DNA from: Terriglobia bacterium
GTDB taxonomy: Bacteria > Acidobacteriota > Terriglobia > Acidiferrales > UBA7541
Assembly (NCBI GenBank): GCA_963695545.1
Contig: OY968796.1
Coordinates: 256,001-320,000, forward strand
DNA: 64,000 bases
Reading direction: 5' to 3'
Shown: positions 1-64,000 of the stretch, piece by piece
Position numbering within the stretch: position 1 is the first letter of the stretch
Layout: every line of letters begins with the position of its first letter
Translations under genes and position numbers: made by a program
The notes under the pieces: generated by a model
The model's input: only the letters and a program-made list of their open reading frames with translations
Database searches by the model: none
What the model was told of the DNA's origin: nothing

Positions 1-187
1 GCGCGAGGCGCTGCAAGATGCGGCGCGTGGCGGGCGCGACGCAAACCAGATCGGGGCGCGGCGCGTAGGGCACGAGCGTTCCGTCAAAATCGAGGAACAG
101 CGCGATGCGCGGGGCGTCCGCGATGCGCCGGCCGACGCGGCTCCACGCGGAGAGCAAATGAGGGAGCGGATGCGCGGGCGCGGTCAT
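1..187 (-). CDS. otsB: Trehalose-6-phosphate phosphatase, 5' part (runs off window start)
   Basis: Minus-strand ATG at 187 overlaps the otsA stop (ATGA); reads MTAPAHPLPHLLSAWSRVGRRIADAPRIALFLDFDGTLVP with the HAD motif I LFLDFDGTL typical of OtsB. Confidence 0.9.
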   Translation of the reverse strand, partial: MTAPAHPLPHLLSAWSRVGRRIADAPRIALFLDFDGTLVPYAPRPDLVCVAPATRRILQRLA

Positions 188-2526
188 GAGGCCGCCACGC
201 GCTCGGCGCGCTCCGGCCGCGGCACGCGATCGATGCTGATGGCCTCAACAAACTTCGGCCGTTCGGGATGCTCGACGCGGATTTCGATGAGTTCAGACAG
301 GAGCGTGCCGGCCCAGCGATAAATATTGTGCTCGCGAACGACGCGGCGCATGCGCTCCATGCGCTCGGCCTGCTCGGCGCGCGGCATTTCGATGGCCTCG
401 CGAATTCGATCGGCGAGCTGCTGGGTGTCGTAGGGATTGACGAGAAGGGCGTCGACCAGCTCGCGCGACGCGCCGGTGAAATTGCTCAGGATCAGCACGC
501 CGCCCAAATCGTCGCGGGCCACCACAAATTCCTTGGCGACGAGGTTCATGCCGTCGTGCAACGAAGTGACCATGCAGAGATCCGCCGCGCGAAACAGGCG
601 AAAGATTTCGCTGTGCGTGTGATGGCGCTCGAGAATCACGATCGGTTTCCAGCGCGCGGTCTGGAATTTGGCGTTGATGCGATTGGCCTCGACGATAATT
701 TCGCGCTGCAGGTCGTGATACGCGGGAATTTCGCCGCGGCTGGGCGCCGCAATCTGGACGAATGTGAATTCGCGCTGATAGGCGGGATAGGATTCGAGAA
801 ATTGTTCGATGCCGCGAAAGCGCTGGAGAATTCCCTTGGTGTAATCGGCGCGATCCACGCCGACGCCCAGAAATTGCGACTCGATGCCGTACTGTTTGCG
901 CACGGCGGCGCGTTGTTCTTCATGTTCGCGCCCGGCGTCCTGTTGCTGTTGCGCGGAGGCGTCGTTCGCCGCCGCGGGTTCGGGAACTGCGACGCTGATC
1001 GGAAACGGGCGAATCAAGGTCAAATGCCCCTGGCGATTCACGGCGAAGCGATCCCATTCCGTGAGGGCCTCGAGAGCGCGATCGACGGTCTCGAGAAAAT
1101 TGTTGCAATGAAACTGAGTGTGAAAACCGATCAGATCGGCGCCCAAAAGACCGTGAAGAAGCTCGCGCTGCCAGGGGCAAATTCCGAAGACTTCAGGATT
1201 GGGCCATGGGATATGCCAGAAGATCGCCACGCGCGCGTCGGGGCGCGCTTCCTTGATCAAGCGTGGCAGCAACGCGAAGTGATAGTCCTGAACGAGCACG
1301 ACTGGAGACGCGGTGTGCTCCATCTCCTGGAGCACGGCGTCCGCGAATTTAAGATTGACGCGCTGATATTGTTCCCAGTCGCTGGCGCGAAAGATCGGCT
1401 GCGCGAACGCGGTGTGGCACAGCGGCCAGATGCCTTCGTTGGCGAAGCCGAAGTAGAAACCTTTTTCTTCTTCGGGCGTGAGCCACACGCGGCGCAACGT
1501 GTAGCTGGGCGTTTCGGGCGGCACGCGCAGGTGATCCTGCGCGTCGACCGTATCGCGGTCGGCGTCGCCAGAACCCTGGGCGATCCACGTGCCATCGCAA
1601 GAGACCATCACGGGTTCGATCGCGGTGACCACGCCGCTGGCGGGAACGATCGTTTCGATGGATTTTTCGCGGCGTACGTGCATGTACGGCTCGCGATTCG
1701 AGACAACGAATAGCGGACTGTCTTGGAGCTTCCCGCGAAGACTGACGCGCAGCCGCTCAGCGGTCCACTGGGATTCGGCGGTCTCGCGCAGACGCGCTTC
1801 GACCTCGGCGGCCGAACGCGCTTCATCCAGATTTCTCGCCAGGTGCGTGGCTTCGTTTGTGAGTTGCGCGAACATTTCACCGCCGACGGGCGGCTCGCCC
1901 GAGCGATGGCCCAGGCGCTTGGCGCGGAGCCAGACCGCGGTTCTGGCGAGCGGATCGCGGAACGTCCAACGGATCAAAAACACGGTGACGAAAACAATCA
2001 GGATGGTTTCGATGCCCGCGTTCATCATCGCGTCGCGCCAGGTTTGAGCGGTTTGCGCGTCGATGGTGCTCGCGTCATAAAAGAGAGCGAGCGTGCCGGT
2101 CACGTGGCCTTCGCGAAACAGCGGCACGGCGTAGATTTCGGACGAGACGCCTTCGACGCCGGTGAACTCGCCGACGCCGCGACCGAGTGCGGCGGCTTCG
2201 GTGGCCGCGTCGGGCGGAGTGCGCAAAGACGTCGCGAGCCCGGAGGTGATCGCGAGGGGCGCGCCGCTGTCGTCGTAAACGGCGATGCCGGCCAAATTGT
2301 CGCGGTGACCGAATCTTTCGACTACGCGCTGAAGATTGCGATCCGGCGCTCCATTGACGAGCGGTTCGACAGTCTCCTGCAGGCTTTCCGCCAAGGTTGC
2401 GGCGCGCGCGGTGAGTTCGTTGCGCAGCGCTCGCTTTTCAGATTCGGCGCGGTAGACGGCGAAAAGGAGGGAGACAAGGGCAACGCTGGCGATCAGCGGC
2501 AAGATGAAGCGGAGGTTGCTTCGCAT
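184..2526 (-). CDS. otsA: Trehalose-6-phosphate synthase (GT20) with an N-terminal two-TM extracytoplasmic sensor-like extension
   Basis: VVSNREP, QDYH, FWHIPWP, GVDRADYTKG, HDGMNLVAKE GT20 motifs; ~270-aa N-terminal region with two hydrophobic helices; start set at MRSNLRF (RBS GAGGAG upstream). Confidence 0.92.
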   Translation of the reverse strand: MRSNLRFILPLIASVALVSLLFAVYRAESEKRALRNELTARAATLAESLQETVEPLVNGAPDRNLQRVVERFGHRDNLAGIAVYDDSGAPLAITSGLATSLRTPPDAATEAAALGRGVGEFTGVEGVSSEIYAVPLFREGHVTGTLALFYDASTIDAQTAQTWRDAMMNAGIETILIVFVTVFLIRWTFRDPLARTAVWLRAKRLGHRSGEPPVGGEMFAQLTNEATHLARNLDEARSAAEVEARLRETAESQWTAERLRVSLRGKLQDSPLFVVSNREPYMHVRREKSIETIVPASGVVTAIEPVMVSCDGTWIAQGSGDADRDTVDAQDHLRVPPETPSYTLRRVWLTPEEEKGFYFGFANEGIWPLCHTAFAQPIFRASDWEQYQRVNLKFADAVLQEMEHTASPVVLVQDYHFALLPRLIKEARPDARVAIFWHIPWPNPEVFGICPWQRELLHGLLGADLIGFHTQFHCNNFLETVDRALEALTEWDRFAVNRQGHLTLIRPFPISVAVPEPAAANDASAQQQQDAGREHEEQRAAVRKQYGIESQFLGVGVDRADYTKGILQRFRGIEQFLESYPAYQREFTFVQIAAPSRGEIPAYHDLQREIIVEANRINAKFQTARWKPIVILERHHTHSEIFRLFRAADLCMVTSLHDGMNLVAKEFVVARDDLGGVLILSNFTGASRELVDALLVNPYDTQQLADRIREAIEMPRAEQAERMERMRRVVREHNIYRWAGTLLSELIEIRVEHPERPKFVEAISIDRVPRPERAERVAAS

Positions 2527-2794
2527 CTTCCGTCTCCTCTCCGAACCAGAGCGCCGTCTGCGAATCCTCAATATCGTCTTCGATTCGCGTTACCGTCTCA
2601 ATACAGGGAATCACTGATTTCGCTCTCGGCGCGCTCCACACACTCGCGTTGTTTCCCTTTCGATGCCAGTGATTCGCGGGACATCCCGAGAGTCGAGAGT
2701 CCGCGACTAACAAATTCAAACGGCGGAGAACGCCCAGGAGGAGCTTGGGGCGGGCTTCCCGCCCCAAGCCCGCGCTTGCCGCGCGGTGACGGCG

Positions 2795-3151
2795 TTAGTT
2801 GCTGGACTGAACGGTGACGTGCGTTGCGATTTGATTGCCACCGTCGGTGCGGAATTCGACCGTGGCCATCGCGCCGACGGCCGGCTTGCCATCAATCTTC
2901 GTGTCCGAATTGATGACGAAGACCTGCGTTTGCGGATCACTACCCGATTGAACCTCTATCGAGAGCGACGTGTCCGTCGCGGCCACGATCTTGCCGCTAG
3001 CGGTAGAGGTTGCGGTCGCATCGGGGCTTGGTTGAGTTGGAGACTGTTGGGAGTTCATGGAGATTGCCGCCGGGAGCGGGCGCGACCAAGCGGGCGCGAC
3101 CAGCAAACCCAGGGATACGACACTCAGCAGAACTTGTTTGGTGAATTTCAC
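2795..3151 (-). CDS. Small secreted protein, DUF5666-like beta domain
   Basis: GTG start after AGGAGGT; signal peptide; GKIVA..DTSLSI...FVINSDTKIDGKPAVGAMATVEF pattern. Confidence 0.7.
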   Translation of the reverse strand: MKFTKQVLLSVVSLGLLVAPAWSRPLPAAISMNSQQSPTQPSPDATATSTASGKIVAATDTSLSIEVQSGSDPQTQVFVINSDTKIDGKPAVGAMATVEFRTDGGNQIATHVTVQSSN

Positions 3152-3506
3152 TGCCCACCTCCTGAATTTATTCGGCTGAGGCCTAGAAGAGGAGCAACCC
3201 GCATTCCAAACAGAACAGAAAATCAAGTGAATCTCGTAAGTGCCAAAAAGATCAGACACATAAAGCGGGCTAAAAGGCCGCGGCGATTGGATTGCGCGTC
3301 TGCGACGTATGCAATTTTTTCCCACGGGCGCAGGAGTGGAGCAACCGCAGGACCGCGAGAGACCAGTTCGTTGGGACCAGAAAAAGTCGATCCCAAGGCC
3401 GAAGGGAAACGCGTTGCGTCGCGCGACGCGCTGGGTGACGCCCCGCGTTTTGCGGAGTACAATTCCGGCGAGCGTCGCGACGCAAAAGGTGAAAGGGAGA
3501 TTCCCG

Positions 3507-3908
3507 ATGACGGACGTGATTCAGCAAACGGTGGAATTCGAAGCGTCGCCGAAGACGCTGTATGGGCTTTACATGAACTCAGCGAAGCACACCAAAGCCA
3601 CCGGGGCGCCGGCGAAAATGAGCGCGAAAGTTGGCGGAGCGTTTCGGGCGTACGGCGGAGCGCTGAGCGGGAAAAATCTGGTGGTGGTGCCGGGGAAAAT
3701 GATTGTGCAATTGTGGCGCTCCACTTCGTTCAAGAAATCGGATGCGGATTCGATTTTGATCATGGTGTTCAGCAAGACGCCGTCTGGCGGGCGCGTGGAT
3801 CTGGCGCACGTGAATGTTCCCGAGCACGACCACAAAGGTGTGAGCGAGGGATGGCTGAAATATTATTGGAATCCGTGGCGGGCATATTTGGCGGCGGGCG
3901 GTCGATAG
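3507..3908 (+). CDS. SRPBCC / AHSA1-like (activator of Hsp90 ATPase 1) domain protein
   Basis: IQQTVEFEASPKTLY...VPGKMIVQLWR...GWLKYYWNPW signature; RBS GGGAG. Confidence 0.88.
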   Translation: MTDVIQQTVEFEASPKTLYGLYMNSAKHTKATGAPAKMSAKVGGAFRAYGGALSGKNLVVVPGKMIVQLWRSTSFKKSDADSILIMVFSKTPSGGRVDLAHVNVPEHDHKGVSEGWLKYYWNPWRAYLAAGGR

Positions 3909-4174
3909 GCGGGGCGGGTGGAGACGATTTACGGCAAGGTGCTGCGGTAACGTTGCAGGCGTGCGCGACATCTAAGAATTCAGATGGTCAGAAGTCTATT
4001 GGCCGGCTCGTCTCGATATCCAGCTATCGAGATAATTTGGGAAGCGCAAGTGCGATACACACGGCCATCTGTAGAAATGCGCTCCATGCAGCCGATCTAG
4101 AAAATACCTTCCGCGCAATTCAGGCTGCGGCGCGCGAATGGCGCGCGAACGAAAATCTCGAGAGGTGAAGCGAA

Positions 4175-5215
4175 ATGCGACCTACAAAAAACATGTTCCG
4201 CTGGATGCTGCCGCTGCTGGCGGTAGCTGGATTGTTCCTGGCGCTGCCGGCGCCTTCTTCGGCGCATGCCAGGCGCCCGGCGCGCGCGGCGCAAATCGCC
4301 GTGGGAATCTCGGTGGGCATCGCGCCGCCGCCGCTGCCTTACTACGATCAGCCGATTTGCCCGGGCGATGGCTATATTTGGACGCCGGGATATTGGGCCT
4401 GGGACGGCACGGACTATTACTGGGTGCCGGGCACGTGGGTAGAGGCTCCGTTCGTGGGAGGACTTTGGACGCCGGGCTATTGGGGATGGGGCGGCGCGGC
4501 GTTTTTCTGGCATGAGGGATATTGGGGCCCAGAAGTCGGCTTCTATGGCGGGATCAATTACGGTTTCGGTTACGGTGGGGTTGGGTATGAGGGCGGACGT
4601 TGGAATGGCGGCGTGTTCGAGTACAACTCAGCCGTGAACCATATCAACGTCAACGTGATTCACAATACGTACGTGCAGAACGTGCCGAGCGTGCATCCGG
4701 GACGCGTGGCTTACAACGGCGGCACAGGCGGAATTCAGCGCCAGCCGAGCGCGCAAGAACGGGCGGCGGCGGGAGAACGGCGCGCGGGGCCGACGTCCGA
4801 TCAAGCGCAGCATGAGCAAACCGCCCGAAGCAATCCCGCGCAGCATTACTCCGCGAATAAAGGACGGCCGGCAGTGGCCGCAAGCTCCAAACCCGGAGAT
4901 TTCACGCACGGCGCGCAGCCCGCGGCTACTCGTCCCAGTTATCGGCCACCGGCAGGGGGCGCGAGCGGCGGGGGAAATACGGGACACGCGACGGGCGCGA
5001 CGTCGCACGGAACGACGACCACGTCACATACAAACACGACACGTACGACGACGACGCACACAAACACGACGTCACGCGGGAGCTCCGCGCCGCACGGAAG
5101 TTCAGCGCCACACGGAAACTCGGCGCCGCATAGCGCGGCCCCGCCGCACTCTTCAGGAGGTGGTGGCTCACACCCAAGCGGTGGCGGCGGCGGTGACGAC
5201 AAGGGGAAACACTAG
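4175..5215 (+). CDS. Secreted YXWGXW-repeat protein with low-complexity Thr/His/Gly/Ser tail
   Basis: Signal peptide, APPPLP, repeated WTPGYW/WVPGTW/WHEGYW motifs. Confidence 0.88.
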   Translation: MRPTKNMFRWMLPLLAVAGLFLALPAPSSAHARRPARAAQIAVGISVGIAPPPLPYYDQPICPGDGYIWTPGYWAWDGTDYYWVPGTWVEAPFVGGLWTPGYWGWGGAAFFWHEGYWGPEVGFYGGINYGFGYGGVGYEGGRWNGGVFEYNSAVNHINVNVIHNTYVQNVPSVHPGRVAYNGGTGGIQRQPSAQERAAAGERRAGPTSDQAQHEQTARSNPAQHYSANKGRPAVAASSKPGDFTHGAQPAATRPSYRPPAGGASGGGNTGHATGATSHGTTTTSHTNTTRTTTTHTNTTSRGSSAPHGSSAPHGNSAPHSAAPPHSSGGGGSHPSGGGGGDDKGKH

Positions 5216-5260
5216 TCGCGATTCGGACGTGAATCGAATCCCGCGGGTGAATCCCGCGAG

Positions 5261-5314
5261 AAAAACTGGCGAGCCCGCTGGCGCAATCGCGCGCTAGCGG
5301 GCTCGCCGTTTTTT
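5261..5314. terminator. Probable bidirectional intrinsic terminator
   Basis: GGCGAGCCCGCTGGCGC-6nt-GCGCTAGCGGGCTCGCC stem flanked by A5 and T6, between convergent genes. Confidence 0.85.
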
Positions 5315-5361
5315 ATGATCGCGTTTACATGGCGCGAGCGGCGCGGCAGACGGATGGCGCG

Positions 5362-7239
5362 CTACAGGTCAAAGCACAGCGGAACGTCGACGACCACGAT
5401 TCGGTCGTTGCCCTTGAGAAGCAGGAGCGCGCGCAGCGCCGCGGCGCGATTGTTCTGCAGGAGATAATCGTACCAGTGGCGCTTCACGCTTTCGGGGATC
5501 AGCACGGCGATGCGGCGCGTGGGATTCTGGCGCGCGACTTCCAGGATGTGATCCATGATCGGCGCGATGACCAGACGGTAAGGCGATTCCACGGTGAGCA
5601 GCTTCGGCGGCGGCAAGCCATTTTTTTTGGCCGGCGCCTCCACCAACGTGGGCCATTGTTGTTCGAGCGTTTTCGCGGACTCGTCATCTTCGCCGACGAT
5701 GTGCAGCACCTCGATGTCTTTCGAGATCGTGAGAGCAAAGCGGATGCCGCTCTGGGCGACTTTTCCCCATCCGCGGATCGGCACGATGACCAGTGGCGCT
5801 TGGAGCGGCGTCGCGTCAAGCGGCGCGTCGCTGGCGACCATTTTCGCGGCGCGATCGAGACGTCCGTGCACGAAGGTCATGAGCATCAGCAGCGAAGGGA
5901 TCAGCAGCACGGTGATCCACGCGCCGTGCGTGAACTTCGCAACCAAGACCACCAGAACCGTGATGCCGGTCGCGACCGCTCCCACACCATTCACGATCAT
6001 GCTTCGCCGCCAGCCGGGGCCCCTCACGCGGCGCCAGTGGCTCACCATTCCGGCCTGCGAAAGCGTGAACGCCAGAAACGCGCCGACGGCGTAGAGCGGA
6101 ATCAAGCGGTCGGTTACGCCGCCAAAAAAAATCAGGAGAGCGCCGGCGAGAAACGCGAGTACGTAAACGCCCTCAGAATAAACCAGGCGCCGGCCGCGAA
6201 TATTGAAGCCGTCGGGCAGATAACCGTTCTGCGCGATGGCTCGGCACAGGCGCGGAAAATCGGCGAAGGCCGTGTTGGCCGAGAGCGCGAGCACAACCAA
6301 CACGGAGCCGATAGCCACGTAGTAAAAGGCGCCTCGGCCGGCCACGGCTACGATGATCATGGAGAGCACGCTCTGATAGCCGGCCTGGCCCGGCTCGGTC
6401 GCGGTGATGCCGTAGGCGTGCACCAAGTAGGCGATCCCCGCAAGCAACACGATCAACAGGCCGATGATCAGCGTCAGCGTGCGCTGCGCGGTGCGCACCG
6501 TGGGATCGCGGAAGGCGCGCACTCCGTTGCTCACGGCTTCGACGCCGGTCATCGCCGTGCAACCGCTGGCGAATGCTTGCAGAATCAGCCAGACGCTCAC
6601 CGCTTCCACGGCGTGGGTCGCGGGCGGCGGAGGCGCGATGACCGGAACGGGATGGCCGCCCGTGGCAATACATTTGAAGACGCCGTAGCCGATCGCCGCC
6701 AACAAGCTCAGCAGAAAAAGATAAGTCGGAACCATGAAAATGATTCCCGCCTCGCGCAGGCCGCGAAGATTGATGATGGTAATGAGCGCGAGAATCCCGA
6801 GACATATCTGGAGCGTGTGCGGGAGCAGGCGAGGCGCCGCCGAGACCAGCGCTCCGACGCCGGCGGAAATGCCGACGGCGACCGTCAAAACATAATCGAT
6901 CATCAGGGCCGAGGCCGCCAGCAAGCCCGCATTCGGGCCGAGATTTTCGGTGGCTACGGTATAGGAGCCGCCGCCACCCGGATACGCCGCGATCGTTTGG
7001 CGGTAAGAAAAATAGACGATGACCAGCAGGACGATAATGCTGGTGCTGATCGGAATGATGTAGGTTGCCGCCGCGGCTCCGAGCGGGATCAGCAGCGTGA
7101 GCGCGGCTTCGGGCCCGTACGCCGCGGAGCTGAGCGCGTCGAGGCCGAATATCGGGAGACCTGCGGCGGTCCCCAATTCTTCGGCCCGCTCCATGTAAGT
7201 GGCGAGCGGTTTGCCGAAGCACAGATCGCGGAGAGTCAT
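5362..7239 (-). CDS. APC-family permease, KimA/YdaO-like potassium transporter
   Basis: DALSSAAYGPE, AYPGGGGSY, GCTAMTGVEAVSNGV, LIPLYAVG motifs; cytoplasmic C-terminal domain with ESPYR. Confidence 0.85.
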   Translation of the reverse strand: MTLRDLCFGKPLATYMERAEELGTAAGLPIFGLDALSSAAYGPEAALTLLIPLGAAAATYIIPISTSIIVLLVIVYFSYRQTIAAYPGGGGSYTVATENLGPNAGLLAASALMIDYVLTVAVGISAGVGALVSAAPRLLPHTLQICLGILALITIINLRGLREAGIIFMVPTYLFLLSLLAAIGYGVFKCIATGGHPVPVIAPPPPATHAVEAVSVWLILQAFASGCTAMTGVEAVSNGVRAFRDPTVRTAQRTLTLIIGLLIVLLAGIAYLVHAYGITATEPGQAGYQSVLSMIIVAVAGRGAFYYVAIGSVLVVLALSANTAFADFPRLCRAIAQNGYLPDGFNIRGRRLVYSEGVYVLAFLAGALLIFFGGVTDRLIPLYAVGAFLAFTLSQAGMVSHWRRVRGPGWRRSMIVNGVGAVATGITVLVVLVAKFTHGAWITVLLIPSLLMLMTFVHGRLDRAAKMVASDAPLDATPLQAPLVIVPIRGWGKVAQSGIRFALTISKDIEVLHIVGEDDESAKTLEQQWPTLVEAPAKKNGLPPPKLLTVESPYRLVIAPIMDHILEVARQNPTRRIAVLIPESVKRHWYDYLLQNNRAAALRALLLLKGNDRIVVVDVPLCFDL

Positions 7240-7404
7240 CTTGTTTTTGTCGGCTCTTGGCAAGGCAAGCCGGAACCCACGCTAGGTTAAGTTGTTTGCG
7301 GCGAAGAGTGAAACGAAAAATTGACGGAGCACGTTTTCCGCCAATTCGACGGGCAATTGCGTGATAGCATTCGCTCGCCTGGGAGGGCAGCCATGCGGCA
7401 CGCG

Positions 7405-9762
7405 ATGAACGCTCGATGCAGCTGGACCATTTTCGCGAGCATGTTGGCGACGACGCTGGCACTGTTACTCACCAGACCGCCAAACGCCCGCGCGCAATGG
7501 GCTGCGCTCGACCCGGTCGTCAGCGTGGCGCAGCAAACCGATGGCGCACTATTCACCATGAAAACGGGAATGCTGCGCGTGCAGGTCTGCGCGGATTCCA
7601 TCATTCACATCGTTTACTCGCCGACATCTTCATTTCCCGATGCGCCGCCGTACGTGGTGACGAAAACGAGCTGGCCGGCCGCGCAGTTCACGATGCAAAC
7701 GAGCGATAAAGACGTGGCGCTTTCGACCGCGCGCATGAAGATCACGGTCACGCTCGCGGACGGCAAGATTCGATTCGACGACGCGGCGGGGAAAAAACTG
7801 TTTCAAGAGGACGACCGGAGCATGACGCCGGTCGAGGTCAACGGTGAGAAAACTTACCGGTCGGAGATCGCCTCCGGACTGTGGGATTCGACCGAGGGAT
7901 TTTACGGACTCGGGCAGCATCAGGCGGGCGTGTGGAATTATCACGGCGAGTCGGTCGACCTATCGCAAGACAATACGAATATTTCGGTGCCGTTTTTCGT
8001 TTCGAGCAATGGTTACGGCATTCTGTGGAACAACAGCTCACGCAGCCGCTTCAACAATCGCTTTTTGCACGCGCTGTACCTCAGTTCCGAAGTTGCCGAC
8101 ACCATCGACTATTATTTTCTCTACGGACCGGATTTCGATCGCGTGATTGCCGGCTACCGCGATTTGACGGGCCAAGCGCCGCTGTTCGGAAAGTGGGCCT
8201 ACGGATTCTGGCAATGCAAGAATCGCTACAGCTCGCAAGAAGAATTGCTCGGAGTGGCGCACAAATATCGCGATTTGGACATTCCGGTCGACAACATCGT
8301 GCAGGATTGGTTCTGGTGGAAAACCATGGGCGAACCCGTGTTCAACAAAAACTACCCGGACCCGGCGGGCATGATCGCTGATCTGCATCAAAACCATTTT
8401 CACGTGATGTTTTCGTACTGGCCGTTTTTCGACCCAGGGACGCCCGTTTACGACTACATGGATGAACACGGCTTCTTCATCACGAGCAGCGTGGTGCCTG
8501 GATTTCATCCGTCGGGGCACGCACTCTATGACGCGTTCAATCCCGAGGCGCGCGCGTATTACTGGTCGCTGCTCGACAATCTTTTCAAAATGGGCGCGGA
8601 CGCCTGGTGGCTGGACACCGACGAGCCAGAAACTGAAGGGCAAGAGACAAATCTTCTGGAGACCAGCAAAGTCGCGATCGGCAGCGGTGCGCGTTATGCG
8701 AATCTTTTTCCTTTAATGACCACGACTGGTGTGTGTCAAGGCCAGCGCGGCGCGTCGGACCAGAAACGGGTGTTCATACTTTCGCGTTCGGCGTGGGCCG
8801 GGACGCAGCGGAACTCCGTCACTGCGTGGTCGGGAGACGTGGAAGCGAATTGGCTGAGCTTTGCGCGGCAAATTCCGGCGGGATTGAATTTTGAACTTTC
8901 GGGGCTGCCCTACTGGACCACGGACATCGGCGGCTTCGTGACCGGACATCCGGACGATCCGGCGTATCGCGAACTTTTCGTGCGCTGGTTTGAGTACGGC
9001 GCGTTCTGTCCGATTTTCCGCGTGCATGGAACGCGCGTGCCGGACGTGAACGAGCTGTGGTCTTATGGTCCCGACGCGCAGAAAATTCTGACGGATTACG
9101 ACCGGCTGCGCTATCGCCTTCTGCCGTACATTTATTCGGTCGCGTGGAAAATCACGAACGAGGGTTACACCCCGATGCGCGCGCTGGCCATGGATTTTCC
9201 CGGCGACGTGCGCGCGCGAAACATCGGCGATCAATTCATGTATGGCCCTGCGATCCTGGTGAATCCGGTGACGGAGCCGGGCGCGGCGTCGCGTCATCTC
9301 TATTTGCCGAACGCGAAGTGGTACGACTTCTGGACCGGCCGCGCGGTGACGGGCGGCGTCGCCGTGGATGCCGCGGCGCCGATCGAGCGGATGCCGCTGT
9401 ACGTGCGCGCCGGTTCGATTCTGCCGATGGGGCCCGAACTCCAATATTCCACGGAAAAACCGGAAGACCCGATCGAGCTGCGCGTTTATGCCGGCGCAGA
9501 CGGGAGCTTCACGCTTTATGAAGATGAGAACGACACGTACGACTACGAGAAGGGCGCGTACGCCACAATTCCATTCGCCTGGGACGATGCCGCAAGAACC
9601 TTGACCATCGGCGATCGCAAAGGAACATTTCCCGGAATGCTCAATACGCGAACGTTTCGGATCGTCTTCGTCGGTGAAGGGCACGGAATTGGAATCGGCG
9701 CTACGGACGAGCCCGATACGATCGTCACATTCAACGGCGCGCAAATCGTCGTGCGCCGGTAG
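7405..9762 (+). CDS. Secreted glycoside hydrolase family 31 (alpha-xylosidase/glucosidase-like) with DUF5110-like C-terminus
   Basis: IVQDWFWW, WWLDTDEPE nucleophile region, WSGDV acid/base, DIGGF, RYRLLPYIYS; start uncertain. Confidence 0.92.
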   Translation: MNARCSWTIFASMLATTLALLLTRPPNARAQWAALDPVVSVAQQTDGALFTMKTGMLRVQVCADSIIHIVYSPTSSFPDAPPYVVTKTSWPAAQFTMQTSDKDVALSTARMKITVTLADGKIRFDDAAGKKLFQEDDRSMTPVEVNGEKTYRSEIASGLWDSTEGFYGLGQHQAGVWNYHGESVDLSQDNTNISVPFFVSSNGYGILWNNSSRSRFNNRFLHALYLSSEVADTIDYYFLYGPDFDRVIAGYRDLTGQAPLFGKWAYGFWQCKNRYSSQEELLGVAHKYRDLDIPVDNIVQDWFWWKTMGEPVFNKNYPDPAGMIADLHQNHFHVMFSYWPFFDPGTPVYDYMDEHGFFITSSVVPGFHPSGHALYDAFNPEARAYYWSLLDNLFKMGADAWWLDTDEPETEGQETNLLETSKVAIGSGARYANLFPLMTTTGVCQGQRGASDQKRVFILSRSAWAGTQRNSVTAWSGDVEANWLSFARQIPAGLNFELSGLPYWTTDIGGFVTGHPDDPAYRELFVRWFEYGAFCPIFRVHGTRVPDVNELWSYGPDAQKILTDYDRLRYRLLPYIYSVAWKITNEGYTPMRALAMDFPGDVRARNIGDQFMYGPAILVNPVTEPGAASRHLYLPNAKWYDFWTGRAVTGGVAVDAAAPIERMPLYVRAGSILPMGPELQYSTEKPEDPIELRVYAGADGSFTLYEDENDTYDYEKGAYATIPFAWDDAARTLTIGDRKGTFPGMLNTRTFRIVFVGEGHGIGIGATDEPDTIVTFNGAQIVVRR

Positions 9763-10095
9763 CAGCACCGGCAACCGCTCGACGATCCAGTACCGACGCG
9801 CGTGTTGCTGCGCGGCTTTCATCAGAACTTTCGTACGGATTTGATTGCTCGCCGCGAACGCCCCGCCGGTGGCGTACCCTCCCGAAAGGCTCCCCGACAC
9901 GCTCGCTGCCATCAACCACCTGAACGAAGGGACAGGTGGAGAGATGTGCCCTGAAACCTGGAACATTCGGGGCACGTTCCAATAGTTAGGGGCGCTGTTC
10001 TAGTTACAATTATTGAGCAACTCGCATCTAATATTTATACGAATGGTTGCTGCTACGGATGGCCATTCATAAGGGCAGTCGGCCTAAGAGGCTTT

Positions 10096-10923
10096 ATGCG
10101 GAAGATATTGCTGGTGGCATTCATATCCGTTCTGTTGGGATTTCCGGCGCTGGCGCAACAGCAACAGGCGCAGCAGCAGCCTCAACAGCAACAGCAGACT
10201 GCGGCCGACCCCACAGGATCTGATCAGCAGGTGTTCATTCCTCCGCCAACGATGGCGCAGAAGGGCGCTTCGGCCAAGCCGGGCCCCGCGCAGACCGGCG
10301 CCACGCCGAACGGCTCGGGCAATGGATCGACCGTCGGCTCGAATGACCGCCTTTTTTTTGCTCTGCCCAACTTCGGAACGGTTGAGAACGCCGAGAACAT
10401 CAAGCCCCTGACAATCAAGCAAAAATTTGATCTCCAGTGGCGAAGCACGTTCGATCCTGTCGAATTTCCTTACGTTGGCCTGCTCGCGGGCATCAGCCAG
10501 GCGACGAACAGCGATCCGGGCTACGGGCAAGGTGCGCTCGGTTACGCCAAGCGATACGGCGCGGCGTTTCTCGACAGTATCGACGAGAATTTCATGGTGG
10601 GCGCGATCTACCCGTCGCTGCTGAGAGAAGATCCCCGATACTATCAAATGGGCAAGGGCGGATTTTTCCGCCGCGCGGGTTATTCGGTCAGCCGGATTTT
10701 CGTGACGCGCACGGATTCCGGAAAAGCTCAGTTTAATTTCTCGGAGATCCTCGGCAGCGCGACTGGAGCGGCTATCGGCACAACGTATCGCGTCGGTAAC
10801 GAGAGAAGTTTTGGCGACGCGGCGTCCGACTGGGGAACGCAGGTCGGATGGGACACCGTAGATAATCTGATGAAAGAATTCTGGCCGGATATCCGGCGTC
10901 AATTTCACCGCAACAACAGTTGA
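10096..10923 (+). CDS. Secreted/membrane hypothetical protein
   Basis: Signal peptide, Gln-rich linker, conserved-looking YGQGALGYAKRYG / EDPRYY / NLMKEFWPD blocks. Confidence 0.75.
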   Translation: MRKILLVAFISVLLGFPALAQQQQAQQQPQQQQQTAADPTGSDQQVFIPPPTMAQKGASAKPGPAQTGATPNGSGNGSTVGSNDRLFFALPNFGTVENAENIKPLTIKQKFDLQWRSTFDPVEFPYVGLLAGISQATNSDPGYGQGALGYAKRYGAAFLDSIDENFMVGAIYPSLLREDPRYYQMGKGGFFRRAGYSVSRIFVTRTDSGKAQFNFSEILGSATGAAIGTTYRVGNERSFGDAASDWGTQVGWDTVDNLMKEFWPDIRRQFHRNNS

Positions 10924-11210
10924 ATAAATCCGCCGCGAAACCGAGAATCGAAGTCGAAACGCTGAGCGAGGGAGATTATCGCGTTCGCGTGATTGAGGGC
11001 GGAAGCGAATCCGCGCACCGCGTCACGCTGAAGGCGGAAGATTTTAAGCGCTTGGCCGGCGGCAAGGTTGCCGCAGAAGAACTCGTGCGGCGATCGTTCG
11101 AGTTTCTTTTGGAACGCGAGCCGAAGGAATCGATTCTCGCTCGCTTTGACCTCTCCGTGATCGCCCGCTACTTTCCCGAATACGAAAACGAAATCGCGCG
11201 CAGGCTGTAG
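10920..11210 (+). CDS. Small conserved hypothetical protein
   Basis: Overlaps upstream stop; SFEFLLEREPKESILARFDLSVIARYFPEYE; start (TTG) uncertain. Confidence 0.75.
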   Translation: MNKSAAKPRIEVETLSEGDYRVRVIEGGSESAHRVTLKAEDFKRLAGGKVAAEELVRRSFEFLLEREPKESILARFDLSVIARYFPEYENEIARRL

Positions 11211-11412
11211 ACCCACTCGCGGCGGAGCGCCGCGCTGCACGAATCCGCGCTGCAGGTCGCAGCCCGTTCCCACTTTTTCGCCGCTTAACTGGCGCCAGCA
11301 ATCTGCCGAGTTGGGACAATCGTTACGAATCGCGTAATCCGCTAATCCAAATCGCTTCCACCGTCGTACTGCTCAGTGTGCGGTCACATCCAAACAGAGA
11401 GGATTAATAAAA

Positions 11413-11991
11413 ATGAAATCACGCTTGCTGGTTGCGGTATGTGCATTGCTGATGCTCGGAGGCGTTGTGGTTGCCGCTCAGAATGACCCGATGGTGGGCG
11501 GTGCGGCGATGTATCCAAGCAAGAACATCATCGAAAATGCGTTGAATTCTGCCGATCACACCACGCTGGTGGCCGCCGTGAAGGCCGCGGGATTGGTGGA
11601 CACGCTCGAAGGCCCCGGCCCGTTCACGGTTTTCGCCCCGACGAACGAGGCGTTTGCAAAGCTGCCCGCCGGCACGGTGGACACTCTTCTGAAGCCGGAG
11701 AATAAGGACACGCTGGTGAAAATTCTAACCTACCACGTGGTCGCAGGGCGCCTGAGCACCGCCGACATTAAGAAAATGATCAAAGACGGCCATGGCAAAG
11801 CGGAACTGAAAACCGTGAGCGGTGGTACCATCACGGCCACCGAAGGCATGGACACGATGGGCAGCATGAACCACATGAGCAGCATCGTGCTGACCGACGA
11901 AAAGGGCGGGACCGCTTCCATCACGATCTCGAACGTCTACCAATCGAACGGCGTCATTCAGGTGATCGATTCGGTTCTCATGCCGAATTAG
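11413..11991 (+). CDS. Fasciclin (FAS1) domain secreted protein
   Basis: GPFTVFAPTNEAF, ILTYHVV, NGVIQVIDSVLMP; RBS GAGGA. Confidence 0.95.
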   Translation: MKSRLLVAVCALLMLGGVVVAAQNDPMVGGAAMYPSKNIIENALNSADHTTLVAAVKAAGLVDTLEGPGPFTVFAPTNEAFAKLPAGTVDTLLKPENKDTLVKILTYHVVAGRLSTADIKKMIKDGHGKAELKTVSGGTITATEGMDTMGSMNHMSSIVLTDEKGGTASITISNVYQSNGVIQVIDSVLMPN

Positions 11992-12009
11992 GTTCTCTGT
12001 CGCAAACGC

Positions 12010-12049
12010 AAACAAGCCGGGCGCGGGTACCCGCGCCTGGCTTGTTTTT
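12010..12049 (+). terminator. Intrinsic terminator after the fasciclin gene
   Basis: AAACAAGCCGGGCGCGGG-TA-CCCGCGCCTGGCTTGTTTTT inverted repeat ending in a T run. Confidence 0.8.
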
Positions 12050-12284
12050 GGAGCGCGCATATTCCGCGATACCTCTCCGCATTCCGTCCTCGCAGAGCAG
12101 TTCCACGCTCCTCGTCAAGCGGGTCATGATGGAAAGGCACAACCGTTTCCCATGAGTACTGGTACGATTTTTCCTGGCGCGCTGCCAAAAATCCAGTTGC
12201 AATCGAATTGGCCTGTGTTACTCTCCTCGGGATATCGGCGAAAAGGAAATTTTCGGAGTCAATATAATTGACGGGGTGGCGTAA

Positions 12285-13016
12285 ATGAAAAAAGGAATCT
12301 TGGCGTTCGCTTTTCTAGCTGTGCTGGGCGTCCCCTTGGCTGCGACAGCGGATCCGATTACAGGCGTCCTGAACGTTACGGGGACGGTTGAGATTTCCTC
12401 AGGCAGCATCGCGTTCGCTAATGACGCGTTCTACATAAACAACCCTGCCACCTCGCAGCAAGGTGGTTTCACCGCTTTGGCGGGAACCCAGGGTATGATC
12501 GACAACATCACGAACCCGCCCGACACAACCGGCGCGCTTGACGTGCCGGACTTTATGACGTTCGACGCCGCTCCCAACATCACCTTTACTTTGACGTACC
12601 TTCTACCGGGAATAGACGGATCAACGGATTGTACATCGCCTATTCCAGCCGCTGGCCAAGTGTGCACGCCAGATCTGCTCGTTCAGTCGCCGTTCGATCT
12701 AGCCAACATGTCCGCCACGAGTTCAATCGCTTCGTTTTCGATTTTGGGAGTTGAAGTCGACAGCCTCACGGGCGACACTGTCCCGGTTACGGGAGTATTC
12801 ACGATCCCACTGTCAGACGAGAGTTTCCAGAAGTTGCTCGCGACCATCGCCGGCGGCGGCACAGTCACGTCCTCCTTCGCCGCGCAATTCTCCACCCCCG
12901 CCGCTCCATCGCCAGCGCCGGAACCCGGCGTCCTGCTGATGCTGGCAATTGGCATGATGGGATTGGTAGGATTGAAATCAGCCCGGTCGACCGCAAGGAA
13001 TTCGACAGAGAGCTGA
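12285..13016 (+). CDS. PEP-CTERM sorting-signal surface protein
   Basis: Signal peptide; C-terminal APEPG + hydrophobic helix + basic residues. Confidence 0.85.
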   Translation: MKKGILAFAFLAVLGVPLAATADPITGVLNVTGTVEISSGSIAFANDAFYINNPATSQQGGFTALAGTQGMIDNITNPPDTTGALDVPDFMTFDAAPNITFTLTYLLPGIDGSTDCTSPIPAAGQVCTPDLLVQSPFDLANMSATSSIASFSILGVEVDSLTGDTVPVTGVFTIPLSDESFQKLLATIAGGGTVTSSFAAQFSTPAAPSPAPEPGVLLMLAIGMMGLVGLKSARSTARNSTES

Positions 13017-13231
13017 TACTTGCTTCCCGCGCGGGTGTTTCGCGGGTGGCTTACTCATTGCGAAGATTTTTTCTTCAGCACGCCCACCGGATAATACTAC
13101 TGACAGTTTTCACTGCGGAGTAACCGACCGCGTCCGTCGGGCTGTGCCCTGAGTAGACCATCGTAGCCCTTCCTTCGCGCAGCAAAGGTTAGGGCTTTTC
13201 CGCTTTGCATTTCACCAGAACGCATTGAAAG

Positions 13232-13308
13232 TGGCGCGGCTGGAGGGATTCGAACCCCCGACCTAACGCTCCGGAGGCGTTCGCTCTATCCATCTGAGCT
13301 ACAGCCGC
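13232..13308 (-). tRNA. tRNA-Arg (anticodon CCG)
   Basis: GCGGCTG/CAGCCGC acceptor stem, TAGCTCAG D arm, CTCCGGA anticodon loop, GGTTCGAATCC T arm, encoded CCA. Confidence 0.97.
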
Positions 13309-13460
13309 GCAGGAAGAACAGCGAGCGTATTCATTCTAAGCTGGTTTTAAAAGAGGTTCAATCCAATCGCGGAGCTGATCGCGATTCTCGCGTCGCATGC
13401 AATCGCGCACGGCACGCGGCTCCGCCACGAAAACCGTGGCGACACGCCCCGCCAATCCCG

Positions 13461-13880
13461 TCAGCTTCCCTGCATCAGCGTCTTGATCTGGTGCGCGAGC
13501 TTTTCAATGCCTTCGGCTTTGTGAATCAAATCGAGCGAGAGCACCTCGGTGGTATCGAGCGAGTCCACTTGCTTTTTCAAATCCTCGGCCATCTGCAAAA
13601 GCGTGGCGGCATCGTGCTCGATATTTTTGCGATCTTCCTTGAGAATTGCGCGCGGGTTTATCGCCGGTGTCGCGTCCGGGTCCGCCTCAGGCACGTCGCC
13701 GGGGAAGGTCCCCGGGAGGGAGCCCGGCGAGCTGGCTCCGCCCATCCCCGGTGAGGATCCCGGTGAATTTCCCGGCGTGCGGCCGTTGGGATATTGGCCC
13801 TGCTGCTGAGCTCGGGCCCAGAGCGGGCTGCTGGCGACGGCGAGCCAGCCTGCGAGAAACACCCTGCGATCGTTGCGCAT
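13461..13880 (-). CDS. Secreted hypothetical protein, possible Tat signal
   Basis: MRNDRRVFLAG twin-arginine-like start after GAAGGAGG; C-terminal helical AEGIEKLAHQIK block. Confidence 0.75.
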   Translation of the reverse strand: MRNDRRVFLAGWLAVASSPLWARAQQQGQYPNGRTPGNSPGSSPGMGGASSPGSLPGTFPGDVPEADPDATPAINPRAILKEDRKNIEHDAATLLQMAEDLKKQVDSLDTTEVLSLDLIHKAEGIEKLAHQIKTLMQGS

Positions 13881-13997
13881 GGGGTTCCGACCTCCTTCGA
13901 GCATCCAAAGGGCTCACGGAGTCCAAAGGGACCGTTCCACAGCTCCCAGCCCGACAGGTTGGGGGCCGGATGCTATAATCGGCGCCTCGCCCATTAT

Positions 13998-14879
13998 ATG
14001 ACTCTACCGGCCGTCAAATGGTTGAATTTCACGCTCGGCAACGGACTGCGCCTGTGCGTGATCGTTCTGCTGGCGTTTGTGCTGAACCGCCTTCTGCGCG
14101 CGTTCACGAGACGCCTGATCAAGGCCGCGGCGCCCGACGACAACTCGCGCACCGCTCAACTCCGCGAGCAGCATACGCGCACCATGGCCGGCGTTATCTA
14201 CAGTGGCGGCAACGCGATCATCCTTTTGCTGGCCGCGCTGACGGCGCTGCCGGAGCTGGGCTTCAGCGTGACGCCGCTGGCGGCGGCCGCGGGACTCGCC
14301 AGCCTGGCCATCGGATTCGCCGCGCAAAATGTGGTGCGCGATTTCATCAACGGCTTTTTCATTGTGGTCGAAGAGCAATTCGTGGTCGGCGACATGATTC
14401 GCAGCGGCAATATCACCGGCCGAGTGGAACACCTCACGCTGCGCCGCACCGTGGTGCGCGATTCGTTCGGCGCGCTGGTGACGATCTCGAATTCCGATCT
14501 CGGCTCGGTGGCAAACCTGAGCCGCGATTGGAGCCAGATATTTGTTGACGTCACGGTGCCCGCCGGCGATTCCATCGACGCCGCGCTGGCGGCTCTCGAT
14601 AAAGTCGCGAGCGCGTTTCGTACCGACGCCGCGTGGTCGGCCGCGCTTCAGGACGGCCCGCGCGTTCTGGGGATCGATTCGCTCACGCCAACGTCCGCCG
14701 TGCTGCGCGTGCAAATCCGCACCGCGCCCAGCCGGCAAGACGACGTCGCGCGCGAATTGCGCCGGCGCATCGTCTCGTACTTCGAGCAGGAACACATTGC
14801 TATCGGCGAAGTGCATCGCGTGGGGCTGCTGAGTGCCGGTTCCGGCCCTCGCGGTGCTGCGCCCGCGGCGAACCAATGA
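13998..14879 (+). CDS. Small-conductance mechanosensitive channel family protein
   Basis: AIGFAAQNVVRDFINGFFI..E.QFVVGD, GRVEHLTLRRT, NLSRDWS; extended -10 TGCTATAAT at 13971-13979. Confidence 0.92.
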   Translation: MTLPAVKWLNFTLGNGLRLCVIVLLAFVLNRLLRAFTRRLIKAAAPDDNSRTAQLREQHTRTMAGVIYSGGNAIILLLAALTALPELGFSVTPLAAAAGLASLAIGFAAQNVVRDFINGFFIVVEEQFVVGDMIRSGNITGRVEHLTLRRTVVRDSFGALVTISNSDLGSVANLSRDWSQIFVDVTVPAGDSIDAALAALDKVASAFRTDAAWSAALQDGPRVLGIDSLTPTSAVLRVQIRTAPSRQDDVARELRRRIVSYFEQEHIAIGEVHRVGLLSAGSGPRGAAPAANQ

Positions 14880-15208
14880 AACTCGAAGACGTTTTGGTGT
14901 CCGTCTGGCGGCAAGCGCTCGAGGAGAACGCGAATTTGGTGGAGCTCGATGGCCGGCGCTTCCCCGTTCGCCGCACCGCGCGCCAGCGGTTGCGCCAAGT
15001 GGATTTCGAGTTCGAGAAAGAAAACCTGCGAGGCCTCGAACAAAATCCCAACACGCGTTCTCGCTGGGCCGAGATGGCTCGCAACGGAACGAAGGTGATG
15101 CAGTTTCTTTCCGGCGGCCGATATCTGGCGAATGTTGCGGCGGGCAAAGTGACGTTCTACGGCAAGGCTGCGTCCGGTCCAAAAAAACAGCCCGCGCGGC
15201 CCGCGTAA
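14876..15208 (+). CDS. Hypothetical protein
   Basis: ATGA overlap with the MscS-family stop; GLEQNPNTRSRWA..A..G.KVMQF block. Confidence 0.75.
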   Translation: MKLEDVLVSVWRQALEENANLVELDGRRFPVRRTARQRLRQVDFEFEKENLRGLEQNPNTRSRWAEMARNGTKVMQFLSGGRYLANVAAGKVTFYGKAASGPKKQPARPA

Positions 15209-15290
15209 CGCCGCGCCATCCCCGGCTGCTCGCAGCAGCGCGAATCCGCGCGCGCGAGCAAAATTCGGATCAGCTAACGATCAAACCGTA

Positions 15291-16234
15291 TCAGCCAACG
15301 CCGGCGTGAATCGGCTGCTTTAAGTCGCTCGGCACGGCGATCTCCACGCGATTGCGACCTCTTTCCTTGGCGCGATAGAGCGCTGCGTCGGCAGCGCGCA
15401 ACAGCGCGGTCGGATCGCTCCCGGGCGCGTCGACGGTTGAAATCGCGCCTACGCTGAGCGTCATCCGCATTTGCCCCGTCGAGGTTTCGATCGGGTCACC
15501 CGCAACCGCCGAAGCCATGCGTACGGCTCGCTCTTCGGCGGCCGCGCGATCGCACCCCGGCAGCAGGATCAGAAATTCTTCGCCACCGTAGCGGCCCACC
15601 AAATCGTAGGCCCGCACCGCTTGTGTAATACGCCGCGCCGTTTCGCGCAGCACGTCGTCGCCGCTCAAGTGGCCGAGCGTGTCGTTCACTATCTTGAAGT
15701 GATCGAGATCCGCCAGCAAAACCGCGAGCGATCCGCCTTCGCGCGCGGTGCGCCACACCTCGCGCTGCAGCAGTTCGAGAATCGCGCCGCGATTCCACAC
15801 GCCGGTCAGCGCATCGTGGCTGGCCTTGAAGCGCAGCACTTCGCGCGCCTTCACCAGATTGTCTTCGAGCTCGAGCACGCGCGTTCCCGCTCGGAGTCGC
15901 GCCCGCAATTCATCGGAATTGAACGGCTTCGTGAGGTAGTCGTCGGCGCCGGATTCCAGACCTTCGACAACGTGCCGCTTGTCGCTTTTCGACGTAAGCA
16001 GCACGACGTACACGTACGCGGCGAGCGGTTCAAGACGCAGCGCGCGGCAAACTTCCGGTCCATCCACCAGCGGCATCATCCAATCGAGAAGCGCCAAACG
16101 AGGCGCGTCGCGCGCGCGCAAAATCTCGAGCGCCGCCTGGCCGTCCGCAGCCGTCACGACGTCGTAACTCCACTTGCGAAGCAGCCGCACCGCCAATTGA
16201 CGCGATACCGCGTCATCGTCGGCCACCAGAATCT

Positions 16235-16238
<4 letters not shown>
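15291..16238 (-). CDS. Response regulator diguanylate cyclase (REC-GGDEF)
   Basis: ILVADDD / LLDWMMP receiver; DLDHFK, RYGGEEF; RAYD I-site. Confidence 0.95.
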
Positions 16239-20695
<4,457 letters not shown>

Positions 20696-20696
20696 G

Positions 20697-21269
20697 CTAG
20701 TTCGTCCCCGCCCCGGGACCCTCGATCACTTCCGACGCCAGTTGCAAAAGATTGGCGCTGACCTTGATCCCCGCGCTTTTCACAGCCCTGTCGTTCACCG
20801 CGATACGCACCTGGTCGCCGTTCCTGGAGAACTGAATCATCCCGCCCCAGCCCAGAAAGCCGTCTGCGTCTCCCACCGTGAGCACGCTCGATCCGCTGAG
20901 AGATGCCAAAACCTGCGCCACCTCCTTCTGTTCTGACGAGCCGATGAAGAGCATTTGGCACGCTCGCAAATCGTCTCGCGGGCGTGTCTCGCGGACCTCA
21001 ATCGCACGGCCGTCCACCGATGTCTCGGACGCGAGGCGAGCCAGTTCGATCCCGAAAGGATTTCTGCCGAGAATGGCGATCACGAACGGAGCCTTGGGGC
21101 TTTGAAACGCGCTGCTGGGCCACACGATGAACCGCGAAAGATTGATCACGCACCCAGCTTCCGCTTGTATCGATTGCTCGGAATCCGAACAGGCGCCCGT
21201 CGGAATCAGGCCGATCGCGACTAGCACGCCCAACACCACGAGCGATCTTCGGATGGACGCGCCACGCAT
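20697..21269 (-). CDS. YfiR-family (DUF4154) periplasmic protein
   Basis: NLSRFIVWP, ILGRNPFG, CQMLFI, VLTVGD, GGMIQF, VSANLLQLA. Confidence 0.9.
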   Translation of the reverse strand: MRGASIRRSLVVLGVLVAIGLIPTGACSDSEQSIQAEAGCVINLSRFIVWPSSAFQSPKAPFVIAILGRNPFGIELARLASETSVDGRAIEVRETRPRDDLRACQMLFIGSSEQKEVAQVLASLSGSSVLTVGDADGFLGWGGMIQFSRNGDQVRIAVNDRAVKSAGIKVSANLLQLASEVIEGPGAGTN

Positions 21270-21289
21270 GGTTCCTCCGCAAATGAAAA

Positions 21290-21305
21290 AGCAGTTTCGC
21301 GGCCA
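21290..21305 (-). promoter_or_regulatory. Candidate sigma54 -24/-12 promoter of the YfiR operon
   Basis: Minus strand TGGCCGCGAAACTGCT: GG-N10-GC spacing. Confidence 0.4.
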
Positions 21306-21539
21306 AACCGCGCACGCACGCGGCTTTCCTAATGCTGTAAGTGTCGCGGGCTAAGTGGTTTCCATCGGTGCGAGCATGAATACCGATCGGTAGAGTACGG
21401 TAGGTGTTTCGAAGCGAACCCGTCTGCGCCACACCGGCACAGCGGTTCGCGTCTTTCGGCCGGCACCGACGCGTTCAGCGTGCGGAAGTTCGACTGAGAG
21501 TTCGAATCGTGGGCTTTTAATCAGGGTCGCGAAAGACGA

Positions 21540-22391
21540 TTAGCGAAGAAGATCTTCGAGTTTTACGCGGCCTTCGGTCTTCGCGTCGCGGTATTTCACG
21601 ATCACGCCGGCCTGCAGCGCAAGTCCCCACTTGCGGCCGACCGGGTGCGTAATTGCGCGCGATCCGGGAACCACGATCGCGCCTTCGGGAATCACCAGCG
21701 GCGCATCGTCGCAGGCCGTATACGTCGCGTCGCGCACAAGATCATAAACCGGCGTCGAAGCATTCAGGATCGTGCCCGTGCCGAGCACCGCGCCGCGCTT
21801 CACCACGGTCCCTTCGTACACGCCGCAATTGCCGCCGACCAGAACTTCATCTTCAATGATCACCGGCAGCGCGCCCACCGGCTCGAGCACGCCGCCCAAC
21901 TGCGAGGCCGCCGAGATGTGACACTTGCGGCCCACCTGCGCGCAACTCCCCACCAGCGCGTGCGAGTCGATCATGGTGTCTTCGCCCACGTACGCGCCGG
22001 CGTTGATGTACATCGGCGCCATGCAGATCACGCCGCGCGCGACGAAGCAACCGTCGCGAATGCTCGAGCCGCCCGGCACGATGCGCACGCCGCTCTCTGT
22101 CGAAAATGCGCGCACCGGGAATGTGGATTTGTCGAAGAACGGCTGCTTGGCGCGATCGATGGACATGTCCATGATTACGCCCATGCGAAATCCCAGCAGA
22201 ATTCCTTTTTTCACCCAAACGTTTACACGCCAGCCCGTCTTCGTTGAAGGATCGGGCTCAGCGGCGCGCGCTTCCCCGCGATTCAATAGATCCTTGAACG
22301 CTTGGAACACGCGGAAGTGCTCGTCGGTATATTTCGACGTCGGATGATCGAACAACGTCTCGATCAGCGGTTCAATTTCGCGCGGCTGCAT
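21540..22391 (-). CDS. dapD: Tetrahydrodipicolinate N-succinyltransferase
   Basis: WRVNVWVKKGILLGFR, VGSCAQVG, GGVLEP, hexapeptide repeats. Confidence 0.96.
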   Translation of the reverse strand: MQPREIEPLIETLFDHPTSKYTDEHFRVFQAFKDLLNRGEARAAEPDPSTKTGWRVNVWVKKGILLGFRMGVIMDMSIDRAKQPFFDKSTFPVRAFSTESGVRIVPGGSSIRDGCFVARGVICMAPMYINAGAYVGEDTMIDSHALVGSCAQVGRKCHISAASQLGGVLEPVGALPVIIEDEVLVGGNCGVYEGTVVKRGAVLGTGTILNASTPVYDLVRDATYTACDDAPLVIPEGAIVVPGSRAITHPVGRKWGLALQAGVIVKYRDAKTEGRVKLEDLLR

Positions 22392-23274
22392 GAACCCTCT
22401 CGACCAATCCGAGCGCCTCGAGCACGGATTGCAGACGCGCCACCGTTTCCGGCTTCGGCGCGACCAGCGGCAATCGCCAAACTGGATCGAGCAATCCCAT
22501 CAATCCCATAGCAGCCTTCACCGGCCCGGGATTGGTTTCGATAAAATTCCCCTCCATCAGCGCGAGCAAGCGCCGATGCAGCGCGCGCGCCGCGACGAAG
22601 TTTCCTTCGTTGCACAGCCGCGCGAGTTGCGTCATCTCCGCCGGCGCTTCGTTTGAGGCCACCGAAATCACGCCGCGCCCGCCCAAGGACATCAGCGGAA
22701 GCGCCATCGCATCGTCGCCGGAGAGGACCACGAAATCCTCCCGTACCGTAGTCAGGATGGCGCCCATCTGCATGATATTGCCGGAGGCCTCCTTGATTCC
22801 GACGATGTTGTCGATCTCGGACAAACGCTTTACTGTCGCGATCTCGATGTTGATGCCCGTCCGGCCCTGGATGCTGTACAGCAGGATCGGCAACGACGCG
22901 CTGGCGGCGATGGCCTTGTAATGCTGGTAGAGCCCTTCTTGCGTCGGCTTGTTGTAATACGGCGAAACGGAGACGATTCCGTCCACGCCCATGGCCGCAA
23001 GGTCTCGCACCAGCGCGACCACTTCGGCGGTGTTGTAGCCGCCGGCGCCCGCCACGATCGGCACCTTGCCCTTAGCTTCTTCGAGCGTGAGCTCGACCAC
23101 GCGCAAATGTTCCTGCCGCGTGAGCGTCGGGCTCTCTCCCGTCGTGCCGCACGGGCAAACGAAATCGATTCCCGCCGCCACTTGCCGGCGAACCAGCGCG
23201 CGCAAGGTCGCCTCGTCGAGCGAACCATCGCGCCTGAACGGTGTGACCAGTGCCGTACCGCATCCTGTAAACAT
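22372..23274 (-). CDS. dapA: 4-hydroxy-tetrahydrodipicolinate synthase
   Basis: GTTGESPTL, PYYNKP, GIKEASG. Confidence 0.97.
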   Translation of the reverse strand: MFTGCGTALVTPFRRDGSLDEATLRALVRRQVAAGIDFVCPCGTTGESPTLTRQEHLRVVELTLEEAKGKVPIVAGAGGYNTAEVVALVRDLAAMGVDGIVSVSPYYNKPTQEGLYQHYKAIAASASLPILLYSIQGRTGINIEIATVKRLSEIDNIVGIKEASGNIMQMGAILTTVREDFVVLSGDDAMALPLMSLGGRGVISVASNEAPAEMTQLARLCNEGNFVAARALHRRLLALMEGNFIETNPGPVKAAMGLMGLLDPVWRLPLVAPKPETVARLQSVLEALGLVERVHAAARN

Positions 23275-23310
23275 CGCCTGCTCCTATCCGAGAATCCCGC
23301 GCGCTTGAAA

Positions 23311-24012
23311 TTAACGCAGCTCGCCCAGGATCTCCTGAAACTCGAATAAACCTTTTTTCCCGATCACCCAGCGCGCCGCCTGCAGCGCTCCCTGCGCGAA
23401 GCCTTCGCGGCTGCGCGCCGTGTGGCGCAGCGTGATGGTGTCGCCCGGTGAATCAAATCCGATTTCGTGCGTGCCGGGAACCGAACCCGCGCGGCTTGCG
23501 GAAAGATCGATCGGCCGCTCATAGCCGTTCTTCTTCATCGTTTCCGCCAGCTTCAGCAGCGTGCCGGATGGCGCATCTTTTTTCTGCGAATGGTGCATTT
23601 CCCAACCCCACGCTTCGTACTCCGAATGCATTCCAAAGCGCTTCGCCGCTTCCGCCACAATTTGCACAAACAAATTCACGCCCACGGAAAAATTTGGTCC
23701 ATACACCACGCCCGCGCCGCTGCGCTCCACCGCCGCGCGCACAGACGGCAATTCGTCATACCAACCGGTCGTTCCGACGACGGTGTTCACGTGAAGCGAC
23801 GCCAGACGCCGAACATTTTCTGCCGCAGTCGCCGGAGACGAAAATTCAATCGCCGCGTCCACGCCGCGCAGATTCTCCGCGGTGATCCCCGCGCCGCCGG
23901 CGTTGTCGTGAATGTCCAGGCGCACGCGCACCTCGAAGCCATGCTGCGGCGCGAGCGCCTCGATCATGCGCCCCATCTTTCCGTATCCGATAATTGCCAA
24001 TCCCGCCGCCAT
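23311..24012 (-). CDS. dapB: 4-hydroxy-tetrahydrodipicolinate reductase
   Basis: GYGKMG, VGTTGW, EMHHSQKKDAPSGT; start MAAGLA. Confidence 0.95.
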   Translation of the reverse strand: MAAGLAIIGYGKMGRMIEALAPQHGFEVRVRLDIHDNAGGAGITAENLRGVDAAIEFSSPATAAENVRRLASLHVNTVVGTTGWYDELPSVRAAVERSGAGVVYGPNFSVGVNLFVQIVAEAAKRFGMHSEYEAWGWEMHHSQKKDAPSGTLLKLAETMKKNGYERPIDLSASRAGSVPGTHEIGFDSPGDTITLRHTARSREGFAQGALQAARWVIGKKGLFEFQEILGELR

Positions 24013-24038
24013 TGCTTTGTCCTCGTCCTCCGAAAATC

Positions 24039-25061
24039 TCAGTCGCCGCCCGCGCCATTCGCCAGCAACCGCTTCACGAGGCGCTCGTACAAACCGACCG
24101 CCTCCGACAACTCGCGCTTCGCCACGCGCTCTTCGTCCGTGTGCGCCACGTGAATGCTGCCGGGACCGATCAAGCACGGCGCGCCCCAACTCCCGCCGAA
24201 TGCCGGAATATCCGTCGCGAACGAAACGACCGACGTCTCAAAACCATCAATCGCGGAAAGCCGCACTGCTGGAATGCATATCACCTCGCGCAGTTCGGCG
24301 CGCCCTTTCACAGCTTCGGCGACGGCTGCGCGCAGCGGCTCGGGATCTCCCACGATGCGAAACAGGATTTCGGCCTGCGCGTGATCGGCCACCACATTTG
24401 GCGCGCGCCCGCCGGAAATCGTTCCGATATTGAGCGTACTGGCGCCGAGCAAAGGATCGTGCGGCAACGGAATTCTGCGAATTTGTTCGAGGGCGTCCAG
24501 AAGCGAATGGATAGCGGAATGGCCGAGCTCCGGATACGCCGAATGCGCCATGCGCCCGTGCGCCACAATTTCAAAACGCAGCGCGCCCTTTGAACCGAGC
24601 ACTAATCGGTTGTCGGTGGGTTCGCCGTTGATCAGGTAACGCGAGCCGCGCGGATTTTGCGCCGCCACGTACGCTCCGGCGCTGTTGCGCTCTTCACCGA
24701 CCACAAATAGCACGCCAAATCCGCGCGTGCCCGCCGCCAGCAAGCGCTCCGCCGCCGAAATCATCGCCGCGATAATTCCCTTCGCGTCGCACGATCCGCG
24801 CCCGCGAACGAATTCGTCGTCTTCGCTCGATGCGAATGTCGGCGGCACGGTATCCATGTGCGTCGATAGCGTTACGCGCGGCTCGCCCCAATGCGCGAAC
24901 ACATTGAAGCGGCCCGGCTCGACATTCATGCGCTCGATTCGCCCGCCATGCGTGGCAGCCAGCGTCGAAAGTTGCGCGAACAGGAACTCGCCCACCGGGC
25001 CTTCGTGGCCGGAGATCGACTCGATGTCCACAAGCGCGCGTGTTAGCTCGAACAGTTGCAT
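24039..25061 (-). CDS. dapE: M20 metallo-hydrolase, probable succinyl-diaminopimelate desuccinylase
   Basis: HMDTV, GRGSCDAKG, GEE, GEPT, AHTDEE; first gene of a lysine-riboswitch dap operon (ArgE-like activity not excluded). Confidence 0.7.
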   Translation of the reverse strand: MQLFELTRALVDIESISGHEGPVGEFLFAQLSTLAATHGGRIERMNVEPGRFNVFAHWGEPRVTLSTHMDTVPPTFASSEDDEFVRGRGSCDAKGIIAAMISAAERLLAAGTRGFGVLFVVGEERNSAGAYVAAQNPRGSRYLINGEPTDNRLVLGSKGALRFEIVAHGRMAHSAYPELGHSAIHSLLDALEQIRRIPLPHDPLLGASTLNIGTISGGRAPNVVADHAQAEILFRIVGDPEPLRAAVAEAVKGRAELREVICIPAVRLSAIDGFETSVVSFATDIPAFGGSWGAPCLIGPGSIHVAHTDEERVAKRELSEAVGLYERLVKRLLANGAGGD

Positions 25062-25141
25062 CGTGTCACTCAGAATCTCAAAACTTTCAGGACGGAGACG
25101 CAGAGAGAAGGAAAACCGCGAGGAAGGCTCGGGTCGTCGCC

Positions 25142-25334
25142 TCTCGATAGCGCTCCATCCGTTTGTGACGGATGACAGTGGACAGGCCTTAGACCTGTCC
25201 CCCAGTCGCGCGGGGCGTCAGCTGCCCCGACGACTTCGGCGGACCCTTCCTGCTAACTGCCCTTTTCGCCCGGCGTCCGATGCTGCTCGGAACCGCTCGC
25301 CGGGCTACTCGTGGCGTCCGCACCTCTACCAAGA
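25142..25334 (-). ncRNA. Lysine riboswitch (L-box)
   Basis: Minus strand TCTTGGTAGAGGTGCG...GAGTA...CGCCGAA...CTGGG...ACTGTC...GGAGCGCTATCGAGA; P1 TCTTGGTAG/CTATCGAGA; directly upstream of the dap genes. Confidence 0.92.
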
Positions 25335-25342
25335 ACGTAAAC

Positions 25343-25372
25343 AGCGTACCTGAGGCGCCGACCGCATGTCAA
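25343..25372 (-). promoter_or_regulatory. sigma70 promoter for the riboswitch-dap transcript
   Basis: TTGACA-18nt-TACGCT ending just before the aptamer P1. Confidence 0.7.
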
Positions 25373-25610
25373 CGGATGGTTGCGAAAACGCCTCGACGGC
25401 CAATCGGCGCTCGGTCTTCCGCGGCGTAGAAACTGTCGATCGGCGGCGCGAGCTTGCGCCGAGTGACGCCGCAGTTTTTATGTTTGATAAACCGGGGTTA
25501 TCAGCATAGAATGCGCTCGGCTCTCTTCCCAGCAAGCACCGGCACAACTCACCTCGGGCAATCATCTGCACGAATCGAGAATGAGTTTTGTGCGCCGAAC
25601 TTGGAGCGTA

Positions 25611-27236
25611 ATGCCGCCAAAAGTCGTACTGCTTAATCCGTCGATGCAGACGGCCGGGTACAGCATCATCACGCCGCGATGGCTATTCGTGATCGCCGAA
25701 GCCACGCCGAGGGATATCGTCGGCGATCCGATTCTGGTCGACGAATCCATCGAAGAATTCAATCCCGACATTCTGCAACCGGGCGACATTGTGGGCATTG
25801 GCATCACGACCGGCAACGTCGCTCCGGCATACGAAGCGCTGCGCAAAGCGAAATCGCGCGGCGCGACGGTGATCGCCGGCGGCATTCACCCCACGATTTT
25901 CCCGGATGAGCCGATCGAAATGGGCGCCGACGCGGTGGTGACCGGCAACGGCGACGTTGTCTGGAGCACGGTGGTGCAAGATGCCGTGCGCGGCACGCTT
26001 CGCAAACATTACGCGGGCGGGCGCGTGCCGGGAGACGGCTTGCTCAAGGCGCGCTGGGATTTGCTCGATCCGCGGCACTATATGTTCGCCACGCTGCAAA
26101 CCGTCGCGGGATGTCCCGAGAATTGCAGCTTCTGTTCGGTGTGGGTGACGGAGGGACGCACGCCGCGGCATCGCCTGGCGGACAAGATCATCGAAGAAGC
26201 CAACGAATTGTACGACCGCGGATTTCGCTTCATCGTGTTCGCCGACGACAATTTCAATCCCTCGACGCTGGGCCGCATCGCGCGCGAGCCGAGCCCGCAA
26301 AAAAGAAAAGAACTCGAACACATCCGGCAGGAGCGCCTGGATTTCTTCGATGAATACGACCGGCGCGTTCCCAAAAATCTGTACGCGTTCACGCAAATGA
26401 CCGTCGAAGCGGTGAGCGACCCCGAGTACCTCACGGCTATGCACGACAAAATGAGGATTCGCGGGGCGCTGGTGGGCGTCGAATCGTTTTCCGAAGAGGG
26501 ACTGAAAAGCGCGAACAAGCAGTGGAATCCCACCGGAAAGAAAATGGTGGAAACCATCCAGAAAATTCAGGACGCCGGAATCTGCGTGCTGAGTTCGATT
26601 ATTTGCGGACTCGAATCCGACACCGTGGAAACGATTCGCACCATGCGCGAGTTCGCGCTCGAATCGGGAACCATGCTGGCGCAATTTCCGGTGTATCACC
26701 CATATCCGGGGACCAAGGATTTTTACGAGATGGTCACGGACATCAAGAATCTGGAGAAGCCCGGATACACGCCGAAACATCAGACGCGAATTCCCGAAGA
26801 ACGATTCTGGCTGAAGAACGTGAATCCGCTCGATCGGATTCACCACGCGAATATCAGCCGCAAGGATCTGCTGACGGAAAATCAAAAATGTTGGAATTCG
26901 TTTTACTGCGTGAGGCAGGCGTGGAGACGCGTGGGAATGGGACGGCCGGGAACGTGGCCGCTGTTCGGAAAATTTACGTACGTGATGATGTGCCTGGCGT
27001 TCCGGCGAATTTACGGCGGACAGGGAATGGCGGCGGATGGCGTGCGCCGCAAGCGACTGGGACTCACGACGAAAATCATCATCAAACTCGGCTTGAGCAC
27101 GTATAACCATTTCTACCGCAAGGAATTGGGCGGCCGCATCGGAAAACCGTGGGCGGGGCCGGCGCATCCCTCGCTTCATCCTTCGGCGCAAGCATCCGTT
27201 CAGCCTTCCGCCGAAACGCCTGTGGCGCCGAACTAG
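25611..27236 (+). CDS. B12-binding domain radical SAM protein
   Basis: AGGIHPT cobalamin-binding region, CPENCSFC CxxxCxxC, FADDNF, GVES, PYPGT. Confidence 0.9.
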   Translation: MPPKVVLLNPSMQTAGYSIITPRWLFVIAEATPRDIVGDPILVDESIEEFNPDILQPGDIVGIGITTGNVAPAYEALRKAKSRGATVIAGGIHPTIFPDEPIEMGADAVVTGNGDVVWSTVVQDAVRGTLRKHYAGGRVPGDGLLKARWDLLDPRHYMFATLQTVAGCPENCSFCSVWVTEGRTPRHRLADKIIEEANELYDRGFRFIVFADDNFNPSTLGRIAREPSPQKRKELEHIRQERLDFFDEYDRRVPKNLYAFTQMTVEAVSDPEYLTAMHDKMRIRGALVGVESFSEEGLKSANKQWNPTGKKMVETIQKIQDAGICVLSSIICGLESDTVETIRTMREFALESGTMLAQFPVYHPYPGTKDFYEMVTDIKNLEKPGYTPKHQTRIPEERFWLKNVNPLDRIHHANISRKDLLTENQKCWNSFYCVRQAWRRVGMGRPGTWPLFGKFTYVMMCLAFRRIYGGQGMAADGVRRKRLGLTTKIIIKLGLSTYNHFYRKELGGRIGKPWAGPAHPSLHPSAQASVQPSAETPVAPN

Positions 27237-27298
27237 CGCGCCATTCAAGCAAATCGCTCCAGCAAACCGTTCTGCCGAACCTCACCAGCAAATAACGA

Positions 27299-29305
27299 TC
27301 AGACCATGCCGCCGGCGCGGCCTTGCGTCAGATTCCAGAGCGTGGCGACGAGAGCGTCGCAATCCTCGCGCGTGTTGTAGAGGGCGAGCGAAGCGCGCAC
27401 GCTGCTTTCAAGACCGAAGCGGCGATGAATCGGCTGGGCGCAGTGATGGCCGGCGCGGACGGCGATGCCTGCGGCGTTGAGCGCGGTGCCGACGTCTTCA
27501 TTGCGGAAACCATCGAGGATAAAGGAGAGCACGCTGGTTTTTTCCTTGGCCGTGCCGATCAGATGAAGTCCGGGAACGGTTTGGAGAGCTTCAATCGCAT
27601 ATTCCAAAAGATCGTGTTCGTAGCGCGAAATGTTGTACATGCCGATGCGCTCGATGTAATCGATCGCCGCGCCGAGGCCGACGGCGTCGGCAATGCTGCC
27701 GGTGCCGGCTTCAAAACGCTGCGGCGGATCGCTGTAAACGGTTTTTTCAAACGTGACATCGGAAATCATGCTGCCGCCCCCTTGCCACGGCGGCATGTGT
27801 TCGAGAGTGTCGAGCTTGCCGTATACCGCGCCGATTCCAGTGGGCGCGAAAACTTTGTGTCCCGAGAAAACATAAAAATCGCAATCGAGCGATTGCATGT
27901 CGGCCTGCATGTGAGAGACGGCTTGCGCGCCGTCGAGGAGAACTTTGGCGCCGACGCGATGCGCGAGCTCAATCATTTTGCGCGCGGGAGTGACGGTGCC
28001 GAGCGCGTTTGAAACTTGCGCGAAGGCCACCAAACGCGTGCGCGGGCCGAGCAGCTTGGCATATTCATCGAGAAGGATTTGGCCCGAATCGTCGACGGGA
28101 GCGACTTTGAGGCGCGCGCCCTTTTCTTTGCAGAGCATTTGCCAGGGCACGATGTTGGCGTGGTGCTCAAGCCAGGTGATCACGATCTCATCGTCTTTCT
28201 GAATGTTCTGGCGTCCCCAGCTTTGCGCGACGAGATTGATGCCTTCGGTCGCCCCGCGCACGAAAATAATTTCGCGCACGTTTCCGGCGTTCAGGAAGCG
28301 GCGGACTTTGGCGCGCGCGCCTTCGTAGGCGTCGGTTGCGCGGGCGGCGAGTTCGTGAGCGGCGCGGTGCACGTTGGAATTTTCGTGGGTGTAAAAATAA
28401 TTCAGGCGATCGATCACGGCTTGCGGTTTTTGGGTGGTCGCGGCGTTATCGAGCCAAACGAGCGGGTGACCATTGACGCGCTCGTTCAGGATCGGAAAAT
28501 CGCGGCGAATCTCTCCGATTTCAAATGGGCGCGAAGACAAACCCAGGTCGGGGATGGACACGGCTTCCGAGCGCAGCGGCTCGACGACGGGAATGACGTC
28601 GACGGATGTGAGCTGGCGGATTCCGTGGACGAAAGCGTCGAAGGTCGGTTGGGCTGTGGCGTCGGGGCGCTGCCAGGATCCGGCAACGAGCGGCGCTGAT
28701 AAAAATTCGGCCCCTGAAAGCGGGATCGCGGTGGGAATTCCACCGGCTGAGGCGGCGGATTCTTTCTCGGGAGCTTTCGTCGATGTGGCCGGAGGCTGCG
28801 AGAGATTGTGCGCGGGGGCGGCGTAGTCGGTGAAAAGCGGGCGAGCATTTTCCAGGAACGAAAAGGAAGTGGGGACGCTTGATCCGGCGAAACCGGATTG
28901 ACCGGGGAATTCCGGGAGCGACACCGCGGGGATGGACGGCTGAAAAAGTGGCACGGTTGGCGAGAGAGGGACGGAGGATTCTCCGACGCCGGAAATCGCA
29001 TCGATGAAATCGGATTCGGTCAGGTCGGAAGCGCTGGGCGGGGCCGCGGCCGGAGCGGATTCTGCTGCGGCGGGGAGCGACGAGGCGTCAGCTACCGATT
29101 CGTTGCCGGACGGTTGAGAAAAGCCGGGGACGGCGGTGAAGAATTCGGTGGCCATGCGCGCGAGAACGGCGGGATCGGGCAAGTTCGCGGGCAAAGCCGC
29201 ACCGCTTGTCCAGTCACTGGCGCTCGCACCGCTCTTTTTCGCGGCGGGCTTAGCGGCTGCGGGCTTCGCCCCGGGCGCTGCGGATTTTGTGTCACTTCGC
29301 GTCAT
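27299..29305 (-). CDS. Family 2A encapsulin cargo cysteine desulfurase (SufS type) with long disordered N-terminus
   Basis: WLDNAATTQKP, FSGHK, RAGHHCAQP; ~250-aa Pro/Ala/Ser-rich extension with LARMATEFF; start overlaps the shell gene end. Confidence 0.95.
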   Translation of the reverse strand: MTRSDTKSAAPGAKPAAAKPAAKKSGASASDWTSGAALPANLPDPAVLARMATEFFTAVPGFSQPSGNESVADASSLPAAAESAPAAAPPSASDLTESDFIDAISGVGESSVPLSPTVPLFQPSIPAVSLPEFPGQSGFAGSSVPTSFSFLENARPLFTDYAAPAHNLSQPPATSTKAPEKESAASAGGIPTAIPLSGAEFLSAPLVAGSWQRPDATAQPTFDAFVHGIRQLTSVDVIPVVEPLRSEAVSIPDLGLSSRPFEIGEIRRDFPILNERVNGHPLVWLDNAATTQKPQAVIDRLNYFYTHENSNVHRAAHELAARATDAYEGARAKVRRFLNAGNVREIIFVRGATEGINLVAQSWGRQNIQKDDEIVITWLEHHANIVPWQMLCKEKGARLKVAPVDDSGQILLDEYAKLLGPRTRLVAFAQVSNALGTVTPARKMIELAHRVGAKVLLDGAQAVSHMQADMQSLDCDFYVFSGHKVFAPTGIGAVYGKLDTLEHMPPWQGGGSMISDVTFEKTVYSDPPQRFEAGTGSIADAVGLGAAIDYIERIGMYNISRYEHDLLEYAIEALQTVPGLHLIGTAKEKTSVLSFILDGFRNEDVGTALNAAGIAVRAGHHCAQPIHRRFGLESSVRASLALYNTREDCDALVATLWNLTQGRAGGMV

Positions 29306-30236
29306 GATAGTTGCCGACTTCAACGTCTTCGAGAGCGGCGATGGCGTCGTCGGTGAGAATCGCGGCCGAGCAATAGAGCGAGATCAAATAGGACGCGAGC
29401 GATTTGTTGTTGATGCCCATGAAGCGGACGGAGAGGCCGGGCGTTTGCTCGCCGGGCAAACCGGGCTGGAAAAGACCGATGACGCCCTGTTTTTTTTCTC
29501 CGACGCGCAGAAGAAGAATATTCGTTTTGCCCTTTTGACCTTTGGGCTTGGCCTGTCCATCGACGTTCAATTTCTCGGTGGGGAAGATGGGGACGCCGCG
29601 CCAGGTGACGAACGGCGAACCGAAGAGCGTGACGGTGGGCGGAGGCACGCCGCGCAGCGTGCATTCGCGGCCGAAGGCGGCGATGGCGCGGGGATGCGCG
29701 AGAAAGAAGGAAGGCTCTTTCCAAACTTTGCTGAGCAATTCATCGAGATCGTCGGGCGTGGGCGAGCCTTTGCGGGCCTTGACGCGCTGCGAGGGCGCGA
29801 CGTTTTTGAGCAGGCCGTAATCGTCGTTGTTGATGAGCTCGCTTTCCTGGCGCTCCTTGACGGTTTCGATGGTGAGGCGAAGCTGTTCTTTGATCTGATC
29901 GTAAGGATTGCTATATAGATCGGAAACGCGGGTTTGGACGTTCAGAACGTTGGAGATGGCGCAGAGCGTGTATTCGCGGGGCTTTTCGTCGTAGTCGACG
30001 AAGGTCTCCGGGAGCGTCTTTTCTTTGGGCTCGGCGCCGCCGCAGGCCACTTCGACTTCTTCTTCGTTGACCACGCGATTCACGCGGAACGTGCCGGCTT
30101 CGAGCGGTTTCCAATCGAGCAGGCGCACGAGCCAGCGCGGCGTGATGGCGCCATATTGCGGCGGAGTCTTGGTGATATTTGCGAGCTGAAATGCTGCGCG
30201 GTCGCCGAGCGCGTGGTGCGGTGTGTTATCAGGCAT
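29292..30236 (-). CDS. Family 2A encapsulin nanocompartment shell protein (SrpI/major membrane protein I-like)
   Basis: ITPRWLVRLLDW, LPETFVDY..PREY, TRVSDLYSNP, PTPDDLDELL, LSVRFMGIN. Confidence 0.95.
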   Translation of the reverse strand: MPDNTPHHALGDRAAFQLANITKTPPQYGAITPRWLVRLLDWKPLEAGTFRVNRVVNEEEVEVACGGAEPKEKTLPETFVDYDEKPREYTLCAISNVLNVQTRVSDLYSNPYDQIKEQLRLTIETVKERQESELINNDDYGLLKNVAPSQRVKARKGSPTPDDLDELLSKVWKEPSFFLAHPRAIAAFGRECTLRGVPPPTVTLFGSPFVTWRGVPIFPTEKLNVDGQAKPKGQKGKTNILLLRVGEKKQGVIGLFQPGLPGEQTPGLSVRFMGINNKSLASYLISLYCSAAILTDDAIAALEDVEVGNYHDAK

Positions 30237-30418
30237 CAGAAATCCCCTTTTGCGGAGTGCGAAAATTGGCTTTCGAGGCGCTGCCATCGAGGGGCAGCAG
30301 TCCGATTCCGCGTGCGCCCGCTATCGTAGCAGGAATGCGCGGGTTGGTGATAATCGAGAGGGGAGGGCGCGACGGAACGCGCGGCGATGGCGCGGATTGG
30401 GCCGGCGGGGAGGAGCGA

Positions 30419-30600
30419 GGTATATATACCCCCCTATGTTTTGCGTAAAAAGCGGAAAACAAAGGGGATGCAGGGAAAGAGTGCGGATGAGTGTGAAAAC
30501 ACAGGGATGTAATCTTGAGTGGAATCAATGAGTTGCGCACTCTTTTGCAAGAGTGTGAAAACAAGGCGCTTACAGGGGCAAAAAGTGAGGAGAAATGCGC
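30419..30600 (-). repeat. Dispersed intergenic element, copy 1 core (homologous to 62390-62570)
   Basis: 30444-30566 reverse complement aligns without gaps to 62424-62546 (92/123 by hand count), including identical 18- and 23-nt blocks. Confidence 0.9.
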
Positions 30601-30686
30601 AGTGAGAGACTCATTGGCGGAGGCGGATGGAGGCGCGAAGGCAGCGCGGGCGTGAAATCGCGGATTTTGTTTTGCGGTCACACCAC

Positions 30687-30715
30687 CTTATAGCATGTAA
30701 GTCAATACATGTCCA
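30687..30715 (-). promoter_or_regulatory. sigma70 promoter reading into element copy 1 (towards the encapsulin operon)
   Basis: TGGACA-17nt-TATAAG with extended -10 TG; GTG 5 nt downstream. Confidence 0.65.
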
Positions 30716-31149
30716 GAGTAATTTGTGAGTATACCATTCGAAAAGTCTGTGGAAATCGATTCGAATGGGATGTGTGGGTGCGGCAAATGCAACTGTCGGA
30801 GCCTTAACTTCGAGCGTAGGATTCGCCGGGCCTGCTTCTGGCACTCATCACGAGCTCGTTGCGGGGCGCGGAAACGAAAGCGTCGAATCGAATAAAGCGC
30901 AAATCGAGAATGGAGAAGGAAAAGTGCGTGAGAAACGAGTTCGAGAAGTGCAATTTTAGGCCTTAGGATTTTCCCGTAGCCGCCGAAAAGGCCATGCCGT
31001 TGAGAACGTCGCTGGAGGCTTGAAAAGCGAAACAGTCAAATGTAAATTGGCGGTCGCCGAAAGGTCAAAACGGAAATTGCGGATAAAATGCCGCTCAATC
31101 GGAAAGGCTGCGAACTAGCCGTCTCTTCAAAACGTCGGAGGGAGCTTTA

Positions 31150-31968
31150 ATGAATCCAAACAAAGCGTTATGGGAAAAAGGCGATTTCACTGCGCTTTCC
31201 TCGGCCTTCATGCGCCCATCGGGAGAAGCCTTGGTGAAGTCTCTAGGCGTCTTGCCTTCCATGCGGGTTTTAGACCTCGGCTGCGGAGACGGCACCACGG
31301 CTGTCCCTCTCGCCCGTGCCGGGGCCGAAGTTCTGGGAATCGACATCGCCTCAAATCTGGTGGCTGCGGGAAATAAGCGCGCCGCTGAGGCCGGACTTAC
31401 CCGATTGAAATTCCAAGAGGGAGACGCCTGCATTTTGGAAGGCATCGCCGATCGATCCTTTGATTTGACCATCTCCGTCTTTGGCGCGATGTTTGCTCCC
31501 AAACCGTTCGATGTGGCCAAGCAGATGGTCCGGGTCACAAAGCCGAGCGGCCGCATCGTGATGGGCAACTGGATCCCAAACGATTTGACTTCATTCGTCT
31601 CGCAACTTTTGAAGATCAGCTCGGCCTTCACGCCTCCTCCTCCGGAAGGCTTCATCAGCCCAATGACCTGGGGCGTCGAAAGCCACATTGTCGAGCGATT
31701 TGGCCAGGCCGGCGTGCCCAAGGAAAAAATTTCCATGGTCAGAGACACCTTTGTGTTTACGTCGCCTGAGCTAAGCCCAACGGATTTCATCGAGATTTTC
31801 CGGCGATTCTATGGCCCCACCATGAATGCCTACGAAGCCGCGGGGAAAAATGGAAAAGTCGAGGAACTCCACGCTCAGCTTCTGGAACTCGCCAAGGCCG
31901 AGAACAAAAGCGCAAACGGCGGCATCTCCATCCCCGCCACGTTCATGCGAGTAACCATCAACCTTTGA
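31150..31968 (+). CDS. Class I SAM-dependent methyltransferase
   Basis: VLDLGCGDG motif I, EGDA, SVFGAMFAP. Confidence 0.92.
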   Translation: MNPNKALWEKGDFTALSSAFMRPSGEALVKSLGVLPSMRVLDLGCGDGTTAVPLARAGAEVLGIDIASNLVAAGNKRAAEAGLTRLKFQEGDACILEGIADRSFDLTISVFGAMFAPKPFDVAKQMVRVTKPSGRIVMGNWIPNDLTSFVSQLLKISSAFTPPPPEGFISPMTWGVESHIVERFGQAGVPKEKISMVRDTFVFTSPELSPTDFIEIFRRFYGPTMNAYEAAGKNGKVEELHAQLLELAKAENKSANGGISIPATFMRVTINL

Positions 31969-32127
31969 GCTTCATTCGAATCGTGGCCTCCGCGCGCGGC
32001 TGAAGCTTAGGTGATATCCGCAAGGCGAGTTCAAACCGAGAAGTATCCAATTGAGGATGCCGGATAAATCCGTGCCCTGCTAAAGACCATTTATGAGACG
32101 GCTTCCAGGCGTTCTTTTTTAGCCGCG

Positions 32128-34305
32128 TCATGGGACGTTGACCACGGTGTTGACCATGGTCACGGAGGCCACGAGCGAGAGCGCGCGGCCATCGAGCGTG
32201 GTTATGTTTGCGCTGCCGACGGTTGAGAACACGACTCCCGCGGACGCGATGATGGTGCCGACCATGGTGCCGCCACCGCCGGGATTGATGGTGGCCTGAC
32301 TGCCGACCTGCCAATAGACGTTGGCGGCCTGCGCTCCGTTGATGAGGATAATGTTGCGCGGGAAACCGGGCGCGCCGACGGTGAGCGAGCTGGCCATCTG
32401 GAAAACCCAGACGGCGTTGGCATTGCCCTGGGCATCGAGAGTCAGGTCGGAACCAGTGAGCAAGAACGAGCCGCTGGCGGCCTGGTAGGTGCCGGGAGGG
32501 AGAGTGAGCCCGCCGAGCTGGCCCGCGCCGGGATCGCTGCCTCCGGGGCGCGAAGCGGGAGAAAGATTGATGTAGGCGGCGGTGGCGGCAGTGGCGGCAG
32601 CTGTGGCGATATTGAATGTTGTGGTGGTGCCTTCGGAGGGACACGCGCCCGTGGGGGGCGGCGGCGCGGTGTAGATCAGTCCGTTGACCGTGCCGATATT
32701 GCTGGGCGTTTCTATGTAAGTGCATCCGACACCAGCGTCGTGGAATCCAGTGACGGTGGTGGAAGCGGCGGTGGTTCCGAGATCTCCATTGATGACGGTG
32801 TTGATGCCGGTATTGGTGATGCCGGCTCCGCCGCCGAAGGCTCCAAACGTGGAAGCGACTCCGAGCGCAGGCCCTACCGGCGCGCCGGAAACGCCGGTGA
32901 AAAAGGACCAGGGATTCGGCGCGACTCCGGGAGCGAGTGGGTTGCCGCCCAGGTCGGTGGCGGCGGTTGAGATCGTGGCAGTGTATTCGGAATTGGGAGC
33001 GAGAGGGGCGGTGGGAGTGAAGGTCGCCATGTCGGCGGCGGCGTTGTAGGTGACGACACCGGGAACGGCGGCTCCGCCAACGCCGGCGACGGCGAGGGTG
33101 AATGTGCCGGTAGCGGTGATGGAGAGCGGATTCATGGCTTCACTGAAGGTGGCGCTGACCGTGGTGTTGACGGGAATGTTGGGCGCGACATTCGCGGGAT
33201 TGGTGAGCGTGATGGTTGGCGGCGTGGCGTCAGGGCCGGCGCCGGTTGAAAAACTCCACGGATTGGGGACGACGCCCGCGGCGAGTGGATTGCCGGCGAG
33301 ATCTTTGGCGGCGACGGTGATCGTGGCGGTGAAATGTGAGTTGGGCGCGAGGGGTGTGGTCGGGGTGAAGGTCGCCGTGGTGCCGGCGTAACCGACGGTG
33401 CCGGGGACGTTTGCGCCGCCACCGAAAACCGCGACGGTGAATGTTCCGGGGGCGGTGATGGTCGCGGGGTCCATGGCTTCGCTGAATGCGGCGGTGATGA
33501 TTTGATTTGTGGGAACCGCGGCTGCGCCAGAGACGGGAGCGGTGACGAGCACGGTCGGCGCCGTGGCGTCGACGGTCGTGCCGGTGGTGAAAGACCAGAT
33601 GCGATTGCTGGAGAGATTGTTGCCGTATGCGCTTTGGGCCCCGGTGTCAATCTCGGCGGTGTAGACGGTGTTGGGCAGCAAATTCGCGGTGGGAGCGAAG
33701 GTCGCGGAATTGGCTCCCGCGATGTAAGCGACGGTTCCGGGGACCATTGCTCCGCCGACGCCGGCGAGTTTGAGCGTGAATGTGCCCGGCGCGGTGATGG
33801 TCGCGGGATTCATGGACTCGCTGAAGGTGGCGAGGAGATGCAGGTTCAGGGGAACGTTGGTGGCGCCGGGGAGAGGAATCGTGGCGACGACGGTGGGGAT
33901 GGTGCTCGTGGTGAAGGTCCACGGATAGGCGGCGGCGAGCTTGCGGCCGTTAGGGTCCAGAGCGCCGAGAGTGATCATGGCGTTGTAGGGAGTGACCGGA
34001 GAGAGGGGGAGGGTCGGCGTGAAGGTCGCGGTGGTTTGGGAGAACGCGACGACGCCATTGACAGCGACTCCGCCCGGGCCGGTGAGCGTGAACGTGGAGG
34101 TATTGATGGTGGCGGGATCCATGGGCTCATTGAATGTTGCGCCAATGACCTGCGTGATCGGGACGTGCGTGGCGCCATTCAGGGGCGAGACGGCGACCAC
34201 CGCCGGCGGAGCGAAGCCGGGCGCTTGCTCGGCGCCGCATCCGGCCGCGAAAGCTGCCGTGAGAATCGCCAGAATCCAGATTCCTTGTGCGGATAGTTTG
34301 CGCAT
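32128..34305 (-). CDS. Lipoprotein with four Big_5-type Ig-like domains and a C-terminal DUF3494 ice-binding domain
   Basis: Lipobox AAGC; four repeats with FSE(A/S/P)M(N/D)P..I and W(S/T)FTT; LTLDAQGNANAVWVFQ, NVYWQVGSQAT, GRALS. Confidence 0.92.
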   Translation of the reverse strand: MRKLSAQGIWILAILTAAFAAGCGAEQAPGFAPPAVVAVSPLNGATHVPITQVIGATFNEPMDPATINTSTFTLTGPGGVAVNGVVAFSQTTATFTPTLPLSPVTPYNAMITLGALDPNGRKLAAAYPWTFTTSTIPTVVATIPLPGATNVPLNLHLLATFSESMNPATITAPGTFTLKLAGVGGAMVPGTVAYIAGANSATFAPTANLLPNTVYTAEIDTGAQSAYGNNLSSNRIWSFTTGTTVDATAPTVLVTAPVSGAAAVPTNQIITAAFSEAMDPATITAPGTFTVAVFGGGANVPGTVGYAGTTATFTPTTPLAPNSHFTATITVAAKDLAGNPLAAGVVPNPWSFSTGAGPDATPPTITLTNPANVAPNIPVNTTVSATFSEAMNPLSITATGTFTLAVAGVGGAAVPGVVTYNAAADMATFTPTAPLAPNSEYTATISTAATDLGGNPLAPGVAPNPWSFFTGVSGAPVGPALGVASTFGAFGGGAGITNTGINTVINGDLGTTAASTTVTGFHDAGVGCTYIETPSNIGTVNGLIYTAPPPPTGACPSEGTTTTFNIATAAATAATAAYINLSPASRPGGSDPGAGQLGGLTLPPGTYQAASGSFLLTGSDLTLDAQGNANAVWVFQMASSLTVGAPGFPRNIILINGAQAANVYWQVGSQATINPGGGGTMVGTIIASAGVVFSTVGSANITTLDGRALSLVASVTMVNTVVNVP

Positions 34306-34567
34306 TTGATTCTCCTATTCAAGCGGCGGAGCGGCGACATCCTGCGGCACGATCGACACCTCGCGAAGGCGGGCGGAACGAATCGGGCGGATTTTCGGCG
34401 GCGCGACAACGGTCGCCTCTACCACGCGGGCGCGAATGCCGGAAGGCTCACGAACAATCAGCGGCGAACGATTCGACTCGTGAGCGGAACTCGGCGCGCT
34501 GACGCGATTGCGCGCAACGCGAGGCGCGAATTTTCGTTTCACAGCTGCTCACGAGCGAGGGAATTCA

Positions 34568-34643
34568 TGCACGAGCGGTGCCAGAGCCAGTTCGGGATAT
34601 TGCTGCGGCGGGCGATACCTAACTTGTGGCTAAGTTCTTGATT
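34568..34643 (-). promoter_or_regulatory. Candidate sigma54 promoter with upstream IHF site for the ice-binding gene
   Basis: TGGCACCGCTCGTGCA (34583-34568, GG-N10-GC) and a WATCAANNNNTTR match AATCAAGAACTTA (34643-34631). Confidence 0.55.
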
Positions 34644-34776
34644 TCATGGGCACGGAAAAACCGAGTGGGGCGCGAGACTGCACACGCGTTGCGCGTTGCG
34701 ACGCGGTTCGATTCCAAATGGGGAGGACGCAAGGGCCATTTGGGGATGACATCGGCGGACGGACGGTGTGCGGACG

Positions 34777-35511
34777 CTAGTTGCTGCCCATGGTGAATTT
34801 TACGGTGATGGTTGTATCGACTTCGACGGGGACATTGTTGAGAAGCGTGGGTTGATAGCGCCACTGGCGGACGGCGTCGAGAGCGGCCTGGATCAGCAAG
34901 GGGTGACCGGAAATTACGGACAATTGTTCGACGCGGCCGTCTTTCGAGATGATGGCGTGGAGCACGACGTCGCCCTGGATGCGCGCTTGACGCGCGAGCG
35001 GCGGATACTCGGGCATGGGCTGGTTGATGAGCATGGCTGCCTGGACGGCACCGCCTTTGCGGATGCGTTGCGGGCGCGCGACGGGAGCGGGAGGCGCGGC
35101 TGGGGCGGTTTCGCTCATGAGGCCATCGGGCACGCCGGTGGGCGAGCCGTTGGGCACGCCGCCGGGGACGCCGGTTGCTGGGCTCGCTTCGATTTCGGGC
35201 GCGGCTGGTTCGGCGGTCATGTCTACGTGAGACGGAATCGATTGCGGAGCTGTGAAGATAGCTTCACGGAATCGCGTGGGCTGGCGCGGAGTTCTGGTCT
35301 GCGGCGCGGTGGGCGGCGCGGAGGCAGGCGGAGGAGTGGGGGCCATCATGATCATTTTCAACATGGCCTTGGGAAGCGCTTGAGTGTGGACGAGAGGAAT
35401 CAGGATCAGGACGCCGACGAGAAAAATCTGCACGAACACGGATACAGTGACGGTCCAGGGCTTGCGGGTGATGTCTTTGGCTACGCTTGATTCGACTAGA
35501 TCGTTAAACAT
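34777..35511 (-). CDS. tonB: Energy transducer TonB-family protein
   Basis: N-terminal TM, Pro-rich linker, PEYPPLARQARIQGDV...AALDAVRQWRYQP. Confidence 0.9.
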   Translation of the reverse strand: MFNDLVESSVAKDITRKPWTVTVSVFVQIFLVGVLILIPLVHTQALPKAMLKMIMMAPTPPPASAPPTAPQTRTPRQPTRFREAIFTAPQSIPSHVDMTAEPAAPEIEASPATGVPGGVPNGSPTGVPDGLMSETAPAAPPAPVARPQRIRKGGAVQAAMLINQPMPEYPPLARQARIQGDVVLHAIISKDGRVEQLSVISGHPLLIQAALDAVRQWRYQPTLLNNVPVEVDTTITVKFTMGSN

Positions 35512-35893
35512 GTCGTGGCTCCTTTTTTTTGCAATGCGCTCCGCGCAGTCCGGTTTGCAACGCGCCGTGCGGATCGGCGAATGAACGCGCTCCGCGCTCA
35601 CACGAATCTGGAGGGCTCTAATTAGAGCCCGCGCTGGCTGAAGCGACGGGTGTGTGCGGGCCGCTTGAAGCAATGCGCTCCGCGCAGCCCGGAGAAAAGA
35701 AACGATCGCACGCGCGCTTGAATTGTTAGACACCGCTTCGAGCTTGCGGTTCCCGCGGCTCAAGAACAATTGCCGGTTTTTTTCGGTCCGCGATTAACGC
35801 TTTTGCAATCTATTCCGCGGAGGACAATACCCACCCGGCGACGCTGCGGCGCTCGCGAATTGAGGGCTCGCTTGGGCAAGCCTAGACTGGTTC

Positions 35894-37285
35894 ATGAACA
35901 TGGAATCTCCGTCGGCCACGGTTACCCGCAGCGTTACGAACGATACTCCCGGACTGCGTCTCTCGGACCTGATCTCCGCACTGTCATTCGCGCTGGACTT
36001 GACCGAAGGGCAGCCAATGGGCCATGCGGTGAATTGCTGCGTGATCGGGATGCGCCTGGCGGAAATTCTGGGCGTCGCGCGGGAGGAGCGGTCCAATCTG
36101 TATTACGCGCTGCTGCTGAAGGACGCGGGGTGCAGCAACAACGCCGCGCGCATGTACCAGATATTCGGCGGCGACGACATCAAGGCCAAGCGCGAGGTGA
36201 AAACTACGGACTGGAGCCGGATGACGTTCGACGGCTTGCAATATTTGCTGCGCAACGTGATGCCGGGAAAATCGACGCTCGAGCGCGTGCTCTCGATGGC
36301 CAACGTGGTGGTGAATCGTAACTCGCAAACGAGCGAATTGATCGAATTGCGATGCGAGCGCGGCGCGTCGATCGCGCGACGCATTGGGTTTTCCGAAGAC
36401 ACGGCGCGGGCCATCCAGGCGCTGGACGAGCACTGGGACGGCAAAGGTTTTCCGAACCGGCTGAAGGGCGAAGCGATTCCGTTGTTCGCGAGAATCTTGA
36501 GCGTGGCGCAGACCCTCGAAGTGTTCGCCACGCTGAACGGGCCGGAGGAAGCGCTGCGGACGATCGAAGATCGGAGCGGAACGTGGTTCGATCCGGAAGT
36601 GGCGCGCGCGGCAAAGGAACTGCGCGCGGACGACAAGCTGTGGGCGGCGCTCATGGACGGAAGCGCGCGCGATATCGCGATGGGCCTCGAGCCGGAAGAG
36701 CGCGTGATGCACGCTTCGGAAGCGTCGATCGACAGCATCTGCAATGCGTTCGCCGAGATCATCGACGCGAAATCGCCGTACACGCACCGGCACTCGCTGG
36801 GCGTGGAGGCGGCGACCACAGCGATTGGGATGCAGCTGGGCCTGCCGGAGAAGGACATGCCCGTCCTGCGGCGCGCCGCGCTGCTGCACGACATCGGGAA
36901 GCTGAGCGTGCCGAACTCGATTCTGGACAAGCCCGGCAAACTGACGGCGCAGGAATGGGAAACGGTTCGGCTGCATCCATACTACACGCAGCGGATTCTG
37001 GAGCGGATCTCGGGATTCGCGCACCTGGCGTTTTTGGCCAGCTCGCATCACGAAAAGCTGAACGGCTCCGGCTACTACCGCAATCTGCGAGGGCCGCAAC
37101 TGCCGATGTCGTCACGCGCGATGGTTGTGGCGGATATCTACGACGCGCTGGCGGCGAAACGGCCGTATCGCGACGCACTTCCGACCGAGACGGTGTTGGA
37201 GATCATGGGCAAGGAAGTTCCGCACGCGCTGGACCCCGATTGTTTCAACGCTCTCCAAGTGTGGCTGCAGAAAAAACAGGCATAG
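35894..37285 (+). CDS. Tandem HD-GYP domain phosphohydrolase
   Basis: First domain LLKDAG / EHWDGKGFP (degenerate); second LLHDIGK, HHEKLNGSGYY, RPYR. Confidence 0.9.
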   Translation: MNMESPSATVTRSVTNDTPGLRLSDLISALSFALDLTEGQPMGHAVNCCVIGMRLAEILGVAREERSNLYYALLLKDAGCSNNAARMYQIFGGDDIKAKREVKTTDWSRMTFDGLQYLLRNVMPGKSTLERVLSMANVVVNRNSQTSELIELRCERGASIARRIGFSEDTARAIQALDEHWDGKGFPNRLKGEAIPLFARILSVAQTLEVFATLNGPEEALRTIEDRSGTWFDPEVARAAKELRADDKLWAALMDGSARDIAMGLEPEERVMHASEASIDSICNAFAEIIDAKSPYTHRHSLGVEAATTAIGMQLGLPEKDMPVLRRAALLHDIGKLSVPNSILDKPGKLTAQEWETVRLHPYYTQRILERISGFAHLAFLASSHHEKLNGSGYYRNLRGPQLPMSSRAMVVADIYDALAAKRPYRDALPTETVLEIMGKEVPHALDPDCFNALQVWLQKKQA

Positions 37286-37397
37286 GCCCGGGCGCAGGAA
37301 GCGCGCGTGGCGCGGGGAATACTCGGGCAGCGAACGCGCCGCTCGTGATGGTAGAATCCGACGACTCCAGGTACACCGGATCAGGAGCGCGTTCCGA

Positions 37398-38918
37398 ATG
37401 GCGCACGACGTATTCATCAGCCACTCCGCAAAAAACAAGACGATCGCCGACGCGGTGTGCGCCATGCTGGAGGCGAATGGCATTCGCTGCTGGATTGCGC
37501 CGCGGGACGTCACGCCCGGGATGGAATGGGGCGAGTGCATCATTGAGGCCATCGAGCAGACGCGCGTCATGGTGCTCATCTTTACGGCCGACGCGAATTC
37601 CTCGCCGCAGATTCGCCGAGAAGTGGAGCGGGCGGCCAATCGGGGCGTGGCGATCCTGCCGCTGCGGGTCGAAGACGTCGCGCCGGGCAAGGCGCTCGAA
37701 TACTTCATCGGCAATGTTCACTGGCTCGATGCGCTGACGCCGCCGCTTGAAGATCACCTTAAGGGCCTCGCGGAAACGATTGAAACATTGCTGGCGCGAA
37801 TGGCGCCGCGCGATGGGGCGCCGGCGCGGACAGTTCCGGCCGCGGCAGCGAAGCCGAAAGAGCGTCCCATCCCCGTCACTTCGCCGGAAGCGAAAAAAAG
37901 CGGAGCGCGGCCCGCGTGGTTAGTTCCCGTGCTGGGCGGCGTGGCTGGTGTGATTGTGTTGGGCGCGGCGTGGTTTTACTTCGGAAACAAGCATAGCGCG
38001 CAGACGCCGGCGCCGGCGTCCGGAGCGAATCCGGGTGCGAGCGCCGGCGGCGTCGCGGGCGGGATTCTGGAATCCGACGATGGCGAGCGTTGGAAGGCGC
38101 AAAACACGGGCACCCAGGATGTTCTGGAAGCGATCTTCGCGTCGGCCGACGGCACGCGGCTGTGGGCCGTGGCGAAAAACGGCGCGATCGTGGAATCGGA
38201 CGGCGGGAAAAGCTGGGTAGAGCGGCCCAGCGGCACGCCGAACAATTTGTACGCGATTTTCGGATCGAGCGATGGCCGGCGGTTGTGGGCGGTGGGAAAT
38301 CTGGGCACCATCGTGGAGTCGGACGACGGTGAACACTGGAATCGGCTCGACAGCGGAACGCCGTACACGCTGCTGGGCGTGTTCGGCACGAGCGACGGCA
38401 AGCGGCTGTGGGCGGTCGGCGACTACGGCACGATTCTGGAATCGAGCGACGGCGAGCATTGGGTGGCGCGCAACAGCGGCACGCCGAACAATCTGCACTC
38501 GATTTTCGGAACGCCGGACGGAAAGCAAATGTGGGTGGCCGGCGACAAAGGCACGATTCTCGAATCAACTGATGGCGAACACTGGAGCCATTTGAACGGC
38601 GGCACGACGAACACACTTTATTCGATTTTCGGAACCAGCGACGGAAAGCGGCTGTGGGCCGTCGGCGATAGCGGCACGGTGGTGGAATCGGACGACGGTG
38701 AAAACTGGTCGGCGTATAGCAGCGGCACTCCGAACATTCTTCAATCGATCTTCGCGACGGCGGACGGCAGACGAGTGTGGGTGGTCGGGCGGAATGCGAC
38801 GCTGCTCGAATCAGACGACGGCAAGCACTGGAACAGCCTCAATAGCGGCACTTCGATGAGTCTATTTTCGATCGTTGGGACGCCGGACGGCAAACACCTC
38901 TGGAGCGTCGGGCACTAG
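37398..38918 (+). CDS. TIR domain - transmembrane helix - seven-repeat beta-propeller protein
   Basis: DVFISHS, CWIAPRDV, REVERA TIR_2 motifs; TM WLVPVLGGVAGVIVLGAAWFYFG; seven ~41-aa Asp-box (S.DG..W) repeats; RBS AGGAG. Confidence 0.88.
   Translation: MAHDVFISHSAKNKTIADAVCAMLEANGIRCWIAPRDVTPGMEWGECIIEAIEQTRVMVLIFTADANSSPQIRREVERAANRGVAILPLRVEDVAPGKALEYFIGNVHWLDALTPPLEDHLKGLAETIETLLARMAPRDGAPARTVPAAAAKPKERPIPVTSPEAKKSGARPAWLVPVLGGVAGVIVLGAAWFYFGNKHSAQTPAPASGANPGASAGGVAGGILESDDGERWKAQNTGTQDVLEAIFASADGTRLWAVAKNGAIVESDGGKSWVERPSGTPNNLYAIFGSSDGRRLWAVGNLGTIVESDDGEHWNRLDSGTPYTLLGVFGTSDGKRLWAVGDYGTILESSDGEHWVARNSGTPNNLHSIFGTPDGKQMWVAGDKGTILESTDGEHWSHLNGGTTNTLYSIFGTSDGKRLWAVGDSGTVVESDDGENWSAYSSGTPNILQSIFATADGRRVWVVGRNATLLESDDGKHWNSLNSGTSMSLFSIVGTPDGKHLWSVGH
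38061..38915 (+). repeat. Seven intragenic ~123-bp tandem repeats (propeller blades)
   Basis: Consensus GTILESDDGEHW...SGT.N.L.SIFGT.DGKRLWAVG. Confidence 0.9.
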
Positions 38919-38982
38919 ATCACAAACCCTGCGCCGTGCGCCGGCGAACGCTGGCATGTGCGCGGCGAGGGAGTCGAGCACA

Positions 38983-39171
38983 CTAGGCGCTTTTTTTCTT
39001 GGGGACCTTCGCGCCTCGTTTGCGGGCTTCGGACAGGCCGATGGCGATGGCTTGCTTCCGACTTTTCACGACGCCGCCCTTGCCACCCTTACCAGAGCGA
39101 AGTTTACCGGCTTCCTCGAGACGCACCGCGCGCTCGACGCTCTTGCCCGCGGACTTTCCGTATTTCGCCAT
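38983..39171 (-). CDS. Small basic protein, DUF6496-like
   Basis: GKLRSG...VKSRKQAIAIGLSEARKRGAKVP; RBS AGGGG. Confidence 0.85.
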   Translation of the reverse strand: MAKYGKSAGKSVERAVRLEEAGKLRSGKGGKGGVVKSRKQAIAIGLSEARKRGAKVPKKKSA

Positions 39172-39218
39172 GTCGTTCCCCCTTCGTGAGTTCGAAAGAT
39201 GATGATGAAGCGTCTCGG

Positions 39219-39464
39219 CTAAGCCTTCTTGATCAATCGAAGCAACCACAGCAGGATGATCGCGCCGAACACCGCGATTACCAGGCGGCCGATCAATCCG
39301 TAGGCGCCGATTCCGATCAATCCGAATGCGAAGCTGCCGAGCAGCGAGCCGATTACGCCCACTATCAAATCGCCAAGAAGACCGAAGCCGCTTCCCTTCC
39401 AAAGCTGGCCCGCAATCCATCCCGCCAAAATTCCGATGACGATGACCCACACCAGATAGAACAT
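39219..39464 (-). CDS. GlsB/YeaQ/YmgE (transglycosylase-associated) stress membrane protein
   Basis: IGILAGWIAG...GFGLLGDLIVGVIGS...GAIILLWLLRLIK. Confidence 0.92.
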   Translation of the reverse strand: MFYLVWVIVIGILAGWIAGQLWKGSGFGLLGDLIVGVIGSLLGSFAFGLIGIGAYGLIGRLVIAVFGAIILLWLLRLIKKA

Positions 39465-39655
39465 CGCGACACCTCGCGTTCAGATCGCTTCGCGGACGGG
39501 GCCACTCGGCGAGCGGCCTGTCGTCCGGAAGCCGGCGACATACTACTATCGGATGCGATCGCGCTGGAAAAGAAACGGCCAGTCTTAATGCCGCGGAAAT
39601 TCGGCGGGGATATTTCTCGAGCCCGGTTGGCGGGCCCGTTCAGAGGCCGCGTTTC

Positions 39656-40573
39656 TCACGCGGCTGGAAAAATAATACGCATCGCGACGCCATTTTTGCC
39701 ACTTCCCAGAGCGTCGATTCTTACCACGGAGCCGCGTTCCTCGTGATTCGTGGAATCATGCGCGCCAGGATTGCGATTGAAGCGAGCCTCCATGCCGGAA
39801 TAGTAGTGGGTGGCACGAGTTTCAAAGTAGAGACCGTACCGGGAAACGTTGATGCTCGTGCACGTTTCTTCCGGCAGGGCGGGATCGAGGGGGCAAACGC
39901 GAATGGTCTCCGAAATATCGACGCGCGGAGAACTCCGTATAACGACCTCCATTCGCGGAATGGCGCGTGAGTAAGCCAGCGCGCTTACCAGAAACAGACA
40001 AAAAGTGAGCACATAAAGACCGGGCCCCGGACTCAAGAGAAACGAATGGGCCATCAGAATGCGCATGGCCACGAAGGGATTCTCGCGCGTGCCCATCGGC
40101 TCGCTTGCGATCAATTCAGCAGTCCAGTGGCGCAGGCCGGAATTCATGACCACCAGATGCACAATGGCGAACAAGCCTAAACAGCCCCCAATGAAAGCGA
40201 GCGCCCAGGTTGATTTGCGCAAAAAAAGCAGATCCAACAGCGTCAAGGCGGCGTAAGCGAAGGCGGCGAAGATGGCGAGAGGCACAATCCACGTGTTTCG
40301 TATACTGATCGGGACGTGGAGTGGCTTCGATATTGAGGGACTTTCGTCGGCGGAGACGGAGGGAACCTCGCGATTCTGAGATAACCCCGATGAGGCGGAT
40401 TCGAGACTGGATCTCAACAGAGCCAACCGGGCGCCGACACGGAGGCCGTTGGCAGACTCATCGCCTGCAAATGCCCCGTGCAGAATCACGAGCGGCGAAA
40501 AGAACATGAGCAGGGCTACACAGAGTGCCAGACCGATCACGATACGTTCTCGTTGGTCCTTTGAAGTGGTCAT
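39656..40573 (-). CDS. Multi-TM membrane protein with C-terminal PilZ-like domain
   Basis: Four hydrophobic segments followed by RSSPR (RxxxR) and NVSRYG (D/NxSxxG). Confidence 0.7.
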   Translation of the reverse strand: MTTSKDQRERIVIGLALCVALLMFFSPLVILHGAFAGDESANGLRVGARLALLRSSLESASSGLSQNREVPSVSADESPSISKPLHVPISIRNTWIVPLAIFAAFAYAALTLLDLLFLRKSTWALAFIGGCLGLFAIVHLVVMNSGLRHWTAELIASEPMGTRENPFVAMRILMAHSFLLSPGPGLYVLTFCLFLVSALAYSRAIPRMEVVIRSSPRVDISETIRVCPLDPALPEETCTSINVSRYGLYFETRATHYYSGMEARFNRNPGAHDSTNHEERGSVVRIDALGSGKNGVAMRIIFPAA

Positions 40574-40768
40574 CGATCCTCTTTTTTAGCTCGGGACTGC
40601 TTTCGCGAACCGTCGAAAGAGGGGGAACGTTCGGGGCTGTATGGAATTATCGCCTAGAACCACTTCTGCCCGCCCGCTATAACCAAGACGCTGTGGCCAT
40701 CGAGTAACCGTCAAAGCAATCGGCGGCACACAAACCTGGAAAAGCGACACGAGGCGGAGCGGAAAAGT

Positions 40769-40845
40769 TGGAGGCGCGGGTGGGATTTGAACCCACGCGT
40801 GGAGGTTTTGCAGACCTCTCCCTTAGACCTCTTGGGTACCGCGCC
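40769..40845 (-). tRNA. tRNA-Cys (anticodon GCA)
   Basis: GGCGCGG/CCGCGCC acceptor stem, GAGGT-CTGCAAA-ACCTC anticodon arm, GGTTCAAATCC, U discriminator + CCA. Confidence 0.97.
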
Positions 40846-40902
40846 CTGGGATTGTCAGTATATCGAAAATCGGCGGCGCTTGCCTCGGAGGGCGTGCCTG
40901 CG

Positions 40903-41928
40903 TTACGCCGGATCGGTCTTCGGAACGGGAACTTGAGCCTCGCGCAGGAAGCGAGCGGATTCTTCGGGCGGCGTGGGGCATATGTAGAAGCCCGAGCCCC
41001 ATTCAAAACCGGCGACTTTGGTGAGCAACGGAATAATCTCGATGTGCCAGTGATAATGGTCGTTGGTTTCTTCGCCGACGGGAGAAGTGTGAATCATGAA
41101 ATTGTAGGGCGGGCGATCGAGCACTGCATCCAGGCGCGCAAGACAATCCTTGAGCATCAGCGCGAGGCTGGCGAACACGGAGCTTTGATTATTTTCAAAC
41201 GAAGAAGCGTGCGCTTTCGGGAGCAGCCACATCTCGAAAGGAAATCGCGGCGCGTAGGGCGCGAGCGCGATGAACAGATCGCTTTCAGCGATCACGCGCG
41301 TTTTCGATTCGCGCTCCTGGCGGATCATGTCGCAGAAAATGCAGCGCTCTTTGTCCTGGAAGTAGTGGCGCGCGGAATCCACTTCTTCGCGGACGCGCTT
41401 GGGGACGATGGGCAGCGCGATCAATTGCGAATGCGGGTGTTCGAGCGACGCGCCGGCGGCCTCGCCGTGATTCTTGAAGATCAGGACGTAGCGGAAGCGC
41501 TTGTCGTTCTTGAGATCGAGCATGCGGTCGCGGAACGCGAAGAGCACGTCTTCGACGGCGCGCGCGGGAAGCGTGGCGAGCGTGCTGGCGTGCTCGGGCG
41601 TTTCGATGATCACTTCGTGGGCGCCGACGCCGTTCATGCGGTCGTACAAGCCTTCGCCCTGGCGGTCGAGTTCGCCTTCGATGCCGAGCGCCGGAAATTT
41701 ATTCGATACGACGCGCACGCGCCAACCGGGCGAGTTTGGCTGGCCGCCCTCGCGGCCGTATTGCAGAAGTTCCGGCGGCGTCTTTTGCTCGTTGCCACTG
41801 CAGAAAGCACAAAACCCGATCCCTTTGACTTGCACACTCTGGCGCGCGAAATCGCTCGGCCGCTTGGCGCGGTCGGTCGAGATGATGACCCAACGTCCGG
41901 TGATGAGATCCCTGCGAAGCTCCGGCAA
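40903..41928 (-). CDS. galT: Galactose-1-phosphate uridylyltransferase
   Basis: ELRRDLITGRWVII, NKFPAL, GASLEHPHSQ; TTG start after GGAGG. Confidence 0.93.
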   Translation of the reverse strand: MPELRRDLITGRWVIISTDRAKRPSDFARQSVQVKGIGFCAFCSGNEQKTPPELLQYGREGGQPNSPGWRVRVVSNKFPALGIEGELDRQGEGLYDRMNGVGAHEVIIETPEHASTLATLPARAVEDVLFAFRDRMLDLKNDKRFRYVLIFKNHGEAAGASLEHPHSQLIALPIVPKRVREEVDSARHYFQDKERCIFCDMIRQERESKTRVIAESDLFIALAPYAPRFPFEMWLLPKAHASSFENNQSSVFASLALMLKDCLARLDAVLDRPPYNFMIHTSPVGEETNDHYHWHIEIIPLLTKVAGFEWGSGFYICPTPPEESARFLREAQVPVPKTDPA

Positions 41929-42044
41929 CGAATCCTCCTACACGGGGATGTGCGTGCAGCAACGAATGAAACATATTAGTACGGACTCGTGGCAGGGCAA
42001 ACGGATAGATGACGATCAAGTTTCCTATTGCTGACTACACGTTG

Positions 42045-42509
42045 CTACGGGCCGGCGAAAGCGTTCTTGTGGAGGCGCACGACGGGACGCCGGCCGGGCG
42101 GCGCTTCGATGGCCAGCACGTCAAATCGGCAGGGGGCTTCGGGAATGCGGCGCGCGGCCAGAAATTGGCGCGCGATGCGGCTGAGAACGCGGCGCTTGTC
42201 GTGCGTGACGGCATCTTCGGGAAGGCCAGGGCCTTCGCCGCTGCGCATTTTCACTTCGATGAACGCCAAAACGGGGCCGTCGTATCCGATCAAGTCGATT
42301 TCGCCGTGCAGGCCGGGGACCTGGAAGTTGCGCGCAATGATGGTGTAGTCGTGACGACGTAGGAACCAATAAGCATAGGTCTCGCCGCGAATGCCTCTGC
42401 GCGTGGCTTGCTGTTTGGCTGCGGCGCCGTGCGACGGGAGATCTTCAGCGAGACCGCGTCGCGCGGCCCAATCGACGAGAACGAAGACGACGCGCGAGAC
42501 TACGGGCAG
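42045..42509 (-). CDS. yraN: YraN/UPF0102 family endonuclease-like protein
   Basis: GIRGE, ARNF, GEIDLI, FIEVK, CRFDVLAI; start uncertain (CTG after GAGGAG). Confidence 0.85.
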   Translation of the reverse strand: MPVVSRVVFVLVDWAARRGLAEDLPSHGAAAKQQATRRGIRGETYAYWFLRRHDYTIIARNFQVPGLHGEIDLIGYDGPVLAFIEVKMRSGEGPGLPEDAVTHDKRRVLSRIARQFLAARRIPEAPCRFDVLAIEAPPGRRPVVRLHKNAFAGP

Positions 42510-42576
42510 GGCTTCTCCTCGGGCGCGGAAGAACCGATGCCGCGCAACGCCGCGCCGCGGCGCGGGCGTCGAGAAA

Positions 42577-43935
42577 TTACTTGCCGGTTGCGGCGGCCAC
42601 TTCGGCGATGCACGCGTCCAGCGTATCGACGGCGAAATCGGCCTGTTCGCGATCGATCGTGAGCGGCGGCGCAAGGCGGACGGTGTTCTCGCCCGCGCCG
42701 AGCAGCAGCAGACCTTTTTGGAAGGCGCGCTCCACAATCGCGTCGCGCAAATCATGCGCGCGCTCCTTGGTCTTGCGATCGAGCACGATCTCGACGCCGA
42801 TCATGAGCCCCACGCCGCGAACCGTGCCGACAATCGCGTGGCGCTCGGGCCAATCGACAATGCGCCCAAGAATGTAGTCGCCCATGCGGCGCGCGTTCTC
42901 CATATATTCAGATTCGATCAGGCGAATGGTCTCGAGCGCCGCGGCCACGGAAATCAAATTCCCGCCGAAGGTCGAGGCGTGCGCGCCAGGCGGCCAATTC
43001 ATAATGTCAGAGCTCGAGATGGTGGCTGAAAGCGGCATGCCAGAAGCGATTCCTTTCGCGACGCACAGAATATCCGGCTCGATGCCGGCGTGATCCCCCG
43101 CCCACCACTTTCCTGTGCGTCCCATGCCGCATTGCACCTCGTCGGAGATCAGCAGAATGCCGTGCTTGCGGCACAGGCGCTGCAAGTGGCGCAGAAATTC
43201 GGCGGGCGCGGGCACGTAGCCGCCTTCGCCCTGAATGGGCTCGATGACGATGCCGGCGACATCTTCCGGCGCGACGATCTTGTGAAACAGTTCGCGCTCG
43301 ATGAACGAGGCGCATTCCGCGCAGTATCCGCTCGCGTCCGGTCCGTGCGGGCAGCGATACGGATCGGGGAACGGCGCGTGGAACACGCCGGAGAGCAGCG
43401 AACCGAATCCTTTACGTTGCACGGCCTTCGACGCGGTGAGCGAAAGCGCGCCCATGGTGCGGCCGTGAAAGCCGCCGTAAAACGCGATGAATTTTTCGCG
43501 CCGCGTGTGATAGCGCGCGAGCTTGATGGCGGCTTCGATGGCTTCGGTGCCGGAATTGCCGTAATAGACGCGCTTCTGTTTTTTGCCCGGAGTGATTTCG
43601 CAAAGTTTCTCGGCTAGCTCGACCATGTTCGGATAGTAGAAATCGGTGCCGGACATGTGGATCAACTCGGCGGCCTGCTTCTGAATCGCGGCGACCACGT
43701 CGGGATGGCAGTGTCCGGTAGAGACAACGGCGATGCCGGCGGCGAAATCCAAGAAGCGATTGCCGTCCACGTCTTCAACCAAAGCGCCGCGACCGCTCGC
43801 GCCGACGAATGGATAGCTGCGCGTGTAGGACGATGAGATCGAGCGCGCGTCGCGCTCCAGAATTGCCGCAGCCTTGGGGCCCGGCAGCTTCGTCACCAGG
43901 TGTGCGACGTTGTTCTGAAGTTTTGCGTTCGTCAT
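42577..43935 (-). CDS. Class III PLP aminotransferase (acetylornithine / 4-aminobutyrate type)
   Basis: NSGTEA, FHGRT, EPIQGEGG, DEVQCGMGRTG, AKG. Confidence 0.92.
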   Translation of the reverse strand: MTNAKLQNNVAHLVTKLPGPKAAAILERDARSISSSYTRSYPFVGASGRGALVEDVDGNRFLDFAAGIAVVSTGHCHPDVVAAIQKQAAELIHMSGTDFYYPNMVELAEKLCEITPGKKQKRVYYGNSGTEAIEAAIKLARYHTRREKFIAFYGGFHGRTMGALSLTASKAVQRKGFGSLLSGVFHAPFPDPYRCPHGPDASGYCAECASFIERELFHKIVAPEDVAGIVIEPIQGEGGYVPAPAEFLRHLQRLCRKHGILLISDEVQCGMGRTGKWWAGDHAGIEPDILCVAKGIASGMPLSATISSSDIMNWPPGAHASTFGGNLISVAAALETIRLIESEYMENARRMGDYILGRIVDWPERHAIVGTVRGVGLMIGVEIVLDRKTKERAHDLRDAIVERAFQKGLLLLGAGENTVRLAPPLTIDREQADFAVDTLDACIAEVAAATGK

Positions 43936-44129
43936 GAGAATCCCCCGAGAATTGCTTTTTGCGCGAAATGCAGTCGACATGGAATCAGCGCGCGGACTGC
44001 ACGCGGCCAGAACACAGGACGCCGCGCGCATGCTGCGGAGGCAAAAATTAATTTAGTCGACGCTGAACAGGCTGGGGCGTTCGAGAGACGGAAGACAGTG
44101 CTTTGCGGTCGAGTTGTGATGCAAGAAGC

Positions 44130-45575
44130 TCATTTTCGTTTCCAACGGATGCCGCCGTCTTTGATATCTTCGAGCAGAATACCACGGTCGGCCAATTCCT
44201 GCCGAATCTTATCCGCCGCTTTGAAATCTTTGCGCTGCCGCGCGGCTTGGCGCTGGGCGACGAGCGCGTCAATTTCCGCGTCGGAGGCCGCGGCGCCGCT
44301 GCCGGCGGGGGCAATTCCGAGCGCGGCCAGGCGCTGGGCGTCATCATCTTTAAGTACGGCGAAGATAGCGTCGAATTTATCGAGCACGGCGCGCGCGGCG
44401 GCGCGCTCATCCGCGCGGAACGCGCCGCGATCCATCGCGATGTTGGCTTCGCGAACCATGTCGAAGATCGCGGCAAGCGCCTGCGCGGTGTTGAGATCGT
44501 CGGCCAGCGCGGCTTCAAATCGTTCGGCGGATTCGGCAACGGCGCGGGCCATCGCCGGATCGGAGCCCGGCGGCAGCGATTCGGCCGCAAGACGCGCGGC
44601 GAAGTTCCGCAGCCGCTCGACTGAACTCGCAGCCTGCTGCAATCCCTCGGCCGTGAAATTGAGTTGCGTACGATACGGCACCGATGCCAGCAGAAAGCGC
44701 ACGGCTGAAGGTCGGTTTCCTTCGGTCAACAATTCGCGCAGCGTTGCGAAATTCCCAACCGACTTCGACATCTTTTCATGGTCCACGAGGAGATGCTCGG
44801 CGTGCAGCCAGTAACGCACGAACTGTCTGCCGGTGGCGGCCTCGGATTGCGCGATTTCGTTTTCGTGGTGCGGGAAGCACAGGTCGATGCCGCCCGAATG
44901 AATGTCAATCGTTTCGCCGAGCAGCGCCATGGCCATGGCCGAGCATTCGATGTGCCAGCCGGGACGTCCGGGGCCGATCGGTTCTTCCCAAAATTGCTCG
45001 CCGGGCTTCGGCGCTTTCCACAACGCGAAATCGCGCGCGTCGGTTTTGTCGTAGCGGTCGACGTCCACGCGCGCGCCGGCCTGGATTCCACTCAAATCGA
45101 TCTTCGAGAGTTTGCCGTAATTCGGAAACTTCGAGATGCGGTAATAGATCGAGCCGTCGCTCGCGTAGGTGTAGCCCTTGGCGATCAGGCGCTCGATCAG
45201 GCGCACCATATCGTCGATGTGATCGGTGGCGCGCACGAAATGCTCGGGCGGCTCGAGATTGAGCGCCGCGCGGTCTTCAAGGAACGCACGGATGTAGTCG
45301 TCGGTGTATTGGCGAATCGTAACGCCGGCTTCGGCGGCGCGCTTGATGATGCGGTCGTCCACGTCGGTCAGATTCATCACCTGAATCACGCGATAGCCCT
45401 GCGAGCGGAGGAATCTGCGCAGGATGTCCTGAAATACGAACGTGCGAAAATTGCCGATGTGCGCGAAATCGTAGACCGTCGGTCCGCAGGTGTAGATGCG
45501 GACTTCACCGGGATGTAGCGGCACGAACGGTTCGGTGCGTCCGCCCAGCGTGTTGTGCAGCAAAATCTCGCGCAC
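44130..45575 (-). CDS. cysS: Cysteine--tRNA ligase
   Basis: CGPTVY, HIGN, GRPGWHIECS, KMSKS. Confidence 0.97.
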   Translation of the reverse strand: MREILLHNTLGGRTEPFVPLHPGEVRIYTCGPTVYDFAHIGNFRTFVFQDILRRFLRSQGYRVIQVMNLTDVDDRIIKRAAEAGVTIRQYTDDYIRAFLEDRAALNLEPPEHFVRATDHIDDMVRLIERLIAKGYTYASDGSIYYRISKFPNYGKLSKIDLSGIQAGARVDVDRYDKTDARDFALWKAPKPGEQFWEEPIGPGRPGWHIECSAMAMALLGETIDIHSGGIDLCFPHHENEIAQSEAATGRQFVRYWLHAEHLLVDHEKMSKSVGNFATLRELLTEGNRPSAVRFLLASVPYRTQLNFTAEGLQQAASSVERLRNFAARLAAESLPPGSDPAMARAVAESAERFEAALADDLNTAQALAAIFDMVREANIAMDRGAFRADERAAARAVLDKFDAIFAVLKDDDAQRLAALGIAPAGSGAAASDAEIDALVAQRQAARQRKDFKAADKIRQELADRGILLEDIKDGGIRWKRK

Positions 45576-45682
45576 GGTTTTCGATCCTCGCAACAGCGCG
45601 TCAGCAGCGCAACGCGCAAACGTGCAATTCTAGCCGACCGCGCGAGAGCGCGAAAGAGCGTGCCTTGCACGTGTGCCTGTTC

Positions 45683-45711
45683 TTGATTCGACTGAGGCGG
45701 CGTGCTAGTCT
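45683..45711 (+). promoter_or_regulatory. sigma70 promoter for the BMC pair
   Basis: TTGATT-17nt-TAGTCT with extended -10 TG. Confidence 0.5.
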
Positions 45712-45762
45712 CGACCCGCCTGCGCGAAACTTTACGCGCAACCCTGCAAAACGAGGACATCG

Positions 45763-46062
45763 ATGGCCGACGACGCACTCGGAATGATTGAGACCAAGGG
45801 GCTGGTCGGCTCGATTGAAGCCGCCGACGCCATGGTCAAGGCGGCCAACGTCGTGATTATCGGCAAGGAATATATCGGCTCGGGTTTTGTGACCGTGATG
45901 GTGCGCGGCGACGTCGGCGCGGTGAAGGCCGCAACCGACGCGGGCGCGGCGGCGGCGCGGCGCGTCGGCGAACTCGTGGCGGTGCACGTGATTCCGCGGC
46001 CGCATGAGTTGGTGGAAAAAATCTTGCCGGGCGGCGGAAATCCGCCTAGCGCGAAGAGATAG
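45763..46062 (+). CDS. Bacterial microcompartment hexamer shell protein (EutM/PduA-like)
   Basis: [37 protein letters not shown]. Confidence 0.96.
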
Positions 46063-46093
46063 AGCGCGCGCCCGAATTAAAAGGTAAGGCGCA

Positions 46094-48046
46094 TTGGACC
46101 TTCGCGACCGCGACCTCATCTCCATCCAGCAAGCCCGCGAACTGGCGGTCCGCGCCGCCGCCGCCCAAAAACGATTCGCCACATTTTCGCAACAGCAGGT
46201 GGACGCCATCGTGGAGGCCTGCGCCACAGCCGCCACCGAAGCGGCGGAATCGCTGGCGCGCGTGGCCGTCGAAGAGACCGGCTACGGCAATGTTCCCGAT
46301 AAAATCCTGAAGAACCGCGTGGCGTCGGTCGAAGTGCCGCGCGCGATTCGCGAGATGCGCACCGTCGGCGTGGTGCGCGAGGACGCGAAGGCCGGCATCA
46401 TCGAAATCGCCACTCCCATCGGCGTGGTCGCCGCGATCATCCCGTCCACAAATCCGACATCGACGGCGATCTATAAGACACTGATCGCAATTAAGGCGCG
46501 CAACGCGATCGTGCTCAGCCCGCACCCCTCGGCGATTCGCTGCATCTGCCAGGCCGCCGCAATTCTGGATCGCGCGGCGCTGACGGCCGGCGCGCCGGAG
46601 GGATTAATCTCCTGCATGACGCAGACCACGCTGCCGGGCACGCAAGAATTGATGCGCCAGCGCGAAGTCGGCGTGGTTCTGGCGACCGGCGGAACGGGGT
46701 TGGTGCGCGCCGCCTACAGTTCCGGCAAGCCGGCCTACGGCGTGGGACCGGGCAACGTGCCCGCCGCGATCGAGCGCACCGCGAATGTACACGAGGCCGT
46801 CGCCGATATCATCGCCGGCAAGACATTCGACTACGGAACAATTTGCTCGTCCGAGCAAGCCATCGTGGCCGAAGAATCCGTGCGCGATCAGGCGCTCGAA
46901 GAATTGCGCCAGCAAGGCGCGCATTTCCTGTCGCGCGAAGAGGCTGAAAAAGTCGGACGTCTCGTGTTTCAACCGGGTTCGCACGTGGCAAATTCCAAAA
47001 TTGTCGGCCGCCCCGCCACGGTGATCGCCGAAATGGCGGGAATTTCCGTGCCGAGTGCGACGCGCGTGTTGATCGCGCGCCTGGAACCGCAGCAAGTGGG
47101 CCGCGAATTTCCGTTATCGGCGGAAAAACTTTCGCCAATCCTCGCGTTCTACGCGGTTGCGGATTTCGCCGCGCTCGTCGAGCAAGCCACGCGCCTGCTA
47201 CTGTTCGGCGGCGCGGGCCATACGGCTTCGATCCACACCTCCGACGCGGATAAAGCGCGGCGCTACGGCCAAGCGGTGCCGGCGTTTCGCGTGTGCGTGA
47301 ACACATCGTCGGTGCACGGCTCGATCGGATATTCGACCAACCTGTTCCCGGCGATGACGCTCGGCTGCGGCGCGCCCGGCGGAAACATCACGTCCGACAA
47401 TATCGGCCCGCAGCACTTGATGAATATCAAGCGCATCGCGTGGGAATCGCGGCCGGTTGAACATCGCACCGTCGCCGCGGATCGGCGCATGTTTGCCGAC
47501 GCCGGAATTGCCCAGCCTATCGGCGTCGGGCCATCGCATGCCCACAACGATTTCGCGCAATCGAAGGCATCGTCGGCGCCACCAACGGCATCTTCATCGC
47601 CGTCAGGTCCGACAAGCGCGCCCGCGTTATCAGCCACAGCCAAACTCGATTCGCCATCGCCCGCGTTGCCCGACCGCGCTGTACTTGCTCGGTTGGTCGA
47701 GCACGTGCTTTCGGCGCACGGCATCGCGCGCGGCTCCGGTTTGTCCGGCGCGGCAGCAGCCGACACGCGTGCTGAAACACCGCCGGCGAAATCCACCGCG
47801 AGTGCCCCGCCGCAAATCGAGCGCGACGCGCCGAAACCTGTGGCCGCTTCACCCTCGCCGAAGCCAGCCAAGCGCAGTGTCGAAATTTCCGCCTTCGTCA
47901 GCGAAAACGACGTGCGCCAAGCGATGACGCGCAGCCAGAAAATTTTCATCGGCCCGAAGACGATTCTCACGCCCTCGGCGCGCGATCTCGGACGCGAGCA
48001 CGAAGTGTTCGTCGAAACCGGCGCCGAAGCCGGCGTCGCTCCTTAA
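46094..48046 (+). CDS. CoA-acylating aldehyde dehydrogenase, BMC-associated, with C-terminal extension
   Basis: [36 protein letters not shown]; tail with amphipathic [13 protein letters not shown] and ILTPSARD domain. Confidence 0.9.
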
Positions 48047-48196
48047 ATATTTCGTCGCGCATCGCCCGCCCGCGCCGTGCATAGAGCGCGCACAGAGCCG
48101 CGCGGCGGCGATTGTGCCCCGCAAACCCCTTGCCTATACTGAGCCTCTAATGAACTGATCAGCAGCGGATGCCGTGCTTCCGCCGATGATGCGCCT

Positions 48197-50665
48197 ATGA
48201 GAAACCAAAAAGCCCAACGCCTCGCCCGGTGGTCCGCCGCGATTGCCATACTCATGGCCGCCGCCGTCGCGGGCGTCTATTTGCACCGCGCGCTCCTCGC
48301 GCGCCGTGCGCGGGCCCTGGCTCCTCCGTCGGTGCCGGCGACAATCGAGGAACACTCCGCGGGATTTTCCCTTTCACCGTCGAATGGCAATCGCACGACC
48401 TACACAATTCGCGCCGCGAACGCCACGCAATTCAAGGAAGGCAACCGCACTGAGCTTGAAGACGTTTGGATCACCGCCTACGGCGACCAGGGCGACCGCA
48501 ACGACACGTTGCGCACAAAATCCTGCGACTACATTCCGGCATCCTCTTCCTCCGCCGCGGGATCCTCCTCACCTTCGTCTTCCTCCGGCGACTCGGGCGG
48601 GCGCATGACCTGCGCGGGCGACGTTGAAATCGACCTCGAAAGCGCTTCCGACGCCAAAGCTCATCCGAGCGCGGCGAATGGCGATCCTTCGCCAGCGGCC
48701 AACGTCATGCACGTTTCTACGTCCAATCTTTCCTTCGAGCAGGACTCCGGCATCGCGAGCACCGATCGCGCCGTCAATTTTCATTTCCCCGGCGGCGCGG
48801 GCAAAGCGGTCGGACTGCGATTCGATTCGCAGCAAGGCAATCTGAATCTCGCGCATGACGTCGAGATCGTTCTGCAGCCGCAAGGCCCGGGAGCGGAGCA
48901 AGGCCCGCCTCCGACAAACGCCACGCCGCCGGCGAATTCTGCAAATCCCCCGATGACCATTCGCGGACAAGGCATGGTTTATCGCCGGAGCGACGGCGTG
49001 GCGCATCTCGGCGGCCCGGCCGACATTCAAGACGGCGCGAGCGAGCTGATCGCGCAAGCCATTGCGCTTGAACTGGATGAAAATTTTCACGCGCGGCGCG
49101 CCGTCGCCTCGGGCCAGCCTGAGCTCCATCAGACCGATCCTCGCCGACAAATCGTCACTTCCGCCGATGAGTTCACGGCGCTCTTCTTACCGAATGGATC
49201 GGTTGGCCGCGTCGTAGCCGACGGCGACATTCGCACGATCTCGAGCGGCCGCGGTCAGCAGGACGAATTCGACGCCGCGCACGCCGAGCTCGAAATCGCG
49301 CCAGGTACCGGCCAGCCGCGCCTGTTCACGGCTTCGGGCGGCACGAAAGGAACAGCGCACGTCGGAAACACCACGCGAACGTTCGCAACTGCCGCGCTCG
49401 AAATTACTTTTGCGCAGCCCGTGGCGCGCCACGGATCCGCGCAGCCGGAACTCGTGCACACTTTGGCTCCGGCCACGGCAGAATGGATCGCGCCTGCTGC
49501 AGCCAGCAAAGCTGTCGCGCCCGCGAGCGCGGCGCCTGCAACGCAGACGACAATGCAGACGACCCGCATGAGCGGGCAGACCGTCGACCTTCATTTCGGC
49601 TCGAACTCACAAATCGACCACATGAGCGGGATCGGCGGCGTGGAAGTCGATCAAGATTTAGGCGCAGCCGCGGGATCGCGTTCCTCAACGTCGCAAAATC
49701 TAGACGCGCGCTTCGACAACGCCGGCAATTGGACCACGATCGAGCAATCGGGACGCGTGCACTATCGCGATCCGCAAGGCACGGCCGAGGCCGACCACGC
49801 GCACATGGGCAACGCCGCAAACACCGCGGCGCTCACGGGCGCCGTCGTACTGACCGACGCGAATTCACGCACGACCGCCGCGACAGCCACGTTCGCGCAC
49901 GACACAGGAATCCTGCGCGCCGATGGCCGCGTGATCACCGCCGAACTTGCAAACGCCGCGAGTCCCGTGGCCAATTTTTCGGATGAACCCGCGCGCGTCT
50001 CAGCCGACCATCTTGTTGCCGAACGCGCCGCAGGCCACGCCACGTACACCGGCCATGCGCGTCTGTGGCAGGGAGAAGCCGTGATGCAAGCGGACACCAT
50101 CGAGCTCGATCATCCCGCGCAAATTCTCACGGCGCTCGGCCACGTGCGCGCCGTCTTCCCCGCCGCAGCCTGGAATCCCGCGCCCGACGCGTCGACGAAC
50201 GCCAAGCGCGCGACTCCCGCCACCAAAACTACCGCGCCCCAGCCGCCCGAACTTTGGCACGCGCAAGGAGATCGCCTGACTTATTGGAGCCAGAAATCCC
50301 TCGGCCGCCTCGAAGGAAACGCCAGCGCCGATTCGCAGGAAGCCTCACTCCGCGCGCCCACCATCGACTTCCTGTTCGCGCCGGTCGTTGCAACCAATCC
50401 CTCCGGCCAGAAGCAATTGGTCCGCGCCATAGCCACTGGCGGCGTCAGCGTGCGCCAAATGGACCGCCGCGGCACATCCCAGCGCGCCGACTACACCGTC
50501 GCCGACCGCAAATTCGTCCTTAGCGGCGGTCTTCCCGTGCTGCGTGACGATTCCGGAAACAGCACCACAGGCCGTCAATTGACCTTCATTTTTGCGGATG
50601 ATACGATTGTCGTGGATTCGGAGGAAGGCACCCGCACACTGACACTCCACCGGGTCGAGAAATGA
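48197..50665 (+). CDS. Long LptC/LptA(OstA)-type LPS transport periplasmic protein
   Basis: Single N-terminal TM, repeated beta-jellyroll-like segments (YTGHARLWQG, ATGGVSVRQ), directly upstream of lptB. Confidence 0.8.
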   Translation: MRNQKAQRLARWSAAIAILMAAAVAGVYLHRALLARRARALAPPSVPATIEEHSAGFSLSPSNGNRTTYTIRAANATQFKEGNRTELEDVWITAYGDQGDRNDTLRTKSCDYIPASSSSAAGSSSPSSSSGDSGGRMTCAGDVEIDLESASDAKAHPSAANGDPSPAANVMHVSTSNLSFEQDSGIASTDRAVNFHFPGGAGKAVGLRFDSQQGNLNLAHDVEIVLQPQGPGAEQGPPPTNATPPANSANPPMTIRGQGMVYRRSDGVAHLGGPADIQDGASELIAQAIALELDENFHARRAVASGQPELHQTDPRRQIVTSADEFTALFLPNGSVGRVVADGDIRTISSGRGQQDEFDAAHAELEIAPGTGQPRLFTASGGTKGTAHVGNTTRTFATAALEITFAQPVARHGSAQPELVHTLAPATAEWIAPAAASKAVAPASAAPATQTTMQTTRMSGQTVDLHFGSNSQIDHMSGIGGVEVDQDLGAAAGSRSSTSQNLDARFDNAGNWTTIEQSGRVHYRDPQGTAEADHAHMGNAANTAALTGAVVLTDANSRTTAATATFAHDTGILRADGRVITAELANAASPVANFSDEPARVSADHLVAERAAGHATYTGHARLWQGEAVMQADTIELDHPAQILTALGHVRAVFPAAAWNPAPDASTNAKRATPATKTTAPQPPELWHAQGDRLTYWSQKSLGRLEGNASADSQEASLRAPTIDFLFAPVVATNPSGQKQLVRAIATGGVSVRQMDRRGTSQRADYTVADRKFVLSGGLPVLRDDSGNSTTGRQLTFIFADDTIVVDSEEGTRTLTLHRVEK

Positions 50666-50671
50666 TGTCTC

Positions 50672-51397
50672 ATGCCCAAGCTCCAGGCCGTCGAACTCAG
50701 CAAATCATACCGGGGCCGCAAAGTCGTGGACAATGTGGATCTCGAAATCGCAGAAGGCGAAGTCGTCGGCCTTTTGGGACCAAACGGCGCGGGTAAGACG
50801 ACCACTTTCTATATTTTGGTGGGTTTGGCGCGGCCGGATTCAGGACGCGTGCTCCTCGACGGCGAGGACATCACCGACCTTCCCATGTACATGCGGGCAC
50901 GTAATGGCATCAGTTATCTTCCCCAGGAACCTTCGGTGTTTCGCCAATTGACCGTGGAAGAAAATTTGCTTGCCGTTCTCGAGACCGTGCCGCTCACCGC
51001 GACGCAGCAACGCGATCGCCTCGAAGAACTGCTCGCGCAGATGGGTCTTGAGACCGTGCGCCTGAATCGCGCCTACACGCTTTCCGGCGGCGAGCGGCGG
51101 CGTCTTGAAATCGCGCGTTCCCTGGTTCTCGATCCCACCTTCATACTTCTCGACGAGCCTTTTTCCGGAATCGATCCTCTTACCGTCGTCGACATTCAGA
51201 AGATCATCTCCGAGCTCAGCGATGGCGGCATCGGCGTTCTCGTGACCGACCACAACGTTCGCGAGACGCTGCGCGTCACCGACCGGGCCTACATCATCAG
51301 CAGCGGGCGGACATTCCGGCACGGCAGTCCGGCCGAATTGAGCCAGGACGCCGAGGTCCGGCGCGTCTACCTGGGCGATTATTTCGAGCTGAACTAG
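50672..51397 (+). CDS. lptB: LPS export ABC transporter ATP-binding protein
   Basis: [35 protein letters not shown]. Confidence 0.96.
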
Positions 51398-51409
51398 AGC
51401 GGAACGCCG

Positions 51410-52915
51410 ATGAGCTGGCTACAGCCCAAACTCAACCTCAGGGTCGCGCAGAAGCAAATTCTGACGCCCGGCCTCGTGCAGATGGTGAGTGTGCTCGCCC
51501 TCAACCGGCTCGAGCTTCGCGAGATGATCAATCAGGAAATGGTCGCGAATCCGGTGCTCGAAGAAGTCACCGAAGAAGGCCCAGCAACCGCCGAAGATTA
51601 CAGCGACGAAGCCTTCATCAAAGCCGAAACCGAAAAAGTTCCCGAAACCGAGCCCGCCAATCCTTTCGACGAATTCGACCTCTCCTCGTTCTTCAATCAA
51701 TATCTCGATTCCGGCGGCGGCGCCGCCGATCGCGGCGAGCACGAAACCATTGAGCGCCCTTCGTTCGATAAATTTCTCTCTTCTCCGCAAGGCCTCACCG
51801 AATATCTCACCTGGCAATTAAGCGCCACCGTTTGCACGGAATCCGTGCGCGCCATTGCGGACATCATCATCGGCAACCTCGATGAAAACGGTTATCTGAC
51901 CGCCTCGCTCGAGGAAATCACGCACGAGGGCAAATTTTCCGCCGACGATATGGAAGACGCGCTGGCCGTCGTGCAGGAATTCGATCCGCTCGGCGTCGGC
52001 GCGCGAAATTTGCGCGAATGTCTGCAAATCCAGTTGCGCGGCCTCGATCCGCAAAACGCGCTTGCGCAGCAGATCGTCTCCGAATGCCTGCCGAAGCGCC
52101 CGCTTGCCGCATCCGAACCCGATTTGCTCGATCCGGAAAGCCCGCTCTCGAAATTGCTGCAATCCAATCAGCTCAAGGAAATCGCGCGCGCTCTCAATCG
52201 GCCCGTCGAACTCGTCAAGCGCGCCGTCGAACTCATCAAGAAACTCGATCCGCGCCCCGGCCTGCGTTACAACAAAACCGAGCCGCGTCTCGTCGAACCC
52301 GACGTCTATTTCCGCAAGGTGGACGACGCGTGGCAGGTCTTCATGAACGAAGACGACGTGCCGCAGCTTCGCCTGAGTCCGGTCTATCGCCGCTTGCTCG
52401 CGCGCGACGCTGCCGACCGCGAAGTCCGCAACTACGTGAAGGAACGCTTCACCGCCGCGCTCCAATTAATGAAGAGCATTGAGCAGCGCAAGCACACCAT
52501 TCTCCGCGTTTGCCAGGTGATCATTCGCCGCCAGGGCGATTACCTCGACCACGGCGCCGATCAGCTGAAACCCATGATGATCAAGGAAGTCGCCGAGGAA
52601 GTCGGCGTGCATCCTTCCACCGTCAGCCGCGCCGTGGCCAGCAAATACGCGCACACGCCGCAGGGCGTGATCGAGTTGCGCCAATTTTTCTCGGAGTCCG
52701 TCAACGGACCCGAGGGCGGCAGCATGTCGCTTCTGACTCTGAAGCGCCTGGTGAAAAAAATGATTGGCGAAGAAGACACCGCTCATCCGCTCACGGATGA
52801 CGCCATCGCTCGAAAACTACAGATCGCCGGCATCCTGGTAACCCGCCGCACGGTAGCCAAGTATCGCGAGGACCTTCGCATCCCGAGCACGCATCAGCGC
52901 CGGGTGAAATCTTAA
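51410..52915 (+). CDS. rpoN: RNA polymerase sigma-54 factor
   Basis: HPSTVSRA HTH and RRTVAKYRE RpoN box. Confidence 0.97.
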   Translation: MSWLQPKLNLRVAQKQILTPGLVQMVSVLALNRLELREMINQEMVANPVLEEVTEEGPATAEDYSDEAFIKAETEKVPETEPANPFDEFDLSSFFNQYLDSGGGAADRGEHETIERPSFDKFLSSPQGLTEYLTWQLSATVCTESVRAIADIIIGNLDENGYLTASLEEITHEGKFSADDMEDALAVVQEFDPLGVGARNLRECLQIQLRGLDPQNALAQQIVSECLPKRPLAASEPDLLDPESPLSKLLQSNQLKEIARALNRPVELVKRAVELIKKLDPRPGLRYNKTEPRLVEPDVYFRKVDDAWQVFMNEDDVPQLRLSPVYRRLLARDAADREVRNYVKERFTAALQLMKSIEQRKHTILRVCQVIIRRQGDYLDHGADQLKPMMIKEVAEEVGVHPSTVSRAVASKYAHTPQGVIELRQFFSESVNGPEGGSMSLLTLKRLVKKMIGEEDTAHPLTDDAIARKLQIAGILVTRRTVAKYREDLRIPSTHQRRVKS

Positions 52916-52926
52916 ACGCGCCAATC

Positions 52927-53805
52927 GTGAAGCGACGGCAACCCAGAACCGAAGCGCGCCAATTAGTCATCCTGACGGGCCTCAGCGGCTCGGGCAAAAG
53001 CACGATCCTCAAAGCGTTTGAAGACCTCGGCTTTTACTGCGTCGATAATTTGCCGGTGGATTTGATCCCCACGTTTAGCGAACTCCATCGCCACGGCAAC
53101 ACCGAAATCGAGCGCGCCGCGCTTTTAGTTGACGTTCGCGAGGGCGTGCAAATCGAGCAGTTGCCGCGGATTCTGCGCGAACTTCGCCGCGACACGCCCG
53201 CCACGCTCGTGTTCGTCGAAGCTTCCGAGCTCGCGCTCTTGCGCCGCTTCAGCGAAACTCGCCGTCCGCATCCGCTTGAGCACGATGTGCCCATCCGCGA
53301 AGCGCTCAAACGCGAGCGCGAACTCATGGCGCCGATCCGCAAGGTCGCCGACATCGTCATCGACACCACGAAATTCAACGTGCACGAGCTGCGCCAATTC
53401 ATCACCAAGAGTTTTTTCAGTCCCGGCCAATCGCCGCTGATGGTCGGCGTGGTCAGCTTCGGATATCGTTACGGCGTGCCGGCCGACGCCGACCTGGTTT
53501 TTGACGTGCGCTTTCTCCCGAATCCGCATTTCATCCCGCGCCTCCGCAAATATTCAGGCCTAAACCCGCGCGTCGCGCGCTACATCAATTCATTTCCAGA
53601 GACCGGACAATTTCTAAAGCGCATCGAGAGTTTGCTGAAGTATCTGATCCCGCTTTATGTGCGCGAAGGCAAAAGCTATCTGACGATCGCATTCGGTTGC
53701 ACCGGCGGACGGCACCGCTCGGTCACTCTTGCGGCAGCGGTGCGCGCCGCGCTCGAAAAGCGCGGATATACAGCCAAAACCGTGCATCGCGACATCGATA
53801 AGTAG
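52927..53805 (+). CDS. rapZ: RNase adapter / P-loop nucleotide-binding protein
   Basis: TGLSGSGKS, CVDNLP, ETRRPHP, DVRFLPNP, GCTGGRHRSV. Confidence 0.95.
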   Translation: MKRRQPRTEARQLVILTGLSGSGKSTILKAFEDLGFYCVDNLPVDLIPTFSELHRHGNTEIERAALLVDVREGVQIEQLPRILRELRRDTPATLVFVEASELALLRRFSETRRPHPLEHDVPIREALKRERELMAPIRKVADIVIDTTKFNVHELRQFITKSFFSPGQSPLMVGVVSFGYRYGVPADADLVFDVRFLPNPHFIPRLRKYSGLNPRVARYINSFPETGQFLKRIESLLKYLIPLYVREGKSYLTIAFGCTGGRHRSVTLAAAVRAALEKRGYTAKTVHRDIDK

Positions 53806-53833
53806 TCAGAGACGTAAGGAAGTCTCACGCGGC

Positions 53834-53862
53834 TTGACATCTGTGCGGGCGATTCGTAGCGT
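53834..53862 (+). promoter_or_regulatory. sigma70 promoter upstream of the MsbA-like gene
   Basis: TTGACA-17nt-TAGCGT. Confidence 0.6.
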
Positions 53863-53901
53863 AGCGGTTCTCCCCGCGGATTTTCGGAGCGCACACGGAG
53901 C

Positions 53902-55776
53902 ATGGCGGTAAAGCGATTCCTCGATGGCGAGTCTCGGCGCCTGCTGCGCTACGTCTGGCCGTATCGCTTTCGCGTGATCGCCGGCATAGCGGCGCTGGCG
54001 TTTGTCGGCCTGGCCGAAGGCCTGATCGCCCTGATGTTCCAGCCGTTGATGGACAACGTGCTGAGCCCCGCGGCGCCCGGCGCGAAGATGGTGCTCCTCA
54101 AGAATCTTCCGATCGTTCACCACGCGCTGCTGTTGAACTCGTTTTTTCCGCACGGCACGCATCACGTCTGGACCATGTTCACGATCGCGCTGCTGGTGTT
54201 GTTTTTCGGCCGCGCCATCGCCGATTACTTCGGCGTGGTCACGCTCGGATACGTTGGCCTCGCCGGCGTCACCGATCTGCGCAACGACATCTACGCGAAG
54301 TTAATCCGGCAACCGGTCGGATTTTTTCAGCAGCACCCCGCCGGGCGCCTCCTTTCCGCCATCATCAACGACACCGAGCGCGTGCGCACCACGCTCTCCG
54401 ACACCGTCGCGGGTTTCTTCCAATATCTCTTCACATTGTTCTTTCTGGTCCTCGTGCTGCTGCTCCTCAGTTGGAAGATGACCATCGGCGTGATGATCTT
54501 CGTGCCCTTGGTCGTCTGGCCGGTCTCCACCTTCGGCCGGCGCATCCGCCGCGCTGTCGGACGTGTTCAAACCGGCTTCGGCGAAATGACGCAAATCGTG
54601 CAAGAGACCATTGCCGGCAATCGCGTCGTAAAGGCGTTCGGCATGGAAGGCTTCGAGATCGCAAAATTCCGCGACGCTGCCCGCCGCCTCTTGCGCGAAA
54701 ACATGGATTGGATCCGCAACACTGCCCGCACCTCGCCGGCCATGGATATTCTCGCCGCCGTCGCCGTCTGCTTGGCGGTGGCCTTTGCGCGCACGCAGAT
54801 CAAGATCGGCGCGCTCACCACCGGCGCATTCGTCGCGTTCGCTTACGCCATGTTCAAGGCCTACGAGCCCGTCAAAGGCCTCGGCGCGGTGTACCAACAT
54901 CTGCAGGAAGCGCACGGCGCCACCGCGCAAGTATTCGCGTTCCTCGACCTGCAGGAAGAATTGTCCGACGAGGTAGGAGCCAGAGTGTTGCCGCCGTTTT
55001 CCCGCGACGTCGAATTTGAGAACGTAAGTTTCAGCTACGACGGTAATCGCACGCCGATTCTTTGCGGCATCAATTTGAAGGCCAATCGCGGCGAAGTCCT
55101 GGCCATCGTCGGATCCAGCGGCGCCGGCAAAACCACGCTCGTCAATTTGCTGCCGCGCTTTTACGCCGCAAGCTCGGGCGCGGTTCGCTTGGACGGCCTC
55201 GACGTGCGCGAAGCCACGCTGCGTTCCCTTCGCGAACAAATGGCCATCGTCACGCAAGAAACCGTACTCTTCAACGACACGGTCTGGAACAACATCTGCT
55301 ACGGCCAGCCCGGACTTCCTGAAGAGCGCGTCTTAAATGCCGCAAAAGTTGCGTTGGCGCACGATTTCATCGTCGCGCTGCCCAAGGGCTATCAGACCAT
55401 CATCGGCGATCAGGGCATGCGCCTTTCCGGCGGCCAACGCCAACGCCTCGCGATCGCCCGCGCTGTGCTGAAAGATTGCCCGATTCTCATTCTCGATGAA
55501 GCGACCTCCGAACTCGATTCCGAATCCGAGCAGCTCGTGCAGCGCGCGCTCGCCAATCTGATGACCGGGCGCACTTCGTTCGTCATCGCGCACCGCCTCT
55601 CCACCATTCGCCGCGCCGACAAAATTGTGGTCCTCGAAGACGGCGTGATTCGCGAAACCGGCACGCATCAGCAACTCCTCGCCGGCGGCGGCACGTACGC
55701 GCGCCTCTACGAAATGCAATTCGCGGACGACGACCTGCCGCCCGCCTCCGCGCCGAGAGGACCGCTGCCCTCATGA
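53902..55776 (+). CDS. msbA: Lipid A export ABC transporter, MsbA-like (TMD + NBD)
   Basis: Six-TM domain, GSSGAGKTT, LSGGQRQR, LDEATS; LPS gene context. Confidence 0.8.
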   Translation: MAVKRFLDGESRRLLRYVWPYRFRVIAGIAALAFVGLAEGLIALMFQPLMDNVLSPAAPGAKMVLLKNLPIVHHALLLNSFFPHGTHHVWTMFTIALLVLFFGRAIADYFGVVTLGYVGLAGVTDLRNDIYAKLIRQPVGFFQQHPAGRLLSAIINDTERVRTTLSDTVAGFFQYLFTLFFLVLVLLLLSWKMTIGVMIFVPLVVWPVSTFGRRIRRAVGRVQTGFGEMTQIVQETIAGNRVVKAFGMEGFEIAKFRDAARRLLRENMDWIRNTARTSPAMDILAAVAVCLAVAFARTQIKIGALTTGAFVAFAYAMFKAYEPVKGLGAVYQHLQEAHGATAQVFAFLDLQEELSDEVGARVLPPFSRDVEFENVSFSYDGNRTPILCGINLKANRGEVLAIVGSSGAGKTTLVNLLPRFYAASSGAVRLDGLDVREATLRSLREQMAIVTQETVLFNDTVWNNICYGQPGLPEERVLNAAKVALAHDFIVALPKGYQTIIGDQGMRLSGGQRQRLAIARAVLKDCPILILDEATSELDSESEQLVQRALANLMTGRTSFVIAHRLSTIRRADKIVVLEDGVIRETGTHQQLLAGGGTYARLYEMQFADDDLPPASAPRGPLPS

Positions 55777-56702
55777 GCGCTCCGCCGAATGATGTGCGCT
55801 CAATGACCGGCTTCGCCCAATCGCGATCCGAGGAAAACGGCTGGCGCCTGCGCGTCAGCGTCCGCAGCGTCAATCACCGTTTTCTCGACGTGCGCGTCCA
55901 TCTGCCGAGCGGCCTCGAAACCATCGAACCGCGTATCCGCCAGATGCTGCGCGATCGCATGCGCCGCGGTCACGTTGATGTCACCGTGCATTTCGAGTCG
56001 CTCGCGCCAAACGCTGCGCGCGTGAACCCCGACGTCGCCGAAGCCTATCTGAAAGCCGCCGAAGAGTTGCGCCGCAAATTCGGCTTGACCACCGAGCCCG
56101 ATCTCGTCGGCCTCTTCCGCCTCCCCGGTGTGGTCGCCTCTTCCGGAGAAACCGGTGACCTCGGCGATGCGCCCGAAGAAAAAGAAGAAAAACTCGGCCG
56201 CGCCGTCGAAGGCTGCCTCTCGCAAGGCCTGAAACAACTCGATGAAATGCGCGCCGCTGAAGGCCGTGCCCTGGTGCGCGAGATGCGTTCCCTGCTCGCG
56301 CGAATCGCCGCGCGCACTGCGCGCGTCGAAGAAATCGCTGTAAGCGCCCGCCCCGCCATGGCCAAGCACCTCGCCGCGCGCCTTGCCGAAATGCTCGGCG
56401 AAGCGCAAATCGATCCCACGCGCCTCGCGCAGGAAGCCGCTCTGATCGTCGAGCGCGGCGACACCAGCGAAGAGCTCGCGCGCCTGCACAGCCATCTCCA
56501 ACAATTCGGCGCGCTGCTCGATGCAGGCGGCGAAGTCGGCAAAAAACTCGATTTTCTGCTTCAAGAAATGCAGCGCGAGGCCAATACTCTGCTCTCGAAA
56601 ACGCCGGGCGTCGAGCGCGACGGCCTTGAAATCACCGGCCTTGGCCTCGAAATCAAATCCGACATCGAAAAATTGCGCGAACAAGTGCAGAACGTCGAGT
56701 GA
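55773..56702 (+). CDS. yicC: YicC/YloC family endoribonuclease
   Basis: SMTGF, RSVNHRFLD, GKKLDFLLQEMQREANT, EKLREQVQNVE. Confidence 0.95.
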   Translation: MSAPPNDVRSMTGFAQSRSEENGWRLRVSVRSVNHRFLDVRVHLPSGLETIEPRIRQMLRDRMRRGHVDVTVHFESLAPNAARVNPDVAEAYLKAAEELRRKFGLTTEPDLVGLFRLPGVVASSGETGDLGDAPEEKEEKLGRAVEGCLSQGLKQLDEMRAAEGRALVREMRSLLARIAARTARVEEIAVSARPAMAKHLAARLAEMLGEAQIDPTRLAQEAALIVERGDTSEELARLHSHLQQFGALLDAGGEVGKKLDFLLQEMQREANTLLSKTPGVERDGLEITGLGLEIKSDIEKLREQVQNVE

Positions 56703-57325
56703 CGCCCGAGAATCCCAATCCGCTTGTGATCATCGTCTCCGGCCCCTCCGGCTCCGGCAAATCCACGCTGGTCTCCAAGCTCCGCGAGCTGCCCGGCACG
56801 CTGTTTTCCGTCTCGTACACCACGCGCCCTCCGCGCACGCAGGAGAGCCCCGGAAAATGGTATGATTTCATCTCCGAGCAAGAATTCGAGCGCATGGTCC
56901 GCGGGGGCGAGTTCCTCGAATTCGCTCAGGTGTTCGGCTGTCACTGGTACGGCACGCCGCGCAAGTGGCTCGAAAAGGCCCGGAAAGAAGGGCTCGATCT
57001 GGTTCTCGAAATCGACGTGCAGGGCGCGGCCCAGGTGAAAGCGAAAATTCCCGAGGCCGTGGCGATTTTCATCCTGCCGCCCTCGCGGAAAGAACTCGAA
57101 CGCCGCCTGCGCGCCCGCGGCCAGGATTCCGACGATTCAATTGCGAAGCGTCTCGAACGCGCCCGCAAGGAAGTTGAGCGTTATCGCGAGTACGACTACT
57201 TGATCGTTAACGACGATCTCGAGCGCGCCGACAACACCATTCTGGCGATCGCGCTCGCCGAACGCGCCGCGCGCCGCGTCATGCAACAGCGCGCGCAAGA
57301 AATTCTAGATTCCTTCGGAGGATGA
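56699..57325 (+). CDS. gmk: Guanylate kinase
   Basis: SGPSGSGKST, SYTTRPPR, YGTP, EIDVQGA. Confidence 0.96.
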   Translation: MTPENPNPLVIIVSGPSGSGKSTLVSKLRELPGTLFSVSYTTRPPRTQESPGKWYDFISEQEFERMVRGGEFLEFAQVFGCHWYGTPRKWLEKARKEGLDLVLEIDVQGAAQVKAKIPEAVAIFILPPSRKELERRLRARGQDSDDSIAKRLERARKEVERYREYDYLIVNDDLERADNTILAIALAERAARRVMQQRAQEILDSFGG

Positions 57326-57330
57326 TTCTG

Positions 57331-57552
57331 ATGCCGATTCAAAGTGAAGCCCCGGAATGCAGATTTTCTTTTGTGGTCATCGCCGCCCGCCGCGCGCGGC
57401 AATTGATGGCCGGCGCCCCGCCGATGGTGGCTCCGCGCTCGCATAAGCCCACGCGCGTGGCCGTCGAAGAACTCGAAAGCGGCGTCCTCGAATTCAATTT
57501 GCCCGAAGAGCCCGAAGACATCACCAAAGACGCTAAACGCAAGAAGGATTAA
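57331..57552 (+). CDS. rpoZ: RNA polymerase omega subunit
   Basis: RFSFVVIAARRARQL, KPTRVAVEEL; between gmk and coaBC; alternative start 57322. Confidence 0.92.
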   Translation: MPIQSEAPECRFSFVVIAARRARQLMAGAPPMVAPRSHKPTRVAVEELESGVLEFNLPEEPEDITKDAKRKKD

Positions 57553-57565
57553 CCAAGGCATCTCC

Positions 57566-58867
57566 ATGCGCATTGCTCTCGGAGTTTCGGGCGGCGTGGC
57601 CGCGTACAAGGCGGCCGAACTGGTGCGGCGTCTCCAGCAGGATGGCCTCGACGTTCAGGTCATCATGACCTCGAGCGCCCAGGAATTCGTCACGCCCCTT
57701 ACCTTCGCCGCGCTCACCGGCCAAAAAGTCATCACCGATATGTTCGGCCGCGACGCAGCCCCGGCCAATGTTGAAAGCGCGATCGAGCACGTCGCCGTCG
57801 CGCAGCGCATTGACGCGCTGGTCGTCGCGCCCGCCACAGCCAACACGCTCGCCAAAATGGCGCGCGGCGCGGCCGACGATTTCCTCACCACGCTCTATCT
57901 CGCAACCACCGCGCCCGTGATCGTCGCCCCTGCGATGAACGTGAATATGTGGGAGCACGCCGCGACGCAGGAAAATATCGCGCTGCTTCGCGCGCGCGGC
58001 GTTCACGTCGTCGCGCCCGAAGAAGGCTATCTCGCCTGCGGCATGACGGGCGCTGGCCGCCTCGCCGCCACCGAAGCGATCGTCGAAACCGTGCGCTCCG
58101 TGCTCGGTCTGCGCCGCGATCTCGCCGCCGAATCCATTCTGATCACCGCCGGCCCCACGCGCGAAGATATCGATCCCGTGCGCTATCTCACGAATCGCTC
58201 CTCCGGAAAAATGGGTTACGCGCTCGCGCTTGCCGCCGTGCGCCGCGGTGCGCGCGTCACGCTCGTCAGCGGACCGGTCGAACTCGCCGCGCCGCAGGGC
58301 ACCGATCTCGTCCCCGTGCGCAGCGCCGAACAGATGCATCGCGCCGTGCTTGAGCATTTGCCCGGCGCGACCGTCGTGATCATGGCCGCGGCCGTCGCCG
58401 ATTACCGCCCCGTCGCGCCCGCCACGAAAAAAATCAAGCGCCGCCCGGGCCCCATGACGCTCGAACTCGAATCCACGCCCGACATCCTGGCCGATGTGGC
58501 TCGTGAGAAAAATTCAGCGCGAGAAAAAAATAGCGCCCGCGAAAAAACCGATCGCATCCTCGTCGGTTTCGCCGCGGAAACCGAAGACGTCGCCGCGCAC
58601 GCCCGCGCCAAGCTCTCCGCCAAGCACGCCGATCTGATCGTCGCCAACGACGTCACCGCGCCCGGCTCCGGTTTCGATCACGATACCAACATCGTCACGC
58701 TCTATCCCGCCGACGGTTCCGAAATCGCCCTGCCGCGCATGAGCAAGCTCGACGTCGCCGGCCGCATCCTCGATCAAGTGCTCGAACTGCGCCGCGCGCG
58801 CGACGCGCAATCGCACGCGCCGGCCGCGCCCGCCGCGCCAGCGCCCGTCACACACGGTCGTCACTGA
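57566..58867 (+). CDS. coaBC: Bifunctional phosphopantothenoylcysteine decarboxylase/synthase
   Basis: GGVAAYK, APAMN, TAGPTRE.IDPVRY, NRSSGKMG, VGFAAET. Confidence 0.96.
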   Translation: MRIALGVSGGVAAYKAAELVRRLQQDGLDVQVIMTSSAQEFVTPLTFAALTGQKVITDMFGRDAAPANVESAIEHVAVAQRIDALVVAPATANTLAKMARGAADDFLTTLYLATTAPVIVAPAMNVNMWEHAATQENIALLRARGVHVVAPEEGYLACGMTGAGRLAATEAIVETVRSVLGLRRDLAAESILITAGPTREDIDPVRYLTNRSSGKMGYALALAAVRRGARVTLVSGPVELAAPQGTDLVPVRSAEQMHRAVLEHLPGATVVIMAAAVADYRPVAPATKKIKRRPGPMTLELESTPDILADVAREKNSAREKNSAREKTDRILVGFAAETEDVAAHARAKLSAKHADLIVANDVTAPGSGFDHDTNIVTLYPADGSEIALPRMSKLDVAGRILDQVLELRRARDAQSHAPAAPAAPAPVTHGRH

Positions 58868-58873
58868 TCGCAG

Positions 58874-59785
58874 ATGGATTCCCTCCCCCCCGACGATCCG
58901 CGACAAAAACTCACCGCCTGGCTCCGCTATTACGAAGACCTACGCATCGGCCCGTTCTATCGCGATCGCCACGCATCGCCCGCCAAGCCGCTCGTCATCG
59001 GCCGCGCAATGCGCTCGTCCTCTGGCGCCGCGGCACCAACCGAATCGCCCGCGTTGTCTCCCGCAGCGCAAGCCGCGCCGCGCCAAAAACAATCCGCGCC
59101 TGCGCCGAAGCCCCCCGCGCCATCGTCTCGCCCCGCATCGTACGCGCCGACCGCCGCACTCCCTGTCCTCCAATCTCCTTCGCTCTTCGACGCCTCCGAG
59201 CGCATCGTCGGCGACACGCTCGAACGCATTCGCGCCGATCTCGGCGATTGCACGCGCTGCCGCCTCCACAAAACGCGCACCAACATCGTCTTCGGCGTCG
59301 GCAACGCGAAAGCCTCTCTTGTTTTCGTCGGCGAAGGCCCCGGCCACGACGAAGATCTCCAGGGCATTCCCTTCGTCGGTCGCGCCGGCAAGCTGCTCAC
59401 GCAAATGATCGAAGCCATGGGCCTGCGCCGCGACGACGTTTACATCGCCAACGTCGTAAAATGCCGCCCGCCCGAAAATCGCACGCCCGAAAAAGACGAA
59501 GTCGCCACCTGCTCGCCCTATCTCTTGCGCCAAATCGACGCCATCGCCCCCAAAGTGATCGTCTGCCTCGGCAACGTCGCCTCCCAATCGCTCCTGGGCA
59601 CCACGAACTCCATCTCAAAATATCGCGGCCAGTGGTTCGACTATCGCGGCACAAAATTAATCGCCACGTATCACCCCGCGTATCTGCTCCGCAATCCCGC
59701 CGCCAAAAGCGACGTCTGGCTCGACCTGAAAAAAGTGATGGTCGAGCTCGGCCTCCCCCTAAACCGCTCCCGCCGCGCCGACTGA
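58874..59785 (+). CDS. Uracil-DNA glycosylase family 4
   Basis: CTRCRL, GEGPG, FVGRAG, KCRPPENR, TYHPAYLLR. Confidence 0.94.
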   Translation: MDSLPPDDPRQKLTAWLRYYEDLRIGPFYRDRHASPAKPLVIGRAMRSSSGAAAPTESPALSPAAQAAPRQKQSAPAPKPPAPSSRPASYAPTAALPVLQSPSLFDASERIVGDTLERIRADLGDCTRCRLHKTRTNIVFGVGNAKASLVFVGEGPGHDEDLQGIPFVGRAGKLLTQMIEAMGLRRDDVYIANVVKCRPPENRTPEKDEVATCSPYLLRQIDAIAPKVIVCLGNVASQSLLGTTNSISKYRGQWFDYRGTKLIATYHPAYLLRNPAAKSDVWLDLKKVMVELGLPLNRSRRAD

Positions 59786-59948
59786 GCGCCGCACTCCGCT
59801 CGAGTCGACGTATTGGTCTACGCGCGCGCCGCTCTTCGCGCCACGAACATCAGCGCGGCCCCGCCGTCATTTGTCATTTTGAACGGAGTCTGCGGGCGTC
59901 ACAAAATCAGCCGAGAAACTCTGCGCCACGCTCGCAAGAGCGCCTACG

Positions 59949-60932
59949 TTACTTCGACGCGGCCTGGTGCGTCGCGGGCGTCACCGTCGACGAATCCGCC
60001 GGAGTCGGCACGCCAAACGTGTTCAGCAATTTCCCGCTCGCCACATCCCACAGCTTGATCGTGTTGTCGGCATTTCCGGAAGCCAGACTGTGCCCGTCCG
60101 GACTGAAGGCCAACGCACCGGGGTTGCCGGAAGGATCGGAGAGTGAACGCAGCGCTTTGCCGCTCGCAACATCCCACAGTGCAATCGTACCGTCCCCACT
60201 GGACGAAGCCAGCGTGTGACCGTCCGGGCTGAACTCCAGATAGGAAGTCCAGAATTTTGTGCTCGACAACGTAAACGTGACCTCGCCCGTCGTGGCGTCC
60301 CACAATTGAATCGAATTCATCGGATCCCCCGCGTCGCTCTCGGCTCCCGGAGAATCGTCATTTCCCGCAGCCAGCGTGTGCCCGTCCGGGCTGATCGCCA
60401 CGACTTTTGGCTTGTCGCTGCCGGTGGGTATCAGTTTGGTTTGCTTCCCCGTCGCGACGTGATAGAGCCTGATCGAAAAATCGTCGCTTCCTGACACCAG
60501 CGTCTTCCCGTCGTTGCTGAACACCATGTCCTCGATCTTCAGCCCGTTCCCGGAAAGTGTGTGGAGTTTCGCCCCGGTCGAGACGCTCCACAGAAATATC
60601 GTGAAGTTGTCCGAGAAATAGACCGCGTTATTTGTCGCCGCCAGCGTCCGCCCGTCCGGGCTCAGCGTGTCGTTGTTCTCGACCGATCGAGTGGGAACGG
60701 CAAGCGCGCGTCGCGATTTCCCCTTCGCGATGTCCCACACCGTAACCGTAAACGTCCCCGGCTTCGTAAAGCTCATCACGAAGATCGAGCGTCCATCGCT
60801 GCTGAACGCAACTGAATTGATCCAACTGTTCGGACCGTAGTCGGCCCCCTGCGCCGGCTTCCGCCCGTTGCCCCACGCGCAAGCCGCCAGCGCAATCACC
60901 ATCGCGCACGCGCCCCAAATTTTCTTCCTCAT
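59949..60932 (-). CDS. Secreted WD40-repeat protein
   Basis: Signal peptide MRKKIWG...; repeated FSPDGHTLAS...IxLWD. Confidence 0.9.
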   Translation of the reverse strand: MRKKIWGACAMVIALAACAWGNGRKPAQGADYGPNSWINSVAFSSDGRSIFVMSFTKPGTFTVTVWDIAKGKSRRALAVPTRSVENNDTLSPDGRTLAATNNAVYFSDNFTIFLWSVSTGAKLHTLSGNGLKIEDMVFSNDGKTLVSGSDDFSIRLYHVATGKQTKLIPTGSDKPKVVAISPDGHTLAAGNDDSPGAESDAGDPMNSIQLWDATTGEVTFTLSSTKFWTSYLEFSPDGHTLASSSGDGTIALWDVASGKALRSLSDPSGNPGALAFSPDGHSLASGNADNTIKLWDVASGKLLNTFGVPTPADSSTVTPATHQAASK

Positions 60933-61033
60933 ATCCACCCCGCCGACGAATCGGAATTGGCACAGCCCTGCGCGCTGCCGGCGTCCGGCGCCGCTCGCCG
61001 ATGTGCGCGCGCAAACCCGCGCAAGCCCCTGCG

Positions 61034-62119
61034 CTACTGAGTTCCGCCCGCGGATCCCGTGTTCGCATCCGGCGGATTCGCCACGCCGAATGTCCGCAGC
61101 AGTTTCCCGCTCGCCACATCCCACATCTTGATCGTGTTGTCATCGCTTCCCGAGGCCAGCGTGTGCCCGTCCCGGCTGAAGGCAATCGAAGTCACGAAAT
61201 CGGTATGGCCGGTCAGCGTCTGCAGCACTTTCCCGGTCGCGACGTCGATCAGATGGATCGCGTAATTATCGCTTTGCGACGCGAGCGTGCGGCCATCGGG
61301 GCTAAACACCACGGGATAGCCCTCGCCAGCGAATTGGCGAATCACCTGCCAGGTAGAGACGTCCCATAGCGCGACCGTATTATCGGAACTCGTCGAGGTC
61401 AGCGTGTGCCCATCCGGGCTGAAGACCACATCGGAGACATCTTTCGGCAGCGTGCGGATGATCTCGCCGGTCGAGACGTCCCACAGATCGATCGTATTGA
61501 TCGCATCCGCCGGGTTGCGAGAATTGATTAGCTGATAGTTGCTGCTCGCGCTCGCGAGCGTGTGCCCGTCTGGGCTGAACGACACGGCGAAGACCATACC
61601 GACATTGTCATACATCGTGCGAACTAGACGGCCCGTCGCGACATCCCACAGCATGATCGATTGGTCCTGACTTCCCGAGGCCAGTGTCCGTCCGTCGGGG
61701 CTGAACTCGTTGTCGTCGGTTTGCTTCGTGTGCCCGGTCATGGCGTGGAGCGTCTTCCCGGTCGCGACGTCCCACAGCGTGACCGTGAAGTGCTCAAAAT
61801 CCGTATTCAGACTACCTCCCGCGACCAGCGTGCGCGCGTCGGGACTGAAGGCGTACCCGTCGTACAGAACTGGCGCGTTGCTTGAGAATGTGCGACGCGA
61901 TTTTCCCGTCGCGATGTCCCACAAAGTAATCGTAAGAACTGCCGGCTCGTCAAAGCCCGCCACAACGATCGTGCGCCCATCCGCGCTGAACGCCACGCAA
62001 TTCATGCCTTTGCCCGGGCCGTACCCGAACTGCGGCGCAGCCGGTTTCCGCGCATGCCCCCAAACGCAAGCCGCCAGCGCAATCACGATCACCGGAACAT
62101 GCCACAATTTTTTCATCAT
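61034..62119 (-). CDS. Secreted WD40-repeat protein (paralog of 59949-60932)
   Basis: Signal peptide MMKKLWH...; repeated FSPDGRTLAS...LWDV. Confidence 0.9.
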   Translation of the reverse strand: MMKKLWHVPVIVIALAACVWGHARKPAAPQFGYGPGKGMNCVAFSADGRTIVVAGFDEPAVLTITLWDIATGKSRRTFSSNAPVLYDGYAFSPDARTLVAGGSLNTDFEHFTVTLWDVATGKTLHAMTGHTKQTDDNEFSPDGRTLASGSQDQSIMLWDVATGRLVRTMYDNVGMVFAVSFSPDGHTLASASSNYQLINSRNPADAINTIDLWDVSTGEIIRTLPKDVSDVVFSPDGHTLTSTSSDNTVALWDVSTWQVIRQFAGEGYPVVFSPDGRTLASQSDNYAIHLIDVATGKVLQTLTGHTDFVTSIAFSRDGHTLASGSDDNTIKMWDVASGKLLRTFGVANPPDANTGSAGGTQ

Positions 62120-62150
62120 CTCTCCCTCGCAGGCGTATTCGAATCCCAAG

Positions 62151-62179
62151 AGGCTAGGCGGTAGCGGCGCGAGTGTCAA
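62151..62179 (-). promoter_or_regulatory. sigma70 promoter for the WD40 pair
   Basis: TTGACA-17nt-TAGCCT. Confidence 0.6.
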
Positions 62180-62232
62180 ACCGCCGGCTTTTTGCCAACC
62201 TGTGGATATCTATTCGAATACTAATTTAGTTA

Positions 62233-62261
62233 TTGACAATAGAATGCCTCTGCGCTATCAT
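62233..62261 (+). promoter_or_regulatory. sigma70 promoter reading into element copy 2
   Basis: TTGACA-17nt-TATCAT; GTG 5 nt downstream; no annotated plus-strand gene follows before the convergent hydrolase. Confidence 0.75.
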
Positions 62262-62389
62262 CCTCCGTGTTCCCCGATCCCAATTCGAATACTTCCCATC
62301 ACCGCCTTCCGGAAAAGGCGTCCGCCCGGGTTGGCATTACGCTCCCGTCGAATTCCGCCGTCTTCCGCGCCTCCCAACTCGCACAATTC

Positions 62390-62570
62390 CGCACATCCTG
62401 CGCACTTACCCCTCCCGCAACCACCTTGTTTTCAATCAAATACAAAAGAGTGCGCAACTCGCTCATAATAAACGATATTAACTCCCTGCCTTTTCACACT
62501 CATCCGCACTCTTCTCCTGCAAGCCCAATTGTTTCAGCAATTTACGTTTTTGGTGGGGGGTGTATATACC
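62390..62570 (+). repeat. Dispersed intergenic element, copy 2 core (homologous to 30419-30600)
   Basis: Shares CAAAAGAGTGCGCAACTC, TTTTCACACTCATCCGCACTCTT and GGGGGGTRTATATACC with copy 1. Confidence 0.9.
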
Positions 62571-62671
62571 GGCTCCATCCCCGATGGACGCTTCTCGGAC
62601 CATGGGCGAGCCCACTCCATCAAAATCAGCGATTTCTCACCCTGGCTGGGACGGGATCGCCGAACGTGCCG

Positions 62672-63601
62672 CTACGGTCTGGGCAGCGAATCGAGCCAAG
62701 TGAGCACGGCGGTTTCAAGCGCGATGCGATGATCGGAATAAACATGGTCCGTCGCCATGTGAATCGCCGTGACCTTCGCGGATCCGGCTTTTTTGAGCGC
62801 AGCCACAAATGCGTCGTTCGGCGCGGCGAGACCGTCGTCGGACGTCACAACCAGGACGGGCCGCGAAACAAGTTTCGGTGCGAAGCCGATGGAATCCCAA
62901 CTCGCTTGGTTGGCGATCACTTCGCGCGCCAGACTTTCCGGCGTGCAGCCTGCGAGCGGCGCCATGTCCTCCTTCGCCAGCGCGGCGGCCACGCTTGCCA
63001 CCGTCGCGCCGCTCGGTTTATCGGCCGATCCGAGCGGCCACGTATCCATGCCGCCAAGATTCGCCGCGGAGATCATGCCCACCGCCTCGACACTCGGATC
63101 TTCCGCGCCGGCAAAATTCGCCATAAAGCCGCCCATGCTGTGGCCAATCAGCACGATGCGCGCGGGATCCGCTCGCAATTTTTTCGCGTTCGCGGCATCG
63201 CGCAAATATGCGATAGCCGCCTCCGTATCCTCAATGCAGTGCGTAAACGAAAAATCGCCCGGCGAGCCCCACGAGCCGCGATAGTTGAAGTACAACACGT
63301 CCCAGCCGTCCCGCCGAATCGCTTGCGCCAGATCGAGATTCTTCTCGTTGCCCGGAAAGCCATGCAGCAGCACAACAACAGGATGCGGCCCCGTTCCCGC
63401 GGCGATATACACAATCGCGTTGAGCAGCGCGCCGTGACTCGGCAACTGAAACGCCTCCACCGCGGCGGGATCGGTTTTATCCGGAGCCGGATCGCTCGCG
63501 ATCGCCGCCGGAACTTGCTGCGCGCAAACGCGCGGAGATATCGCAATCGTGAAAACGCCGAGCAGTACGCTTGCCCAAACAGCACAAATGAGTCGTCGCA
63601 T
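62672..63601 (-). CDS. Secreted alpha/beta-fold hydrolase
   Basis: LLHGFPGNEKN, YRGSWGS, GHSMGG nucleophile elbow, DH; signal peptide. Confidence 0.9.
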   Translation of the reverse strand: MRRLICAVWASVLLGVFTIAISPRVCAQQVPAAIASDPAPDKTDPAAVEAFQLPSHGALLNAIVYIAAGTGPHPVVVLLHGFPGNEKNLDLAQAIRRDGWDVLYFNYRGSWGSPGDFSFTHCIEDTEAAIAYLRDAANAKKLRADPARIVLIGHSMGGFMANFAGAEDPSVEAVGMISAANLGGMDTWPLGSADKPSGATVASVAAALAKEDMAPLAGCTPESLAREVIANQASWDSIGFAPKLVSRPVLVVTSDDGLAAPNDAFVAALKKAGSAKVTAIHMATDHVYSDHRIALETAVLTWLDSLPRP

Positions 63602-63750
63602 GCCGCGATTGTTCTGGCCGCGCGAAAGGATGTCAATCAATATCCCCGCGCGGCTGTCGGTCTTGGTTTTGTAGCGGAGGCCTTCAGCCCTCCATGCCAT
63701 GGTTTCGCGCGCGCGACGCTTCGCAACGCGAACGGTTACACTATATCGCG

Positions 63751-64000
63751 ATGCCTCCGATGTCCTGCGAAGTCGCTCTCCCCGTCCCGCTGCGCTCGAC
63801 GTTCACGTACCTCGTGCCCGAGTCGCTCGCCGAACGCGCCGTCGTCGGCGCGCGCGTCCTTGTTCCCTTCCGCAATCGCGCGCTCGTCGGCGTCATCGTC
63901 GAACCGCCGCGCCGCGCCCCCGAAGACAAGCCACTCAAGGAGCTGCAAGACGTTCTCGATCCGGCGCCGGCCTTGCCGCCCAGCGTCGTCGAACTTGGCC
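63751..64000 (+). CDS. priA: Primosomal protein N', 5' part (runs off window end)
   Basis: MPPMSCEVALPVPLRSTFTYLVP...GARVLVPFRNRALVGVI 3'-DNA-binding domain. Confidence 0.9.
   Translation, partial: MPPMSCEVALPVPLRSTFTYLVPESLAERAVVGARVLVPFRNRALVGVIVEPPRRAPEDKPLKELQDVLDPAPALPPSVVELG

Follow-up and report, generated by a model that had tools for sequence, protein, structure and literature searches.

A multicopy intergenic cassette with its own promoter and a putatively translated leader frame in an acidobacterial genome

What is a promoter-bearing element that stands in two opposite orientations within 64,000 nucleotides of an acidobacterial genome (hereafter the window), and what might it do to the DNA next to it? 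A sequence-only reading of the window had proposed a selected, transcribed unit present twice. Recounting gave the same 92 identities in 123 positions when the reverse complement of 30444-30566 is laid without gaps against 62424-62546, and by blastn the similarity of the two copies is well above chance (E=6e-17). The two blocks described as invariant are found in both copies, CAAAAGAGTGCGCAACTC at 30547(-) and 62443(+) and TTTTCACACTCATCCGCACTCTT at 30499(-) and 62491(+), as is the shared end sequence GGGGGGTRTATATACC at 30434(-) and 62555(+). A 9-bp inverted repeat, AAGAGTGCG/CGCACTCTT, brackets the variable middle in copies 1 and 2, and neither a transposase nor a terminal inverted repeat nor a spacer array lies within the unit. 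Two parts of that description had to be revised. The units are longer than proposed, extending from ~30766 to ~30412 (-) and from ~62200 to ~62581 (+), and instead of two copies the 4.16-Mb genome holds 82 copies of a ~170-nt core (nhmmer, score >=39), of which 56 score >=130 bits.

Copy 1 is read on the minus strand. Its upstream boxes (30727..30766, -) comprise TTCGAA at 30765-30760, ATTTCCACA at 30756-30748 and a second TTCGAA at 30742-30737. The promoter and start (30679..30715, -) could be read as claimed: TGGACA at 30715-30710, 17 nt, TGC-TATAAG with the -10 element TATAAG at 30692-30687 (-), 5 nt, and GTG at 30681-30679. A C-rich, non-conserved spacer that is part of the start frame (30582..30678, -) leads into a conserved type-1 core (30412..30581, -; nhmmer 151.6 bits, genome 286412-286579), which includes a G-run and TATATAC at 30434-30419 (-). 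The open frame from the GTG has 150 codons (30229..30681, -), spans both spacer and core, and reaches its stop 5 nt past the ATG of an encapsulin gene (ATGCCTGA).

Copy 2, on the plus strand, has upstream boxes at 62200..62220 (+), CTGTGGATAT at 62200-62209, which is an inverted ATTTCCACA-type box, and TTCGAATA at 62213-62220. Its promoter and start (62233..62269, +) are likewise as first described, with TTGACA at 62233-62238, 17 nt, TATCAT at 62256-62261, 5 nt and GTG at 62267-62269; a TTCGAA palindrome follows 3' of the start at 62284-62289 (+). The non-conserved spacer occupies 62270..62411 (+) and the conserved type-1 core 62412..62581 (+; nhmmer 138 bits, genome 318412-318581), with the G-run and TATATAC at 62555-62570 (+). 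The open frame from this GTG (62267..64000, +) continues beyond the window to a length of 714 codons in the genome and crosses a convergent hydrolase gene in antisense.

The two copies belong to a large family. Leaving aside over-extended ORF calls, all 82 copies lie between genes, and ~24 further units in this genome combine the same 5' module with other cores, giving three interchangeable core types (type-1, type-2 and type-3) and a total of ~100 cassettes per genome, each about 300-650 bp long. At least 72 of the 82 copies carry the full 5' module, i.e., a TTCGAATA box, TTGACA, 17 nt, TGnTAnnnT, 5 nt and ATG/GTG (counted as a TTGACA-like -35, 16-18 nt, TAnnnT, 4-6 nt and RTG); the remaining 10 mostly show the same module with slight deviations. 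The gap between the -10 element and the start codon is 5 nt in 70 of the 72 units, the start codon is ATG in 44 and GTG in 28, and the upstream boxes (TTCGAA, ATTTCCACA) stand at a constant distance from the -35 element in these 72 units and also in other genera. A strict form of the module has 74 matches genome-wide, of which 51 are at type-1 cores and about 20 of the other 23 at type-2 or type-3 units. The proposal of a multicopy unit under selection that carries its own promoter is supported. The units end in CCCTGTGGAAAT... on the left and ...CCGGGGGTGTATATAC on the right, sequences that are unrelated in the alignments. The invariant motifs of the core are CAAAAGAGTGCGCA, TTTTCAYACTCWTNCGCACTCTT and AAAACA..CCGGGGG. 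Some 40 core nucleotides are invariant from the genus to the class level, a constancy that the translated-cassette model discussed below leaves unexplained.

Could the conserved core be a structured noncoding RNA built around the 9-bp stem, whether as an sRNA or as a leader acting in cis? This had been one of the first suggestions. Copy 1 folds better than its shuffles (z=-4.1) and 31/31 aligned copies have the stem AAGAGUGCG/CGCACUCUU, yet for copy 2 the fold is indistinguishable from that of shuffles (z=-0.03), and for copy 1 the opposite strand gives an even better fold than the predicted transcript (z=-4.95). Covariation also argues against the idea: in the 31 copies RNAalifold predicts 13 pairs and finds the invariant 9-bp stem alone, with 0 compensatory pairs and a covariation term of +0.12, and in 50 distant copies it finds 0 consensus pairs. 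Most of the distant copies have AAGAGTCCG as the 5' arm, so that the stem is broken. As the sequence-only reading had supposed, the element falls outside any named Rfam family, with no match at the gathering score; the best matches for 30200-30800 have E=0.55-6, every one far below the cut-off, and type-1, type-2 and type-3 units give 0 matches at E<=1. The same region also lies within a frame that is kept open. A structured RNA is thus largely refuted and we consider it very improbable.

The spacing of the start codon proved to be the key detail, since the GTG exactly 5 nt after the -10 element has the properties of a leaderless start codon: it coincides with the predicted start of the transcript, and its frame is kept open. 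From the start codon to the end of the core, the 72 copies in this genome contain 10 stops in the start frame versus 160 and 167 in the other two, and 66 of the copies are open in the start frame versus 3 and 5 in the others. Stop exclusion recurs in sister species (3/61/62 stops in the start and the other two frames, n=23), in type-2 units (1/47/78, n=16) and in 51 units from metagenome-assembled genomes (MAGs) of distant Acidobacteriota (8/99/87). The core has one frame that contains stops, and it is used by 1 of 65 units (counted by distinct spacer length, by 1 of 38; p=4e-6). Openness extends past the core, where the median distance to the first stop is 194 nt, compared with 88 and 115 nt for the control frames (Mann-Whitney p=7e-6), and by hand count 32 of 52 co-oriented units have a frame that stops no more than 16 nt before the downstream start or runs past it. 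A coupling of translation by ATGA overlaps was considered and rejected, the 12 NTGA cases being unspecific against 7 and 8 in control frames. From the frame-specific exclusion of stops in four independent sets, strong though indirect as evidence, we infer that the frame is probably translated from its start codon. Leaderless genes have been predicted in 3/3 Acidobacteria genomes, at a mean of 13.3% (PMC3160421).

A frame so consistently open could simply be a gene. If the units encoded small proteins, these would be basic, disordered peptides of 100-180 residues rich in P, S, A and R, selected for composition, with cores kept alike by gene conversion. The strong and replicated exclusion of stop codons is what such genes would show; the predicted peptides do have this composition (P 13.5%, S 12%, A 11.5% and R 11%, acidic residues being scarce), and type-2 units use one frame in 15/15. 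However, the conserved core nucleotides are the same from copy to copy while the frame that crosses them is not, two or three frames being in use. There is no codon-usage signal, with codon log-odds negative in every frame, and no codon-position constraint, with flat position-wise composition, an entropy of 0.65/0.65/0.60 at the three codon positions and no third-position excess of variation. Orthologous spacers are ~42% identical, resembling unconstrained flanking DNA, and their length differences are not multiples of 3. Pfam returned no credible family for four unit frames, that of copy 1 included (MARVEL at 13 bits, E=0.09, against a cut-off of 32.8 bits), and only three weak relatives turned up among 5.8 billion proteins. 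Stop codons are excluded with no constraint on the amino acids, and small-protein genes seem to us a rather improbable account.

The motifs might alternatively matter as DNA. Perfect palindromes, TATTCGAATA and CAATTCGAATTG, bracket the promoter at about -55 and +20, ATTTCCACA occurs 54 times versus 9 for TTATCCACA, and the 18- and 23-nt blocks are invariant, with no compensatory change where pairing would be possible. On this account the blocks and the TTCGAA / ATTTCCACA boxes would bind a nucleoid, replication or regulatory protein, titrated or positioned at ~100 places, with transcription and the open frame secondary. Such a platform leaves unexplained both the frame-specific exclusion of stops and the strand-specific excess of C over G (39% and 21% in the spacer), and there is no cluster of boxes marking a replication origin; we judge it distinctly improbable. 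The ATTTCCACA-type box resembles DnaA boxes, but a DnaA-box reading of ATTTCCACA / TTTTCCACA was rejected, with no origin-like cluster and at most 2 boxes per 600 nt.

If the frames are translated, where do they lead? Downstream of copy 1 lies a gene for a family 2A encapsulin shell protein (SrpI-like; 29292..30236, -; PF19307, 354 bits), followed by a cysteine desulfurase gene (27299-29323, -; PF00266, 486 bits). A promoter-like stretch of the encapsulin operon, TTATCA ... TGCTACGAT (30323..30353, -), is located downstream of the unit and is kept in an alignment of three species, including G004, which has no unit upstream of its encapsulin gene. Because the encapsulin gene has a conserved promoter-like stretch of its own and is kept in the unit-less G004, it is independent of the unit. 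Copy 2 points at a convergent alpha/beta-hydrolase gene (62672..63700, -; PF00561, PF12697, PF20434), and a unit stands at the syntenic place in G003. Genome-wide, 58 of the 82 copies are in sense orientation to the neighbouring gene and 24 point into convergent genes in antisense, a modest bias (p=2e-4) that may partly be due to the location of intergenic space. A shared function of the neighbours was rejected, since 30 downstream genes proved unrelated. A terminator-like hairpin with a T-run precedes the gene in just 2 of the 58 co-oriented units, and cassette frames, often fused in frame to the next gene, account for 18 over-extended ORF calls.

The explanation that we prefer, albeit tentatively and with less than even confidence, is that of a dispersed cassette whose predicted leaderless transcript is translated so that promoter read-through survives into neighbouring DNA. 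Each copy would be a cassette complete in itself and belong to a large family, in which a consensus sigma-70-type promoter behind TTCGAA-type palindromes and a ATTTCCACA-type box would start transcription on the ATG/GTG five nucleotides past the -10 element, yielding a leaderless RNA. Ribosomes would read a frame of about 100-200 codons whose product would be irrelevant; selection would act on its openness across the fast-evolving C-rich spacer and the core and, in most cases, further in the direction of the next gene. Continuous translation may guard the read-through transcript against Rho-dependent termination and decay, Rho being proposed purely because of the C>G composition. The cassette could thereby impose shared, box-dependent control on whatever follows, in sense or antisense, and a factor acting in trans would recognise the invariant core motifs by their sequence and not as folded RNA. 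Weighing against this explanation are the independence of the encapsulin gene from its unit, the 24 of 82 copies that point into convergent genes and the modest size of the orientation bias.

How the copies came to be dispersed bears on another explanation, in which they are selfish, non-autonomous mobile elements copied by a trans-acting enzyme, possibly IS200-like Y1 (HUH) transposase-like proteins, and in which the promoter and open frame serve propagation or tolerance of the element and not regulation of the host. Several observations are in keeping with this: (i) Units are gained and lost between species. This genome, G000, has none at four places (L057, L061, L069 and L079) that are filled in G003 or G004, and G004 has none upstream of the encapsulin gene, so filled and empty alleles exist, as the sequence-only reading had suggested looking for, with flanks too diverged for exact junctions or target duplications to be read. 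(ii) The number of 5' modules varies widely within one genus (48, 19, 18, 8, 5 and 2). (iii) Many copies are located at contig ends of draft assemblies. (iv) G000 has six Y1_Tnp genes, and 4/4 of its independent Y1_Tnp loci have a unit no more than 2 kb away (permutation p=5e-5); Y1 proteins are encoded beside units at 1387411-1387944 and 1474387-1475514, for instance. By coordinate comparison, Y1 genes in G001, G003, G004 and G008 are likewise <200 nt to ~1.4 kb from 5' modules.

Against mobility stand ends that are not inverted repeats, the lack of a replication strand bias (39/82 co-oriented, on a weak skew-based estimate of the origin) and the absence of any match to the whole unit in plasmid and phage collections. 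Across 41 genomes, the number of Y1 genes does not correlate with that of units; G005, for example, has 17 Y1 genes and 2 modules, whereas G000 has 6 and 48. The units are also retained for long periods, with 12 G000 units at orthologous places in sister species and the core motif kept across MAGs of distant Acidobacteriota. A blastn search with the core in 40 relatives returned the same genus only; blastn was not sensitive enough here, for both the 5' module and the 23-nt motif are far more widespread. Three specific mechanisms were not supported: a TnpB guide RNA, the genome having no TnpB (PF07282, 0 matches); a MITE, with no terminal inverted repeats and ends that are unrelated by inspection of the alignments; and a REP/REPIN-RAYT system, the units not being palindromic doublets and standing on one side of Y1_Tnp loci, never both. 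Overall, we regard a selfish element as unlikely. It overlaps with the translated-cassette explanation as to how the copies spread.

The translated cassette can be extended into a broader proposal that, taken whole, we regard as unlikely: an undescribed, Terriglobia-wide modular 'translated leader' device that, at ~100 copies per genome, would form one translation-coupled regulon. Its parts would be a promoter flanked by operators, a start codon at +1, an open frame of arbitrary sequence, an interchangeable core and a G-run terminus. It would link unrelated genes, sense or antisense, be read out through the core motifs, and owe its multiplication in part to Y1 (HUH) transposase-like proteins that have been domesticated.

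If the preferred explanation is true, a major soil phylum would spread one promoter logic genome-wide by means of a portable cassette, and termination of untranslated transcripts would be avoided by placing a start codon at the transcript start, followed by a "meaningless" frame. The family would then offer a testable case of selection on translation itself and not on its product, account for ~100 long unannotated intergenic stretches per genome, and carry a warning for annotation, as frames fused to the next gene distort gene starts. Whatever the function, the cassette would supply a strong promoter joined to a start codon in one compact module, and its invariant motifs could serve as bait for finding their binding partner in Acidobacteria, a group in which genetic work is difficult.

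Judged by sequence and anatomy, no described element matches the cassette. REPs are palindromes of 20-40 nt, REPINs are inverted doublets of them, and RAYTs are Y1, IS200-like transposases. The cassettes resemble this system in being dispersed intergenic repeats in a genome with IS200-like Y1 genes, and differ from it in being non-palindromic, in having a promoter and an open frame, and in not flanking Y1 genes on both sides. Rickettsia palindromic elements are translation-compatible repeats inside host genes with no promoter or start of their own; the cassettes share the translation compatibility and differ by their own promoter and start. Correia, ERIC and BOX elements are scattered between genes in roughly a hundred copies, may contain promoters and can change how neighbours are expressed, and the cassettes, too, are ~100 dispersed, intergenic, promoter-bearing copies. 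Correia and ERIC elements are shorter than 200 bp and bounded by terminal inverted repeats, whereas the cassettes have no such repeats and are longer. No Correia, ERIC or BOX element is known to require an open frame from its own transcript start.

These three, with Correia elements assigned to Neisseria, are named as promoter-bearing intergenic repeats in work on putative mobile promoters (Matus-Garcia, Nijveen & van Passel 2012; commentary PMC3575422), which are defined as highly similar sequences upstream of non-homologous genes of a single genome, with >=80% identity over >=50 nt. The cassettes fall within this definition: identity between copies reaches 90% over 135-159 nt, and copy 1 and genome positions 2603069-2603204 are 90% identical over 135 nt. 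Mobile promoters, however, are a class defined by similarity, whereas the cassettes have boxes, a promoter, a start at the predicted +1, an open frame, a core and a G-run terminus, and 24 of 82 have no co-oriented gene downstream. Our literature search, which for mobile promoters covered the commentary, found no description of the element. A further parallel is offered by the leaderless short upstream ORFs of mycobacteria, reported to act as attenuators (Canestrari et al., bioRxiv 10.1101/834739). There the transcript starts on AUG/GUG, and the unannotated ORF that opens a polycistronic message regulates the genes that follow, as is proposed for the cassettes. As reported, the mycobacterial ORFs are short, belong to single loci and act through specific codons (cysteine), whereas the cassettes have 100-200 codons with no codon specificity, a conserved nucleotide core and a family of ~100 copies.

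Searching the Terriglobia genome (a single 4.16-Mb contig, 60.6% G+C) by blastn with copy 1 of the element (window 30412-30766, − strand, 5′ of the encapsulin gene) gave 69 matches, with copy 2 (window 62200-62581, + strand) matched at E = 6e-17. A profile made from these 69 matches located 82 copies of the core shared by the two, here called type 1, at ≥39 bits and 56 at ≥130 bits, so the claim of the sequence-only reading that the element is present twice was a large undercount. Its pairwise description was accurate: the reverse complement of 30444-30566 aligns without gaps to 62424-62546 with 92 of 123 positions identical, the two invariant blocks, the common GGGGGGTRTATATACC end and the 9-bp inverted repeat lie where they had been placed, and in both copies a −35 and a −10, 17 nt apart, are followed after 5 nt by GTG. 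The type-1 core is ~170 nt long, with the approximate layout ...TTTATTTTCAAT..TTGCAAAAGAGTGCGCAACTCATTGAAA..(variable)..TTTGTTTTCACACTCATCCGCACTCTTTTCCTGCA..TTTGTTT..TTTACGCAAAACATACCGGGGGTGTATATAC, and conservation ends abruptly 3′ of TATATAC. Based on a crude purpose-made gene caller (3,061 genes), all type-1 copies are intergenic; 18 seeming overlaps are same-strand ORFs whose called starts extend back through the element. The unit and its neighboring 3′ gene are co-oriented in 58 cases and convergent in the other 24 (binomial p = 2e-4). The 30 of these genes that were scanned are functionally unrelated and include encapsulin, SecA, threonyl-tRNA synthetase, gamma-glutamyltranspeptidase, an elongation-factor-type GTPase, hydrolases and reductases.

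The core is the 3′ part of a larger unit that also comprises a 5′ module and a C-rich spacer. A near-consensus promoter (TTGACA-like, 16-18 nt, TAnnnT, mostly TGCTAnnnT) followed by ATG or GTG precedes 72 of the 82 type-1 cores, and most of the remaining 10 show the same module in slightly deviant form (e.g., a TTG start or a weaker −35). The gap between the −10 and the start codon (44 ATG, 28 GTG) is 5 nt in 70 of the 72 units, and the GAGTGCG block lies at a variable 76 to 506 nt from the start codon. A TTCGAATA box and an ATTTCCACA box lie 5′ of the −35, where the ATTTCCACA box can face either way, and many units have a palindrome, CAATTCGAATTG, ~20 nt 3′ of the start codon. The 5′ parts group into subfamilies, one of which has a REP-like hairpin farther upstream. 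A distinct REP-like repeat (AGCCCCGTAGGGGCGGCACATTTTAGCCCAGGGCGGAAGCCCTGGGTACG, ~40 A/T-rich nt, then AAGCCCCGTAGGGGCGACACA) occurs at 42 sites in the contig (e.g., 2548541, 2603571 and 150380), none in the window, and the final hairpin of this repeat marks the 5′ boundary of one unit subfamily. The strict promoter and start pattern is found 74 times in the genome, 51 of them at type-1 cores, and ~20 of the other 23 precede two other conserved 3′ cores. The type-2 core (~20 copies, none in the window) contains three AGAATCAACACTTCTG-like repeats and ends in AAAAACACCCGGGGG.AGGGGGG; units with the same promoter/start module lie on the + strand at contig positions 1772942, 2099863 and 614632. 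The type-3 core is shorter (..GAACTGCTCGTGCACAC..ACCCGGGGGTGTCCCCC) and has at least four copies. All cores end in an A-rich stretch and a G-run. Because the 5′ module recurs before all three types, a single module goes with at least three cores.

The unusual, well-replicated trait of these units is a sequence-free open frame beginning at the predicted transcript start. From start codon to core end, the 72 type-1 units contain 10 stops in the start frame versus 160 and 167 in the other two, leaving 66 versus 3 and 5 copies open; within the spacer alone the stops number 1, 91 and 44 and the open copies 71, 18 and 40. The same holds for 23 of 32 distinct units in two sister species (stops 3, 61 and 62; open 21, 1 and 0), 16 type-2 units (stops 1, 47 and 78; open 15, 0 and 0) and 51 of 80 loci in distant metagenome-assembled genomes (MAGs; stops 8, 99 and 87; open 46, 10 and 7). 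Measured against the GAGTGCG block, the start frame splits 37:27:1 across units, or 22:15:1 over 38 distinct spacer lengths (p = 4e-6), the avoided frame being the one with TGA/TAA within the core; all 15 anchored type-2 copies use a single frame. Stop depletion persists to the core end and relaxes beyond it, with the first stop 3′ of the core at a median of 194 nt versus 88 and 115 nt in the control frames (p = 7e-6). By hand count, 32 of 52 co-oriented units have a frame that passes a plausible downstream start or comes to its stop no more than 16 nt from it; the copy 1 frame terminates 5 nt beyond the encapsulin ATG. NTGA stop/start overlaps were rejected as a specific signal, being nearly as frequent in control frames.

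The product of this frame is unconstrained. Spacer base composition does not vary with codon position, codon log-odds relative to the genome's genes fall below zero in every frame, and entropy in the core is 0.65/0.65/0.60 over the three codon positions. The invariant core nucleotides are read in two frames among copies (…CKRVRNSL… or …LQKSAQLIE…) and in three among distant units. Between orthologous units of the genome and its sister species, identity is ~42% in spacers, 44% in the downstream flank, 63% in the core and 58% in the promoter, and spacer lengths differ by 1, 1, 9, 11, 41 and 73 nt. Four unit frames scanned gave no credible Pfam family, and just three weak relatives were found among 5.8 billion proteins. 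A family of small proteins selected for composition, which the open frames might encode, is thus a decidedly unlikely explanation.

The sequence-only reading had also proposed a structured RNA as one of three options. Copy 1 folds more stably than its shuffles (z = −4.1), copy 2 no better (z = −0.03), and the best fold is that of the opposite strand of copy 1 (z = −4.95). In 31 copies RNAalifold retained only the invariant 9-bp stem, with a positive covariation term and zero compensatory pairs; it predicted no pair in 50 distant units. In most of the distant units AAGAGTCCG stands opposite CGCACTCTT, a mismatch, and CGCACTCTTT occurs twice. The absence of covariation and the mismatched stem argue that the blocks act as sequence motifs, and we consider it extremely improbable that the unit is a folded RNA. 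Such motifs could instead form a DNA-binding platform, although we regard this as very unlikely for the unit as a whole.

By blastn, the core is present in three of five other genomes of the genus, with at least 39 and at least 19 type-1 copies in the sister species G003 and G004, and has no match in 35 genomes of other genera. The exact 5′-module pattern occurs 48 times in the source genome, 19, 18, 8, 5 and 2 times in five sister genomes and, in low numbers, in another five genera of the family. A search of 16 genomes from two further families found none, and a reversed control pattern gave no match in any genome searched. (The module tally includes unpublished G013 and the Y1 tally below G007 and G031; no conclusion rests on these.) Loci of other genera have the same layout, with the start codon 4-7 nt 3′ of the −10 in six of nine inspected. 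The 23-nt block with three degenerate positions matches at least 91 stretches in public genomes, and by record titles nearly all holders among the matches listed are Acidobacteriota MAGs. One 3.8-kb contig labeled as a Bradyrhizobium MAG (JBKQRS010000133.1) has the 23-nt motif within a complete promoter, start and core layout typical of Acidobacteriota units, and so is probably mis-binned. In many distant units, the spacer directly 5′ of the core contains repeats of a TTCAACTTTGAACTTTCGACTTTGAAC-like motif (columns ~70-115 of their alignment).

For 12 units, both window copies among them, the orthologous place is occupied in a sister species; four places hold a unit in G003 or G004 and none in the source genome, and the 94% identical encapsulin gene of G004 lacks the upstream unit. 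Units are therefore old, kept, and gained or lost as whole pieces. They might be selfish elements spread by Y1 proteins. The genome has six IS200-like Y1_Tnp genes (177-375 aa, three clustered; contig 1474387-1479357, 1198842-1199456, 1387411-1387944 and ~1424860), and each of the four independent loci has a unit no more than 2 kb away (p = 5e-5), always on one side only. Y1 gene numbers do not track unit numbers across genomes, the genome has no TnpB gene, unit alignments show no terminal inverted repeats, and units have no strand bias relative to replication; we consider this origin unlikely. Filled/empty comparisons between species gave no readable exact junctions. One 375-aa Y1 ORF ends where the 5′ module of a unit begins. 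Beside a unit on contig C150 of G003, a ~75-nt element with hairpin GGAGGCCTGAAGGCCTCC is tandemly duplicated; the hairpin also occurs near units in the source genome (e.g., unit 3245925), and the element seems to be one more intergenic repeat family of the genus.

The most economical reading, which we hold tentatively and at somewhat less than even confidence, is a leaderless, translated read-through cassette. The promoter geometry would yield a leaderless transcript, whose 5′-terminal start codon would serve as a ribosome loading site; one survey reports leaderless genes predicted in all three Acidobacteria genomes analyzed (PMC3160421). Frame openness would then be selected for the sake of translation itself. 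Because a terminator-like feature precedes the gene in only 2 of 58 co-oriented units, and unit RNA is strongly C>G, translation may keep the read-through transcript safe from Rho and decay as far as the neighboring gene or an antisense target. The boxes around the promoter suggest a common regulator, and the invariant core motifs a second, sequence-specific partner. As weak points, the read-through model leaves the conserved core unaccounted for, copy 1 lies upstream of the encapsulin operon's apparent own promoter, and one-fourth to one-third of units face convergent genes.

By the operational criteria of PMC3575422 the unit qualifies as a putative mobile promoter, and it lacks defining features of Rfam families, MITEs, REP/REPINs, TnpB-linked elements and protein families. 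We therefore place it among promoter-bearing dispersed repeats, which it most resembles in its working. Mycobacterial leaderless attenuator ORFs are conceptually nearest to its upstream ORF. No account of such cassettes turned up in a limited search of open-access text.

Downstream of copy 1, a family 2A encapsulin shell gene (SrpI-like, 354 bits) is followed by a cysteine desulfurase gene (window 27299-30236, − strand). The 674-aa desulfurase has a long alanine/proline/serine-rich N-terminal region, and its catalytic domain begins only at residue 289. The window also contains a lysine riboswitch (25140-25336, − strand; RF00168, 71.7 bits) and tRNA genes at 13235-13308 and 40772-40845. Two adjoining paralogous WD40 beta-propeller genes (59949-61124 and 61034-62179, − strand), the second of which was scanned against Pfam, both encode signal-peptide-like N-termini.
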